This document shows, one piece after another, positions 1 through 64,000 of a stretch of 64,000 nt of DNA (position 1 is the first letter of the stretch; the number at the start of each line of letters is the position of its first letter). Origin of the DNA: Podospora anserina (lineage: Eukaryota); contig CM030332.1 in the NCBI GenBank assembly GCA_017654855.1, positions 3,162,001 through 3,226,000 on the forward strand, given 5' to 3'. Position numbers and translations under genes: made by a program. The notes under the pieces are model-generated. The model saw nothing but the letters and a program-made list of their open reading frames with translations, was not told the DNA's origin and ran no database searches.

Positions 1-1318
1 CGGCATTCGCTATTGATTCAACAACTGATTTTTTTTGGGAGTACTACAACACTAAGACGGACCTACCGCCGCATGGACAGGGATCAAGCAATTAAGTCTG
101 GAGACGCCGTTGCAAAGCCGTCATGGTCGCCACGTTACCTGCCTCCCGCCTGGCTGATCTGCGGAGCCTAGAAACCCACCGCCCGGCGGCATGGGTGTGG
201 TTGGTGAGCTCGAGGTTGCACGGAATTCCATCCTTGCCTCAAAATCTTTACTTTCTCTATCACAATTTTCATATGACACGGGCTGGCCACGTGCTGACCA
301 CGATGAAAACAGGGGGGTGTGGCAGAACAGCTGTGTCTAGACCTCAAAGCGGCGTCTCCTGGGGAATTAACTGCGGTGCATCGCGGCAATATCAACAAAA
401 GTCGTCAACTCGATCCCAGGGACAGTCACGCAGTTTCCTGCTGCTTGGCATCGTTCAGGGATTCAAGATGCCCCAGGCTTGGCCTTGCCAGGGAGCCCAC
501 AGTTGTTTACACCCCCCACTCGGCCAAATCCCCCCTGCCTGCCTGTCAGAACAAGCGTCTTATGCAATAATCGTTGCGGGTCGTCCTGTCCTTTAAGCTG
601 GATAGCAAACAATGCTACCGCTCATACGGTCCGTTCCTACCGACATGGCTATTCTCACCCGAGGGCAACAATCAAAAAGATCACGGACAGGTCCCATCAA
701 GTGACGCGACCGCCCTGATCTCTCACTCCCGTTTCCACTCACACTCCCCACGCTGCGGCGCCGTTCGGACATCCTGGTTGAACCTGGGTGCCTTGCTCTC
801 ACACGCCCGCCATTGCTCGAGGACGTGACATATACAAGCGGTATCTTTTGGCTGTGATGTCTCCTCAAAGGTTCATCAACCGAGTGTCCCCCCCTCTCAC
901 AGGGATACCATCCCCCCAAGTCTGGTCCCTACTCCGTTTGTACTCCACGGACCTAACCTCTTCCTTGTAATAACGCCCCATGAGGTCCCCCATTGAGCCG
1001 TTTTCGATATCTCACGGGTAATGTTCGGGAAAGAGACTCGGCCATCTTGATCCCCTTGAGGGTGTTGCCCGACTTATATACGATTCGGTGCTCCCTCTTT
1101 TGCAGTTTGTCCCAAGTGGGAATAAACGAGATAGACAGCCGTGCTGTGACTCTACTTTCTTCGACGCATGATACGAGCTTGATCTTTGATAAGTTCAAGC
1201 CTCGATCCCCAATCTCGAACCTCTCTCTCATCTTTGTTCCACCCCCTTTCCCAGGCTGGCGTGGCTTCCGTCCCTTTCCCCATTTGGTTCCAGAAGAGTG
1301 AAGAAGAAGAGAGCCAAG

Positions 1319-4300
1319 ATGACGACCATCACGCCCGTGGGGAGCCTTGAAATCAGCCCGGCCACCAGCCCAGGCATTGAAGACCCCAATGCCTCTCCCA
1401 TCGGCAGTATCGATAGCAATGTGACCCCGGACACTGAGTTCTCACCGCCTGACAGCCCGTTTCGGCACCACGCTACCTTAGCTCCCGTCAAGGAGAAGCG
1501 GGAGCTGGCGAGGAAGAAACTTTCGACCTTGACCCTTGAGGAGAAGGTGGGGTCTACCAGTTTTCCAGCGAGAGGACTTTATGCTGACGTCGAACAGGTC
1601 TCCTTGCTAACCGCCGCAGACTTTTGGAGAACCAAGTCGATTCCGGAGAAGAACATTCCTGCAGTGAAGACCAGTGACGGGCCCAATGGTGCTCGTGGTG
1701 GCATTTTCGTGGGTGGAACAAAGGTAGGCTAACGCCCCTGGGGTTGGTTGTCTCCCTCGCTGTTGCGCTAACACTGTTGGCAGGCAGCCCTCTTCCCCTG
1801 CGGCATCTCGCTGGCAGCAACGTGGAACAAGGACATCCTCCGTCAGGTCGGTCAGCACCTTGCTGAGGAGGCGAAGGCTCGTCAGGCCAACATACTGCTT
1901 GCACCTACTGTGTGCATGCACAGACACCCACTTGGTGGAAGGAACTTTGAATCTTTCTCTGAAGACCCCCTTTTGACTGGCAAGCTTGCTGCTCAGTACA
2001 TTCAAGGTCTTCAGGAGAATGGAGTGGCTGCTACCATCAAGCGTCAGTACCTACATATTCAACAATCTTGGAGACTGAAACTGACCAGATCTAGACTTTG
2101 TTGGCAACGAGCAGGAAACCCACCGGTTGACAATCGACTCCAAGATTGCCGAGAGGCCTCTTCGCGAGATCTACCTCCGTCCCTTCGAGATCGCGGTCCG
2201 CGAGGCCAAGCCATGGGCTGTCATGTCCTCATACAATCTGGTGAACGGTGTTCATGCCGATATGAACGAGCATCTCCTCAAAGATATTCTCCGTGGAGAA
2301 TGGCAATTTGACGGGTGAGTGGCAACTTTGATTATCGGAGCCAAGCGATAAGCGAGCACGATCAACTGACCGACCCCTCCTGCAGAGCCGTCATCTCGGA
2401 CTGGGGCGGCACCAACTCTACGGCGGAATCTGTCAAGCATGGGTGTGACATCGAGTTCCCCTACTCGACCAAATGGCGCTTTGAAAAGGTGCTCGAGGCT
2501 ATCAAGGATGGCAAGCTCACCGAGGCTGATGTTGACCGAGCAGCCGAGAATGTGCTTACCCTTGTCGAGCGCGTCAAGGGCAGCGATATGACTGCTGAAG
2601 CAGAGGAACGCGAGGATGATCGGCACGAGACAAGAGAGCTTATCCGCGAGGCGGGCGTTCAGGGTCTTGCACTTCTCAAGAACGAGAGGTCTATTCTGCC
2701 TATCAACCCCAAGACGGCCAAGGTTGCTGTCATTGGTCCTAACGCCAACAGGGCCATCGCCGGTGGTGGTGGAAGCGCCAGTCTTAACCCTTACTACAAC
2801 ACCCTTCCCCTTGATAGCATCCGAAGGGTTGCTCAACAGCCTGTCACTTATGCTCAGGGATGTCACATTCACAAGTGGCTCCCTGTGGCATCTCCTTACT
2901 GCAGCGATAGGACTGGGAAGCAGGGTGTGACAATCGAGTGGTACAAGGGAGATCAGTTCCAAGGCCAGCCTGTTGTCACCCAGAGGCGGAGCAACACTGA
3001 CTTGTTCCTTTGGGATTCGGCGCCTCTGGCTCAGGTTGGCCCGGAATGGTCGGCTATCGCCACGACCCATCTCACGCCGACTACTACTGGCAAGCACACC
3101 ATCTCGTTCATGTCTGTCGGCCCAGGCAAGCTCTTTGTCAATGGTCGACTTGCGCTTGATCTTTGGGACTGGACAGAGGAAGGGGAGGCCATGTTTGATG
3201 GGTCTATCGACTATCTCGTCGAGGTTCAGATGGAGGCCGGCAGACCGGTGGAGCTTCGCGTCGAGATGACCAACGAGCTCCGGCCTATTGCCAAGCAGAA
3301 GCAGTTCAACATGACGCACAAGTACGGTGGTTGCCGTATCGGCTTCAAGGAGGAAGACCAGGTTGACTACCTCCAGGAAGCGGTCGATGCTGCCAAGGCT
3401 GCCGATGTCGCTGTTGTTATCGTTGGTCTGGATGCCGAGTGGGAGTCTGAGGGGTATGATCGTCAGACTATGGACCTGCCTTCTGATGGGAGCCAGGATC
3501 GTCTTGTGGAGGCTATTGTCAAGGCGAACCCGAACACGGTTGTGGTGAACCAGTCCGGGTCACCGGTGACGATGCCTTGGGCTGATAGGGTGCCTGCCAT
3601 TATCCAGGCTTGGTATCAGGGGCAGGAGGCGGGGAATGCGCTGGCTGATGCGCTGTTTGGGTTGAAGAATCCTAGTGGGAAGTTGCCTGTAGGTTTCTAC
3701 CCCCTATTCATCACCATATATATGCGAGCGAGTATGTTGCTAACGAAATCATCAGTGCACCTTTCCCAAACGCCTCCAAGACACGCCCGCCTACCACAAC
3801 TGGCCGGGCGAGAACCTCGAGGTCGTTTACGGCGAGGGTCTCTACATTGGCTACCGGCACTACGACCGGACAAAGATTGCTCCTTTGTTCCCCTTTGGTC
3901 ACGGGTTGTCTTACACCACCTTTGAATACGGGCGTCCCTCCCTCAGCTCCAAGGTCCTCACCCCCGACAACACCATCGAGCTTACTGTCGCGGTTAGCAA
4001 CATCGGTGACGTTGCCGGGTTGGAGACGGTGCAGATCTATGTGAGGGATGAGAAGAGCAGGTTGCCAAGGCCGGAGAAGGAGCTGGCGGCGTTTGAAAAG
4101 GTGGAGTTGGAGGCTGGGGAGACGAAGCATTTGAGGATAGGGCTGGATAAGTATGCGGTTGGGTATTTCGACACGAGTTTGGGGAGGTGGATTGCTGAGG
4201 AGGGGAGGTTTGAGGTGCTTGTGGCGGCGAGCGCGGAGGATGTCAAGTATGTTTTGATCTCTCCCCCCCCTTTCATTTTTACTGTTTTGTGTTTGACATG

Positions 4301-4368
4301 GAGCTGACATGGTGATTAGGTACTCTGTTGGGTTTGAGGTCAAGGAGTCGTTTACTTGGGTGTTTTAG
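1319..4368 (+). CDS. GH3 beta-glucosidase with PA14-like insert and C-terminal Fn3-like domain; multi-exon, no signal peptide (likely intracellular)
   Basis: Motifs KTSDGPNGARG, GGRNFESFSEDP, WAVMSSYN, VISDWGG (nucleophile Asp), ESEGYDR, FPFGHGLSYTTF, ETVQIYV. ATG at 1319. Final exon YSVGFEVKESFTWVF ends at TAG 4366-4368. About 6 GT-AG introns. Confidence 0.93.
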
Positions 4369-6542
4369 ACGTCCTCCTCGAGAAGTGGACTCTTTTCTTT
4401 TTCTCGGTTTCTTCTTTTTCGATACCTTCTTTTCGGCATTGCATTATTTCGAGAGATTTTGTTTTTTTACTTTCTTTTTCTTCACTTTTTCAAAGGGCAT
4501 GGCACCGACAACCCCTGGGAAGACTACCTACTAGGGGTCACTGTTTGGTTTTTGCCTATGTAATGGGAACAGGGATGGATGGATATGGGTCACATCACTG
4601 GATAGGTAGTTATCGCTGCAGGACCTCCCTCCCCGACTGATGAAGGTTTTTTTTGGGGGGGTTGGGGGAACGGAGGGTGGGGAAATTCGGGAACGCAGGT
4701 AACGATGGGGGTCCCTTTTTCGCTATTCTGGTTGTTCGACTAAGTAGGCTTCGTCATTGTATATGGCACCGCCCGCCCTCTTGTAGCAGGGGGGGAGGGG
4801 CGTGGGGAGGGTTGTCTGCAGCGAGGGAAGAAAAAGACGGAAGGAAGATGCCTAAGGGCTGGTCTGGGTTGGATAGTATCCTGAAGCTTACCCACCAACG
4901 TTGTTGTGTTGCATTCACTACATTTGCTCCCACCCACACATGACATGTGCTTTGTCTTGATGCTCCGTGTAGTGAGGAGCATATCATGATAAATAACCCG
5001 GAGGACGGTAGCGAAGGTGGTGATGGTGTGCTTGTATACTGGTCTTTGGCTTGCTTGTAGTGTGTTGTGTAGCAGTAACTCTTCGAGGAGGCTCTTGACT
5101 GGAAGTGTCTCCAATGACAACGGGTTATATCATGGCCAAGATCCGGAATGGCACCGGATAGGTTGTGTGGCGCTGGTCACGATGTCGTAGTGAGTAGAGA
5201 GGCTATATAGGCTTACCAGACTTCTGGAGAGGTCCAGGTGTGCTATTTAGGGTGTGGGGCTATCTGTGATCATGAAGTTTAATATACCCCCACGGATAGT
5301 CTCCGAGGAGGACGTCTGCTTGTTGAATTGGAGTTGAAGAGGATGTGAGGCAAGGTGTGATGGGTAATATATTTCGGGACTGTCATGTGTGAGCTCCGTT
5401 CATCTCGTGTCCATCTGAATAGGCTTGTGGGGTCGTAGCTAGGTGGTGATGGATATGCTTAAACTAGAGTGCTGCCTAGACCTCGACTTTAAGCATACCC
5501 TTATGTTTTGTTGCTACCTGTGTTTGATATAGCAATTTTTGCGATCATTGAGATGATGAGCCAGTAGGTCTGTTGGATAATCAAAGGACCGCAAAGTGCT
5601 CCGTAGACCTGAGAAATTCGTGTCGTTTATTTAGCACGGCAGTGGGAATCTTGTTTCAGAGTGACGTTTCTGTTTTGTGACTCCGCCTCTCTGCTCAATC
5701 AACGAACCCCTGGGCTCCATTTCAACGACGCTCATGATGATGATGGGCGGATGTGCACCTATCATTGCGCACTCAGAAAGATTGGTGAGTTACCTCCGGA
5801 AAACGGAGACGAAAATCCATGTTGGCTGTCACACTGCAAAAACAAAACGCTGCTGTGTGACGCTGTTGAGAGTTTATACACTTTGCAGACCAGCATAATG
5901 CAAATGGTGGTGGTGGTTGGTGGAGAAAAGGGGGTCAACCGAGAAGCCCAAGATGCTGGGTCTGGCCACGCTTCAGCTGAGGCTAACATCGGGGACAGGG
6001 GGGCCTTTTGTTCCGATCCACTAATCTTCCATCTCCCACGTCTCCGCAACTGGAGCCGTTCCGTCGACAGGGGGTTAAACGAACGTCTGCCGTGGTCAGC
6101 AGCTTTGAGTTTGCCTTTTCCATCCTGCCATTTCTTTCTTTGTTTTTTTCTTATTATTTTTTCTTTTTGCTGAAAAGGAGAAGAGAAACGGGCGGTTATA
6201 CTAAACGGAGCTATTTTCGATTGATTTTGGGAATTGAGTTCATCCCGTTTCCAGAATACACACACACTCGACGGAAGACACGGATAAAACGGCCCTGCAC
6301 TTGTCTAATTTACGGATACCCTTTCCCCGCGTTTACGCACCCGACCTGAACCTTACCTTGGGGAGCCCGGCAGAAACCACCGTTTCCCATCTTCCCGGAT
6401 CGACGAACCTTTCCCACGAAACCCTAGATCCTAGATCCCGAGCGTCACCGGACCGAGAATCACCTCTATCCCCTGCCGAACGAAAGAACACTTAACGGTT
6501 GCAGCAGCAGGGGCATGGCTGCTACCACCTCGCATCATCGTC

Positions 6543-8739
6543 ATGGCCCGGCCGTATAACTATGGCGGCGGCAGCTACAAGCCAAAGCAGCAATCCACCA
6601 ACAGCTGGAATCAACACGCCTACGGCTACTCGTCCAATTTCTTCAGTGGGGACGGTTCCAGCAATAATGGCAACAACACCTCCCTCGTCGAGGACTTTGT
6701 GGCCTTTGTGAAAAAGGCCCTCCGGGCTATGGTCAAGTTCTGGCGCGAACGTGGCCGGCGGATGGTGGTTACGGCGATTTATAATACGGTGCACCAAATA
6801 AAGAGGAATTTGACGTATAATCGGATACTCAGCGTTCCGCATTTGCTGGTTGGGTTCTGGGTTGTGGTGTTGCTTTGGGGGGAGAGATGGACTTTCCATT
6901 CCATGGTGGAAAACTGCGCGTGGGAGAATTGGGAGAACTGGGTATGTTTTTCCCTTTTGCTACTTCTGGCAGGCAGGGTGGCATGTGTGCTAACCATGAC
7001 AACAGCCCGCCGGCGCCCAACCCCACCGCGTAGCCCTCGTTGCCGACCCCCAGCTCATCGATCCTCATTCTTACCCTGGCCGACCATGGCCAATACAAGC
7101 CCTGACGATTAAGTTGACGGACAACTACATGAAGCGTGGGTATGGTCAGCTTCAGGAGCAGCTCGACCCCGACAGTGTCTTCTTCCTCGGTGACCTCTTT
7201 GACGGCGGCAGAGAATGGAAGACGGCCCACGGCGACTTTAGAGACCCCTCGTGGGGACCACACCCGAAATCGGAACAGAAATACCTAAAGAGCTGGAACA
7301 AACACTATGGGGAGTTTTACTGGCTGAAGGAGTATGGCCGGTTTGGGGAGATATTCATCAAGCCGTGGATCAAGTCCGGGATGGAATCCGGCAAGGAACA
7401 CAAGCGCAGGAAGTTCGTCACGAGCTTACCAGGAAATCACGACTTGGGGTTTGGGGCGGAGATCAAAGTCCCCGTGAGGAACCGATTCGAGACGTACTTT
7501 GGGGAAGGGAACAGGGTGGATGTTGTGGGGAATCACACGTTTGTTTCGGTCGACTCGGTGTCGATGAGTGCGGAAGTGTCGCCCGAGGCGGCGAGACATG
7601 ACCTCAAGCCGATTTACATGCCTACCAAGATCTTTCTGGATAGGCTGCAATGGCTGAAGCCGATCGCGGTGGAGAAGGAGCTGAGGATGATGAGAGGGGA
7701 GGTGCCGGAGGTGCAGTTTAAGCACAGGATTGAGGAGGTGGATAAGGCGAATTTCAAAGACAAGCCCAGTCTTGGTACTGAAAAGACGCCGGAGCTGCCG
7801 ACGATTCTGCTGAGCCATGTCCCGCTTTATCGACCGCCTGGGACGCCCTGCGGCCCGCTGAGGGAGAGACACCCCCCTGCGAAACCACCAAAGGGACAGA
7901 CGGGGTCGGTGGTGCCTGATCATGGGAACGCTATTTCTGTTTCGAGGGGGTATCAGTATCAGAACGTGCTTGACGAGCAGCAGTCGATTAGTTTGTTGAA
8001 GAAGGTTGGCAATGTGGTTCACGCCTTTTCGGGGGATGATCATGACTATTGCGAGCTGGTGCACTCTGAGGAGCAGCGGAGGGTTAAGGAGATCACGGTG
8101 AAGAGTATCAGCATGGCGATGGGGGTGAATAAACCGGGGTTTGTCCTGGTTAGTCTGTGGAACCCACTGGACAGCGGGGGGAAGCCGCTTAATCCGGATC
8201 AGAAGCAGACGCTGCAGACGCACTTGTGCATTTTGCCTAGTCAGTTGAGCACGTATATTCGCTACGTGGGGTTTGCGATCATTTCGGTTATCATTTTGGT
8301 GGTGAGGGCGTTCTTGGTGCCGGTTTTGAAGCTCACGCCTTTTGCGCTGGAGCCGGAGGTGCAGGGGGTGCAGTATAGGGGGAGTGCACTGCTGCCTGTG
8401 TTCAAGGCAAAGGTGGAGGATTATGATGAGTTTAGGTTTCCTTCTAGTGGGCTGGGGTCTTCGAGAAGTGGTGGGGGGAAGGGGAGGGATAGGAGTGGTT
8501 CGAGTGTTGGTGGACATGGACATAGCAGGGAGAAGAGCAAGGGGAAGTGGAGGGGGCAGCCGAGGATAGAGATTAGGAGCGATGAGAGGGAGGAGGAGAA
8601 GTGGAGGCCGAAGGGGAGGGGGATGGGTTATAACAAGGGAAAGGATACGGTTGCGGCGGTGGTGGTGAGGGAGATGTGGACTACGATTTGGAGGGCGACG
8701 TGGATGGTTTTGGGGTGGTTTGGGTGGTTGAACTGGTAG
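6543..8739 (+). CDS. CDC1: Cdc1/PGAP5(MPPE1)-like metallophosphoesterase, ER membrane
   Basis: ADPQLID, FLGDLFDGG, LPGNHD, LLSHVPL and SGDDHDYC motifs. N- and C-terminal hydrophobic helices. Intron 6942-7005. Confidence 0.85.
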
Positions 8740-9555
8740 GGGGGGTAATGTATATTTTCTGGGGGGGGGAGAGGAGAGCTTTTGTATAAATTGAACACAG
8801 GAGGTGAAGCAGAAAGAGGGGGGGCATATATGTATGGGTTTGTGATTTTGAAGTGATATATATATATTGGTGTCTGGGTAGCATATTTTATGGATGGCAT
8901 GGTGGTTTTTTCAACAGTGCGGCTCAGTGGTGTTCGGCTGCTGTTACCTCTTCTGCTACCGGTGCTTATCCTGGGATTTAAGAGAGATTTGACCCTAGAT
9001 CTCATGACCTGACTTGATGATGATGAGCAACGCGCGGGCAGGCTTTCGATTGGCACTTTGTGCGAGGGTGGAGAGGTGTAGGTTACATGCTTGCGAAACA
9101 GACGCCTTGGAAGGAGGAGACGCGATCGAATTGCACCGTCACGCTTTCAGCGCGTCAAGTTCGCAACCGCGTTTAAAGTGGTTTTGTAGGTTGCAGGGGT
9201 GCACGATTGGGCGGTTGGCTGAGGGGGAGCTGCCAATGAGAATTCAGCCCTGTCGTGTGACGAGACAACGGGTGCATTTTTTTGCTGCAGGCACGCAGGA
9301 GGGAGCCGAGAGGGGGAGACGTGACGTGACGTGACGAAGGTGGAATGATAATGGGATTGTCTTGATATGGGGGAGTTATGACGAGTTGATATAGTGGGAA
9401 AGAGGGTTCAATTGGATAAGATACAAGCATAAAAACCGGGCTGGAAGTTCAAGATTTCAAGAATTTCAAGATCTGGAAACTACCCCGGACCCGGACCCCG
9501 ATCGATGGCACCCACGTGACGTGTTAATTGATTTAAGTTTTTGACGCCAAAAGAC

Positions 9556-9570
9556 CGCGTCTTTTCGCGT
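9556..9570 (-). promoter_or_regulatory. Tandem MCB/SCB-like (ACGCG / ACGCGAAA) elements upstream of UNG1
   Basis: Plus strand CGCGTCTTTTCGCGT reads ACGCGAAAAGACGCG on minus. Lies upstream of a replication-associated repair gene. Confidence 0.4.
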
Positions 9571-10382
9571 ATCACAATGCGAGGGATAAATAAAGAAAAG
9601 AGGAAGCACTTAACTTAAATAGGGATGATCAAAACAGGATACCCCATTGTTCAGCCAGCCATCTGCATTTTTGAACTTGTCCTGATTTGTATAGTATTCC
9701 TTGTTTGCAAGGGCTGGCAGGCAGCAGCAGGATTTCCTTCCTGGGAGCGAGCGCGGCTGTTTGACCCTTTTTTTGTTGAAAGGTGATTAATCAATCGACT
9801 GTGCCTGGGACAACAACAGCTTGGACCTCCTCTTTGCGACCTCCTCCTTGACCTTGTCTTGTATCCAGCAGTGCTTGCTTGGTGTTTGGCGTGAAAGATA
9901 AACAATCCAATCGCAACTTCCTTCCTCTTTTTTTCTTCAGATTTCTCCACACAGCTTACACCGACTTTGAGCTTGTCTGTGCCTTTGTTGTCTTGTCAAC
10001 GACGGCCCTTTTTCTCCCTCTCTCACTCTTCGACTTTGACTTTTTTTTTCTTTTTCACTTTGACCTTTTGATCTCGACTTTGCGTTGAGGAATCGAAAAA
10101 TCTCACGACTTTATACAATATTACTTTCTGTAGCCCTTTTGAGGGGAGGGGGGGGTATCACCAGTGACAATAGCTTCGTTATCAAAGACTCTCCCTCGAC
10201 AACTTTTCACCTTTACAACCTCTTTGTTTTCTTCTTCCCTTCTTCACCGACTACTATTACTCCGTCTCCGCCGACATATCCCAGCAACGACTCCACCACA
10301 ACCTCACCGTCACCGCCTTCTTGTCCTCACCACAAACCCACCTCGATCAGTCCCTTCCTTTTTCGCCTCTTCTCTTCTCACA

Positions 10383-11679
10383 ATGTCGACCCTCAAACGC
10401 AAAGCCGGCGCCCAAACAGGCGGAGCCGACGCGAAAAAGGTCAAGCAAGGAAGCATCATGTCTTTCTTCGGGAGCTCCCCGGCGGCGAAACCGTCAGCTA
10501 CCAACAGCTCCGGCCTCCCCACCACCCCCAACTCATCCTTCACCGCGCCCACCGACCCAGCCGCCGCGAGGTTTGACAAGGACAAATGGGTGGCCACCCT
10601 GACGCCAGAGCAGAAAAGGCTGCTGCAGCTCGAGATTGACACCCTTGACGAGAGCTGGCTGGTGCACCTGAAGGATGAAATCGTCACAAAGGAGTTTTTG
10701 GATCTAAAGAGGTTTTTGGAGAGGGAGTATGCTGCTGGAAAAAAGATTTTTCCCCCAAAGGAGGATATTTACTCTTGGTATTGTTTCCCCCCTCTTTCCT
10801 TCATCCCCATCCATCCCTTGCTAACATTATAATGATCACAGGTCCCGACACACCCCCTTCACAACCACACGGATTGTAATTCTCGGTCAAGACCCCTACC
10901 ACAACCACAACCAAGCCCACGGTCTGGCGTTTAGTGTCCTCCCCCCTACTCCTGCGCCCCCTTCGTTGAAAAACATATATACCTGCCTCGGAAAAGACTA
11001 CCCCTCGTTCAACCCGCCCCCCAACAAGGCCGGGCTGTTGACTCCCTGGGCCAAACGTGGGGTTCTCATGCTCAACACGTGCCTTACCGTCCGCGCTCAC
11101 GAGGCAAACTCGCATTCCAACCGCGGCTGGGAAAAGTTTACGCAAAAGTGCATTGATCTCGTCGCCGCCAAGCGAACAACGGGAGTGGTTTTTTTGGCGT
11201 GGGGCACGCCGGCTGGGAAGAGGGTGCTAAAGGTTGATCAGAAGAGGCATCTGGTGCTGAAGAGTGTGCACCCTTCTCCGCTGAGCGCGTCGAGGGGGTT
11301 TTTTCAGTGTGGGCACTTTAGGAAGGCGAATGAGTGGCTCGGCGAGAGGTATGGGCTGAAGGGGAGGGTGAACTGGGCGCTGAATGAGGGGGAGAGTGTC
11401 TTGGAGAGTGACGAGCCGAGTCCGAGGCCGAGGGTGGAGAAGGGGGAGGTTGCGAAACGGGTGGAGGAGGTGGTGAGGGGGGCGGTTATGGGACGGAGGG
11501 TGGATTTGAATGAGATTGCTAGGGGGTTAAGTAGGAGTCCGAAGGGGGGGAGTTGTTCGCCAAAGGAGGAGAAGGGGAAGAAGAAGGAGGAGGAGGTGGA
11601 GGGGGATGATGATGGGGAGAATGTGGATCCGGGGGAGGAGGAGGAGTGGGATGCTTTGATGAGGGAGAAGGGGTTGTAA
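10383..11679 (+). CDS. UNG1: Uracil-DNA glycosylase (family 1)
   Basis: ILGQDPYH, GVLMLN, AHEANSH, VFLAWG and HPSPLS motifs. PIP-box-like QGSIMSFF and basic NLS at the N-terminus. Intron 10778-10841. Confidence 0.96.
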
Positions 11680-14600
11680 AGGGGAGGGGTTGTGGGCTGT
11701 TTTTAGTTTTCGAACGCCTTTGTTTTGCGGGAGGTGTTTTTGACGGAAAGGGTCAGGCTGGTGTGCTTTGTGAGCAGTGTTTAGGTGTTGGAGAGGGGGC
11801 TTTTTGACGGGGTGTATCAAGGTTGATGATGTTCCCCGGGTTGCGAGGTGTCCAACTTTTTGCTTTTTTTGCGATCAGTTTTTGCAGGATTATTATGATG
11901 GAACACAAAGAATGATATATGGCATAAGGATGAAATTTGGCAAAGGAAACAGGGCTGGGTTAGCATCGTATGGATGGACTTGTATGGATTTATGAAAAAG
12001 AGGAAGGAAATTTGACTTTCTCTGACCTTATGTTTTGGCGGGAAGTTGCTCGGCTGGGAATTCGAGCATATGGTGTTTGCTTTTGCGTGTTTTGTTACTC
12101 TGTTGGTTGTTTAGATATATATCTATCGAGGAGCGTTTGAGATGACTTGATCAATAATTCTGGGGGGGGGGGTTTTTTCTCTAACATTGATATTTTGATT
12201 TGCGGTTTCATTTTGCGGTTTTTATTTTTAGAGTCAAGTCAAGGCCAATGATTTCTCCCAAAAAGGCTGGGAAAGCCAAGTGCCACGCCACCAGCCAATC
12301 TTCCCATTTTCTAGCTCTGGTGTGGCCGCATATAGCGACGCCCGTGGCGGAGATTTCACCAGATATATTTCGCCCAGTGAGACATTCCATACAATGGCAT
12401 ACTGCCCACCAGATAAGTGCTGTACAACTCAGGGGCTTCAAGTGACAGCTTCCGGGGCAGTCAAAAGTGGCGTGTTCCAGCTTCTGTACTCTGTGCTCTG
12501 GTGCGCCCTGCTGTGTAAATACTCACTCGCCCCCCTGAACCGATCGCAGAAAATACCACGCAGCCTCTCTGCATGCTCGAAAAAAAGCCATCCGAGAATT
12601 CGGTGGCGGTGTTTGGTGTTTCTTCCGTCAAAGCTGTAACTTGCTTCTTCGCAACTTGTGTGACCCAGCCGGTGATACCAACGGAAATTGAGCCGCCGCC
12701 AGTCTCAGGAGGTTGGCAACCGAATTTCTCGAATGGAAACCCTCGAAGAAAGTGGACACACTTCTCTGGATCGGCCCGGCCCGAGTCCTGATAACGAATT
12801 CCCGATGCCGATGAGGTTCGAGTCTTCTTTAACAACCGTCCGGCATCGCTTCCGAGTCACGGTATCAGATGGTCAGATCAGAACCACAGATCGGCTTTAC
12901 TAGGTCGGCCGAAACGCTCCCTTGGTGATACTGTCCGGGAACTTTCACACCAAGAACGCAGACTTGATCGTTTCAGCAAACGAGTGAACGGAGGCACAAC
13001 CGACGGGATGGTGCACGAGTAATGACCCCTCTGCATCTTTAATAATGACATCACTGTATCTGTTCCTGCATTTGTCGTCGAGTCTGTGCCATCCGCACCT
13101 GAGGGTTAGCGTGCCGGCAGATGGCGAGGCCTGCCCGGGGTATCCTATGCTGATGAGTACGGGGATGGTGCTGGAACAACATGAGAGCAGATCCCCCAAG
13201 TCTGAGAGCCGCAATTCCCGTACCACGGCGAGAAAATGTGGGTAACGGACAACATGTAGTCCCAGTGTTTACCTTGTGATGATAACAAGAACACATCAGG
13301 GTCTAAAGAAGCTTACACCGGAAGAAGCCGAGTTCCTAGACAGGAAGGCGGCCCGCCTGAAGGAGAACCGTGATTGGCTGGGAGGCGGCGATCAAGGGTC
13401 TGGAGATCAAGCTGCGACATGGCCGATGTTGTCCGGGTCATGCCAGCTCTTGGGGAGAGTGGGGGGAGATAGCTCGGCAAGCTACGGGATCGCAGCATGG
13501 ACTGGAAGCTTGCATCGAATTGCGAACGGATATCTGCGACGGCGCGAGAGTTACCGAGTTGACGGATGGCTGGGGTGTTGTTGATCGAGAACTTCACGGT
13601 AGCGAGGGCTAGTGTCTAGAGGGCTTTGAGCTCCATGTAGTAAAGCTGGCTGTAGGTATCACGAGCATGATGCCGTGCATGCTCGTCCGATCATGATTTT
13701 TACTGTCAAGGGCCAAAGCGAGGGCTCTGCTGCTTCTTGACTGACAGCTTGCAGGCGAGCGCATGCAGGTCCAGTCCAGGGTGGCAGCATTCATGCGGGC
13801 ATGCTCCGACATGCCGCTCCCCCTCCAACCACAACCCAACCCGGAAGCTCAACATGCCCGAGTCGATAGCTGGGGAGCAGACAGTCAGTAGCCGTGTCTC
13901 AGTGCAATGCGTTTAAGTCTGGTTGGTTGCCCGAATGCCGGAGACATGGCGGTGATCGCACTCTTGTTCATGGAGGGAATGGCGTCGGGTTGACAGCGAA
14001 GCGTGCAGATGGAGCACTTTTTGCTGGCTGGAACCGTCCTATGGCCGGGCACCGAGAGACCAGCGCTGCCAACACAGATGCAGATGGGGAGCTTCCAGCT
14101 TGTTTCTCGGCCAAGGTTAGCTCATCGTCAGCCAATGAAGCTGATGTGTGTTGTCACTCCCCGGATCGTGCGGAGGAGCAGTATCATGAGTCCATGACGA
14201 GCGGTTGGACAGAGAGGGCAGCCCCACCCCCAACGCTTTCCAGTGATATTCCGCATCGGCCAGAGGATGGAGTACAGACAACGGCGAACATCTCCCCGGT
14301 GGAGGTGGAGGTTTTCTGGTAAGGTAGTCTGGGGTGCTGCAGGTCGGTGTAAGTGAGCCGAGCAGTGGATGTCTTGTACCTACATCAAGTGCCGAGCGAG
14401 CCATGTTCATCTCAAGGGTACCACAGAGGGGTCGCGGCCAGCGGATGTGGTCGAGGAGGCGTGTGTGTGAGTGTGTGTATGTATTGGAATATTTGACATT
14501 TTGGGAGTAGTTCTCTGGCGACTTATGAACTCCCACGTGTGCGGGATTCGGGATATTCTTATTCAAGAATAAAAAAAATGCTGGAGACAAAAAGATGTCC

Positions 14601-15670
14601 AGTCAAGAGTCAGGATGGCCAGTCTCGAATTTCAGCGGAGCCAGGATGAAACAAGGGAATGAGATCACGGAGGCACAACAACAGGCAGGTACCCTGTGAG
14701 CAACCCCCACTTGTCACGAACGTCGCCGCGTCGGGCACAACTCCAGGAGGGAGCGACTCAGCCTGGCACCCAATCTTCAAGGCTAGAGATCCATGAGGAC
14801 ACCCCAGCCTCAAACCGTAAAAACAGCCCGTCTCTCTCCCTGAAGGAAAAACCAGTTGGCTCATTCATCATCTGTGCCTGGAGGTACTACACAGTAGATG
14901 AGAAAAAGAGGGAGCGCCGCGGCTCATTTAAAAGAATCAAGCGCCCGGGGCCCGGAACACAGCTTCACTTTCACACCTGAGAAATATAATATTCGGTCCT
15001 GGTCTGTTCCTGAACGGGCTTGCAGCAAATCGTTAGCAATTGCAGCTCGACACAGCAACTAAACCTAATTCAGCCTGTCACCCAAGACACAAGGTCACTT
15101 TTGGCCCACGTCCCCGCGAAACGCTACTTTGATCAAGAACCCACGCGCCCTCCCGACCCAGTGAAGCAATTTCCTGGGGGCCTGCTCGACCCGGCCGCCA
15201 TCACAGTTCCAGCGCCCCTGAAGAACAGCTCGCCGCCCGCCTGAAGACAGAGAGTGGGAGACAATCGTCTCTTTTCCATTCTCACCATTTTCAACATTCT
15301 CAGTCAAATTCTCCTTCTCCGAGCACTCATTTTGCCTCTCTCTTTTGATACCTGATACCTTAGATACCCTGGCCACCTCAGCCTTGCTGTTTAGCGGGAC
15401 GTACTGCCCAATCGAGACACCACCACCACCACACCCCCCCCCCAGACCGCCGCCAATTGCTCTCTCGCTCACCCACTCAGCTGTGAGCTCGCCGACCAAA
15501 ATAAATATTTCTTTTTTTTTTCTCTTCTTCCAAAAGATAGCATATTTTACGCCAGCTCCCGCCGCCCACCCACCGTCTTTTCTCCCCCGCTCAACCCAGT
15601 TTTCGACCATTGAATGTTTCGGTCTTCCACTCCTGACCCTCCAAAATCCAAGACACGCTTCTGGAACAAG

Positions 15671-18600
15671 ATGCCGAGTCTTTTCTCCCGCCTCAAGGGC
15701 AAGGACGGGAAGAAATCCAAAAAGGGCCAGCTCGATCTCGACGACCAATTAGCAAAGAAACCACGATGGGAGGGCGACGCCTGGGCTCGCAAGACGGTCG
15801 ACCCTGAGGAGGTGGAGGAATTGCTTCGATTTTCTACAGAAGAGCTCAAGGCGCGAGGTACGATGACATCAATTTCGGCACTGCTGCTGCTGCGCCCGCC
15901 CTCCACTCCCCCATCAATTCGCTAACGGCTAGCTTGCAGCTCTCGATCTTCCCTTTTTACTACTTCCCTTCCGACCAACGTCGGACCCGAGTGCTGTTCG
16001 CACCTTTGTGCGACACTTTTTCGGCAACAGAGATGGCGCCCAAACACTGTATGGAGAGGCATTGGCGCAGGAGCTGCGCATGACGGAGCCCATGGTACGA
16101 CTAAAACATAGTTGAGGGTGGTGCTGGTTTGAGACTCGATACTGATTTTGTGGCACAGGTTATCTCGGGCGTTGTGAAATGGTGCTGGAGCAGACTTCCG
16201 GGCGGTGTGGTAGGATGGGATTCTTATGAGTTGTTCAGCCTTGGAGAGCAAGACTCGAACCTGGCCAGAGACTCTTTCAAGACCTTTATTCCGCTCAGCT
16301 TTGAGAACAGAAAGGCGCAGGCACAAATCGTCTTTCACTTTTTCGACCTGCTGTCGGCAGTTGCCGCCCACGGGAAGACGAACGGGTTCGGCGGGCGCAA
16401 GCTCTCACGGATGGCTGCATGGTGGGCTTTCGAGCAGACCGAAGCCGACAGGGCCAATGGGTTCGAGGGCGCGTACAAGGCGTGGCTCAAGGCTGCCGAT
16501 GCTACAAGCCATCTTTTCTTTGCATACCTCAGATCCCTCGCGCCAGAACCAGTGGTTGGCGGCATTTCGCTTCTACCCATGTCGTTGCAGAAGCTTCTCC
16601 AGGAGACCGAATACCCGCCGCAGAGGCCCCATCTCTTGCAAACATCTACTTACAGGGTTGCCATGATAGTCGATACTGTTTCACCAACACCGTTTGCCCT
16701 CTTGAGACGAGCCAACCACTTCCAATACCGCGACGACGACCGAGCTTTGAAGCAGTGGTCTGAATACGAGGATCCCATCAAGGCCCTGACCGAGGAGTGC
16801 GTCAGAGTTCTTCGGGCCATCTCGGCCGCGAACCAGTCACACGCCGTTTCGAGTTCGAAACACTCCACCAGTCTTCGTGACGCTTCGTGGTCTCGATTTG
16901 AGGACATTGGGTTTGCGAGTGCTCTGGAGGAGGAAGACGAATTGGACGACTCGCTGGCAGTTCAACGACGACAGCAGGGAATGCGGAACACGCCCGCCTC
17001 TGGCAACGACTTAGGACGGCCAACAACACCATCCTGGGCCGACTTTTTGTCTTCGGGTTTCGTTGACGAGAAGAACAACACGAGCCACTTGCTGCCGCCT
17101 GACAAGGTCCTTCCCCCCATCGAGACGAACCTCCGCCAACGCAGCTCGCAGTCCCACAGACCGAGACTCGAGAACGAAAACCATCTTGAACCTGGCGAGC
17201 TCGCTAGCATCACCCGCTTCGATCTTGATGATGCTTTCTGGTGGGTTTGGCTGACCAGTTTGGCTCCTGAGGAGACTTCGGAAAGGAAGTCTACTTTTGG
17301 GCGCTGTGCCGTGATTGAGACTATTATTCGAGATGGTCGCTGGTTGGTCATGGAGGAAATCGTCAAGGGCGCTGCCCCTGATCCGGCCGAGGGAGCCTAC
17401 ATTGCGGAGAAGAAGGGCTTCTTCAGTTGGACCCGCCGTTCCAAGACTTCTGGCCTGAACAGGAGAAAGTCGACCGCAGGAAAGCATGCTTTGGAAAAGA
17501 GCGATAATTACCTGAACACGAGCTCCACCATGGGCTTCAGCAAGACCAGCATTGGCCCTGACCAGCAAGCCAAGATTCAGGCAGCTGCGCAACAGCTCCA
17601 GGCCCAGGAGAGGCAAAAGGCCCAACCCCAGGCCGTGGAGCGGAGGGGGAGGAGCGATGCCGACTACATGCACGAGAAGACCAACAGCGTCTTCACACTG
17701 CAGGCGAGCATCCTTAATGAGGCGTCTCCGGCTGTCAAGTGGGCGAACAAGTATGACAAGGACGCGATTAGAGAGGCCTATTTGGCAGATAACAGCGCCG
17801 GCCGTGGCGGTAGCACAGCTTCTAGCGTCAACGGAATCACTCCTCCTGCTGCAAATGGCAATGAGCGTCCTCCTCAGCCGCCTCCCAAGTCAACACCGCA
17901 ACCTCAACCTGCCCCGATCACTATCCCCGCACCCGCTACTGTTACTCCTCGGACAGAAACGCCGACCCCAGAGACGCCCAGGGCCACAGAGAAGGAGCTG
18001 GAAGCACCCAAAGATGTCCACCCTGTCGAACGGGTATCTGACGGTGGAGGTCGTAGCACGCCTGCGCCTCCACCCAAGCCCAAGGATCAGGTCGCCAACG
18101 TCACTAGCATGGAGTTGACTCGTGAGCAAATGGTTTCGCCCGAGCCAGATAGCCCGGAAAGGAAGCAGAATAAGCTGCAGAAGGAATTATCCAAGAGTCC
18201 CACTGCTACCGGCGGCTTCAGGAAACTGTTTGGTCGTGCTAGGAGGTCATCCAAGGTGCCTGATAGCGCTCCTGAGCAGCTCAACACCATGCTTGCTTCC
18301 CCAACAGCTGCCGCTGCCGCTGCCCCCGTCAAGGCCGTCGCCCCTGAGCAACCTCCGAAGCAGGAAACTCCTCAGCCATTGCCCCCCAAGGTTGAGCCGG
18401 CTACGGCCCTTCCTGCTCGCAAGGCGGTTCCTCCCGCGGCGGCTCCTGCTGCCGCCCCAGCTCCCACCCCAGTGGCTGCTGCTCCTGAGCCTCAGACCGA
18501 ACCCACCTATGAGCCGTCTGTTCATGAGGATGTGTCCCGCGTCAACACTCGGGATGCTGCCGCTGCCAGCGAGGAGTTCTCCCGCTTTGATCAGGGACCT

Positions 18601-19140
18601 CTCCTTGACCAGCCCGCGTTTGTTCCGGATGAAGAGGACACCGACACTGATGATGCCGTGCCCCCTCCTATTGCCCGGCACTCGTCCCGCTCCCCTCTGC
18701 CATCGCCTGCGTTGCCACAAGCTCCCAAGCAACAGGCACCCGCACCTGCACCTGCGCCAGCTAAGCGTCAGCTTCCAGCGCCGGCGCCCGCCGTACCCGA
18801 GGCGATGGATCGCTGGGCTCAGATTCGTAAGAACGCTGCTGAGCGCGCGGCCCAGCGTGGCCCGGCTTCTCCTGCCTCTCCACCGCCGCCAGTATCGCCA
18901 GAGATGCGGAGACCTGCTCCCAGGTTTGCCAGAAAGGACGAGACCGATGGGGACACCAGCGGTGAAGAGAGTAAGTTCTTTTTGTGCCCACCAACCATGA
19001 TTGAATCCAACTAACGGTCTGTTCCAGCTATCGAGTCCCGGGTAGCCCGCATCAAGGCCAGAGTGGCCGAGTTGACCAGTAATCAGGAAGGCATGGGCGG
19101 ACCAGGTGCTCGCTCACCACCGCCTCCGATTCGTCGTTAG
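15671..19140 (+). CDS. mesA: MesA/Msb1-family polarity/morphogenesis protein (RhoGAP-like N-terminal region, Pro/Ala-rich C-terminus)
   Basis: ELKAR.LDLPFLLLPFRP, VKWCWSRLPGGVVGW, AAHGKTNGFGGRKLSRMAAWWAF, C-terminal IESRVARIKARVAELT. 3 introns. Confidence 0.8.
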
Positions 19141-19370
19141 GAGCGATACAGTTGCGGTTTTCCAATCAGATCTCGGCGAAAAGATACAGAGGCTGCTTCT
19201 GGAGAGCGGAGGGCCTCGTTAATGAATCGCCAGTATCTTTATTACTTGACATGATTTTCACTGTCAACGCCAACACGAAACCCTATAGAGAACGGACAGA
19301 GGGGTGGGGTGATAACAAAAGCAAAAAAGCGAAATTTTCTTCTCGAGATTTTGAGGTGGCATTTTTTGGT

Positions 19371-19372
<2 letters not shown>

Positions 19373-19466
<94 letters not shown>
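19373..19466. repeat. (AC)47 microsatellite
   Basis: Perfect AC run downstream of mesA. Confidence 0.97.
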
Positions 19467-19469
<3 letters not shown>

Positions 19470-20071
19470 CACACACAGCCACACACATTATTACACAGTC
19501 ATGTTTATTGTTTTTTTTCTTTTTTTTTCTGCAGACTATTACCCCCAGGCCTTGTTGTTTTTTCTGCTTTTGCAAAGTCTTTTGCTGTTGTTGCTGCTGC
19601 TGTTGTTGTTGTTATTTACTTTGTTGTTTTTTCTGATGGTGTGTTGTTGTGTGTGGGATACCCGTTTGTCTTTAATGTTTGAGAGGGACAGAATTTCAAA
19701 AGGGGGGGAGGGGAGCGAGGGGCAGAAGAGGGAGAGGAAATTTGCAAGGTTTAGTTGTATGAAAGTAATATACCACTTTTTAATGTTTTGTTCTTTTGTG
19801 TGTTTAAAGCTGCTTGTTCTTTTGGCTTTTTTTTTGGGCGATTTTAGTGGGGGGGTTCATTGCTATACTATTACCGTTCTGCGGCGTATGATACCACCGT
19901 ATATGATACTTTTTGTTCAATCTGGAAGAGTCAAAGATGGGTAGTTTTTGGGGGTTGGGATAAATGGTAATGTTCTTCTCTTCACACGGGATGCTATGTT
20001 GGGAGGTGAGACATTTTAGCTGGAGGGGTTGAATATATCTTGGTAACGATCTCAAGCCACGATTTGGCATG

Positions 20072-20073
<2 letters not shown>

Positions 20074-20103
<30 letters not shown>
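20074..20103. repeat. (AG)15 microsatellite
   Basis: Perfect AG run. Confidence 0.95.
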
Positions 20104-20109
<6 letters not shown>

Positions 20110-21122
20110 ATTGATCGCCACGCGGGGAGGTAAGTGGTTGAGTCTGTTGTTGCAAGGAAGTTGTGAGTGCAGGTCCATTTCTACATGTGGCAGGGTTCGC
20201 AGTGGTGTGGGTGGGCGGGTGGTGCTTTCTTGAGAGGTTGGGCAGTGCCAGACGTTTGCTCCTTATCTCGAGTAAGTACAGAATCACCACTGCACCTACC
20301 GAAGAGTATGTATGTACCGGAAGATTTTGGCTTGATATACTATGTATACCCGACTTTGGCGGCATAAACGTTTTTGCACATCTCCCGAAGATATGGGGGA
20401 GGGAGTAGGTGGTCGGTAGATCGGAGGTAGTTACAAGCTTTTTGGTGATCTTCAGGGCAGGATGTGATCGTCGATGGACCGGATTGACATCAACAAACAC
20501 CAATCGCAGAAGAAGAGGTTATCGCCGGACGGTTTAAAGGATGGGGAGATCATTTGTCTGCTGGGTTTTGGATATTGCGACTCTGCCGGAGCTTCTCCCG
20601 CGGGGTTATAGTAGGGGTCTGAGGTATAGTGCTCATACCACCTTGCTCGGTGCTGGGAGCCGTGAGGATTTCGGCTTTGTCTAACGATTCTCCTAGGTTC
20701 CGTTGTACAGTATCCAACCTCACTTCGATCAGGTACCCAGTTCATGTTTCGACGGCCCGGTCATCCCGATCAGAAACTGGGAAGGAAAAGAGTTCCAATC
20801 TCAGTCAGCTCAGGCTAAAGATAGGTTTTTGTGTCTGGATCAATGACACGGTCGGATGTCGACGAAGAATGTGGGACAGGATCGGTCTGGAGCAGGTTTC
20901 TCTCGCGCGCTTTCATATTTCAACGAGGCGAAAGTTCCCATCCCTTCCTTGGTGTGCCCAGAAGATCTAGAATGTGGCCGTCGACATTCCTTACCGGTTC
21001 TACGCTGAACCTACATTCCTTTGCCCTCAAACACTTTACGCGTGGGTTGCTTTAAAACCACCTACCTTCACATCACCTCCAGTCCTTTCTGTGTCAGCAG
21101 ATTTTGAGAGGGTAGGTTGAAA

Positions 21123-22746
21123 ATGTTAACCACAGCTACGATCCTCGTCCCCTTTTTGCTTGGTGGATTCCAAGTCGTGAAGGCGGCACCGAAGCAGGTT
21201 ATTCAGTTAAGTCCGCAGGAGGGGCTGGAGATTGTGTGCAATGCGGGGAGGTCTACGACGGTGACGGTTACGAGGACGGTGGAGGTTGCGAGGACGGTTT
21301 CGGTGATGGTTACCACGGGTGCACCGCAGGCTTCGGTTGGGGTGGTACGGAGTAGCTCCGGCTTGAGGGTGGTGTCGAGTAGTTCGAGGACTGGGACGGT
21401 GCCGTCGAGTACTGCTGGGTCTGTTGTTGGGGGTGGGGGTGGGAATGGGACGGGGTTTAGGAATGCGGTTTATTTTACGAATTGGTGAGTTCTTATCAAC
21501 AATGAGTGGAGAGGCAAGGGGGCTAATGGTGAATAGGGGCATCTACGGCAACAACTTCCAGCCTCAGGACTTGCCGGCCGACAGGATCACGCATGTGCTG
21601 TATTCGTTTGCGGATATTGCTTCTAATGGGGAGGTGTAGGTTTCTTATCTTTTCACATGCACAAGAAAACCGAGAACGCGGGCTAAGTGATCAACACACA
21701 GATTCTCCTCAGACACCTACTCCGACCTCGAAAAGCGCTACCCGACCGACTCCTGGAACGACCAAGGCAACAACGCCTACGGCTGCGTCAAGCAGATGTA
21801 CCTCCTCAAGAAGAAGCACCGCCAGCTCAAGGTGCTGCTTTCCATCGGCGGGTGGACGTACTCGCCCAAATTCGCCCCCGTGGCTGCCACCGCCGCTGGC
21901 CGCAAAAGGTTTTGCTCTTCGGCGGTGAAGCTGGTCCAAGACTGGGGGTTTGACGGGTTGGATATCGACTGGGAGTATCCCGCCTCTGCGACCGAAGCCG
22001 CTGATTTTGTTTCGCTGCTGAAAGAGTGCAGAGAGGCCTTGGATGAGTACTCTGCCAAGCACGCAAAGGGGTATCACATGCCTATTACTATTGCTTGTCC
22101 GGCGGGTCCGACGCATTATGGCCAGATGGATATCCCACGGATGGATAAGTATATTGACGCGTGGCATCTTATGGCGTATGACTATGCCGGGTCGTGGGAT
22201 AGTGTCTCGGGGCATCAGAGCAATGTTTTCCTTAGCACGACTAACCCGAACTCTACAAAATTCTCGACGGAGAAGGCGGTGAATGATTATGTGGCCAAGG
22301 GGGTCGCGCCAGGGAAGATTGTGCTGGGACTGCCGCTTTATGGGAGGGGGTTTGAGGCTACGAGTGGGCCGGGGAGGCCGTATAATGGAATTGGCGAGGG
22401 GTCGGCGCAGGCGGGGATTTGGAATTATAAGGATTTGCCTAGGCCGGGGGCGAAAGAGTTTTGGGATGAGCAGGCGGTTGCGGCGTGGAGTTTTGATGAG
22501 AGGAAGCAGGAGTTTATTAGTTATGATACGGTAAGGAGTGCGGTGGAGAAGGTGAAGTATTTGAAGGGGAAGGGGTTGGGGGGGACGGTGTTTTGGGAGG
22601 CGGCGGGGGATAAGGTGAGGGAGGAGGAGAGTTTGGTGAGGACGGTGGTGAGGGAGTTTGGGGGGACGAATAAGTTGGCGGGGGCTTTGAACCTGTTGAG
22701 TTATCCAGTTAGTGAGTACGATAATATTAGGGCGGGAATGCCTTGA
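21123..22746 (+). CDS. Secreted GH18 chitinase with Ser/Thr/Val-rich N-terminal linker
   Basis: Signal-peptide-like N-terminus; [26 protein letters not shown], catalytic [23 protein letters not shown]. 2 introns. Confidence 0.95.
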
Positions 22747-23026
22747 TAGGGGGTTGTGATGGGAGGGTTGGGTGGTGTTTTGTTTTGCAATTTTGTACAT
22801 ATTGGTTTGTTTTTTTGGTTCGGGACGTTTACCACTTCTTGTCTCTCGTTTTAGGACACCTTGTCTGGCTTCGGTTTCATGTTGGAGTTTGTATTGCTCT
22901 TCTTCTTTTGCAATTTTTTGGCCTGATACTATAGCAATACGGCCATCTTTGATGATGAATAATTTCCAGGTTTCCTTGACTTCATCACCGCCTGTCTGCT
23001 ATCCAGCGTCCACATTCCTTCTTCCA

Positions 23027-23353
23027 CTACATATCAGCGACGCATTTACACCAGTCAAAGCACGGCGACTCCTCATGGCCCGATTTTTTCGTCTTGACCT
23101 CGTTGTTATCGTCACAATAGAACCCGAGGTCTTTGCAGTCCTGGCTCACGTCCAAGTCGGCGATAGGACATTGGAGTACAAGGAGTGCTGACTCGGCTTT
23201 GGGGATCTTTGGTGAACTGATCAGGGCAAAAGTTTGACCGGTGCCCGTCACCAACAGAGCGAGTGCCGCAATCAACTACCAGGTAAGATGAAAAGTGTGT
23301 GAGATATTTCTGGCTAAACAAGTGTGCTAAGTCAACTGGAGGCATACCTTCAT
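23027..23353 (-). CDS. Small secreted Cys-rich protein A (84 aa)
   Basis: Micro-exon ATG AAG, intron 23347-23276, exon 2 LIAALALL...CPIADLDVSQDCKDLGFYC...CFDWCKC. Paralogue of its neighbours. Confidence 0.8.
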
Positions 23354-23659
23354 GTTTTTGATGGAGTTTTGCCTCAGTCTTCGTCAGATTTAGTGGCAAG
23401 GCTGTTGATTGACCGACTTGGACTGGATGAATTCACGTAGTGGAAAGGAACAAAGCTGCTGTTATACCTCCAGGCCGCAGTATCACACCAACTCGGTCCC
23501 GGCAACCTTTTTTCGGAGCACAGTAACCTCAAGTAATGTTGCATACATCGTCGTCCAAGTGGTTACAATGTTTCATGATATTTCCCCAGAGTCAGGTTAC
23601 TCCTGAATGATATTTTCCCATGCTCAAGTTACAGGATGTACAACGCTAGGCCCCTTTCT

Positions 23660-23959
23660 TCACAAACGAACACACTTGCACCATTCAAAGCAAGGTGACT
23701 CTTCAAACCCAGCTTCGACGGCTTGAACCGACCCATCGTCTTCGCAGTAGAAGCCGTAGTCTTCACATTCTTTGGCCACGTTCAAGTCTGCAATGGGGCA
23801 GTCAAGATGGCCTAGCTGCTCGTCGGGTGTTGTTGTAGCATCGGGGGTGGCTGGGAGGGCAAGGCCTACTGCTGCGAGGGCAAGTATAGCGAGGGTGGTG
23901 AGCTGAGAGGTGTTAGTATTCATCTAGATATCTGAAACTAGGTAGAATCATGCCTTCAT
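23660..23959 (-). CDS. Small secreted Cys-rich protein B
   Basis: ATG AAG, probable GC-AG intron 23953-23903, exon 2 LTTLAILALAA...CPIADLNVAKECEDYGFYC...CFEWCKC. Confidence 0.8.
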
Positions 23960-24453
23960 GGTTGGTGACTGTTGGGGGTGCTCGATGACGGTTGATGGTA
24001 GGTTTGAGTGTAGGAAGGCGTTGGGGTGATTGGGATAGATTGGGTGCTTGAAAGCTATGAAGATTGTGCAATATGTTCTGCTTGTTTTATACCTATCTAG
24101 CACCCCTCATGTGTAATCAGGCCTCCAAATTTCATGGAATGTTCGTTGGAATACCAAGAGAACACCTGATGTCTTGAATCCTACATCCCCTGGAATCTAA
24201 TGATGACGAAGCTCATGATAATCAACCGAATTCCTCTCCAAACTTGAAACCACTTCTCCACGGAGCTTAGCAGAACCCCGAGGCTGAAGACACCTAGGGC
24301 TCACCTTCGCATCTCAACCCGCGAACGAGCGAGCCAATAGCCAGATCTTTCCTCTGTACCTCCCCGTTCTCGTCAAAATTTGAGGTACATGACTATTTCC
24401 CATCTAGGTGATACCCCCAAGATCTCAACCTTCCACGACTTCCATCGCAGAAA

Positions 24454-24787
24454 TTACTTTCTATCAGGATCCCAGCAAGTCTGGCATCTGCAATAAAGAC
24501 AGCAAAGCGAGCCGACAGTCTCATCTATCATCTTGACCGCGCCATCGCTATCGCAATAGAATCCTATCCTAGCGCAGCTTTCGGTTGTGCTGGTGGGGAT
24601 TGATGAGCAGTCGAGGTCATATCGTTTGATCAGTGCCGGCCCTGGGGCGACTTCAGTCATGGGCGAGGAGGCCAGAGTGCTGGTTGCCAGAAGGGTGAGG
24701 GTCGGGGCGAGGGTGATGAGCTGATGTATAGGGGATTGGTTAGTCAAGCGCGTTGATTTCGTGATTAGAGTCGGGACATACGTTCAT
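24454..24787 (-). CDS. Small secreted Cys-rich protein C (KR prosite, 8 Cys)
   Basis: ATG AAC, intron 24781-24721, exon 2 LITLAPTLTLL...IKRYDLDC...CARIGFYC...CCLYCRC. Confidence 0.75.
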
Positions 24788-25578
24788 GGTTGCTGATGTG
24801 CCGATTTCTGACAGGCAAGTGTTGCCAATAGAGATGATGTGCGGTAGGATTGTTGTTAATCCGGCAGATGGTCTGGGTACCTATTCAAGGGAGTATTGAT
24901 ACCTCCCTTCGAATACCCCAACACCAGAAGTAATGTCTCAGTTGGTGTCTTGCATGATCTGACAAGACTTTATTAGAGATACACATGTTCTCCACAACTG
25001 CAGCTTTAAGAACCTTCATATTTGGTTTGAGCCATGTCTTGATCAGTTTGTGCCCCGGGGTTCTGGAGAGTATTGGTGTTGAGCACGATACCTACCAACC
25101 TACATATCCAGCGAACTGGTTTTCAAGATACCTTATCTAAAGGATCTTGCCGAAATGGTGTCTCAAGTCATCAGTTGGGCGCATTGTAACTCATGAATGG
25201 CCGAGTTAAGAAGCCATTGGCTGTCGATAGGTAACTGGAAGGTGTGAAGAATGAAGCGGTGTCGACCTGTTCATGGGTAGTTACCTCGACTCAAAAAACC
25301 TGGGAGTAATTTCAGATATTCTGTCTCTCATGGCGAGATTGAAACCAAAAATTACAATCAGAAGGTTATCATTCAATGCAAACAGCTTTAAGTCATTACA
25401 ATGCTATGTGTGGTTGTTCCTGAAAAGAAGGGTTAGGGTTCACCGTGCTCAACAGCGATGACGTATCTCTCTGTGCTCACTAGTCACAAAGCCGCGAACG
25501 CCAACACCTAGCTCTACCCAACAGCGCAACGTGGTCCATGACCTGTCGTCTTGTTTCCATCAAAGTGCATACCATAAA

Positions 25579-26321
25579 ATGCGCCCTGCTCTTATTTCTG
25601 TCGTTGCTCTGAGTGCCGCCGTTTCCTGTCAACTTGTAGTACCCCTCTTTCAGCAAAGAGCGGATGCAGCCCCGCCGTCACAGCGAACTCTCAACCACAA
25701 TCAAAAGATCATGGACCCCAACAACGGCCCCGGTCCGGCGTTGCCTCCGGACTCCGGAGTTCCGTCGAGGACTGACCCACCTCCGCACTCTGGCGGCGGT
25801 GGTGTTATCCTTTCGGATGTGATCGGCCGGGATAGGTCTGTCAACTTATTTGCAGGGTATAGTCACCTCAGCATCTTTCTAGTCCGATAAGATTCACTAA
25901 CATATCGTGGTATAGCTTCATCAGAAATATTGAATCCACCTCTGTTCGGCTTGATGACCCGTCAAAAAACACAACGGTGCTCGCGCCGCTCAACTCTGCG
26001 GTGGAGGGCTTACCTCGTAAACCATGGGAAGATCCCAGAGAGTACGGTGCCCTTGGGCCCAATGCTTATGAAGGAGGTGATGGCCATGAGAGGGCACAGA
26101 AGAACATTCAGCGGTTTGTGGAGGCTCACCTTATCCCGGTTGGTATCTGGTCCAAGGGCCAGAAGGTGAAGACTCTGCTTGGGGATAGGGAGGTGTGGTG
26201 GGAAGAAAAGGAAGACGGGACCCGTGTGGTGCAGCCGGGGGATATTGAGGTTGTTGAGGTTTCGAGCTCTGTTGCGAATGGTGAGGTGTGGATTTTGAAG
26301 AAGGTTCGGAATTATGCCTGA
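25579..26321 (+). CDS. Secreted FAS1 (fasciclin) domain protein, YDR262W-like
   Basis: Signal peptide; TTVLAPLNSA, RKPWEDP, FVEAHL, VANGEVWIL. Intron 25857-25915. Confidence 0.85.
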
Positions 26322-26844
26322 AGGGGGGTTTTGGGAACGTGTTTGTATAGATGTTGGTTTTACACAAGCCATCGTTTGATGTCGTCTATGACAGGATAGA
26401 ATGTTGGCTGAATCGGAGCTCCTGATGTAAGGAAATATATTCTCTGTATACCTGAATGATACATATCCTCACCAGAGACGCCTCCACATCTGATGGGCTG
26501 GCAGACGGGGCGTACCTTGCATTAGACTTGCTGTCACGTGCAGGGCATATCGTCATCCCCCTTATCCGAGGCCGGTGTTTTCCCGGAGTTGTTGGGCGTT
26601 ATCGATAAGAATGCGACGGAACTTGCCATCCATTCATTCTGCACAGTAGTGGCTAGCAACGCCTCCTTTCTACACTGGCGAAAACACAGCTGTCTCAGAC
26701 CAGAAGCCCTTGTCTTGGTAGATGACTTCTTGTGGAAGGCCCATATGATCGCAGTGATAGCTGTAAGCTGCCCTGTACGCCCCCGTCCGGTGCTTTTATT
26801 GATGATCTAAACCTTTGCATAGAGGCTTCGCGCAGCCGTCCACG

Positions 26845-29800
26845 ATGAATAGCCAGCCCCTGCACCCAGGCCCCGGAGCCGCCTTTGACCGCGAGCGCGA
26901 CATGGAGGAGCAACGCCATCGTGCCCTCCAACAGGACGAGATTGCCCGACGGGACCGAGAAAGAGAGCGCGACCGTGACCGTGACCGCGACCGTGATCGT
27001 GACGACGCTGAGCGCCAGCACCGCGAACCCTACCAGCCCGCTGCCCCTCATCACAGCAGTGCCGGCTCCCTCCCTATCCACCAACCCGTCGCATCCAGAA
27101 TATCAAACTCCATCACCGGCCCTGGAGGCTTGCTGGCAAACCACAATAATCCTGCCCCCGCTCTGCCAGTTGGTGGACCTCCCGGCCCTGCGCCTAGCTT
27201 TGGTGGAGCGCTTCACTCTGCCGAGGCCGGTCGCCCCCCTCAGCATGGCGCCCCCGGAGCTGCCCCAGCCCCTCAGCACCAGATGTTTGGACCTATGGTA
27301 CATGGACCAAATGGTCCTCCTCCCAACTCCTTGGGTGGTGCCGGTGGAGGGCCGGGACCAGCTGCCATCTTCGGCGGGCCGTTGCAGCAGCAGCAGCAGG
27401 AGAATGGGCGGGCGCTGGCGCAAGAAGGGGCCCGCAGCATGCAGCAGCTCCCCTTTGGCCCCGGCGTAAATCCTCCTCATGGCATGACTCCTGGCTCAAA
27501 TAACATGGGCCAAGGGCAGCAGCCGATCTTGAACGTAGGTGACCTTGCGGTGGTGATGTTGAAACGTTGGCGCTGACTGTGACATCACGGAATAGGATGC
27601 GTTGAGCTATCTTGATCAGGTGAAGGTTCAGTTCTCCGAACAGCCCGATGTGTACAACAAATTCTTGGACATTATGAAGGACTTCAAGAGTCAAACGTGG
27701 GTGCTCTCTGTTGCGATCTGATTGGTGATGCGAAGAGCAGGTTGACTAACGTGGAGCAGAATCGACACGCCGGGCGTGATCAATAGGGTGTCCGAGCTTT
27801 TCGCTGGCCATCCGACGTTAATCCAAGGGTTCAACACCTTCCTCCCTCCTGGCTATCGCATCGAGTGCGGCCTGGAGAACAACCCCAATAGCATCCGCGT
27901 GACCACCCCATCCGGGTCCATGATTCACTCGATCGGAGCGCCCCGACCAGCGCAACTCGAGCCAGCACCTCCGACATCGAACCCTCCTCAAGGATACATT
28001 GGCACCGTGAGACCTGGGCCGTGGCAGCAGGTTTTGCAACACAGCGTGGAAAGTCCCGAGGCTGCCTTCAGTGTCCCGGCCCAGAACGGTCCACCAGGGT
28101 TCCCTGGCTCAAGCCAGAGCGCGTCTTTCGAAACTAGCCCGAATCAACCAAGATCAGTGCCGGCGGTTCCCAACGGTTCTGCCCTGAGCCAACCTCCAGT
28201 CCCGCGAACAGCACACACTCCAACACCTGGCGCCGGTCCACCAAGTGCAAACGGTTCTGCCGCTCAGCAGGCCAGCATGGAAAAGCGGGGACCCGTCGAG
28301 TTCAACCACGCGATCAGTTACGTGAATAAGATCAAGGTACGCGACTTTTTTCCCCCTGTTGCTCCCGTGCGTATTGTTTCCTATTCACCTCGAGTCTCAA
28401 TGGGGCACCTCAATGGGGAGTCGATGGGTCAAGCAAGCACAGAGTGGATACACTTTTTTCTCTCCCTGGCACAACGCCCATTGACGCCTTCTCTTATTCA
28501 GAATCGCTTCCAGGACAAACCCGAAATCTACAAGCAATTCTTGGAGATACTCCAAACGTACCAACGCGAGCAAAAGCCCATCCAAGACGTATATTCGCAA
28601 GTCACGACGCTCTTCCACTCGGCCCCCGATCTTCTCGAAGACTTCAAACAATTTCTCCCCGAGTCGGCCGCGCAGACCCGATCCGCCGGTCAGCGACCTG
28701 ACGAAACAATGCCCATGGCAATCACCACTCCCACGCCCCAGCCCGGCAGTCTCCAGCGCGACGGTCCCAAGATGCCTCCGGTTGGCAATTTTGCGCCACC
28801 GGCGAGTGCCGCGAAGGAGACCAAGAAGCGACGCGCCGAGAAACCTGCGACTGCCGCTTCTGCCTCTGTCGCGAACGAACAAGCGCAGTCATCTGCTCTC
28901 CGCGGATCGTTACCTGCCGCCACGACTGGCAACAAACGGATGAAGGTGACGCACAAGCCCAACAATGCCGATGTTGCCTTTATAGAGTCAACTTTGACTC
29001 CCACTATGCCCGAGCCTCTCCCTCCCACTCCCATCAACATTTCCCATCAAGACGAGCTTGCGTTTTTCGAGAAAGTCAAGAAGCACATTGGCAACCGAAC
29101 CGCCAACACAGAATTCCTCAAGCTGATCAACATGTGGAACAACGACCTGATCGACACACCTACCTTGGTCTACAAGGCGAACCAGTTTATGGGCGGCAAT
29201 CCCGAGTTGCTTGCCAGTCTGCGGGCTATCCTCAGGTACGACGACGCCACAGATGATTTCGTCGAGAACAAACCCGAGCCACCCACGGGCAAGGTTTCCC
29301 TGAGCAATTGTCGCGGCTTCGGCCCGAGCTACCGACTCCTCCCTAGAAGGGAACGGCTCAAGCCTTGCACCGGCCGCGACGAGCTCTGCCAATCGGTTCT
29401 CAATGATGAGTGGGCGTCACACCCGACCTGGGCCTCCGAAGACTCCGGTTTTGTTGCCCACAGAAAGAATGCGTACGAGGAAGGTCTCCACCGTATCGAG
29501 GAGGAGCGCCATGACTACGACTTCTTCATCGAGGCCAACCAGAAGTGCATCCAGCTCTTGGAGCCCATTGCTCACAGCATGCTCAACATGCCGGCGTCAG
29601 AAAGACACAACTTCACCATGCCTGTAGGACTCGGAGGGCAGAGTACTTCGATCTACAAGAGGGTGTTGAAGAAGATTTACGGCCCAGAGAAGGGCTGCGA
29701 AGTTGCCAACGACTTGTTCCGAAACCCCTACGCCGTTGTACCTATTGTGTTAGCGCGTTTGAAGCAGAAGGACGAGGAGTGGCGATTTACGCAAAGAGAA

Positions 29801-31698
29801 TGGGAGAAAGTGTGGCAGAACCAGACCGAGGCTATGCACCTCAAGAGTTTGGACCACATGGGTATCCAAGTCAAGATCAGCGACAAGCGCAGCCTCTCTG
29901 CCAAACATCTCGTCGACAGTATCAAGACCAAGCACGAAGAACAACGCCGTATCCGTCTTGCAAAGGGTCAAACCGCACGATACCAGTTTCTTTACAAGCT
30001 GGAAGACCAGGGTGTTCTCCTCGATTTACTTCGCCTTATGGTGGTCTACGTCAATAGCAATGGCGGACACAGCGGCGTGGAGAAGAGAAGGATCATCGAG
30101 TTCTTCGAGAAGTTTATTCCCACCTTCTTTGACATTCCCGACGAGAAGTTCCAGGAAAGAATCAACGACATCGAGGTGGAGTCCGCGGAAGAGGATGAGG
30201 ATGACGGTACTCCTTTGGAGCTCACCAATGGCCGCAGTCGTCGAAATGGCAAAAAGTCCGACCTCCTTCGCGGCGTCTTGGATCCTGGCCGCAACGGCAG
30301 TCGTAGCAGAGGGCAGAAGGAGGGCAGTGCCGCCTCGGGCAGCAAGGAGACAACACCCGACGTTGGATCTGCGAACGAGGAAGAGATGCCTGACGCCCCA
30401 GAGGATGGCTCCGTTCCTGAGGTGTCGAATGGCCGCTGGCTTCCCACGATCCCACGACCTGCCATTGTCGATAAAAGCAAGGGTGATCCAGCGAATGACC
30501 TGGTCGATGTGGACGGCGAGTTGAAGGCAGACGCTCCATTCACCCGATCGGTCTACAACTTTTACTGCAACCAGACCATCTATGTCTTCTTCACCATCTT
30601 CACGACGTTATACAAGCGATTGTTGGATGTCAAGGAGAGCAGAGCGAGCGTTTTCGAGGAGATTGAGCGTGAGCAGGCTGAGAAGCCAGCCAAGACCTTG
30701 GGCACAGTCAACGGTGGCTTGAAGTTCTTTGACCCCACTAACCCAGAGTCCTTCTGGCCAAAGACTGTCCAACTGATTGAGGACTACATTGGTGGTGAGG
30801 TTGATGAGAACCGGTACCAGGATGTGTTGCGCCACTACTACCTCAAGAGGGGGTGGAAGTTGTACACCATTCAGGATGTCCTCAAGTCTCTGTGCCGTCT
30901 TGCGCTCCAGTGCAATAACCCGGACGCAAAAGGTGAGAAGGCCAAGGAACTAGTCAAGGCCTTCCTTGACAGCCGGGCGCAGAGCGAGACGAGTTTCCAG
31001 AATGAGATCAGCATGCGCAAGTTTGCCGAAAAGTGCATCAAGGATGGGGAGATGTTTGTCATTAGCTGGGTATGTTTCCCCTTCCGTGCCTAATGTTTTT
31101 TCTTTATTTCAGATCAGCTAACCCGTTTTTCCAGAACCCCAAGGGTAAATTCGCCACCACCCGCTGGCTCCAAAAGGACGAGACAACGTTTTACACGGAC
31201 GAGATGGAGCGGGTGCAGCAGTGGCAGTACTACATCTCGTCGTACATCCGGATCGAGAACACGGAAGGGATCCCGCGGTCTCGGCTGCAAAAGGTGTTGC
31301 TGGAGCGGAACCTGCCCTCGGACGCTAAGGACTCCTCTGACGATGGTTTCTCGCCCAAGCCGCTGGTGTACTCTGAGAACCTGATTGTCCGGACCTGCCT
31401 CAACTCTTACAAGATGGTGTTTGAGCAGGGCACTAGTGACTGCGCCGTCTACAGTACCGATTCGGCCAGGGAGGTTGAGGTGGACGGGGACGAGGACGCG
31501 GCACAGGCGATGTTTTCGGCGGAGTTGAGGGGGGAGAAGATCAAGGAGAGGTTGTTGATTAATAACCAGTGGATGAAGGGGCATAGTCATGATGAGGTGC
31601 AGAGGTCGAAGGATGATTTTCAGAGGTGGATGGATGGGGTTGTTGGGGGGGTGGATGGAGGGGAGGGACAGGGGCAGGATGTGGCTATGGAGGGTTGA
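26845..31698 (+). CDS. SIN3: Sin3 transcriptional corepressor (PAH1-3, HDAC-interacting domain)
   Basis: [72 protein letters not shown]. Introns about 27535-27595, 27697-27759, 28337-28501, 31070-31134. Confidence 0.96.
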
Positions 31699-33380
31699 GA
31701 GGGGGGGAAGGATATGGGTATGAACGGATGGAACTGAATGGGCTTATGGAGTTGGGCGCATTTGTTTTTTATCTTTGAGCAGGTTTCCATTTTTTCTTTT
31801 TTTTCCGAGAGGGTAAAAGAACGATATCCTGGGTGTTTTATGTTCCTTTTATACAAGAATACCTTAGTCGAGCGCCCCTTTTTACTTTTGCACATAAGTT
31901 TGTTGTTGAGCTACCTGGTTCGGTTCACTTGTTGATACGATGGCGGGGAGGATGGGGGCTGTTTTTGGTGTGAGTTGGTATGTGACTATGGTTGGGAGGG
32001 TAGAGAAGTTGGAGAGGCAGAAACAAGAGCTTATAACTATGGAGTTTTTGATGAAAATAATGGTGGTTTGGGAGGGAGGGGAGAATTTGGCAGGTGAGGC
32101 GGGCGGGCGTTTGATATCTGTGATTAGACTTGACTGACGGTCTTGATCTTGGGGGCTCTCCTATCTTTGTTTTTCTGTTCCTTGGAAGGGGTGGTGGTTA
32201 TCTTTTGGGGGGGGGGTGAACTTTGCTAGCTTTGCTTAGCAGGTTTATAGGGGAGTTCTTATATGATTCTGGGTGTGTTTTTGGCAATGTGTTGATGTGA
32301 TGTGTGTACCTGCTCTTGAAGTCGCACATAGTTTTGGTTTTTATCACGTCCAGAGTGGTAGAACCTGGATGTGATGGTTTTGGTGGTCTGGGAGAGGTGG
32401 TGGGTGACTGCTGGGTTGGATGGGGAGAGTTGGTGTTTTGGCGATGTGGTTACTGTCTTGAGCCCTGGTGATGGACGTGCTAGGGCACCTTACCTCGGAA
32501 GATAGTTCCGGCAATTGTGTGAGAGAAAGTCTAGAACATTCACCGGTCGGTATTAACTTGGGACGTCATAGCCGCGTTGTGGCGGCCATGTGGGCTCTGG
32601 AAAAAGAAGTCATTTATTTTTTCTTGTTGAGGAGGTAACTACCGGTAGGGTAAATCCTTCTTGCTCTCATTTATCACGACCATTGGCATGTCATCGTTAC
32701 GGGGTTGTTGGGTGTGTGATCCGGGAAAGTGAGGGTATAGAAGGGAGTTTTAAGACCGTTGTGTGAGGTCATTTACGGGGCAGAATTTTCATGAAGCATC
32801 TGGGAACAGAAGTGTGGCGATATCTTTGCTAATTTTCTCTTTGTCGAAACTCAGAGGAGCAACGAGAGAGGTGCGGTAAAGTACCGGGTGACGTTGCCGG
32901 AGGGGCAAAGGTGGGTGGTAGTAGTAACGGTGATTTGTGGGGAGGTGAGTGGGGGGGGAAGGGGAGGGGTGAATACGATATAAGGTAGGGGTTCAGGGGT
33001 ATTTAGTTGAGGTACAGGTCTGTGTGTGGAGATTGATTACGAGTGTGATAGAGGAAAAAAGCGTTGAAGATGTTCAGAGTGGGTAGTGTAAGGTAGAGAG
33101 AAGAAATAATGTAGGGTGATTTGTTGCGGATAGGTAGCTGAGTCTGGCGAAGAGAGCGAGCGTGACGATATTCATTGCGAAGAGACAAAATGAAGAGGTT
33201 AAGCAGATAGCCAGATATGAGCTAAAAGAATGGCTTCTCGCATTCCATAGACTAATTGATACACAAAGACCCAACGACGCCCCCTGAATTCAACTTTTTT
33301 CACCCGCACCGCCTGACCACCCCTTTTCACCCCCTCACCCCCCCTTTTTTTTTCAGCACCAGCAACCCTCGCTGTGTTCT

Positions 33381-34172
33381 CTATGCCTGAGGCCTGACAG
33401 TGATAACAGGATACGTAGGAATCGGCACCGGCACAAGCCTGATGCTAGTGCTGACCGGCGGCCTGCAAGGAGGAGCAGTGAATGTAGGCCACGGCTTGCA
33501 GTCAGGGAAGCATCTGTTTTCTTGATCAGTCTCTTCATTTCCACCGGCAGGATACAAGGAAGAGGGAGGGGGGATCTTACCCGCCATACATCATCCCACA
33601 CTCATTGATGTAATCAGCACAAACCGTCATTCCGCTCCCGTTGCAAGTCGAGGGCTTGGTAGTGGATGTCGGGATCTTGGTCGTCACGGGCTTGGGGGTA
33701 GTGGTCGGCTTAGGAGTAGTGGTAGGCTTCTTCGAGGTAGAGGTGGGCTTCTTGGAAGTGGTGGTAGCCTTGGCAGTGGTGGTGGTCTTCTTGGTGGTGG
33801 TAGTCGCCTTCCTGGTGGAGGTCGTCAAGGTGCGCTTGGAAGTTGTACTGGTCGTCTTCTTGGTGGTAGCAGAGGGAGTCAACTGGACCACCTTGGTTGT
33901 GACGACAGTGGAGGTGGCCGGGCAAGCGGGCGGCTTGGGCTTCTGGTCGGCCTTGCAGACGTTGTAGCAGCTATTATGCTGTTAATGACTTGCTGACTTG
34001 AAAGAAGGAAAAAGAGGCAAAAATACCCGCCGTATTTGACACCACAAGCATTCAGGGCGTCAAAGCAGATGATCCCGTCCACACAAGGCTCCTCATCGGG
34101 CACATCAACAGGGGCTGCTACCGCCAACCCTCCCAAGACAACAAGAGAAGAAAACACTGTCGTCAGCTGCAT
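33381..34172 (-). CDS. Secreted protein with two Cys-rich modules flanking a Thr/Lys-rich mucin-like stalk
   Basis: Signal peptide MQLTTVFSSLVVLGGLAVA; modules CFDALNACGVKYGG|C and CADYINECGMMYGG|C; 2 introns. Confidence 0.8.
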
Positions 34173-36622
34173 GGTGATGATGGGGTCAAGTAAGACAGCG
34201 GAGGCGTTCCAAGAGTCTAAGAAAGGAAGGTGAAGCGCAAGAAGCAAGGGGAATACGTGCTTGGGTTGACAGATGACGAGGGACAAGACCAGACATATAC
34301 GCTTATGCTGCACACACACGTAGGGCACTCAGACACACCCGCCCATCCACAAGCCAGGATCTGGTTATAGAAACCTCAGCTTGCCAGCAAGCCAAGCAAG
34401 CAGCTGGAATGTAACCATGGGCCATCTGTTGTTTCTCGTGTTTTCATAAGCCCATAAACCTGCAACGGCCGGGTCTACTACCTTAGCTACGCTAGCTCAG
34501 GTAAGGGTGTATAAAGAAGAGTAGCATGCTCGGTATTGACAATGGGATTCTTCCAGCCACTTGACATCAATCGTTGGTAGAGATTCATGCTACTACAGTG
34601 TCAAACGAGACGCCACAGAATGGAAGCCAAGCCGGATAGGTCTTAGAATCCAAGACAGAAAAGGGTAATTGAAGGACTGATATTCCGACTTACATACTTT
34701 TGAACTTGAATGTAGGGAGTAGCGAGTTAAAATCTTTGAAAAGGTAGGGTTGCGTACAATGTCTTAGCCTGCGTAAGTAATAGCCTAAGGTAAGCCGATC
34801 CCCCCCGGATTTTCGGAGCGGTTGAAAGGGGAACCATTCTTCTCCCACACCAAAAGCTCAACCCGCAAAAAAGTTCAGAACTAGAAGCATCCCTTCGGAA
34901 TTGGCCCGCATGGACATTCCAAGGGAAACAGCAGCGCAGACAGCAAGGAAAACTCTCCGTCGTCCCAAGACAGGCACCATTGCAACCCAGTGTAAGGGTC
35001 CTCGCTCGGACATCAGACGACCATTCCTCTGCCCTGCTGCCATGCGGGTGACATCCATTCACAACCGTCTCCCATGTTCCGGCAGTCTGCATATTGCAGC
35101 CGTCGGGGAGACTTGGACCGTAGCTCTTGGCATTGAACCTCGATGGCGTGTAGACTTACACATGTCCATACCGGACCGGCTTCGGTTCGCGTGTAGAATG
35201 TTCCCGTGGTTGGAGCAACCAAGGAGAACATGGCGAGTGTCCTTGTTCCTGAAATAGCTGTACGTCGCCCGCTCGACGGCTCCGTCCGGCACGAACTCCT
35301 GCTGCAACACAAACTTAATATCGACTGGCCGTCTGTGGTCCCACTGAGTCCTTCAACGAGAAGAAGGAAGAGAAGCAAAAGGTCAGGAGAAACGTTGCGG
35401 CTGCGGTTGTCGACGGCTTCGTACGGACGGAGGGCGTATATCCTATCTCAAAAATTAGTCCATGGGCGGTTCTCGTTAATTGTTTGTGCATCCGCGCGGC
35501 TGTCGGGTCCGTGAGTCGAAGAGGAAGGAGGCATTGTCAAACTCAGCGTGGGGTGATGCTGTCTTGCTTGTCTGCCATGTGGTTTGACATCCATAGTCTG
35601 GGGAAAAACAACCGGGGAATTTCTAAGCCACTGGCCCACACTGGTGGGCTGTAAGTGTGTCTAACGGACATGAGGTCAGAAATTGAAAACAATCTTTCTA
35701 GAACCGATGGAAGCCACTTGAAGAAGCCAAGTGTACCTGCCTCGCCTTGGGGGCAATCTCGTCTTCATCTCCTGCCGCGGTACAAAAAGGAAGGCGACAG
35801 GAAGAAAGGGTTCGGTCAGCGTTCGCAGCAGAGAGGCAACACAAGCCGCAATGTACAGTCATCTGCCGACCTGCCGTTAGGGTTCTCGTCCAAGCATTTC
35901 GCTTCAGCATCCTCACATTTTCCTCCTAATTGCTTTCTGCGCGGATAGATGAGCCGATGAAGCCTTCAACCAGGTGTTTGGAGCTTCTAAAAATAATCCC
36001 CAAAGGAAAAAGAAAAAAAAGCAGAAAACAATTTAATCAATTCCGATTTCTTGCGGGGGGGGAAGCGGAAGGGGCAAGGGAAAGAAAGGCTCTGGAAGAA
36101 ACAAGATCGCCCAGAGATAGCGGTTGAATTGGTCAACGTCGTCGCTCAATTTGGCTTAATTGACTCCGGCAGTATGCCAAGGACGCATTGGCAATATCTA
36201 AGTCGGTACAACAAGCAAACAAAACGCGTGACGGTGAAGTGTGGGGTTGTGCTTGCCATTTTATGTGTGCGAGGGTGCGTGTGTGTGTGTATGTGTGTGT
36301 GTGTGGGTAGTAGGAGGCAAGATCATCACGAGAGGGCAGCAGGACATGAGATAATGGCAAGGATGAGGGGTGTTGAGTGTGGTGGTGGAAGAGACGAAAT
36401 TTCTGGTGATGATGTGATCAGTGAAGTGAAGACGACAGCGATACACAGACAAGTATATAAGACGACGCCACCGCCGGCATTGAGCCGATATTATCACCAT
36501 CACCATCACCAGCTCCAATAGCTTCATCAGACTCGAGTATTAGCTCCCTCCTCAGTTCTTCAAGCCACATCTTTCTCAGTACAGGGCCTCACCACCAGAG
36601 CCTCACCTAAACATCACCAAAA

Positions 36623-37326
36623 ATGAAGTTCCAGGCCATCCTCATCGCTACCCTCTCGGCCACCGGCCTCGCCTCCCCCGTCCCCGAGCCTCAAGCCAAG
36701 CCCAAGTTCGTCCAGGCTTACACCCTCCGTCTCTCCTCGTAAGTTTCTTCACTTGATGAGCCTCCTACCCACCCCTTAACACAATTAACTTCCGAAAACG
36801 ACCCCTATCCCTCTCTTTCACGCTCCCCCATCACCCCCAGCATGCCACCCCCTTAGCTAACCCCCCCAGGCGCACCCCCTCCCTAGACGGAAAACCCCTA
36901 ACCCTTTCCAACACAACCCTCGGCATCTTCCCCTCCTCCCCCTCCACCCCCCTCTTCTACCCCATCCGCAACCCCCAAACCAACCTCCTCGAGCTGCACT
37001 CCCCCCAAACCTCCTCCGCCCTCGCCCTAGTAGGCACCCACGGCCTCCTCTCCCTCTCCGCCCTCCCGAACCCGGCCTCCGTCACCGTCCCCACCGGCAC
37101 GACCCTCGACTGGCAAAACTTTGACCTCTCCGACGACGCCTCCGCCGGCTCCCTCACCTACGCAGGCAGCACCAAGGACGGCTCCTGGGTCGCCTTCCCC
37201 GTCGGAAAGGGTCAGGCGGGCGAGTGGGCCGTCAAGTGGAAGGACGTCACCGCCACCACGACCCAGAACTACATCCCCGTTAAGGTTGTCTACGAGGTTG
37301 TCGAGGGGTTCCACATTACTGCTTAG
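36623..37326 (+). CDS. Secreted protein of unknown function (about 190 aa), missed as a whole by the ORF track
   Basis: MKFQAILIATLSATGLASP signal peptide; intron about 36739-36869 with GCTAAC branch; strongly C-ending codons; TAG 37324-37326; TATA near 36454. Confidence 0.8.
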
Positions 37327-37887
37327 ATGTATATATCAGAGTGAAAAAAGAAAAAAAGAAAAAAAAAGGGGGGGGGGGGCCGGTTAGCTTGCCAAGAGGA
37401 TGATGAATGAAAGTTGGTGTTGTTTTGTTTATTTAGGGACCCAGCTGGGAAGGGGGAAAAAAAGGAAGGGGGAAAAAGCTGTTTTGATATTGATGTTTTC
37501 TTACTACTTCTTTCCTTTCCATAACTTGAATCAAAAGATTGATCATCTTGGAGGAAAAAACCCATCGTTTCCGTATTTCATGACTGCATTACCCCTGAAA
37601 CAAAAACTAAAACAAAACAAAAACCTATCAAAGAGTTGAACAAGAAAGCATTTCCATTGCTGTTACTCTGACAAAGTGAAACTCCAACCATGCAGGAGAC
37701 AAAGGTACAAGTTTACACATGTCTAGTTAGAAAAAAGCATGTCCCCGAGTAAACCCTTTCTGCGGACTAGACAAAAAAGAACCACGCACCACCCACCCAG
37801 GTCGTTCTTTTATTTTTCATATCCCAAACTCCCGTTTCTACATCACCACCTCTTTCCCCTCTCCCGTTACCCCAAACCACATTAAAT

Positions 37888-38934
37888 TTAAAAAGCCATC
37901 TGCTTCTTGATGGACTGGATGGCCTGGCCGGGGTTGAGACCCTTAGGGCATGTCCTTGTGCAGTTGAGAATGGTGTGGCAGCGGTACAAGCTCATCGAGT
38001 TGTTAAGGGCATCCTGGCGCTGGAGCGTCTTCTCGTCACGGGAATCGACAAGCCATCTGTAGGACTGGAGAAGGATGGCGGGGCCGAGGTACTCCTCCGA
38101 ATTCCACCAGTATGAAGGGCACGAGGTCGAGCAGCACGCGCAGAGAATGCACTCGTAAAGACCGTCGAGCTTCTTGCGGTCCGCCTTGGTCTGTCTGTAC
38201 TCCCTTCCCTGTTTATCGTGTCAGTCGTCGTCTGCCGGAACACTCGGGGACATCTCAAAAATCGCGGGCAGCCTTACATCTGGGGCAGGGGTATCTCTTT
38301 GCAGGTAGGGCTTAATGGACTTGTACTGCTTGTAGAACTGGGTGAGATCGGGAACGAGATCCTTGACGACGTAGGTGTGCGGCAGAGGGTAGATCTTCAT
38401 GTCGGCCTTGTCCTCGTTGGGGATGCGGCCTGTCGCGTATATATCAGCATCCACATGCGCTTTCTCAAAATCCTTGCTTGCTCCTCAGCCCCTCCTCCTC
38501 CTCCTCCTCCCACCCCCACCATATCTCAACTTCAAGGACTTGGACATACACAAGCAAGCCAGGGTGTTGGTGCCGTTGATGTTCATGGCGCAAGAGCCGC
38601 AGATACCCTCTCTGCAGCTGCGGCGGAAGGTGAGGGTAGGGTCGATCTCGTTCTTGATGCGGATGAGGGCGTCGAGAACCATGGGGCCGGTCTTGTTAAG
38701 ATCGAGGGTGTAGGACTGCATCTTGGGCTTCTCGGAGGGCTGGTCGGGGTTCCAGCGGTAGATCTGGAAGGTCTTGAGGTTGGCCTGCTCGGAAGCCGTG
38801 TTGTTCTGCTGGGCGGCGTCGGCGAGCTGGGCCATGCCGCGGAAGGCAGACGGGGCGGCGGCGGCCATGCGAAGCGAAGGCCTCGCGGCGGCGGCGCCCA
38901 AGAGAGCAGAAGCGGTAGAGCGGAGAGCGGCCAT
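37888..38934 (-). CDS. SDH2: Succinate dehydrogenase iron-sulfur subunit
   Basis: Mitochondrial presequence; [53 protein letters not shown]. Introns 38549-38430 and 38277-38209. Confidence 0.98.
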
Positions 38935-39138
38935 TGTCGTCGACGTCGGCTTCGGGGTGGCTGTGGTGGTGGTGCTAGGACCGGGTATCAAGTATCAAGG
39001 GGATAGAAATAAGGAAAAAAGGCCTCGGAAAAGGCAACAGCAACGGGCTGTGGTTGAAGTTGGTGGTGGCACTGAATTGGTAGTAGAGGGTCATCAATCT
39101 TCACATTCGGTTTCCCGGAACACCTCGGCAAATTCTGA

Positions 39139-39158
39139 CCAATCGTTGCCACCGAATT
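39139..39158 (+). promoter_or_regulatory. CCAAT-N12-ATT element (CBC:HapX-type bipartite site) in SDH2 promoter
   Basis: CCAAT CGTTGCCACCGA ATT matches CSAAT-N12-RWT, about 205 bp upstream of the SDH2 ATG. Confidence 0.5.
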
Positions 39159-39573
39159 TCAATTGAAGCAACCGCGTCCACTGCCGTCCACGCCCGAGGA
39201 CTCGCCTAAAGGAGCATAGCTGCTTATGTAACGCCCGTTTTGCAACTGTTTGAACTCTTTAAACTTTTGGGCGGCTCCAATTGCCACGGCCGAAAACGTC
39301 ACTGCTTTCCGCGATCTGTCCAGCCCACGTCCCGATCTGGATGACTGGACAATGACGGCTCGAACAGCACATTCAGATCAAATTTTCCGACTGTTGAGTT
39401 GCGCCACTTGCATAAGAGCTGTATGGCCCCTGCGTGAGTCCATATAGCAGTTGTATGAGAAGTCATGAAGATATCGTGAGATAGTCCCACCCATTAGGAC
39501 CACATACCTAAACTCATATGCAATGAGATGATATAAACCCAACAAAGAAAAAAAGACAAAAACATACCCTGCA

Positions 39574-40461
39574 TCAGTCCTTCCACTTCTCCTCTCCAGG
39601 ATCCCACCCCAAAACTTCCGGCTCAATATTCAAACTTTTCAACATCATGAGCATCGTAAAGCCCTCCGTATCATCCCCCTCCTCCCCTTTTTGTTCATCC
39701 TCTTCACAATCCTCCCCCTCAAGCTCACCCCTGTAACCCTCCCTCTCCTCCTCCTCCTCCCCTCCCACCCCCTTTTTATCCTCCCCATCCCAATCCCCAA
39801 ACCTCCTCTTCCTACTCTCCCTCCAAGCCCCCCCGCCCCCCATCCCATCCACCCTCCCCTTGACAACCTCAAACAACTCCTCCGCCGCCAACCTACTCGC
39901 CCCCTTCCACTTCCCAACCAACTCGCTCAGCTCAGCATCAACCTCCTCCCCAGGCCTCTTCCTCCGCGAGGCCTCCTCAATCCTCTTAGCCTGCCTCACC
40001 CGCTCAAGCTCCTTCTCCACCTTCTTCATCTGTGCATCCAACTCCCTATGAGAGCGCTGGATTCGTTGCAATAATTCATCTCCCTCATTAGTAGACCTAG
40101 CAGTGTCCTGCTGCCGCTGCTTAAACGGAAAAGGCGTCGACACGGACTTGAAGCTTTTCTGGAGAAGCAACGGTCTCCGGGCGGCAGCGCTGTTCGTCCC
40201 CAGCCTAAGGGGTGACGGATTGCCTGGTCGCGAGGGGGTTGCTGGGATTGATGATGATGTTGGTGGGCGAGAAAAGCTGTCGATAGAGCGGCGAGACAGA
40301 CTTTGTGATGCTTGTGTCGGGGTCGCATTGCTGGTGGTTGTGGATGGACTCTGCCGGTTGATCATTGGTGATCTGAACGGCTTCTTAAGAGTCGCATTCG
40401 CGGCGTCCACGCGCCGGCGTTTGGCCGAGGGGATGTTGGGGGTGTTTTGTGATGAGGCCAT
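39574..40461 (-). CDS. SFR1: Sfr1/Mei5-family recombination mediator
   Basis: TLKKPFRSP, coiled coil, ELSELVGKWKGASRLAAEELF, FTMLMMLKSLNI..LGWD C-terminus. Confidence 0.75.
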   Translation of the reverse strand: MASSQNTPNIPSAKRRRVDAANATLKKPFRSPMINRQSPSTTTSNATPTQASQSLSRRSIDSFSRPPTSSSIPATPSRPGNPSPLRLGTNSAAARRPLLLQKSFKSVSTPFPFKQRQQDTARSTNEGDELLQRIQRSHRELDAQMKKVEKELERVRQAKRIEEASRRKRPGEEVDAELSELVGKWKGASRLAAEELFEVVKGRVDGMGGGGAWRESRKRRFGDWDGEDKKGVGGEEEEEREGYRGELEGEDCEEDEQKGEEGDDTEGFTMLMMLKSLNIEPEVLGWDPGEEKWKD

Positions 40462-41140
40462 TGTAAGTTGATAAAAGAGTCGTTATTGGTCGTGATGCGT
40501 TGTTCACTGTTGAGATGAGGCCGATGTTGACGGGTTATTCTAAGTGTTGAGTTGTGTGATGTAAGCAGAAGGTGTAAAACTATTGGAGAGTTTGAACTTG
40601 GAAGGTGCTCAGGCACCGGGAAGGAGGCTTGATGACTGCCTCTCAGCCACGAAAATTGCCAGTTGTAGGAAAGCTAAATGAAATGGTCAGCATCGAGCTG
40701 AGATTGAGAAATGTCAACCCAAGAAGTGATGATGGAATGGCTGGGACTTTGAAGCACACAATATCAAGACCACAAGTAACCCTAACCCTCTCCAACCCTC
40801 ACCATCACCCCTCGACGACTTGCTCTCTTCGTCTGATCTTCAAGCTCCCAGGGACAAGCAGCAATATCTCATACTTCTTTGTCATGTTAAGATTCCAAGA
40901 AGCGTGATCATAGTTAAAATTCAATGCTGTCAGCACAAGTACCTGAGATTATTATATCTGCCCCCCATTCACCACCCATCGACGACGACAACAACTCATC
41001 TCGACCAAGATCCCCCCCAATAATTATTGCAGGCTCTCTTGATATTTACATCCATCAAGAGGCACACATTCCCAGAATAACAAAATGACTTTGAAAAAGA
41101 AAACCAAACTTGGAGGGGTGAATAAGGTAAGAGAAAAGAC

Positions 41141-41270
41141 AAAAAGTGAGCTCGAACGTGCGCCCTCCAGGTAGATACTTGAATGCCCAGATGGTTTTGG
41201 GCGCGACCCGCTTACCGCTGATCCATCTGGTCAACGGGTAGATTTTTAAGGTCTCATTCGGTCACTTGGT
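41141..41270 (-). ncRNA. Candidate Pol III-type structured ncRNA (about 130 nt), family unknown
   Basis: B-box-like GTTCGAGC followed by T5; A-box-like 5' segment; TATA element about 30 nt upstream; 5'/3' ends complementary; internal 8-bp stem. Confidence 0.5.
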
Positions 41271-41627
41271 GACGGAAGGTGCGGCCGAAGCCTTTGTATA
41301 AATACCGTGGTGGAAGGAAGGTGTGGCCGGATGTGTGTAAGGAAGGAGCGGCTGGTTAGTGTACAAGGAAAGAGCGATTGAGTCATGGGCAATTTAAAGA
41401 AGTAACATGAGTAGGAACTCCAAGTGACATGTGTGACTGAGGAAGAGCAACTTCAGTGGGATTGAGAATAGCCAAACACAGGGTGAGAGTGTTTCGGTTA
41501 TCGTGACGAAACACCCACATGTAGCCTCATTGCATATATTCTAGAAGCTAACTATCCTGACAAACCTCATTACTGTGACCATTTCCCGAGTGTGCCAATT
41601 ACATTACCTCTCCAAAGTGGTCACCAC

Positions 41628-43329
41628 TCAATACCCCTGAGCCTCAACAACCCCATACCTCACCAACCCCAACACAGCCCCAAAGATACACGCTACCGGC
41701 GGCTCAACCCCAAACCAAGCACCACCCACGTAGCTTCCCGCCGTAACAACCACCCACCAAGGATCATCCGCCAAACTCTTCCCCTGACTGAACCCCTGAT
41801 CAATCCACCCAATCTGCCACAGTCTATACACGGCCGTGTAAATCAGCCCAACAGCAGCAGCATTCACACCCCTCAACGAGCTCTTCACCCACCTCCACCC
41901 CCTAATCGCACTCCAAAGACCCATGGTCCCATGAACAGTCCACAACCCAGGCAAGAAGATCGCCAAGAAACCCAAAAACCCTCCCAGCACCCCAGAATAC
42001 CCCCCATTAATCGCCGTGAGGGTACCCAAGTAAACAGCAAAGTTGAAATTCGGCCCCGGAAACCCCTGGATAAGCGCCAGCCCAATCAAGAAGTCTCTAG
42101 GGGAAACCCAATTCTCCGCAACGATATACTCCCTCAACAGCGGGATAACCACCGGCCCGCCCCCAAAAATAATCGTACCCGCCAGGTAGAGGTTGCTAAA
42201 CAGCCTATACAGCAACGGGTTCGCCGGGATGAGGCCACGAGTGAGCATAACCGCGATAAACGACGCCAGAAAAGCCACAATCAGCGCCAGCCCTGACTTC
42301 CAGGACATGACGCTGATCTGGTGGCTCCTCGGCACAACCCTCTCCTCTGCCTCTTCCTCCTCCCGTCTGAGCTGCTGTTGCGACTGCCCGTCCGCATTAT
42401 CACCCCCAGTTGAAACCCTCTCCCTGGTCCCCTTCCCATCCTCCTCCCTCACAACCTCCCTCTCCGCCCCCGAACCCCCCGGCACTCGTTGTTCCCTCAA
42501 TTCCACCTCCCTCTCCTCATCCCTGACCTTCCCCTTCTTCACCTTGCTCACAACCCACAAAACCGGCCCATGCAACCACCTAAAATCCCACACCACAGCC
42601 ACCACCCCCGCCGCCAGCATCAAAACGGGAAAGTACCATAGCGCATTGTACAACAACCCGGCCGCCGCGCCCAAATAAACCAACAACCTCGTCAGCTTGT
42701 CCGTAATAGCCTTTTGCGCCAATTGCACAGCTGCCAGAGCAATAATCCCAACAGTAGCCGCGTTGAGGCCAGAAAGCAACGCATAAACCGCACGGGGAAG
42801 TGTTTCTCCAACGTTGGAGATACCAATCGCGAGACCAAACATCCCCAACGCACCGGGGAGCGACCAGAGGAAGAAGGAGAGGACGGCGGGGGGGAAGCCG
42901 AGGCGGAGGAGGTTGATGCAGTAGTGCATTTTTGTCGAGCCGGGGCCGGAGAAGGCTTGGCAGATGGAGAAGAGTTCTTGGTACTATTCACAAACCAAAA
43001 CATTAACAATGACTATCTTAAGGGAAAAGGGGGCGGAATGGGACGTACGACTGTCTCGTCGATCCAGGAGAGTTTGGAGACGTATTTATCATGGAACTAT
43101 TGTCGTTGTTAGTTTATATCTATGATATGGAAATGAGGGGAGGCTTGTAAGGGGTGAAAAGAGGGAAACATACAATCTTGAAATGCACCGGCGGGCCACC
43201 AAAAGAGGTGAACCCCATGTACCAGTTCTCCTTGAAAGAAGTCCACATCCGAGGGCCGATCTCGTCGAGGTTGACAAAGTCTTTGAGACGCCATGTTGTT
43301 GGGTCCCAGCGGTGGGATTTGAGGCCCAT
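41628..43329 (-). CDS. Chromate ion transporter (CHR) family protein
   Basis: GFTSFGGPPVH, YQELFSICQAFSGP, GTIIFGGGPVVIPLL, IQGFPGPNFNF, SLRGVNAAAVGL. Introns 43173-43097 and 43048-42984. Confidence 0.9.
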
Positions 43330-44535
43330 TTTGGGTGGTGGTTGCTGTGTCGGTGGTGGTGATGGTGGTGAATGCGTGTAAGTCAGCGCGTGTAAGTGCC
43401 TTCCCGAATGATCAACCCCTCCAAAGCACCAACACTTTCCCTGTCAAAGAGTGTGAGAAGGTCTGGTGAAAATCAATGTTGATACCCGAGCTGCTCACTC
43501 AAATATATACCCCCCCGTCTTCAACTCCCTTGTTGATCGCCGACCATCAAAGCGAACAAACACAGCAAGCTACCCCCCCACCCCCCCATCCCTATGTCCC
43601 AGATTCCCCTTCCCGTGCGCCAAGCATCGGCATCAAACTCCCCATCCCATTGGCGCGACACCCATGACGCCAGAGCACGTGTACACTTCCCCAATCCCAT
43701 TGGCCAATTCTCAACACCACAACTTGTCATACACTTTCGGCGAGATGGTTTAGGAAAGGCTCAAAATCAAATCAAAACGTCGGTATTGATACAAGGCTGA
43801 TGATGATATCTTTCTGTCTCTCTCTGTGTGGATGTGTCTCTCTGCTGTGAACCACAAAAGTCCCCAAAAACACCCAAAAAACCCCAAAGGAATATGTACC
43901 AGTAGAAGCGAACGACACACACACACACACACACAACCACAACGACAACAACCCATAACGTACACACATTTCCTTCCGTCCATCTCCCCAAACCAACGTG
44001 CCATACCAGCTAGCACTGTTTTCCATCCATCCATCCAAAAAAAGACACGCTGATTTCCTCCCAGTTGAATAATTCGCAACACAGACGCTTCCCATCAAAC
44101 CCCCCAACCAACCCCCTGATCCAATCCAACCAACCCTCATAATATACAACATTGCTTCGCTTCTTCCCTCGCATCATACATCCGATAGTTTTGCTTGTTC
44201 TTCAACTCCGAGATCTGTGTCATCCCTCCGATGTTGAATGTTTGTGTTGTTCCTGCCCCCCTTTCAACTCTCCAAAAAAAAAAAAAAAAAACGAAAAAAA
44301 CCAAAAAAAAACCAAACGAACAAACGCCAACCATTGTTCATCTCTCTCAAAACATGCTCCTTATCCCAAAACAAACCCTTTAAACCCCAAGGTCCCAACC
44401 AAAACCAAACCAACCCTAGATGCTGATTTTTAAGCCGGCTTTTTGTAACCCGAAAACAGAAGCTCCGCAAAGCATTCTCCAAACAAACAAATGAAAAGGT
44501 TAATGTGTTCACTTTCACTAGGCATCGTGAACCTC

Positions 44536-47500
44536 TCAGTGGTGTCGCTTGCTAACAGGCATATGCCCATCATAATCCCACCCTCGCTTCAGCCCACCCC
44601 CAGCCTCGTACACGCTCGCCACCGATTCCTGCCACATGGCCGGTGTGACAAAGTTCTGCACCGGGGCCACGGCGGCCGAATACTGCGCTGCTGCCGCCGG
44701 CATGGGCTGCTGCTGCTGTGCAGCTGTCCTAAGCTGCGCCTGCACCGCGTGCATGTCGTGTATGCTCGCCGTGTCCGAGGCGCCGGATGAAGCGCTCATC
44801 GCACCACCACCACCACCACCACCACCCTGTCCCCCTGTTGGTGACGACTGGACTGGAGGGGTGCCGAAAGAGGTGTTCCATTGGCTATGAAACAGTCAGT
44901 ACAACTACCACTGGTGGTTCCCTCAGTTGTGTCACTTACTCAAAAATCCGCGACGGGTTCCACGCAGGCGGCGCCTCTGCCAAAGCCAACGACGACTGCG
45001 GCACGGCGGCCGGTGCCTGAGCGCCATGGCCGGAAGGCATCATTCCGAGCGACTGTACACCGGGGGAGGAGTCACTCTTGCTGTCCAGCGGGCCGACGGT
45101 GGAGATGGGTGTGATGGGGAGGCTGTAACTAACTTGCGAGTGTGGCACCTGCGTGTCCAAGAGCCTGGGCCCGGGCGGGCTGGGGTGCGAGTTGGAATGC
45201 GGGCTGCCGTACGGGAAGCTGGGCTTCAGCACGAACGGCTTCCGGACGTCCGCAGAAAAGGCCTCCCGCACCGAGTCGATCTGCCTCTGCATGTCCGGCA
45301 TGGGCCACGAGCTCATGCACTTTTCCAGGATCCTCATGTGGCGCGTAAAGTACTCCCTGGCTTCCGAGTTCAGGTCTGGGTCTGGTGATGTCAAGGCAAC
45401 CTGTACGTAGCAAGCTTGTCAGCAAAAAGAAGTTCAAAGCATTTGGCATATGAAAGGGTCGGCGTACGAGGTGTAGGACAATGCATGCGAGCACCGCGTA
45501 AATGGTAAAGTTGATGCCCCGCTGCATGCACAGCAGTCCGTTCAGTCCGTACGCGCCCATGACAGCCTCCTGGAGTCTGCACAGCATCTTGGCTGCGTTG
45601 TACGACACCAGCATGTGATGTTTCCATTGGCCCCCTGGCGTGGAAGGGGACAAGAAGGCGAGCTGAGGCCTGTTGAACAGGATAATCGACAAGTAGTAGT
45701 ACGAATGGACGTTGCCGACAAAAGCTGAAGGCAGCCACGGCGGTGAGCCGTTGGCTGGATAAGTTATCGACATGTCTGCCGGTATCTCAGCCAACCAAGC
45801 ATCGAGAGCCGGGCTGATCTGGACGAAATCGGGATCGAGGCCCCATTCCTTGACCTCCTTGCTCTTCTTCAACCGCCCGTACACCACCACCATGCGGCTG
45901 ACGTTGCGAACCACTCTGGCGAGGTAGGTGAAGTTGCGCGAAACGTGGTACTCGGATTCATCTTGGTTGGGTAGCAGCCTCGGCACGTTGAAGTCCACCG
46001 TGTCCTCCTCGACCTGAAAATCGGTTCGCCCTACTCTACTCGTCAGCTTTCTATGCGCAGCACAAACCACAGGTATCGCTCTGCCGTGTTGCCATACCCT
46101 GAGGAGAACCAATCATCATCTCCACCATGAATAATGTCTGCCAAATTCTCGTCTTCAGGGCACACTCGGATGGGCTCGACCCACAAGACCTGCCGTGTCG
46201 GTGGTCTCCGTAATGCTCATCTAATCCCAAGTCCTTGCCCAACTGGACACACTGCTCGATGCTCATCCATGAACGGTAATAGTAGCCTCGCTTCGGTGCC
46301 GATTCGCGGGCCTTCAGAAGAATCATGAGTGCCTGTAGCGTGCTGAGGCGAGGGATATCCATGAAAGAGTCGGCGTGGCGGGTGGCGAGCGCGAGCCACT
46401 GTTGCCCTTGGGCCGGTTCGTCTGCTAACCGGCCCGAGATGGCAAACATGGCTTCCAAAAGAAGGGGCGATATCGATTCCCTGTTGTCGTGCCACTGTTG
46501 ATAGAAGTGGGCTTTATCCAGAACGGGCACATAAGGATGGGCATTCGTAAAGTACAGGTCCAGGTACTGAAGGACGGTGTCGTCGTCGGGCATAAGCTCT
46601 GGCGGAATTCGAATTTTGGATCCTCCCAAACCAGCTGTGAGTGGTGGCAACAAACTCTTGTATTCGTCGCCCTCCTCCACGACGGGATCTTCTTCCCTCA
46701 TCGATTGCATCTTGCTGTTTAGATAGGGCGCTGTCCCTGCCTCGTTAACCTTCAAGGACCCTAACAGGTCGGCCAAGTCTTGTTGTGCATATTCTGACTG
46801 GTAGGTGTCCGCCGGAGATGCTGGATGTGATGGCTGTTGCATCGGCGGTGTTGGAAATGCGGCCTGGGCGCCATACTGGTGATCCACAACATTGACAGCA
46901 CTGACGGCGTGATGCACAGGTTGATATTGTAGATTGTGAGGGACTGTCTGAGAATCGGAATACTGGACCGCATGGTAAAGGGCTGATGTGTCCTGGTAGG
47001 ATGTCTGCGGCGCATAGAGGTTAGGTTTTGGTGCATGTCCTAGGAGCTGTTGTTGATCTTGTAGTGGTAGTGGCTGTCGGAAACCCTCATGCACATGCGA
47101 GGTCTCAAACTGGGATCGTGGTGGTTCGTAGACCTGAGGTTCAGACGACCCGTCGAAGCCGTTCGGACGAACACAGACAAGTTTCAGGCGTATGCATGCT
47201 GAGCAGGGCCAGGTGTTTGTGGTGGCAGCGTCACACTTGATCTTTCTCCTCCGGCATCCCTCGCAAGCTCTCATCACTGTATGCGCGAGTCAGTTTGATA
47301 CATGGGGGGGCACTAGCGGGGGATGAGCGCTGATCCCATACCCTTCAACCGCTTGTGACGGTTATGTTCGTCCACAAAGACATAGTCTAGCTCAACGGTC
47401 AGATAACAGAACCAAAAAAAGGGGAGGGAGGGGCGCACTCTTTTGCGTCTCTCGTGGTTGCTGCTGATAAGCCGGAGGCGCAAAGCTGAAGCTCCCCATC

Positions 47501-47547
47501 TGCGAGTTTTGAGGGAGCAGCCGGCGCACTGTAGGGTCGTTGGACAT
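44536..47547 (-). CDS. Zn(II)2Cys6 transcription factor with fungal-specific TF middle domain
   Basis: RHKRLKVMRACEGCRRRKIKC...WPCSACIRLKLVC; YF..AHPYVPVL; RIWQTLF. 5 introns (47438-47387, 47341-47277, 46097-46031, 45467-45401, 44939-44885). Confidence 0.93.
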
Positions 47548-50500
47548 GGTGGTGGTGGTAGTGATGATGATGAACGGTGGGATAAAGCGTCTTGCGCAGA
47601 CGTTCGCAGCTATGCGCTGATGATGGACGAGAGAAGGCGACTCCACATTCAAGTCATCCGATGATAGAGGGCAAAAAGCAATGCGCGCACAGCCGTGGTA
47701 TCGGGTCGCTGGGTCGAGGTGGGCGGCCGGCGCAGGGTTGGCGTGTGCGTCTCCAGTGAGCAGTGGGCAGTGAGCAGTGGTCCAATGTCGAGGCGGCAAA
47801 GGAGGGGGAGGCGAGATCTCTCTTCTCGACCACAGCACAGCAGCGGCAACAAGTTCAAGCAGTAGGCAGACAGACGTAGTGGTAGTAGCAGGAGTGAAAG
47901 CGTGTGTGTGTGAGTGGACGTCGAGGGGATTTTAGCCAAACGCGTGTACAGAGTGATTGTCCTGATGCCCTGGTCGGCGAAGACGAGCTAGTAATAAGGG
48001 TGGTCCCAGGACCTCCTGGACGTCGAGCGAAGGGGTAACCCTGCCCAAAGGACCCGGCACGTCCTGTCTTGATCAGGACCTCCACAGCACACCTGCAGGT
48101 GCACGAATCTGACAAGCTCGCTATGGGGAATTTCCCTCAGCGTGAGAGGGCCCCCAGGAACTGAGGGAGATACTGTAGGGTATGTAATCGAAAGCGAGCT
48201 GCTGTTGCTGTCGCTGTGTAGGCGGAGAGTTGGCAAGAGCCAGTTCAGACTTTGCGCAGCGAGTACGAAACAGTGCGGCGCAGACAAGCGTCCCCCTCAC
48301 AGACCAGCAGTGTCTCTGATAATGATGCTTGTGATATTGGCATGAACAAGGCCGGCCGTTCAGAAAATGCAAAAAAATGCAGTTCATTTCCAGAGAAGCT
48401 AGTGTAGGTGTATCTAGCTAGCTGTGCTAATTCAAGAGTGGCCAACCTCACAGGCAACACACTCCAAGGCAGGAGGACGGGAGGAGGAGGGGTAGAGTGA
48501 AGACATCAGGGGCGTTGGGATAAAGAACAGCCCGCGTCTCCAGGTCTCCCCTCGAGTGTGGATGGCAAACCGGGGACCCCCAGGGTTTTCCCATCTTTTT
48601 CCAGGTTGACCGCACGAGCCACCCCCAAGCCAGGGTCTCGGAATCTCCAGTGGAAGGCCGCTGTGTGTGAATCGAGCATTGCTTGTCCACTTGTCGTCCA
48701 TCGTCCCTAAATTGCTGGATATCCACCCACTAACACCAAATCGTTGCTTTGCATATCGCGGCAGTTCGCGCACGTCGACCACCTCTTTTTTCTCCTCGGT
48801 CGATGACGGGAACAGTCTTTCTGTACTGACATCATGTCTTGCTGAGAGCATGCTCTCGTAATTTTCGGACTTAGGAGATATCGCCCCTCTATTTTCGTGC
48901 CACGTTCCCAAGTCGTTTCTCGTTCCTCGTTTAGGTTCTCGTTTTCCCGTCCTTGGTTTCCCCATGGCCACACCGTATTTGCTGGCTTCCTCGATGGCCC
49001 CGCGCCGATCCCCATGGTCCGGCGCCCGTGGTGGACAAGCGGTACCTTAACAAGCAGGATTCCACCATGCTTGGCTTGGGAAGGACAAGGAAACGCACCG
49101 CAACGCGACAATTCTGCTGAGCTACACAGTATTACACGACAGGTGCCGTCGCCAGGGACAGTGAGTGGCATGGCATGGCATGGCGAGGCTGGGCGACGTA
49201 AGCGGGGTGGCAGCCGCAGCACACTCGCATGCAATGTGCGATTGCAGCGCAGTCAGCCCGGTAACGTGGGGAGCCCATTACCGTGCCGCCTGCCCCTGGC
49301 GGGAACGGGTAAGCCCCAGGCTAACGACACATCATTCATGCGATATAAAGTACAACCAGTTTCTAGGAAAACCACGGCTTGTCCGTTGTTTAATGAGTAG
49401 ATTGCCTTTTCAGCGTGCCCAATGGCTGAATCAATGAGCTCGTATGCTCATGGCAACAGTGCCACAGCAATACCGCAGACTACCCTACACCGAGGCCCGC
49501 CGAGGGCGTGCCTCTGACGCCTGGTGCTGCAAGCCAGTCTCTGGGCGCTGCGTGACTGACAGTTGCGGACAGGAGGAAACAGGCTAGCGAGAACCGAGCA
49601 GCCGTCATCCAATCTTGACAAATGAGAGTTGCAGCGCCCTCTTGCCACGACGTATCCCCAAAAGCACCGCGATACCGCCAGAAAACAGTCTCACGGACAC
49701 TTCCGGGCGGAGACGGTTATTCCTCGTGGGCCGTCAGGGTAGTCCTTCCGTGACTCTGGGCGAGCCTGGTGACCCCTGAAGCGCGTGGTGTCTGGGTGCT
49801 GAAACACATCGCGAACCTTCCTTCAAACATCACAACACATGTCAGGGGAAGCCATGGGGGAAGCGGTGAGCTCCACTGACACGCCCTCACCAGCACTCTG
49901 CGCCAGCAGCGTCTCTCTTCCCCTCACACAAATCTTGCGCAAGAAAAGACGGCAATGGCCGTGACGTGAGGTGGTTGTCTGGGAGTTGGGCCCGCGAGAC
50001 TATCCGAACCCAGTGGCTGGGCATCGCAAGCCCTTGCCCGTCACCGTTTTCGATGGAGATGCCCAGCATGCGGATATACTGCGGGAGAATTAAACCTCCT
50101 TCTCTTTCGAGCCCGAAAAACACGTGCAGATGTGCACACGCACGATATCGACCTGCCTCCTTCTGAAGCCTTTCATCATTCCGTCAAGGCGGACCCTGGT
50201 CAAGGAACCTGTCAGTTGATCGTCTTTGACAAATGATGGATGCAAGTCGGTCCTCGTTTTCTGTAGATCGATCTTACCAAGATAGCGTACCACGATGTTG
50301 CCTTGCTATTGTTGATGAGTCTACTGTGGTCCAATGGCTAGTGTATTCGTGCAGCATGCTCCGTAACCCAAGAATCAACATGGATCGTTTCGGTGTGTGG
50401 TCTCGCCCATCCCATGTCTTATCACATGCTCATGTTCTAGACGCGAAGGGGTGGGGCGGTGACAACGCTCTCCAGATCGAGAGCATGCCGAGGGACGGAG

Positions 50501-51846
50501 GATGACAGAGATGATGGCTTTCCTCTTTCGATGTCATGAGAATTGCCGGTTGTTCATTCTTGCGTTCTTGAACACTCTTTAGTGGCTGTGTGGTTATCGT
50601 TATCACAAATATCTGGGGAAGGCAGTCGGTAGGGCAGGGTGTACGGTACCGAGCAAAGCCGCTACAGTACAACGGGCCCCAAGTTCTTCGATCTTGACCA
50701 TTGATTACGTTGCAAGCAACCCTCCCCCCCCAGGATGACCCATGTACCCACATGCTGTGCTCCGTTTATGAAACGGCCATCGAGTACATAAACGGTAACG
50801 TAGGGCCCATCAATCAGTCAAAGAGCTCGCAAGCATGGTCTCTTCTTGGGCATGCTTGAGAATCATCGTCTGGCCCGACTGGATGTTCCACTCGGCCGAG
50901 ACTCATGGGACTTGCTGCAAAGAGAATCCAAAGAGGGAGCCCCCAAGAGACGTCGGGGCAAGATGTGATGGCTAATCCAGTCTGGAGTAGCTTCGGCAGC
51001 TCCCAGGCACAGACGGCGGACGGCAGGCGATGTCGAATTTAAGGTTGGAGATCACGGATCCCAAGGCATTTCTTTTGCTCCCATCATGGCATCTCCCAGG
51101 CCCGTTGTAGAAGGAACTCCGGCGAGGCTGCGTCATTTCCGTAGGTACCGGCTTGGGACGCGGGGATGGCTTCTGCCAGGTGGCCGGCGACGGGAGCCAT
51201 GCCACAGGGCGCCAAGAACAACGTTTTTTTGCGGGCATCCTTCTTGAAAGCTTCCACGCAGGGGTCGTCACGGAAGGCCCCGCACCAGCAGCCGTATTCG
51301 GGATTGCCATCTGAACATCTGCTGAACACACCCCACGACACCCCATGTCTGAGATGCATGAATATGCGATTTCGCTATGAGCCGCCGTGATCGTCGACAT
51401 AATATGGCGATTGGGCCTTGGTGAAATGCATATGGCCGGCCGGACATTCCGCAGTTACAGGGAGGTGTCCAAGGAGATGGTTAGAAAATCATGTCATCGA
51501 GAGATTATAGAAGGCGGCATTCTCCGGCAACCAGCGGCTTGGATGCAGTCCCGAGCGGAAAAACGGTGCACCCGGCTCTTTCTTGATGGCTCGGTAGTTG
51601 GCCCCACCCTAACCTGGAACCTCCAGCGAACGCTCAGAGCAGGTCGTTGCCCCTCCTAAACCGGAGCATCCATCCATCGCCTGGAGTGCATGTCATCATT
51701 TCAAACAATTATCTACTTTGATAGAGCACACATCTCACTCAACAGTCACGGCACCTCAGATTCGTGGAAGCACGCCAACCGAATCTCGGCACATTAACGC
51801 CCAAGCAGCAAAACCCCTACCTAGGCCACGAAACCCCGCCTTCAAA

Positions 51847-52602
51847 ATGCGCGAAGTCGACAACGCCAACCCCTCCATCCTCAACGTCTCACAGCTTCCG
51901 AGCAGAAGTCGGAAAGTGACCACACCGAGGCAGGGACCGGACTCGAAATGCGACAACATTGTCTATTCTAAGCGTCCATGGCTGTGTGGGTCATCCTCAT
52001 CAGAGGATGAGGACCTCGAGGAGGAGTACGGCGAGGACCCTGTGGATGCCCAGGATATCTACGGTAAGCACCACACTCACCCCTCATTACTCATTGCTTT
52101 TCGCATTGCATATACATCGTTAGCTAGTTTCGATTTTCTCTGTTTGGTTTGAATGCACATCAATGCCGCTTTGATGCTCAGTGTTTAAAATAGATCGTGT
52201 TGGCGATCACGCGGCTGACGTTTCGCAGACCTTATTTCCCCAATATCAGACCCCGAACACCCTCATACTCTGGGGCAGCTCTCGGTGGTCCAACTACCTG
52301 ACATCCACCTGACTCCTCCGCCGGCTGAACGCCGAGGAGACAAACTGGTCACGGTCACTGTTGATCTGACACCTACCGTCAACCACTGCTCTCTTGCCAC
52401 TGTCATCGGTTTGGCAGTGCGGTACCGGCTGGAGCAGACCCTGCCGCCCAACTACCGCTTTGATGTGAGAATGAAGGATGGCTCTCATGCCCAGGACGAC
52501 CAAGTCAACAAGCAACTGGGTGACAAAGAGAGAGTCGCCGCGGCTCTGGAAAACGACACACTGAAAGGCATGCTCGACAAGATGCTCGAGACATGCGTGT
52601 AA
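51847..52602 (+). CDS. CIA2: CIA2/MIP18/FAM96B cytosolic Fe-S assembly factor
   Basis: DNANP, IYDLIS.ISDPEHPHTLGQLSVV, TPTVNHCSLATVIGLAVR, VNKQLGDKERVAAALEN. Intron 52064-52228. Confidence 0.93.
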
Positions 52603-55600
52603 CTTGATGTGGACAATTCAAGGTCTCACACTTGCTGATGCGACTATATATTTTGTCGTTTTACGCCATCGACTTGCTACATAGCAGGCCCTTCACCGAG
52701 GTCAACCTTCAGTCCAGCACAGGGGTGTGTCAGCACTGTCGGATTCAGACCCTGGATAGGCACACCCCTTCCCAGGTGCCTTGTTCGAAGCCCCTGTGCA
52801 CGTCGCTTGCGATTGGCGGGACAATCTCGGGCTTGTGATGCTCCTCCCCTCCTCCGCCTAGAGCCCGCCCACTCGGGACAGTTCCAGGTTCTCTCCTGCG
52901 AGTCTTCTTGCGGCCCGTGGGGGAGCAAATTGATGAAGTTTGAACCAGGGGTCAGCCGGCGAACTGGCTTTTCGACATCGACACAGATCGCCTCTTCCCG
53001 TCTTTGATATATGCAATACACAATGTCTGGATGACGGATAATATTCTCTTCATCATGTTCAATGTGCCAAACATGCTGTGCTCTTTCAAAAAGCCATTGC
53101 AGTTGCACCAACAAGCCACGCCCAGCAAACCCCACGCTGCGAATGAACTGCCCTTTCTAGAATCTCCATCCTTCAAGGCGCCCAGTTAGAGGCGTCTTCT
53201 GGTCCGTGGAATCAACTCAGGTCCAGCCACATCTTGTCACGCAAGCCGCATCACGCCATGTACCTCAGACCCTTGTCCCTCAGGTTGCTTGACTATTTTA
53301 CCGACTTGGTAGACGCGTGTGCGTCAATATATCTGTTTGCATTTCACTGGAGGGCAGCGGCGGCCAGAGTTACCTTGGGGGAGATTTCCCATGATCGGTT
53401 CCAAAGATTCCCACATCCCGAAGAAATGGTCCCCAAGATCCTAGTCTACCGGCGAACACCCTCCTTACAAGTGCTACCTATGTCCCACTTGTGGGAAACA
53501 GCCCTCATTGTGAATGAGACAGTTGCTGTTTCCTAAGAACAGGGCACCTCTTGACTTTAGGGCATCGGATGCACTGCTGTGTAGCAGGTGTTGACCTATT
53601 TACCTTCCCCTTACTCACACCGAAAGGATCATCTGCGGTGGATGCATGCTGGCTGGGGTGTTATCAAGATTTATATTCGCTCCTATTTTCTTGATTTTAG
53701 TTATCAAACCATTGCAACGACATAACTGCCGCCAACTATTTCCGTTTGGTCTAATGATACCGGATATCATAACGCGTCTACATACACTCCTGCCATCACA
53801 TGATTTTTGGAAAGGGAAGCAACTAACGTGCCTAAGCGCTAGATGTTTCGAAGAGAATGTGGACAAGACGCCCCGGTTTCTTTTTTTTTTCTCAAACATG
53901 CTCGGTTATTTTTCCTCCTCAAACGGTCCGGGTGGCAGGATTAACGGCCCGCCGTTGTGAGCCTTGGCTACAGAAGCGCTAGTTTCACGAAACTTATTAC
54001 AAATTCTCCTATCACAAAGCACAAATGGGAAATCCGCGCGCAATAAAGACGTGCGGTGGAGTTAGGGGGAGAGAGAGGCGGTCTGGATCGTGTCATTAAT
54101 TAACCCGGGGGAATTCTAGCAAGCAAGCTAACACTAGAGAACTAACTGACGTGTTCGGTACCAAAAAGAGTATCTTGTTCAGAATGGTAGCGAGGTGAAT
54201 GTATATCATTTTCACCTGTTGGAAAAACCCAAGCATGTGAATATCCCATTTCACCTTATCATCATCATCAACAAAAAAAGAAACAAGTTATCATCAGACG
54301 GACAGCTTGTCATCAGTCCGCAGCACATCCATGTCTCCCACGAAGGGCCCCATCTTGTCCACCATGTGCGTTGCAAGCGCCTAACAATGCAAAGGCACAC
54401 CGTTTTCTGTCTTTTTGTTTTTTGTTTTTTGCGAGATGGCCCCAATACAACGCTTAACAGTTGAGATATCCCGCAAAAAGGACTCCACAACAAACATAAC
54501 AAAAATCCTGCATATGTAAGGTATCTACGCCGGGGGAAGAATGCAACAAGGGGCTCCTCCTTCGGTAGAGTTTATCCCTTCCAACCCAACCCCTTCAGTG
54601 CTTTACATACCCACCTACCTATCTGGGCGGCGTACATAATCGACACAAACGAGGACCCCTGGGAGAGGGAAAATGCTACAGTGCACATAGACTCTGGCTG
54701 CAGGTAGGGGAGGGAGGTTATATGTCAGGGGGGGATGATGATGAACCTGAGTCAAGAGAGGACAGACAGTGGTAGTTTTCATGACGGGGGAAACATCATG
54801 GCGTCATATGGGGTTTGGGGTGCTCTGGAAGGGAGTGGATTGTACCTTGAATGAGCAGTAGCTACGTGGGCGTAAAGGGAAGGTCACGAAGAACATCAAT
54901 CATCACACCCACGAGTAGAAAGCGTATGTGCCTGACGGGATGGGATGGAAAACCTTCCTATGGCGTCATACTTCCCCTTCAACATTGACCAACTCTATCC
55001 GAGACAAAGCGAAAAACCGGGGAAGAAGCCTTTGGATGAGCATCCGAAGTTGGAAGGTGAGTAACACATCTACAGCGTGGGGGGTCTAAAACGCAAGAAT
55101 TATTCGCACAGCATAAGATGGCAGTAGCAATCAGACAACAACACAGTGGGCAAGTTATGTCAAGAGTACAGACCTGACTGCAACTCCCCGGTGGTACATT
55201 GGAACAAAAACGGCAGTTGAAACTATCATACAACCCCCTTCACATGTGTAAAACATGGGACATACAAAGCAATACGCCAGTTGAGTAAACATAAAAACCC
55301 CTCCCATGCATAAATTCTGGAATAGAAAGAGAAGCAGATATCCCACGATAAAGGGCCTGATAATGCGAATTGATAACCCGATGTAGTGTGTCTTGTTTAT
55401 AACAACACGAAACGAACAAGACAGACTCCTCGATGCTTAAGGTACCAAGAAACCGTAGATAGTAATTCAATATCTGCACCACAGCAAAGAAACCAGAACC
55501 AAACCCGAATGCAGTAGTTATGAAAGCTTGCTTACAAACCTCTCCCCCGGGAACCCGGCAGCCATGTGCACAGAAGAAGATAAAGCAACAAATAAATTAA

Positions 55601-56006
55601 TTGCCCTCCCACTTTCGTGCCTTGCATAACCGCCCGGAGACACTCGCCACACACATCCACAACAACACATCGAACCTCCACTCTCACATCAACCCCAAAG
55701 AAGATCTAGAACTATTCATAGGAGCAAAACCCCCGGAGAGGACCAACCTCCAACTACCGAGTTGTTTTAGTCGGATGCTCCGAGACAGACCAGCTGTGAG
55801 AGTTGGTGCAGCAACTGGCAGGCTTCAGACCTCGTAGAATCACCAGCAGAAATTCAAGTGATGATAACACTTCCTTCCCTCTAATTACTTTTCCCATTGT
55901 CAGGTCTCCATATACAGAGGTAGAACCACCCACAAAACACCGTAATACCTAATATAATACAACAATTCTAAACCTTGACCTAGACCAACCCTTCTCAAGG
56001 GGAATC

Positions 56007-59000
56007 TCAAGCCTCCCCCAAAGTCCCACTCCCCACCAAACTCTCATAAAACTCCCTCTCCAAAAACTTAGCCACACTCACATCCTCACTCAACCCCTTC
56101 CTCCTCCTAGTCTTGAGCACAAAATCCCTCGCCGTCGCCTGCGCGCTTGCCATCTGCAGCGGCCTCGTAACCTGCTCCTTGTCCAGCGGATCCCCCGGCA
56201 CCATATTCCACCGGTCAAACACCAAGCTCACCATCGCCTGCCCCGGCGTGTTGATCCTCAGATCCGTCTCAAACCCAAAACTATCAATCACCGGTATCAA
56301 CCCATTGACCCTATAAAGCGGCGTGCCCGCGATGGGCCCGTCCGACAAAACATGGCCCCTCCTCCTGGCCAAAATGTTGTACACCATCGACACCGAGTCC
56401 TGAGGTCCAGTCATCGAGACCGAGTAGAGCGGCTCCATCAGCCTGGGGGAGGCCATCAAAAAGGACGAGTAGCACGCCCTGCGGGCCGTGGGGATGATCT
56501 GGCCGCCGCCGCGGAAGATGGTTTCCTGCGCCAGGGCAACGTCGATGAGGCGGAACTTGGTGTTGCGGATTGCTGAGGAGATAACCAAATTAGCATGTGA
56601 AGGAAAGGGTTAGGGTCAATGACGGGAAACAAAGTATGAGGTTGCATGACTGTGCCATTGTCAAGCATGCAAGACTCCCAGCCCGGTGACCCCCCCCTTC
56701 CCGTCCCCCACAGATTCCTTCACTCCATACCTGCCGTTGTCAACAACAGGCGAGGCAAAGCAAAGCAAGGAACCCTCTGGGGAAGAAGCTCTCCATGTCC
56801 TGCCAGGGAGGCGTCCATAACATGCATGCATGCATTTCCATCCCCTCCGTGAAATTCTGATTTAAGCAGGTGGTCAAACCAGGCAAAGCCACACCCCCTC
56901 ATGCACGGCAACCCCCATGGGGTGGCCACCACAAAAATGATAGGTACGCTTGTACCCTTCTGCCTGCACTGCAGGAACATATGCACAAGAAGACCGGAAT
57001 GAAACAGAAAGGGTAGTAGTAACCGTATCGAAAAGGATTTCAAACTCACGTTCTTCGCATAGTGGGCCTTCTCGGGTGGCCCAAGCAAAACCCTGACGAA
57101 TCGACTCCTTCACCGTGGCTAATCGTTTCTTGTCGACCTGGAAAGAGAAAAAAAGATCTGTCAGTCTACTACTGGGTGGTGCGGTAAAAGGGGGGAGAAA
57201 AAGGCCCGATTTGGGCGATCCGGGGAAAAGCCTCGGCAAACTGGGGTGCCGGAGTGAATGACGCGGAGGAGGCGTGTTGCAATAATGACAGGAAAAAAAA
57301 GAAGAAAAACTCACCTCTCCTGGCAATGTGTCGTCTTGGAGAATATTCGGACCCATCTCTTCCGGTCCAAAGGCCCAGATGCTTCTGGCCGCCAAAAGGT
57401 CCCAGTCATACTTGTCGACGAAGAATTTGGCCGTCTTTCGAGGCGGGTCCCGTATCCTCACGGCCCCTGACTCGATGTCCTTTGCGATGCCATCATCTAA
57501 TGGCTCGGCCACCATGGTGATGGTGTTTTTCTTGTTTGGTGTGATGGCATAGCACTTGGTGGCTGACATGTCCTGTACCGTCTCGCAGAATCGGACGACG
57601 GGATCCGATACTCTGACCTCCATGTCGGCGTAGAGACGGCGCAAGTCGTGCAGCACACAATCCATGTAGAGTTCACCGGTTCCGAGAATGATGTGTTCGC
57701 CAGACTCCTCCACCTTCGTAGTCACCAAAGGATAGCTCTTGTTGATCTTTCGAATTCCGTCCAGCATCTTTGGCAGTTCCGATGGGTTGATGGGCTCCAC
57801 CGCAACCTTCAGAACAGACTCGGTCAGGTGAGTGAGAGGCTTGAAGATGTAGGCGTCTTCGTCATCCTCGAACTGCTTGGCGACAATCGTACCCGTCTTC
57901 ACGATCGAATTGTCAACGCCGCCCAGCAAGACCCAGTTCCCAGCAGGGACTCCATCGGTCGGGATATTGTATCGAGTTTCGGCAATGAAGACCTCGGTTA
58001 CTCTGGCCACGACCATGTCTTCCTCGTCGTCGATCGAGTAGCCCTCGCCCAATACCCGAACCTCGGTCCCTGGCTGAGCAATACCGCTCATCACTCTCCC
58101 AAAAGCATTGAAGCTCTTGGCATCAGCCGTGTTGAACAGCTTTGTGACATAGATGACCAGAGGTCCGTTTTGATCGCAAGCCTTCATCGACTCGGCAACT
58201 TTTGTGTCGAGAGGACCGGTGTAGTAGCGCTCGAGCTTCTTCTGGGCCGCCTCAGCTGGAGAAGGAATGTGCTCGCAGACCATATCAACGAACCCGGTCG
58301 ATGGCCCAAAGAACTGCTCGCAAACCAGCTTCAACAGAACCTTGGGATCGGTCTTGTACTGGGAAGGCTTGAGTTGGATGCCAAGCTTCGCAAGAGTACC
58401 CTTGAGATCCTCCGGGCTCTCACTAATAGTGTGAGAATAGATCTTGTAGATAGGCTCGAGAATGAAGTTGACAAAGGACCGCTTAGCACCTTCATCGACG
58501 GGTTTCCTTGTGAAGCTCCGTTTCCGTGGGTTGAAGTAGACATCACCCCATAACCGTTTAGCGAACTCCTCGACGTTGACGCCTCCGAAGCTGTCGGAGT
58601 ACATCTTGGCGAACGACTTCAGGGTAAAGCACCAGCCCATCGAAGTGCATGCAAACAGCACATTGCCTCTCTCTGGACTGACCCTCTTCGACTCGCCCTT
58701 GCCGGGGATCGTGTTCTCGATAACAGTGTTGACCTCTTCGATGACGTGCTTGAGCTTGTAGTAGGCGTCGTTGGGTGGCAGCTTCAGTTCAAGAACCAGG
58801 CGATCCATCTTGTTGACGATCAACGTGATCGGGATATCCTCGAGAACGGCATGTTTGATGATCTGCTCTGTGTTGACCTGAACGCCCTCCACCACATCCA
58901 CCACCAAGCAAACACCGTCCACCAGCCGAAACGCCGCGGCAACCTCATCGACGAAATCCACATGGCCCGGTGTGTCGATAATGTTGACGAGATGGGACTT

Positions 59001-59825
59001 GCCCTTGGTGTTGGGGAGAACCAAGCTCATGGGCGACGCCTTGATTGACAATCCTCTTTCCCGCTCGAGCACATGTACGTCGGTATATCTGAGTTGTTCG
59101 TCCCGCTTCTTCCCTGTCCTCTGTTCTAGCCTGTCGTTGATGTTGTGCGTCTCCAATACCAGCATATCCATAAACGCCGTCTTTCCGTGGTGCAGGTGTC
59201 CGGCCAGGGCGACATTTCGAATCTGTTCGGGATAGTTCATGAGATCGGTCATGAAACTGCGGTCAAAGAACACTGGTGGAAGGTCGGCCTCCTCGATGCT
59301 GAACTTCTTCTGCTCGACGGGGGCGATGATGGGCTGTGTTAGTGGTTGCGCATCCTCCTCCTGAACCATCGTCTCAACCCCCTCGCCATACACCTGGGCT
59401 GCCGTCGGATAGTACTGCTTGTCTTCGTGGAGGATCACGGCGTTGGATGGACCATCATCTGTAGCCAATATCAGCTTCCTTCCCTCGGCGCCTCCAAGCA
59501 CAACAACAGGCGAAGATGCTCACCGTCAATCTCCATCAATTCCTGGCCAGTGGCCTCTGGTGCCTCCTCAGGATAGTCATCGTAAGCGTAGTTGCCCGCA
59601 TCCACGCCATGTTCGGATTCTTCTTCGGAAGCCTCGGCCTCGCCGCTGTGAGTGTAGAGTTAGCATGGATCGAGTTGTGCCAGGCAATCGCAAGAGGCTG
59701 CGACTGGGATTGATTAATGAAGATGTAAACAGGGGACGGGGGGAATCGCAGAAGAGAAATCGGGGGTGAAAGTGAGAACAAACGTACATGAAGTTTCCAA
59801 ACTCGTCATAAAGATCGTCATCCAT
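56007..59825 (-). CDS. SNU114: U5 snRNP GTPase Snu114 (EFTUD2)
   Basis: [58 protein letters not shown]. Introns 59787-59646, 59523-59459, 57314-57138, 57049-56573. Confidence 0.97.
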
Positions 59826-60777
59826 TTTTGCTGAGGGTATCGGGGAGTTGGGGTTGAATTGGCTGGATTGAGGCTCGTCGCGTCGTCGCGAGCCTTCTCG
59901 CAGCACCAAGTCTCCAAAAATTAATGGTTGGCAGCGCACGAGCCAACTGCGCAGGCCAAGTCCCGGCAGGCAACTGTTTTGGAACGCTACTGTGCGAGGG
60001 CAGTGCTGGCATCAATTCTCACTGTACAACTGTTCAACTTCCAACTCAGCACTTGAAAAAGAAAGATACTTAAACAATATGCCCAAGATAAATTCAGCGA
60101 TTAGAGTCTGGATACGATCAGGACAACTCCCAGGTTCAACCTCCTTCGTGATGGGGTTGAACTGGACGTTTTATACTCTTATACATACATAACCCTGGTC
60201 TTGGCCTCACAATTCAGCATTGCCATCTACCTACGTACCGCCGTAGTCCAACTCACCCACAGCTCCGCTGATCGGATCAGAATCTTTATCAGATCTTTTG
60301 ATCAAGAAAGACAGGGAGGTCCCTGGCAGATCATGGCATGGTACCGCCGGCCAGCTGCAAGGGGCCAAGAACTTGTTGGAAACGAGCCTTTTTCATGCCA
60401 CCTCTGCTGCTCTGGTGCTCTGCCACGAGAACAATGGTAAGTAATCAGCCAAAACAATGATTCCGTGGTGATCTTTGTTGGGCTCCAAGTCGAGGCGGTG
60501 GCGGCCCGCGTAGCTCTCTCGAACAAGTCTAAGTGCATGCGAGGCAAATCAACGGCTCAGGAACCGTTGCCCCGCGGGGAGTCTTTCTCCAATTAAAATA
60601 TGGTGGGGAGTGGGAAGGGGGTCGAAGGGGGGTCCAGTTAGGCGGTGTGATCCATCTCATCAGTTCGCTGGGGAATTTCATAAAACAAAGCTTCCTCCCC
60701 CTCCTTATCACCGCCCCTCCTTTCTCGAAATTCTCCGAATTCTTCAGTTTTCCTAATCCCGAACACAGTCCTTCAAG

Positions 60778-62256
<1,479 letters not shown>

Positions 62257-62464
62257 GTGATGAAACCTTGGCTTGAAAGAGGAAGTGTGAATGTCTTTAT
62301 GGCTGGTTTGGGTCATTTGGCATAGGGAAAGGAAGGGGGTGTCACGGCGTTTAATAGCTCAGGCGGGGCTGCGAATACACAAAACACATTTAATAAGGGA
62401 TATGATCTGATTGAAAATGGTTGTGTTTTTCCTTCGGGGTTTTAGATCGGTAGCTTCTTCTTCT

Positions 62465-62493
62465 TCGTCGTCGTCGTCGTCGTCGTCGTCGTC
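62465..62493. repeat. (TCG)~9 trinucleotide repeat
   Basis: Tandem TCG between convergent 3' ends. Confidence 0.85.
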
Positions 62494-62672
62494 CTCAGTT
62501 GAGCAGCCTATCGCCAGGCCTAGCCTTTAATTTCTCGGCTCTTTAGCAGAGAGAGAAAGAGAGAGAGAGTGAGAGTCGAATAATACAAATCGTCGCTTCC
62601 AAACCATCTTACCACTTTCCAATCCCTAGTTGCTGTAACTCTTCGTATTATCTGTGAACTATTTCATCATGT

Positions 62673-63812
62673 CTACGTCGGCCTCCAAGACCGAATCGCC
62701 CCATCCTCACCCCCCGTGATAACCAACTGCTGCTCGTCATAAAAAACAAAACTCCTCACCAACTCCTGCCCGTGCGCCCCCGGCAGAGCAACCACGCTCT
62801 CCCTATCCAACCCCCACTGCCCGTTCCCTCCCTTGGCGAGATGAACGAGTTGAAACAGTTCTTGACTATATAGTTTTCCCACGTTAGCACACTCCCCATA
62901 CCTACAGCCCCAAGGTATGTACTTACTCCTGCGCCCCCACCCCAACAACCGCCCCATTATTACCCCCAAGTTTCGGGACCACATTCGCCAGATACTGACA
63001 CCCCACCGCCTCTCGTATATCCCCCATATCCAAGACTGCCGCCCCCTTTTCAATGGTGCCGTCCGACATGTCGTAGATGGCGAACTTTTCGTCGTGGGAG
63101 GCGGCGTAGATTTCAGAGGACTGATTGAGGAAGCCGGCGTGGTGGACGGAGCCGTGGTTGAAGGTTGTGATGACGAGGTCGTCTTCGTCGGTGATGAGGG
63201 TGTCGCTTATCGAGAGGAGGCCGTCGGTCGAGCCGGAGAGGAGGAGGTTGGGGGTTGTTGGGTGGAAGGTGAGTTCGGTTATGTCGTCGGAGTGGATTTC
63301 GGTGTAGGTGATCTTGGGGGAGGACGGAGAAGAGCGGAGGTCCCAGAGGAGGATGGAGGCTTGGTGGTTGGCTAGTTCGGTGCCGGCGGCGAGGGTGTGG
63401 GTGGGGTTGGAACAGGCTAGGGAGAGGATGGGGATGGGGTCGGTGTTGCCTTGTATATGGTTAGTGATATGTTTAGACGGGAGGAAGAAGGTGGGTGAGA
63501 GAGAGACTTACCTCGTATTTGCATGGCGGGTTTGATGGGATTTATCCTGAAATCCCAGATGGAGACGGTGCCATTCTCACCTGCGGTGCAGACTATCGAC
63601 TCGGCGGGATCGTATACTTTGGCACAGGTGAGGTTCCCATGATCGGTTGTGATTTGCTTGAGAGGGCCGGCGTTGAGTCTTGTGGGGTCGAAGAGACTGA
63701 GGGTTTGGTCTGAAGCAATGGCTGCGAGGCCGGCAGCTATGGGGAGAATTTCCAGAACATAAGTGTCTGGTTTGGGGTATTTGTAGCCGTCCACGGCCGT
63801 GAGTTGGTACAT
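62673..63812 (-). CDS. WD40-repeat protein, WDR89-like
   Basis: CTAGENGTVSIWD, TEIHSDDITEL.FHP, LLSGSTDGL, GAHGQELVRS, ITGGEDGAIRSW. 2 introns. Confidence 0.85.
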
Positions 63813-64000
63813 TTTGAGGTTGAGCTTTGTATCCGGGGTGCCTGTGAGCAGTGTATGTAAGTGAGTGAGACCAAAAAAGAAATTTAGTCAGGTTGCAAAA
63901 GCTTGGGTGAGAGGTTGTGTGAGAGTCCAATTTTCTGTTTGCAGAACCTACAAGATGAAAATATGTATTCAATGACCTTATTCTAACACGATATTCTCAA

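What the first reader, a model, noticed from the sequence alone, without database searches (positions are those of the whole stretch)
41141..41304. Orphan Pol III-like structured ncRNA between SFR1 and the CHR transporter
Seen (minus strand): a TATA element (TATAAATA on +, 41297-41304) about 30 nt before ACCAAGUGACCGAAUGAG...GACCAGAUGGAUCAGCGGUAAGCGGGUCGCGCCCAAAACCAUCUGGGC...GGAGGGCGCACGUUCGAGCUCACUUUUU. The 5' AAGUGA-C-CGAAUG pairs with the 3' CGUUCG-AGC-UCACUU, forming a bulged terminal stem. CCAGAUGG/CCAUCUGG forms a perfect 8-bp stem. GCGCCC inside that loop can pair with downstream GGGCGC, and ACCCGUU with AGCGGGU (pseudoknot-type pairings). Established: GTTCGANNC B-box, TATA at about -30 and an oligo-T end are hallmarks of Pol III genes. 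It is not a tRNA (the T-arm stems do not pair and there is no cloverleaf), and I see no U1-U6, 5S, SRP or RNase P motifs. Inference: a small stable RNA with vault/Y-RNA-like architecture, or a Pol III milRNA precursor, that I cannot assign to a family.
Basis: partly seen in the sequence, partly recalled or inferred. Interest (0 to 1): 0.72.

Follow-up and report, generated by a model that had tools for sequence, protein, structure and literature searches.

The report
Unproven Pol III-type small RNA candidate
A 125-letter stretch between two fungal genes is laid out like a small RNA gene read by RNA polymerase III and matches no known RNA, but nothing yet shows that the RNA is made or conserved, so chance remains almost as likely.

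Summary
The described sequence is there. On the minus strand a TATA-like octamer lies at -34..-27, followed by a 125-nt GC-richer body whose two ends pair, then T5 and a further T4. It is not a tRNA, not a 5S rRNA and matches none of the 4227 Rfam families.

The fold is moderately unusual and strand-specific: MFE -43.2 kcal/mol, z about -2.7 to -2.9, in the top 2% of GC-matched windows. The individual "Pol III hallmarks" are weak:
- The B-box-like site has 3 mismatches of 10.
- The A-box-like site has 2 mismatches and sits at +46.
- The window holds 70 equally good A/B pairs.
- The terminal stem ranks 46 of 188 among T5 runs.

Only the conjunction is rare: 0 of 3000 local shuffles, and 0 in 491 kb of other fungal DNA. 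From these rates I estimate one or two such constellations per genome by chance.

No second copy or homologue turned up in the window or beside 80 relatives of the neighbouring chromate-transporter gene, but those loci do not share the downstream gene order. Whether the RNA is made could not be tested.

Verdict: an unproven orphan Pol III-type gene candidate (about 0.4), with a chance constellation nearly as likely (about 0.38). The scan has flagged similar, sequence-unrelated candidates in other fungal genomes.

The parts
41297..41304 (-). TATA-like octamer (TATTTATA on the minus strand, TATAAATA on the plus strand), at -34..-27 from the proposed start
   Evidence: sequence read directly
41146..41270 (-). 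Proposed RNA body, 125 nt with GC 0.54. Predicted three-way junction: a terminal stem plus two arms of about 48 and 46 nt
   Evidence: MFE -43.2 kcal/mol, z -2.70. The MFE structure makes up 0.10 of the ensemble (9 of 400 shuffles and 7 of 400 GC-matched genomic windows reach this). The reverse complement folds worse (-38.1, frequency 0.004).
41141..41145 (-). T5 run (candidate Pol III terminator). Its first two T can extend the terminal stem, and G-T-C-T4 follows
   Evidence: Real 5S genes in L021 and L079 end in the same kind of T5-G-T-N context.
41255..41267 (-). 5' arm of the terminal stem (RNA positions 4-16)
   Evidence: pair probabilities 0.76-1.0; duplex energy -12.9 kcal/mol, rank 46 of 188 T5 runs
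41144..41158 (-). 3' arm of the terminal stem (RNA positions 113-127). It contains the B-box-like CGTTCGAGCTC (41148-41158)
   Evidence: The B-box-like site has 3 mismatches of 10; 413 sites of that quality are in the window.
41215..41225 (-). A-box-like TGGATCAGCGG at RNA positions 46-56 (2 mismatches to the recalled consensus TRGCNNAGTGG)
   Evidence: 306 sites of that quality in the window
41199..41204 (-). GCGCCC, the 5' strand of the helix that closes the 3' arm (RNA positions 67-72)
   Evidence: pair probability about 1.0
41160..41165 (-). GGGCGC, the 3' strand of the same helix (RNA positions 106-111)
41187..41230 (-). 8-bp inverted repeat CCAGATGG ... CCATCTGG with 28 nt between the arms. 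It is an alternative or pseudoknot pairing, not part of the MFE fold
   Evidence: probability about 0; forcing it costs 7.9 kcal/mol
41628..42983 (-). Upstream neighbour: the long exon of a chromate-transporter gene, with its stop at 41628-41630. Context only.
   Evidence: Pfam PF02417, E 6.6e-51. Probable RNA contigs end at 41437-41512.
39574..40482 (-). That label was not confirmed. Context only.
   Evidence: no Pfam family at E<=0.001. Probable RNA contigs start at 40601-40710.

Best explanation
This is a lineage-restricted small RNA gene transcribed by RNA polymerase III from an upstream TATA-type promoter.

Proposed mechanism:
- TFIIIB is placed on the TATA-like octamer at -34..-27, and transcription starts near A41270 on the minus strand.
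- Transcription ends in the T5 run at 41145-41141, giving an RNA of about 125-130 nt.
- The 5' and 3' ends pair in a 13-bp bulged stem, leaving a short 3' oligo-U of the kind the La protein binds.
- Two further arms form a three-way junction.

Shown here: the sequence elements, the predicted fold with its moderate, strand-specific stability, and the absence of any known family. Inferred: transcription, the polymerase, the RNA ends and any function. On this reading the A-box-like and B-box-like matches are probably incidental.
For: - Layout: TATA-like octamer at -34..-27, a start at a purine after a pyrimidine, and a terminal stem running straight into T5 followed by T4.
- Fold stability: z = -2.70, 2 of 200 shuffles; 3 of 400 shuffles; 48 of 2561 GC-matched genomic windows as stable.
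- Well-defined on the minus strand only: MFE frequency 0.10 against 0.004 for the reverse complement, and ensemble diversity 12.7 against 42.2.
- Less tailored detector (strict TATA octamer, start 27 nt later, first T5+ run 70-200 nt on): 24 segments in about 555 kb of window plus loci. The candidate has the lowest z (-2.92) and the most end-to-end pairing.
- Full conjunction: 0 of 3000 shuffles of the intergenic region and 0 in 490,767 nt of 80 other fungal loci.
- Real 5S genes of related fungi show the same layout: an AT-rich motif near -27, about 119 nt, then T5-G-T-N-T-rich.
- Precedent: passages of PMC3547838 read state that the major Neurospora milRNA loci are intergenic and Pol III-transcribed. 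milR-1 depends on TATA-like elements, has no A or B box, and has poly-T tracts.
- The body is a GC-richer island (0.54) between flanks of 0.40-0.46.
Against: - There is no positive evidence that any RNA is made, and none for conservation or a second copy.
- Each motif alone is at noise level. The terminal stem ranks 46 of 188. The A-box-like site has 2 mismatches and lies at +46, where a type-2 promoter would put the start about 30 nt further in. The B-box-like site has 3 mismatches of 10 and lies inside the stem. The window holds 70 equally good A/B pairs.
- The canonical TATAAATA reads on the opposite strand.
- T5 is a minimal terminator.
- The thresholds were set after the fact. From I estimate about one or two such constellations per 36-Mb genome by chance, more if other feature sets would also have been accepted.
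- The candidate was picked from a very large scan.
Confidence: 0.4

Rival explanations
1. Chance constellation. The stretch is ordinary intergenic spacer between the 3' end of the transporter gene and the promoter of the next gene. A TATA-like octamer, a moderately stable fold and a T5 run happen to line up, and no discrete RNA is made.
For: - The stem is unremarkable: 46 of 188 T5 runs do as well.
- 48 of 2561 GC-matched windows, and 1048 of 8516 windows overall, fold as stably.
- 70 A/B pairs of equal quality are in the window.
- By independence, stem plus TATA at a T5 run is expected about 0.7 times per window (188 x 46/188 x 3/188). It occurred 14 times in 3000 shuffles of the 1145-nt region.
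- No Rfam, tRNA or 5S match.
- No homologue or second copy in about 555 kb.
- The A-box position conflicts with the TATA position, and the B-box lies inside a helix.
Against: - The complete conjunction did not occur in 3000 local shuffles, nor in 491 kb of other fungal DNA.
- The candidate is the best of 24 TATA-to-T5 segments by z-score and by end pairing.
- The fold is much better defined on the strand that carries the TATA-to-T5 polarity.
Confidence: 0.38
2. Worn relic or single copy of a Pol III-derived element: a decayed tRNA gene or a tRNA-related, SINE-like repeat. It would keep an A-box-like 5' part (U8, G10, A14, G18G19, A21-like positions in GACCAGAUGGAUCAGCGGUAAG) and a B-box core. 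It might or might not still be transcribed.
For: - An A-box-like site (2 mismatches) and the GTTCGA core lie 56 nt apart, followed by T5.
- The match to tRNA positions is my own reading of the sequence against recalled tRNA rules; no tool scored it.
- Earlier follow-ups in this scan found that several similar-looking fungal candidates were copies of dispersed repeats (e1-7701486, e1-7578101, e1-7578980).
Against: - ARAGORN finds nothing even with introns allowed and thresholds lowered to 70%.
- The Rfam tRNA model gives no match at E<=10 on 156 nt.
- No T-stem or anticodon stem can be drawn.
- There is no second copy in the 64-kb window or in the 80 loci.
- A/B pairs of this quality are common: 70 in the window.
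Confidence: 0.12
3. Pol III-transcribed precursor of microRNA-like small RNAs (milRNA), as at Neurospora milR loci.
For: The intergenic position, a TATA-like element and a poly-T end fit what PMC3547838 reports for milR-1 (passages read).
Against: The predicted fold is a three-way junction, and its longest uninterrupted helix is 7 bp. The only alternative long-range helix is 8 bp and disfavoured by 7.9 kcal/mol. No Dicer-length duplex is available. No small-RNA data could be examined.
Confidence: 0.05
4. Highly diverged 5S rRNA pseudogene. I raised this because of the 5S-like size, the three-way-junction topology, the TATA, the T5 end and short look-alike blocks.
For: - The size and arm lengths resemble 5S rRNA (against recalled 5S dimensions).
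- A real 5S gene lies about 80 nt downstream of the transporter gene, on the same strand, in L021.
Against: - Rfam 5S gives no match at E<=10.
- nhmmer with a profile of two real fungal 5S genes finds no hit at the candidate at E<=100.
- A covariance model of those two genes finds only a trivial hairpin, 4.3 bits.
- Pairwise alignment scores are at the shuffle mean: 596, 858, 417 and 636 of 1000 shuffles score as high.
Confidence: 0.02

Closest known systems
Pol III-transcribed milRNA loci of Neurospora crassa, especially milR-1 (PMC3547838; passages read)
   Same: Both are single intergenic loci in a filamentous ascomycete with a TATA-like element upstream and a poly-T tract at the end. milR-1 needs no A or B box.
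   Different: milR precursors are hairpins processed into small RNAs of about 19-25 nt. This candidate folds as a three-way junction without a long duplex. No sequence comparison with milR loci was possible.
Dispersed 5S rRNA genes of filamentous ascomycetes
   Same: Gene layout: an AT-rich or TATA-like motif near -27, an RNA of about 120 nt whose ends pair, a three-way junction, and a T5 terminator followed by more T.
   Different: There is no detectable homology in sequence or structure.
Y RNAs and vault RNAs (animal Pol III small RNAs; features recalled, not from a call)
   Same: An RNA of about 100-130 nt whose 5' and 3' ends form a bulged terminal stem followed by oligo-U, with an upstream TATA.
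   Different: No match to any Rfam family, these included. The partner proteins (Ro60, major vault protein) could not be looked for, because no genome is held. From recall, neither RNA class is established in ascomycetes.
Saccharomyces cerevisiae SNR6 (U6 gene), as a promoter type (recalled)
   Same: A TATA box near -30 combined with intragenic A-box-like sequence, and a T-run terminator.
   Different: There is no U6 sequence or fold (no Rfam match). The A-box-like site sits at +46 and the B-box-like site lies inside the RNA's terminal stem.
tRNA-related SINE-like repeats of fungi
   Same: A-box-like and B-box-like sites and a T-run in a GC-richer island packed with hairpins.
   Different: Only one copy was seen in the DNA that could be searched. 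No tRNA-like fold. The copy number in the whole genome is untested.

Membership tests
tRNA gene or pseudogene | Cloverleaf fold that tRNA finders or the Rfam tRNA model can detect | tested here: not met
   ARAGORN finds 0 genes in the window, and 0 in 41050-41400 with introns allowed and thresholds lowered to 70%. No Rfam tRNA match at E<=10.
5S rRNA | Match in sequence and structure to 5S models | tested here: not met
   Rfam: none. nhmmer profile of two fungal 5S genes: no hit at the candidate at E<=100. Covariance model R1: best 4.3 bits, a hairpin only. Alignment scores are at the shuffle mean.
Any described RNA family (Rfam 15, 4227 models, including U1-U6, SRP, RNase P/MRP, Y RNA, vault RNA and snoRNAs) | Score at or near the family's gathering threshold | tested here: not met
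   0 matches at gathering score in 64 kb. At E<=10 only unrelated chance matches appear: RMST_3, Methylophilales-1 and mir-3473, at 12-16 bits against thresholds of 55-80.
Pol III gene with an internal type-2 promoter | A box about 8-20 nt after the start and a B box 30-90 nt further on, both close to consensus (consensus and spacing recalled) | tested here: inconclusive
   The A-box-like site has 2 mismatches at +46. The B-box-like site has 3 mismatches of 10 at +113. The spacing of 56 nt is acceptable, but 70 pairs of equal quality occur in the window. The A-box position does not fit a start set by the TATA.
Pol III gene with an upstream TATA-type promoter | TATA element near -30 and a T-run terminator at the RNA's end | tested here: met
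   The octamer lies at -34..-27 (canonical form on the opposite strand), with T5 at 41145-41141 followed by T4.
Pol III gene (any type) | Transcript made by Pol III: Pol III/TFIIIB occupancy, a 5' triphosphate and a 3' oligo-U | not testable with these tools
   No run on record as RNA was listed, and the laid runs are contigs that cannot show short RNAs. There are no ChIP data.
milRNA precursor | Hairpin with a Dicer-length duplex that yields 19-25-nt small RNAs | tested here: not met
   The longest uninterrupted helix in the MFE fold is 7 bp, and the 8-bp alternative costs 7.9 kcal/mol. Small RNAs could not be tested.
SINE or dispersed repeat | Several copies in the genome | tested here: inconclusive
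   There is no other copy in the 64-kb window or in the 80 loci. No look-alike stretch appears in other windows of the scan. The whole genome is not held.
Conserved structured ncRNA | Homologues in related species with compensatory base changes | tested here: inconclusive
   80 metagenome loci encode relatives of the neighbouring transporter (32-85% identity). 64 of them have at least 500 nt downstream. None matches by blastn (best E 0.30, in the T-rich tail) or by covariance model R2 (self hit only). None keeps the downstream gene order either, so the orthologous spacer was never sampled.

The most novel reading that the evidence does not exclude
The locus encodes a previously undescribed, stable Pol III small RNA of filamentous ascomycetes. 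It would be about 125-130 nt, TATA-driven, and fold as a three-way junction closed by a bulged terminal stem with a 3' oligo-U. That makes it a fungal counterpart in architecture to Y or vault-type RNAs. It would be conserved within its order and would act through a protein partner rather than as a small-RNA precursor.
Probability: 0.12. Interest if true: 0.6.

Novelty: new member of a known kind. Interest (0 to 1): 0.3.

Why it matters
The Pol III transcriptome of filamentous fungi is poorly charted beyond tRNA, 5S, U6, SRP and RNase P RNAs. In Neurospora, Pol III also drives milRNA loci from TATA-type promoters (PMC3547838, passages read). If this RNA were confirmed, it would be a new orphan Pol III transcript with no family, and would raise the question of its protein partner and role. 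If it is chance, the case shows how weak A/B-box and TATA matches are as evidence. The window alone holds 70 A/B pairs of the same quality, and real 5S genes of related fungi carry weaker TATA motifs than this candidate does.

Tried and rejected
- **Expression.** No RNA holder was listed. 14 runs guessed to be RNA hold 0.53-0.64 of the words of 39500-43000. I laid the contigs of 4 of the 24 listed runs (X1, X2, X3, X8, from four studies). They cover the SFR1-like gene up to 40601-40710 and the transporter gene down to 41437-41512, and nothing in between, the candidate included. Contigs of presumably poly(A)-type libraries cannot show a 125-nt Pol III RNA, so this counts neither way.
- **Whole genome.** None is held for this window, so copy number and Ro60 or vault-protein genes could not be checked.
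- **Larger metagenome records.** The records behind the loci could not be searched.
- **5S pseudogene idea.** I raised this from recalled look-alike blocks and rejected it.
- **tRNA or tRNA with intron.** Rejected.
- **snoRNA boxes.** I read the sequence by eye for C/D boxes (RUGAUGA, CUGA) and for H/ACA boxes (ANANNA, and ACA three nt from the end). I found none on the minus strand (motifs recalled).
- **Rfam on relatives.** Scanning 18 of the 80 loci, the closest and longest (124,114 nt), gave 0 families.
- **Synteny.** tblastn with the SFR1-like protein and tblastx with window 36000-41627 gave 0 hits in the 80 loci. A wider tblastx (34000-50000) gave only short, mostly low-complexity hits outside the transporter gene in 20 of 80 loci.
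- **Earlier notes of this scan.** Nothing near the place, and no look-alike stretches.
- **Literature.** I ran two searches and read passages of only one paper (PMC3547838). The second search returned nothing on Sordariales Pol III RNAs among the 10 papers listed. I did not search papers for the sequence itself. Supplements were not consulted.
- **'SFR1' label.** Pfam gave no family at E<=0.001, and the best match (E 0.011) is to unrelated coiled-coil models.

Full report
**What is there**

Read on the minus strand, the region runs as follows:
- GGTATTTATACAAAGG holds the octamer at 41304-41297. It reads TATAAATA on the plus strand.
- 26 bases follow.
- The body ACCAAGTGACC...GAGCTCAC runs 41270-41146.
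- Then come TTTTT (41145-41141) and GTCTTTTC.

Two details need correcting. The canonical TATA orientation is on the opposite strand. The 'B box' is GTTCGAGCT, which does not fit GTTCGANNC; against the recalled consensus GGTTCGANTCC it has 3 mismatches of 10 specified positions.

**Context**

The stretch lies between two minus-strand genes:
- Upstream is a chromate-transporter gene (long ORF 41628-42983; Pfam PF02417, E 6.6e-51).
- Downstream is a coiled-coil ORF (39574-40482).

The candidate starts 358 nt after the transporter's stop codon, and its T5 run ends about 660 nt before the end of the downstream ORF.

Contigs of four runs from four studies, guessed to be RNA, cover the downstream gene up to 40601-40710 and the transporter down to 41437-41512. 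The part between them has no cover. As the tool states, this is not evidence about a short non-polyadenylated RNA.

**Fold**

The 130-nt RNA has an MFE of -43.2 kcal/mol, and the centroid equals the MFE. The structure is a three-way junction:
- a 13-bp terminal stem with two one-base bulges (positions 4-16 with 113-127);
- a 5' arm (positions 18-65);
- a 3' arm closed by GCGCCC/GGGCGC (positions 67-72 with 106-111).

Pair probabilities are 0.76-1.0 for the terminal stem and about 1.0 for GCGCCC/GGGCGC.

Forcing it costs 7.9 kcal/mol, so it could exist only as an alternative fold or a pseudoknot.

Significance of the fold:
- z = -2.70, with 2 of 200 shuffles as stable; 3 of 400.
- 48 of 2561 GC-matched 130-nt windows of the same 64 kb fold as stably, and 1048 of 8516 windows overall.
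- The fold is well defined only on the minus strand. The MFE structure makes up 0.10 of the ensemble, a value reached by 9 of 400 shuffles and 7 of 400 genomic windows. The reverse complement reaches 0.004.

**What it is not**

- tRNA: ARAGORN finds none, nor with introns allowed and thresholds lowered to 70%.
- Rfam 15: nothing at gathering score in 64 kb. At E<=10 on 551 nt and on 156 nt there are only unrelated matches of 12-16 bits.
- 5S rRNA: the size, the junction topology, the TATA and the T5 end reminded me of fungal 5S genes, so I tested it. A motif scan found two real 5S genes in the fetched loci, L021:2446-2564 and L079:3446-3564, and each scores 128 bits against a profile built from the two of them.
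  - An nhmmer profile of the two finds no hit at the candidate at E<=100.
  - A covariance model of the two finds only a trivial hairpin of 4.3 bits.
  - Pairwise alignment scores are at the shuffle mean: 596, 858, 417 and 636 of 1000 shuffles score as high.
  - The candidate shares a gene layout with 5S genes, not ancestry.

**How far chance goes**

Taken singly, the hallmarks are weak:
- Among the 188 T5+ runs of the window, 46 can form a terminal stem at least as stable (-12.9 kcal/mol) with something 50-170 nt upstream.
- 3 of 188 have a TATA match 15-45 nt before that stem. By independence that gives about 0.7 stem-plus-TATA cases per window.
- A-box-like sites with up to 2 mismatches number 306, and B-box-like sites with up to 3 mismatches number 413. 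70 pairs have suitable spacing, 4 of them followed by T5 within 40 nt.
- The A-box-like site lies at +46. A type-2 promoter there would set the start about 30 nt inside the proposed RNA. That conflicts with the TATA and with the terminal stem.

The conjunction is rarer:
- Stem, TATA and an A/B pair at a T5 run occur once in the window (the candidate itself), 0 times among 7421 T5 runs in 3000 dinucleotide shuffles of the 1145-nt intergenic region, and 0 times among 766 T5 runs in 490,767 nt of the 80 fungal loci.
- Stem plus TATA without the boxes occurred 14 times in the 3000 shuffles.
- A less tailored detector (strict octamer, start 27 nt later, first T5+ run 70-200 nt on) gives 24 segments in about 555 kb. 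The candidate has the lowest z (-2.92) and the most end-to-end pairing.

Scaling these rates to a genome of about 36 Mb (the size of the DNA runs' contigs) gives roughly one or two such constellations per genome by chance. That is my own estimate. The number is higher if one allows for the thresholds having been chosen after seeing the candidate, and for other feature sets a reader would also have accepted. It is of the same order as the plausible number of true orphan Pol III genes, so the intrinsic evidence cannot decide the matter.

**Relatives**

No whole genome is held. A metagenome scan with the transporter protein returned 80 loci at 32-85% identity. 75 of them reach the C-terminus, and 64 of those have at least 500 nt downstream.
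- blastn with the candidate and with the whole spacer gives nothing better than E 0.30, in the T-rich tail.
- A covariance model built from the candidate finds only the candidate itself in 554,767 nt.
- None of the loci keeps the downstream neighbours, so the orthologous spacer was never sampled.

The absence therefore says only that the element is not linked to this transporter gene across distant ascomycetes. No second copy exists in the window. No look-alike stretch was recorded elsewhere in the scan.

**Comparison with what is known**

- The nearest precedent in a related fungus is the set of Pol III-transcribed milRNA loci of Neurospora. Passages of PMC3547838 read say these lie in intergenic regions. 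milR-1 has no A or B box and depends on TATA-like elements, and poly-T tracts are marked in the loci. The candidate shares that gene layout but not the hairpin needed for Dicer products.
- Its layout also matches dispersed 5S genes.
- From recall, it matches the SNR6 promoter type and the terminal-stem-plus-oligo-U design of Y and vault RNAs. No Rfam model of these matches.
- Earlier follow-ups in this scan met similar candidates in other fungal genomes. Some proved to be dispersed SINE-like repeats and others stayed unproven orphans. That note led me to keep the repeat reading as a rival. I could test it only within the window and the loci.

**Verdict**

- About 0.40: a lineage-restricted Pol III-type small RNA gene driven by the upstream TATA and ended at T5.
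- About 0.38: a chance constellation in intergenic spacer.
- About 0.12: a worn tRNA- or SINE-type Pol III relic.
- About 0.05: a milRNA precursor.
- About 0.02: 5S-derived.

Everything about transcription, RNA ends and function is inferred. The decisive data are a genome-wide and cross-species search with covariation analysis, and a Northern blot or small-RNA library.

Noticed in passing
L021:2446-2564 (+) and L079:3446-3564 (+): Genuine-looking 5S rRNA genes lie right beside the chromate-transporter gene in 2 of 80 metagenome loci. In L021 the gene is about 80 nt after the transporter match ends, on the same strand. In L079 it is about 440 nt before the match starts. Both end in T5 followed by more T, and L079 has TATAT at about -27..-23. 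This may be coincidence, since 5S genes are dispersed in these fungi.
   Followed up: partly
window 39345-39903 (-): With introns allowed, ARAGORN calls a 'tRNA-Ala' with a 462-nt intron inside the SFR1-like ORF. It is absent in default mode and from Rfam, so it is almost certainly spurious.
   Followed up: partly
Its best matches (E 0.011 and worse) are to unrelated coiled-coil models, so the label is unverified.
   Followed up: partly
window 40601-40710 and 41437-41512: Contigs of four runs guessed to be RNA stop in these two intervals. This suggests the 5' end of the SFR1-like mRNA and the 3' end of the transporter mRNA, with about 730-900 nt of uncovered spacer between them.
   Followed up: no
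window 19365-19505, 20065-20117 and 43903-43955: Long (AC)n and (GA)n microsatellites. The (AC)n tract also forms imperfect inverted repeats with a (GT)-rich tract at 36239-36309.
   Followed up: no
window 37888-38994 (-): ORFs reading like a succinate dehydrogenase iron-sulfur subunit, split by an intron, lie just downstream of the SFR1-like gene (translations; named from recall, not tested).
   Followed up: no
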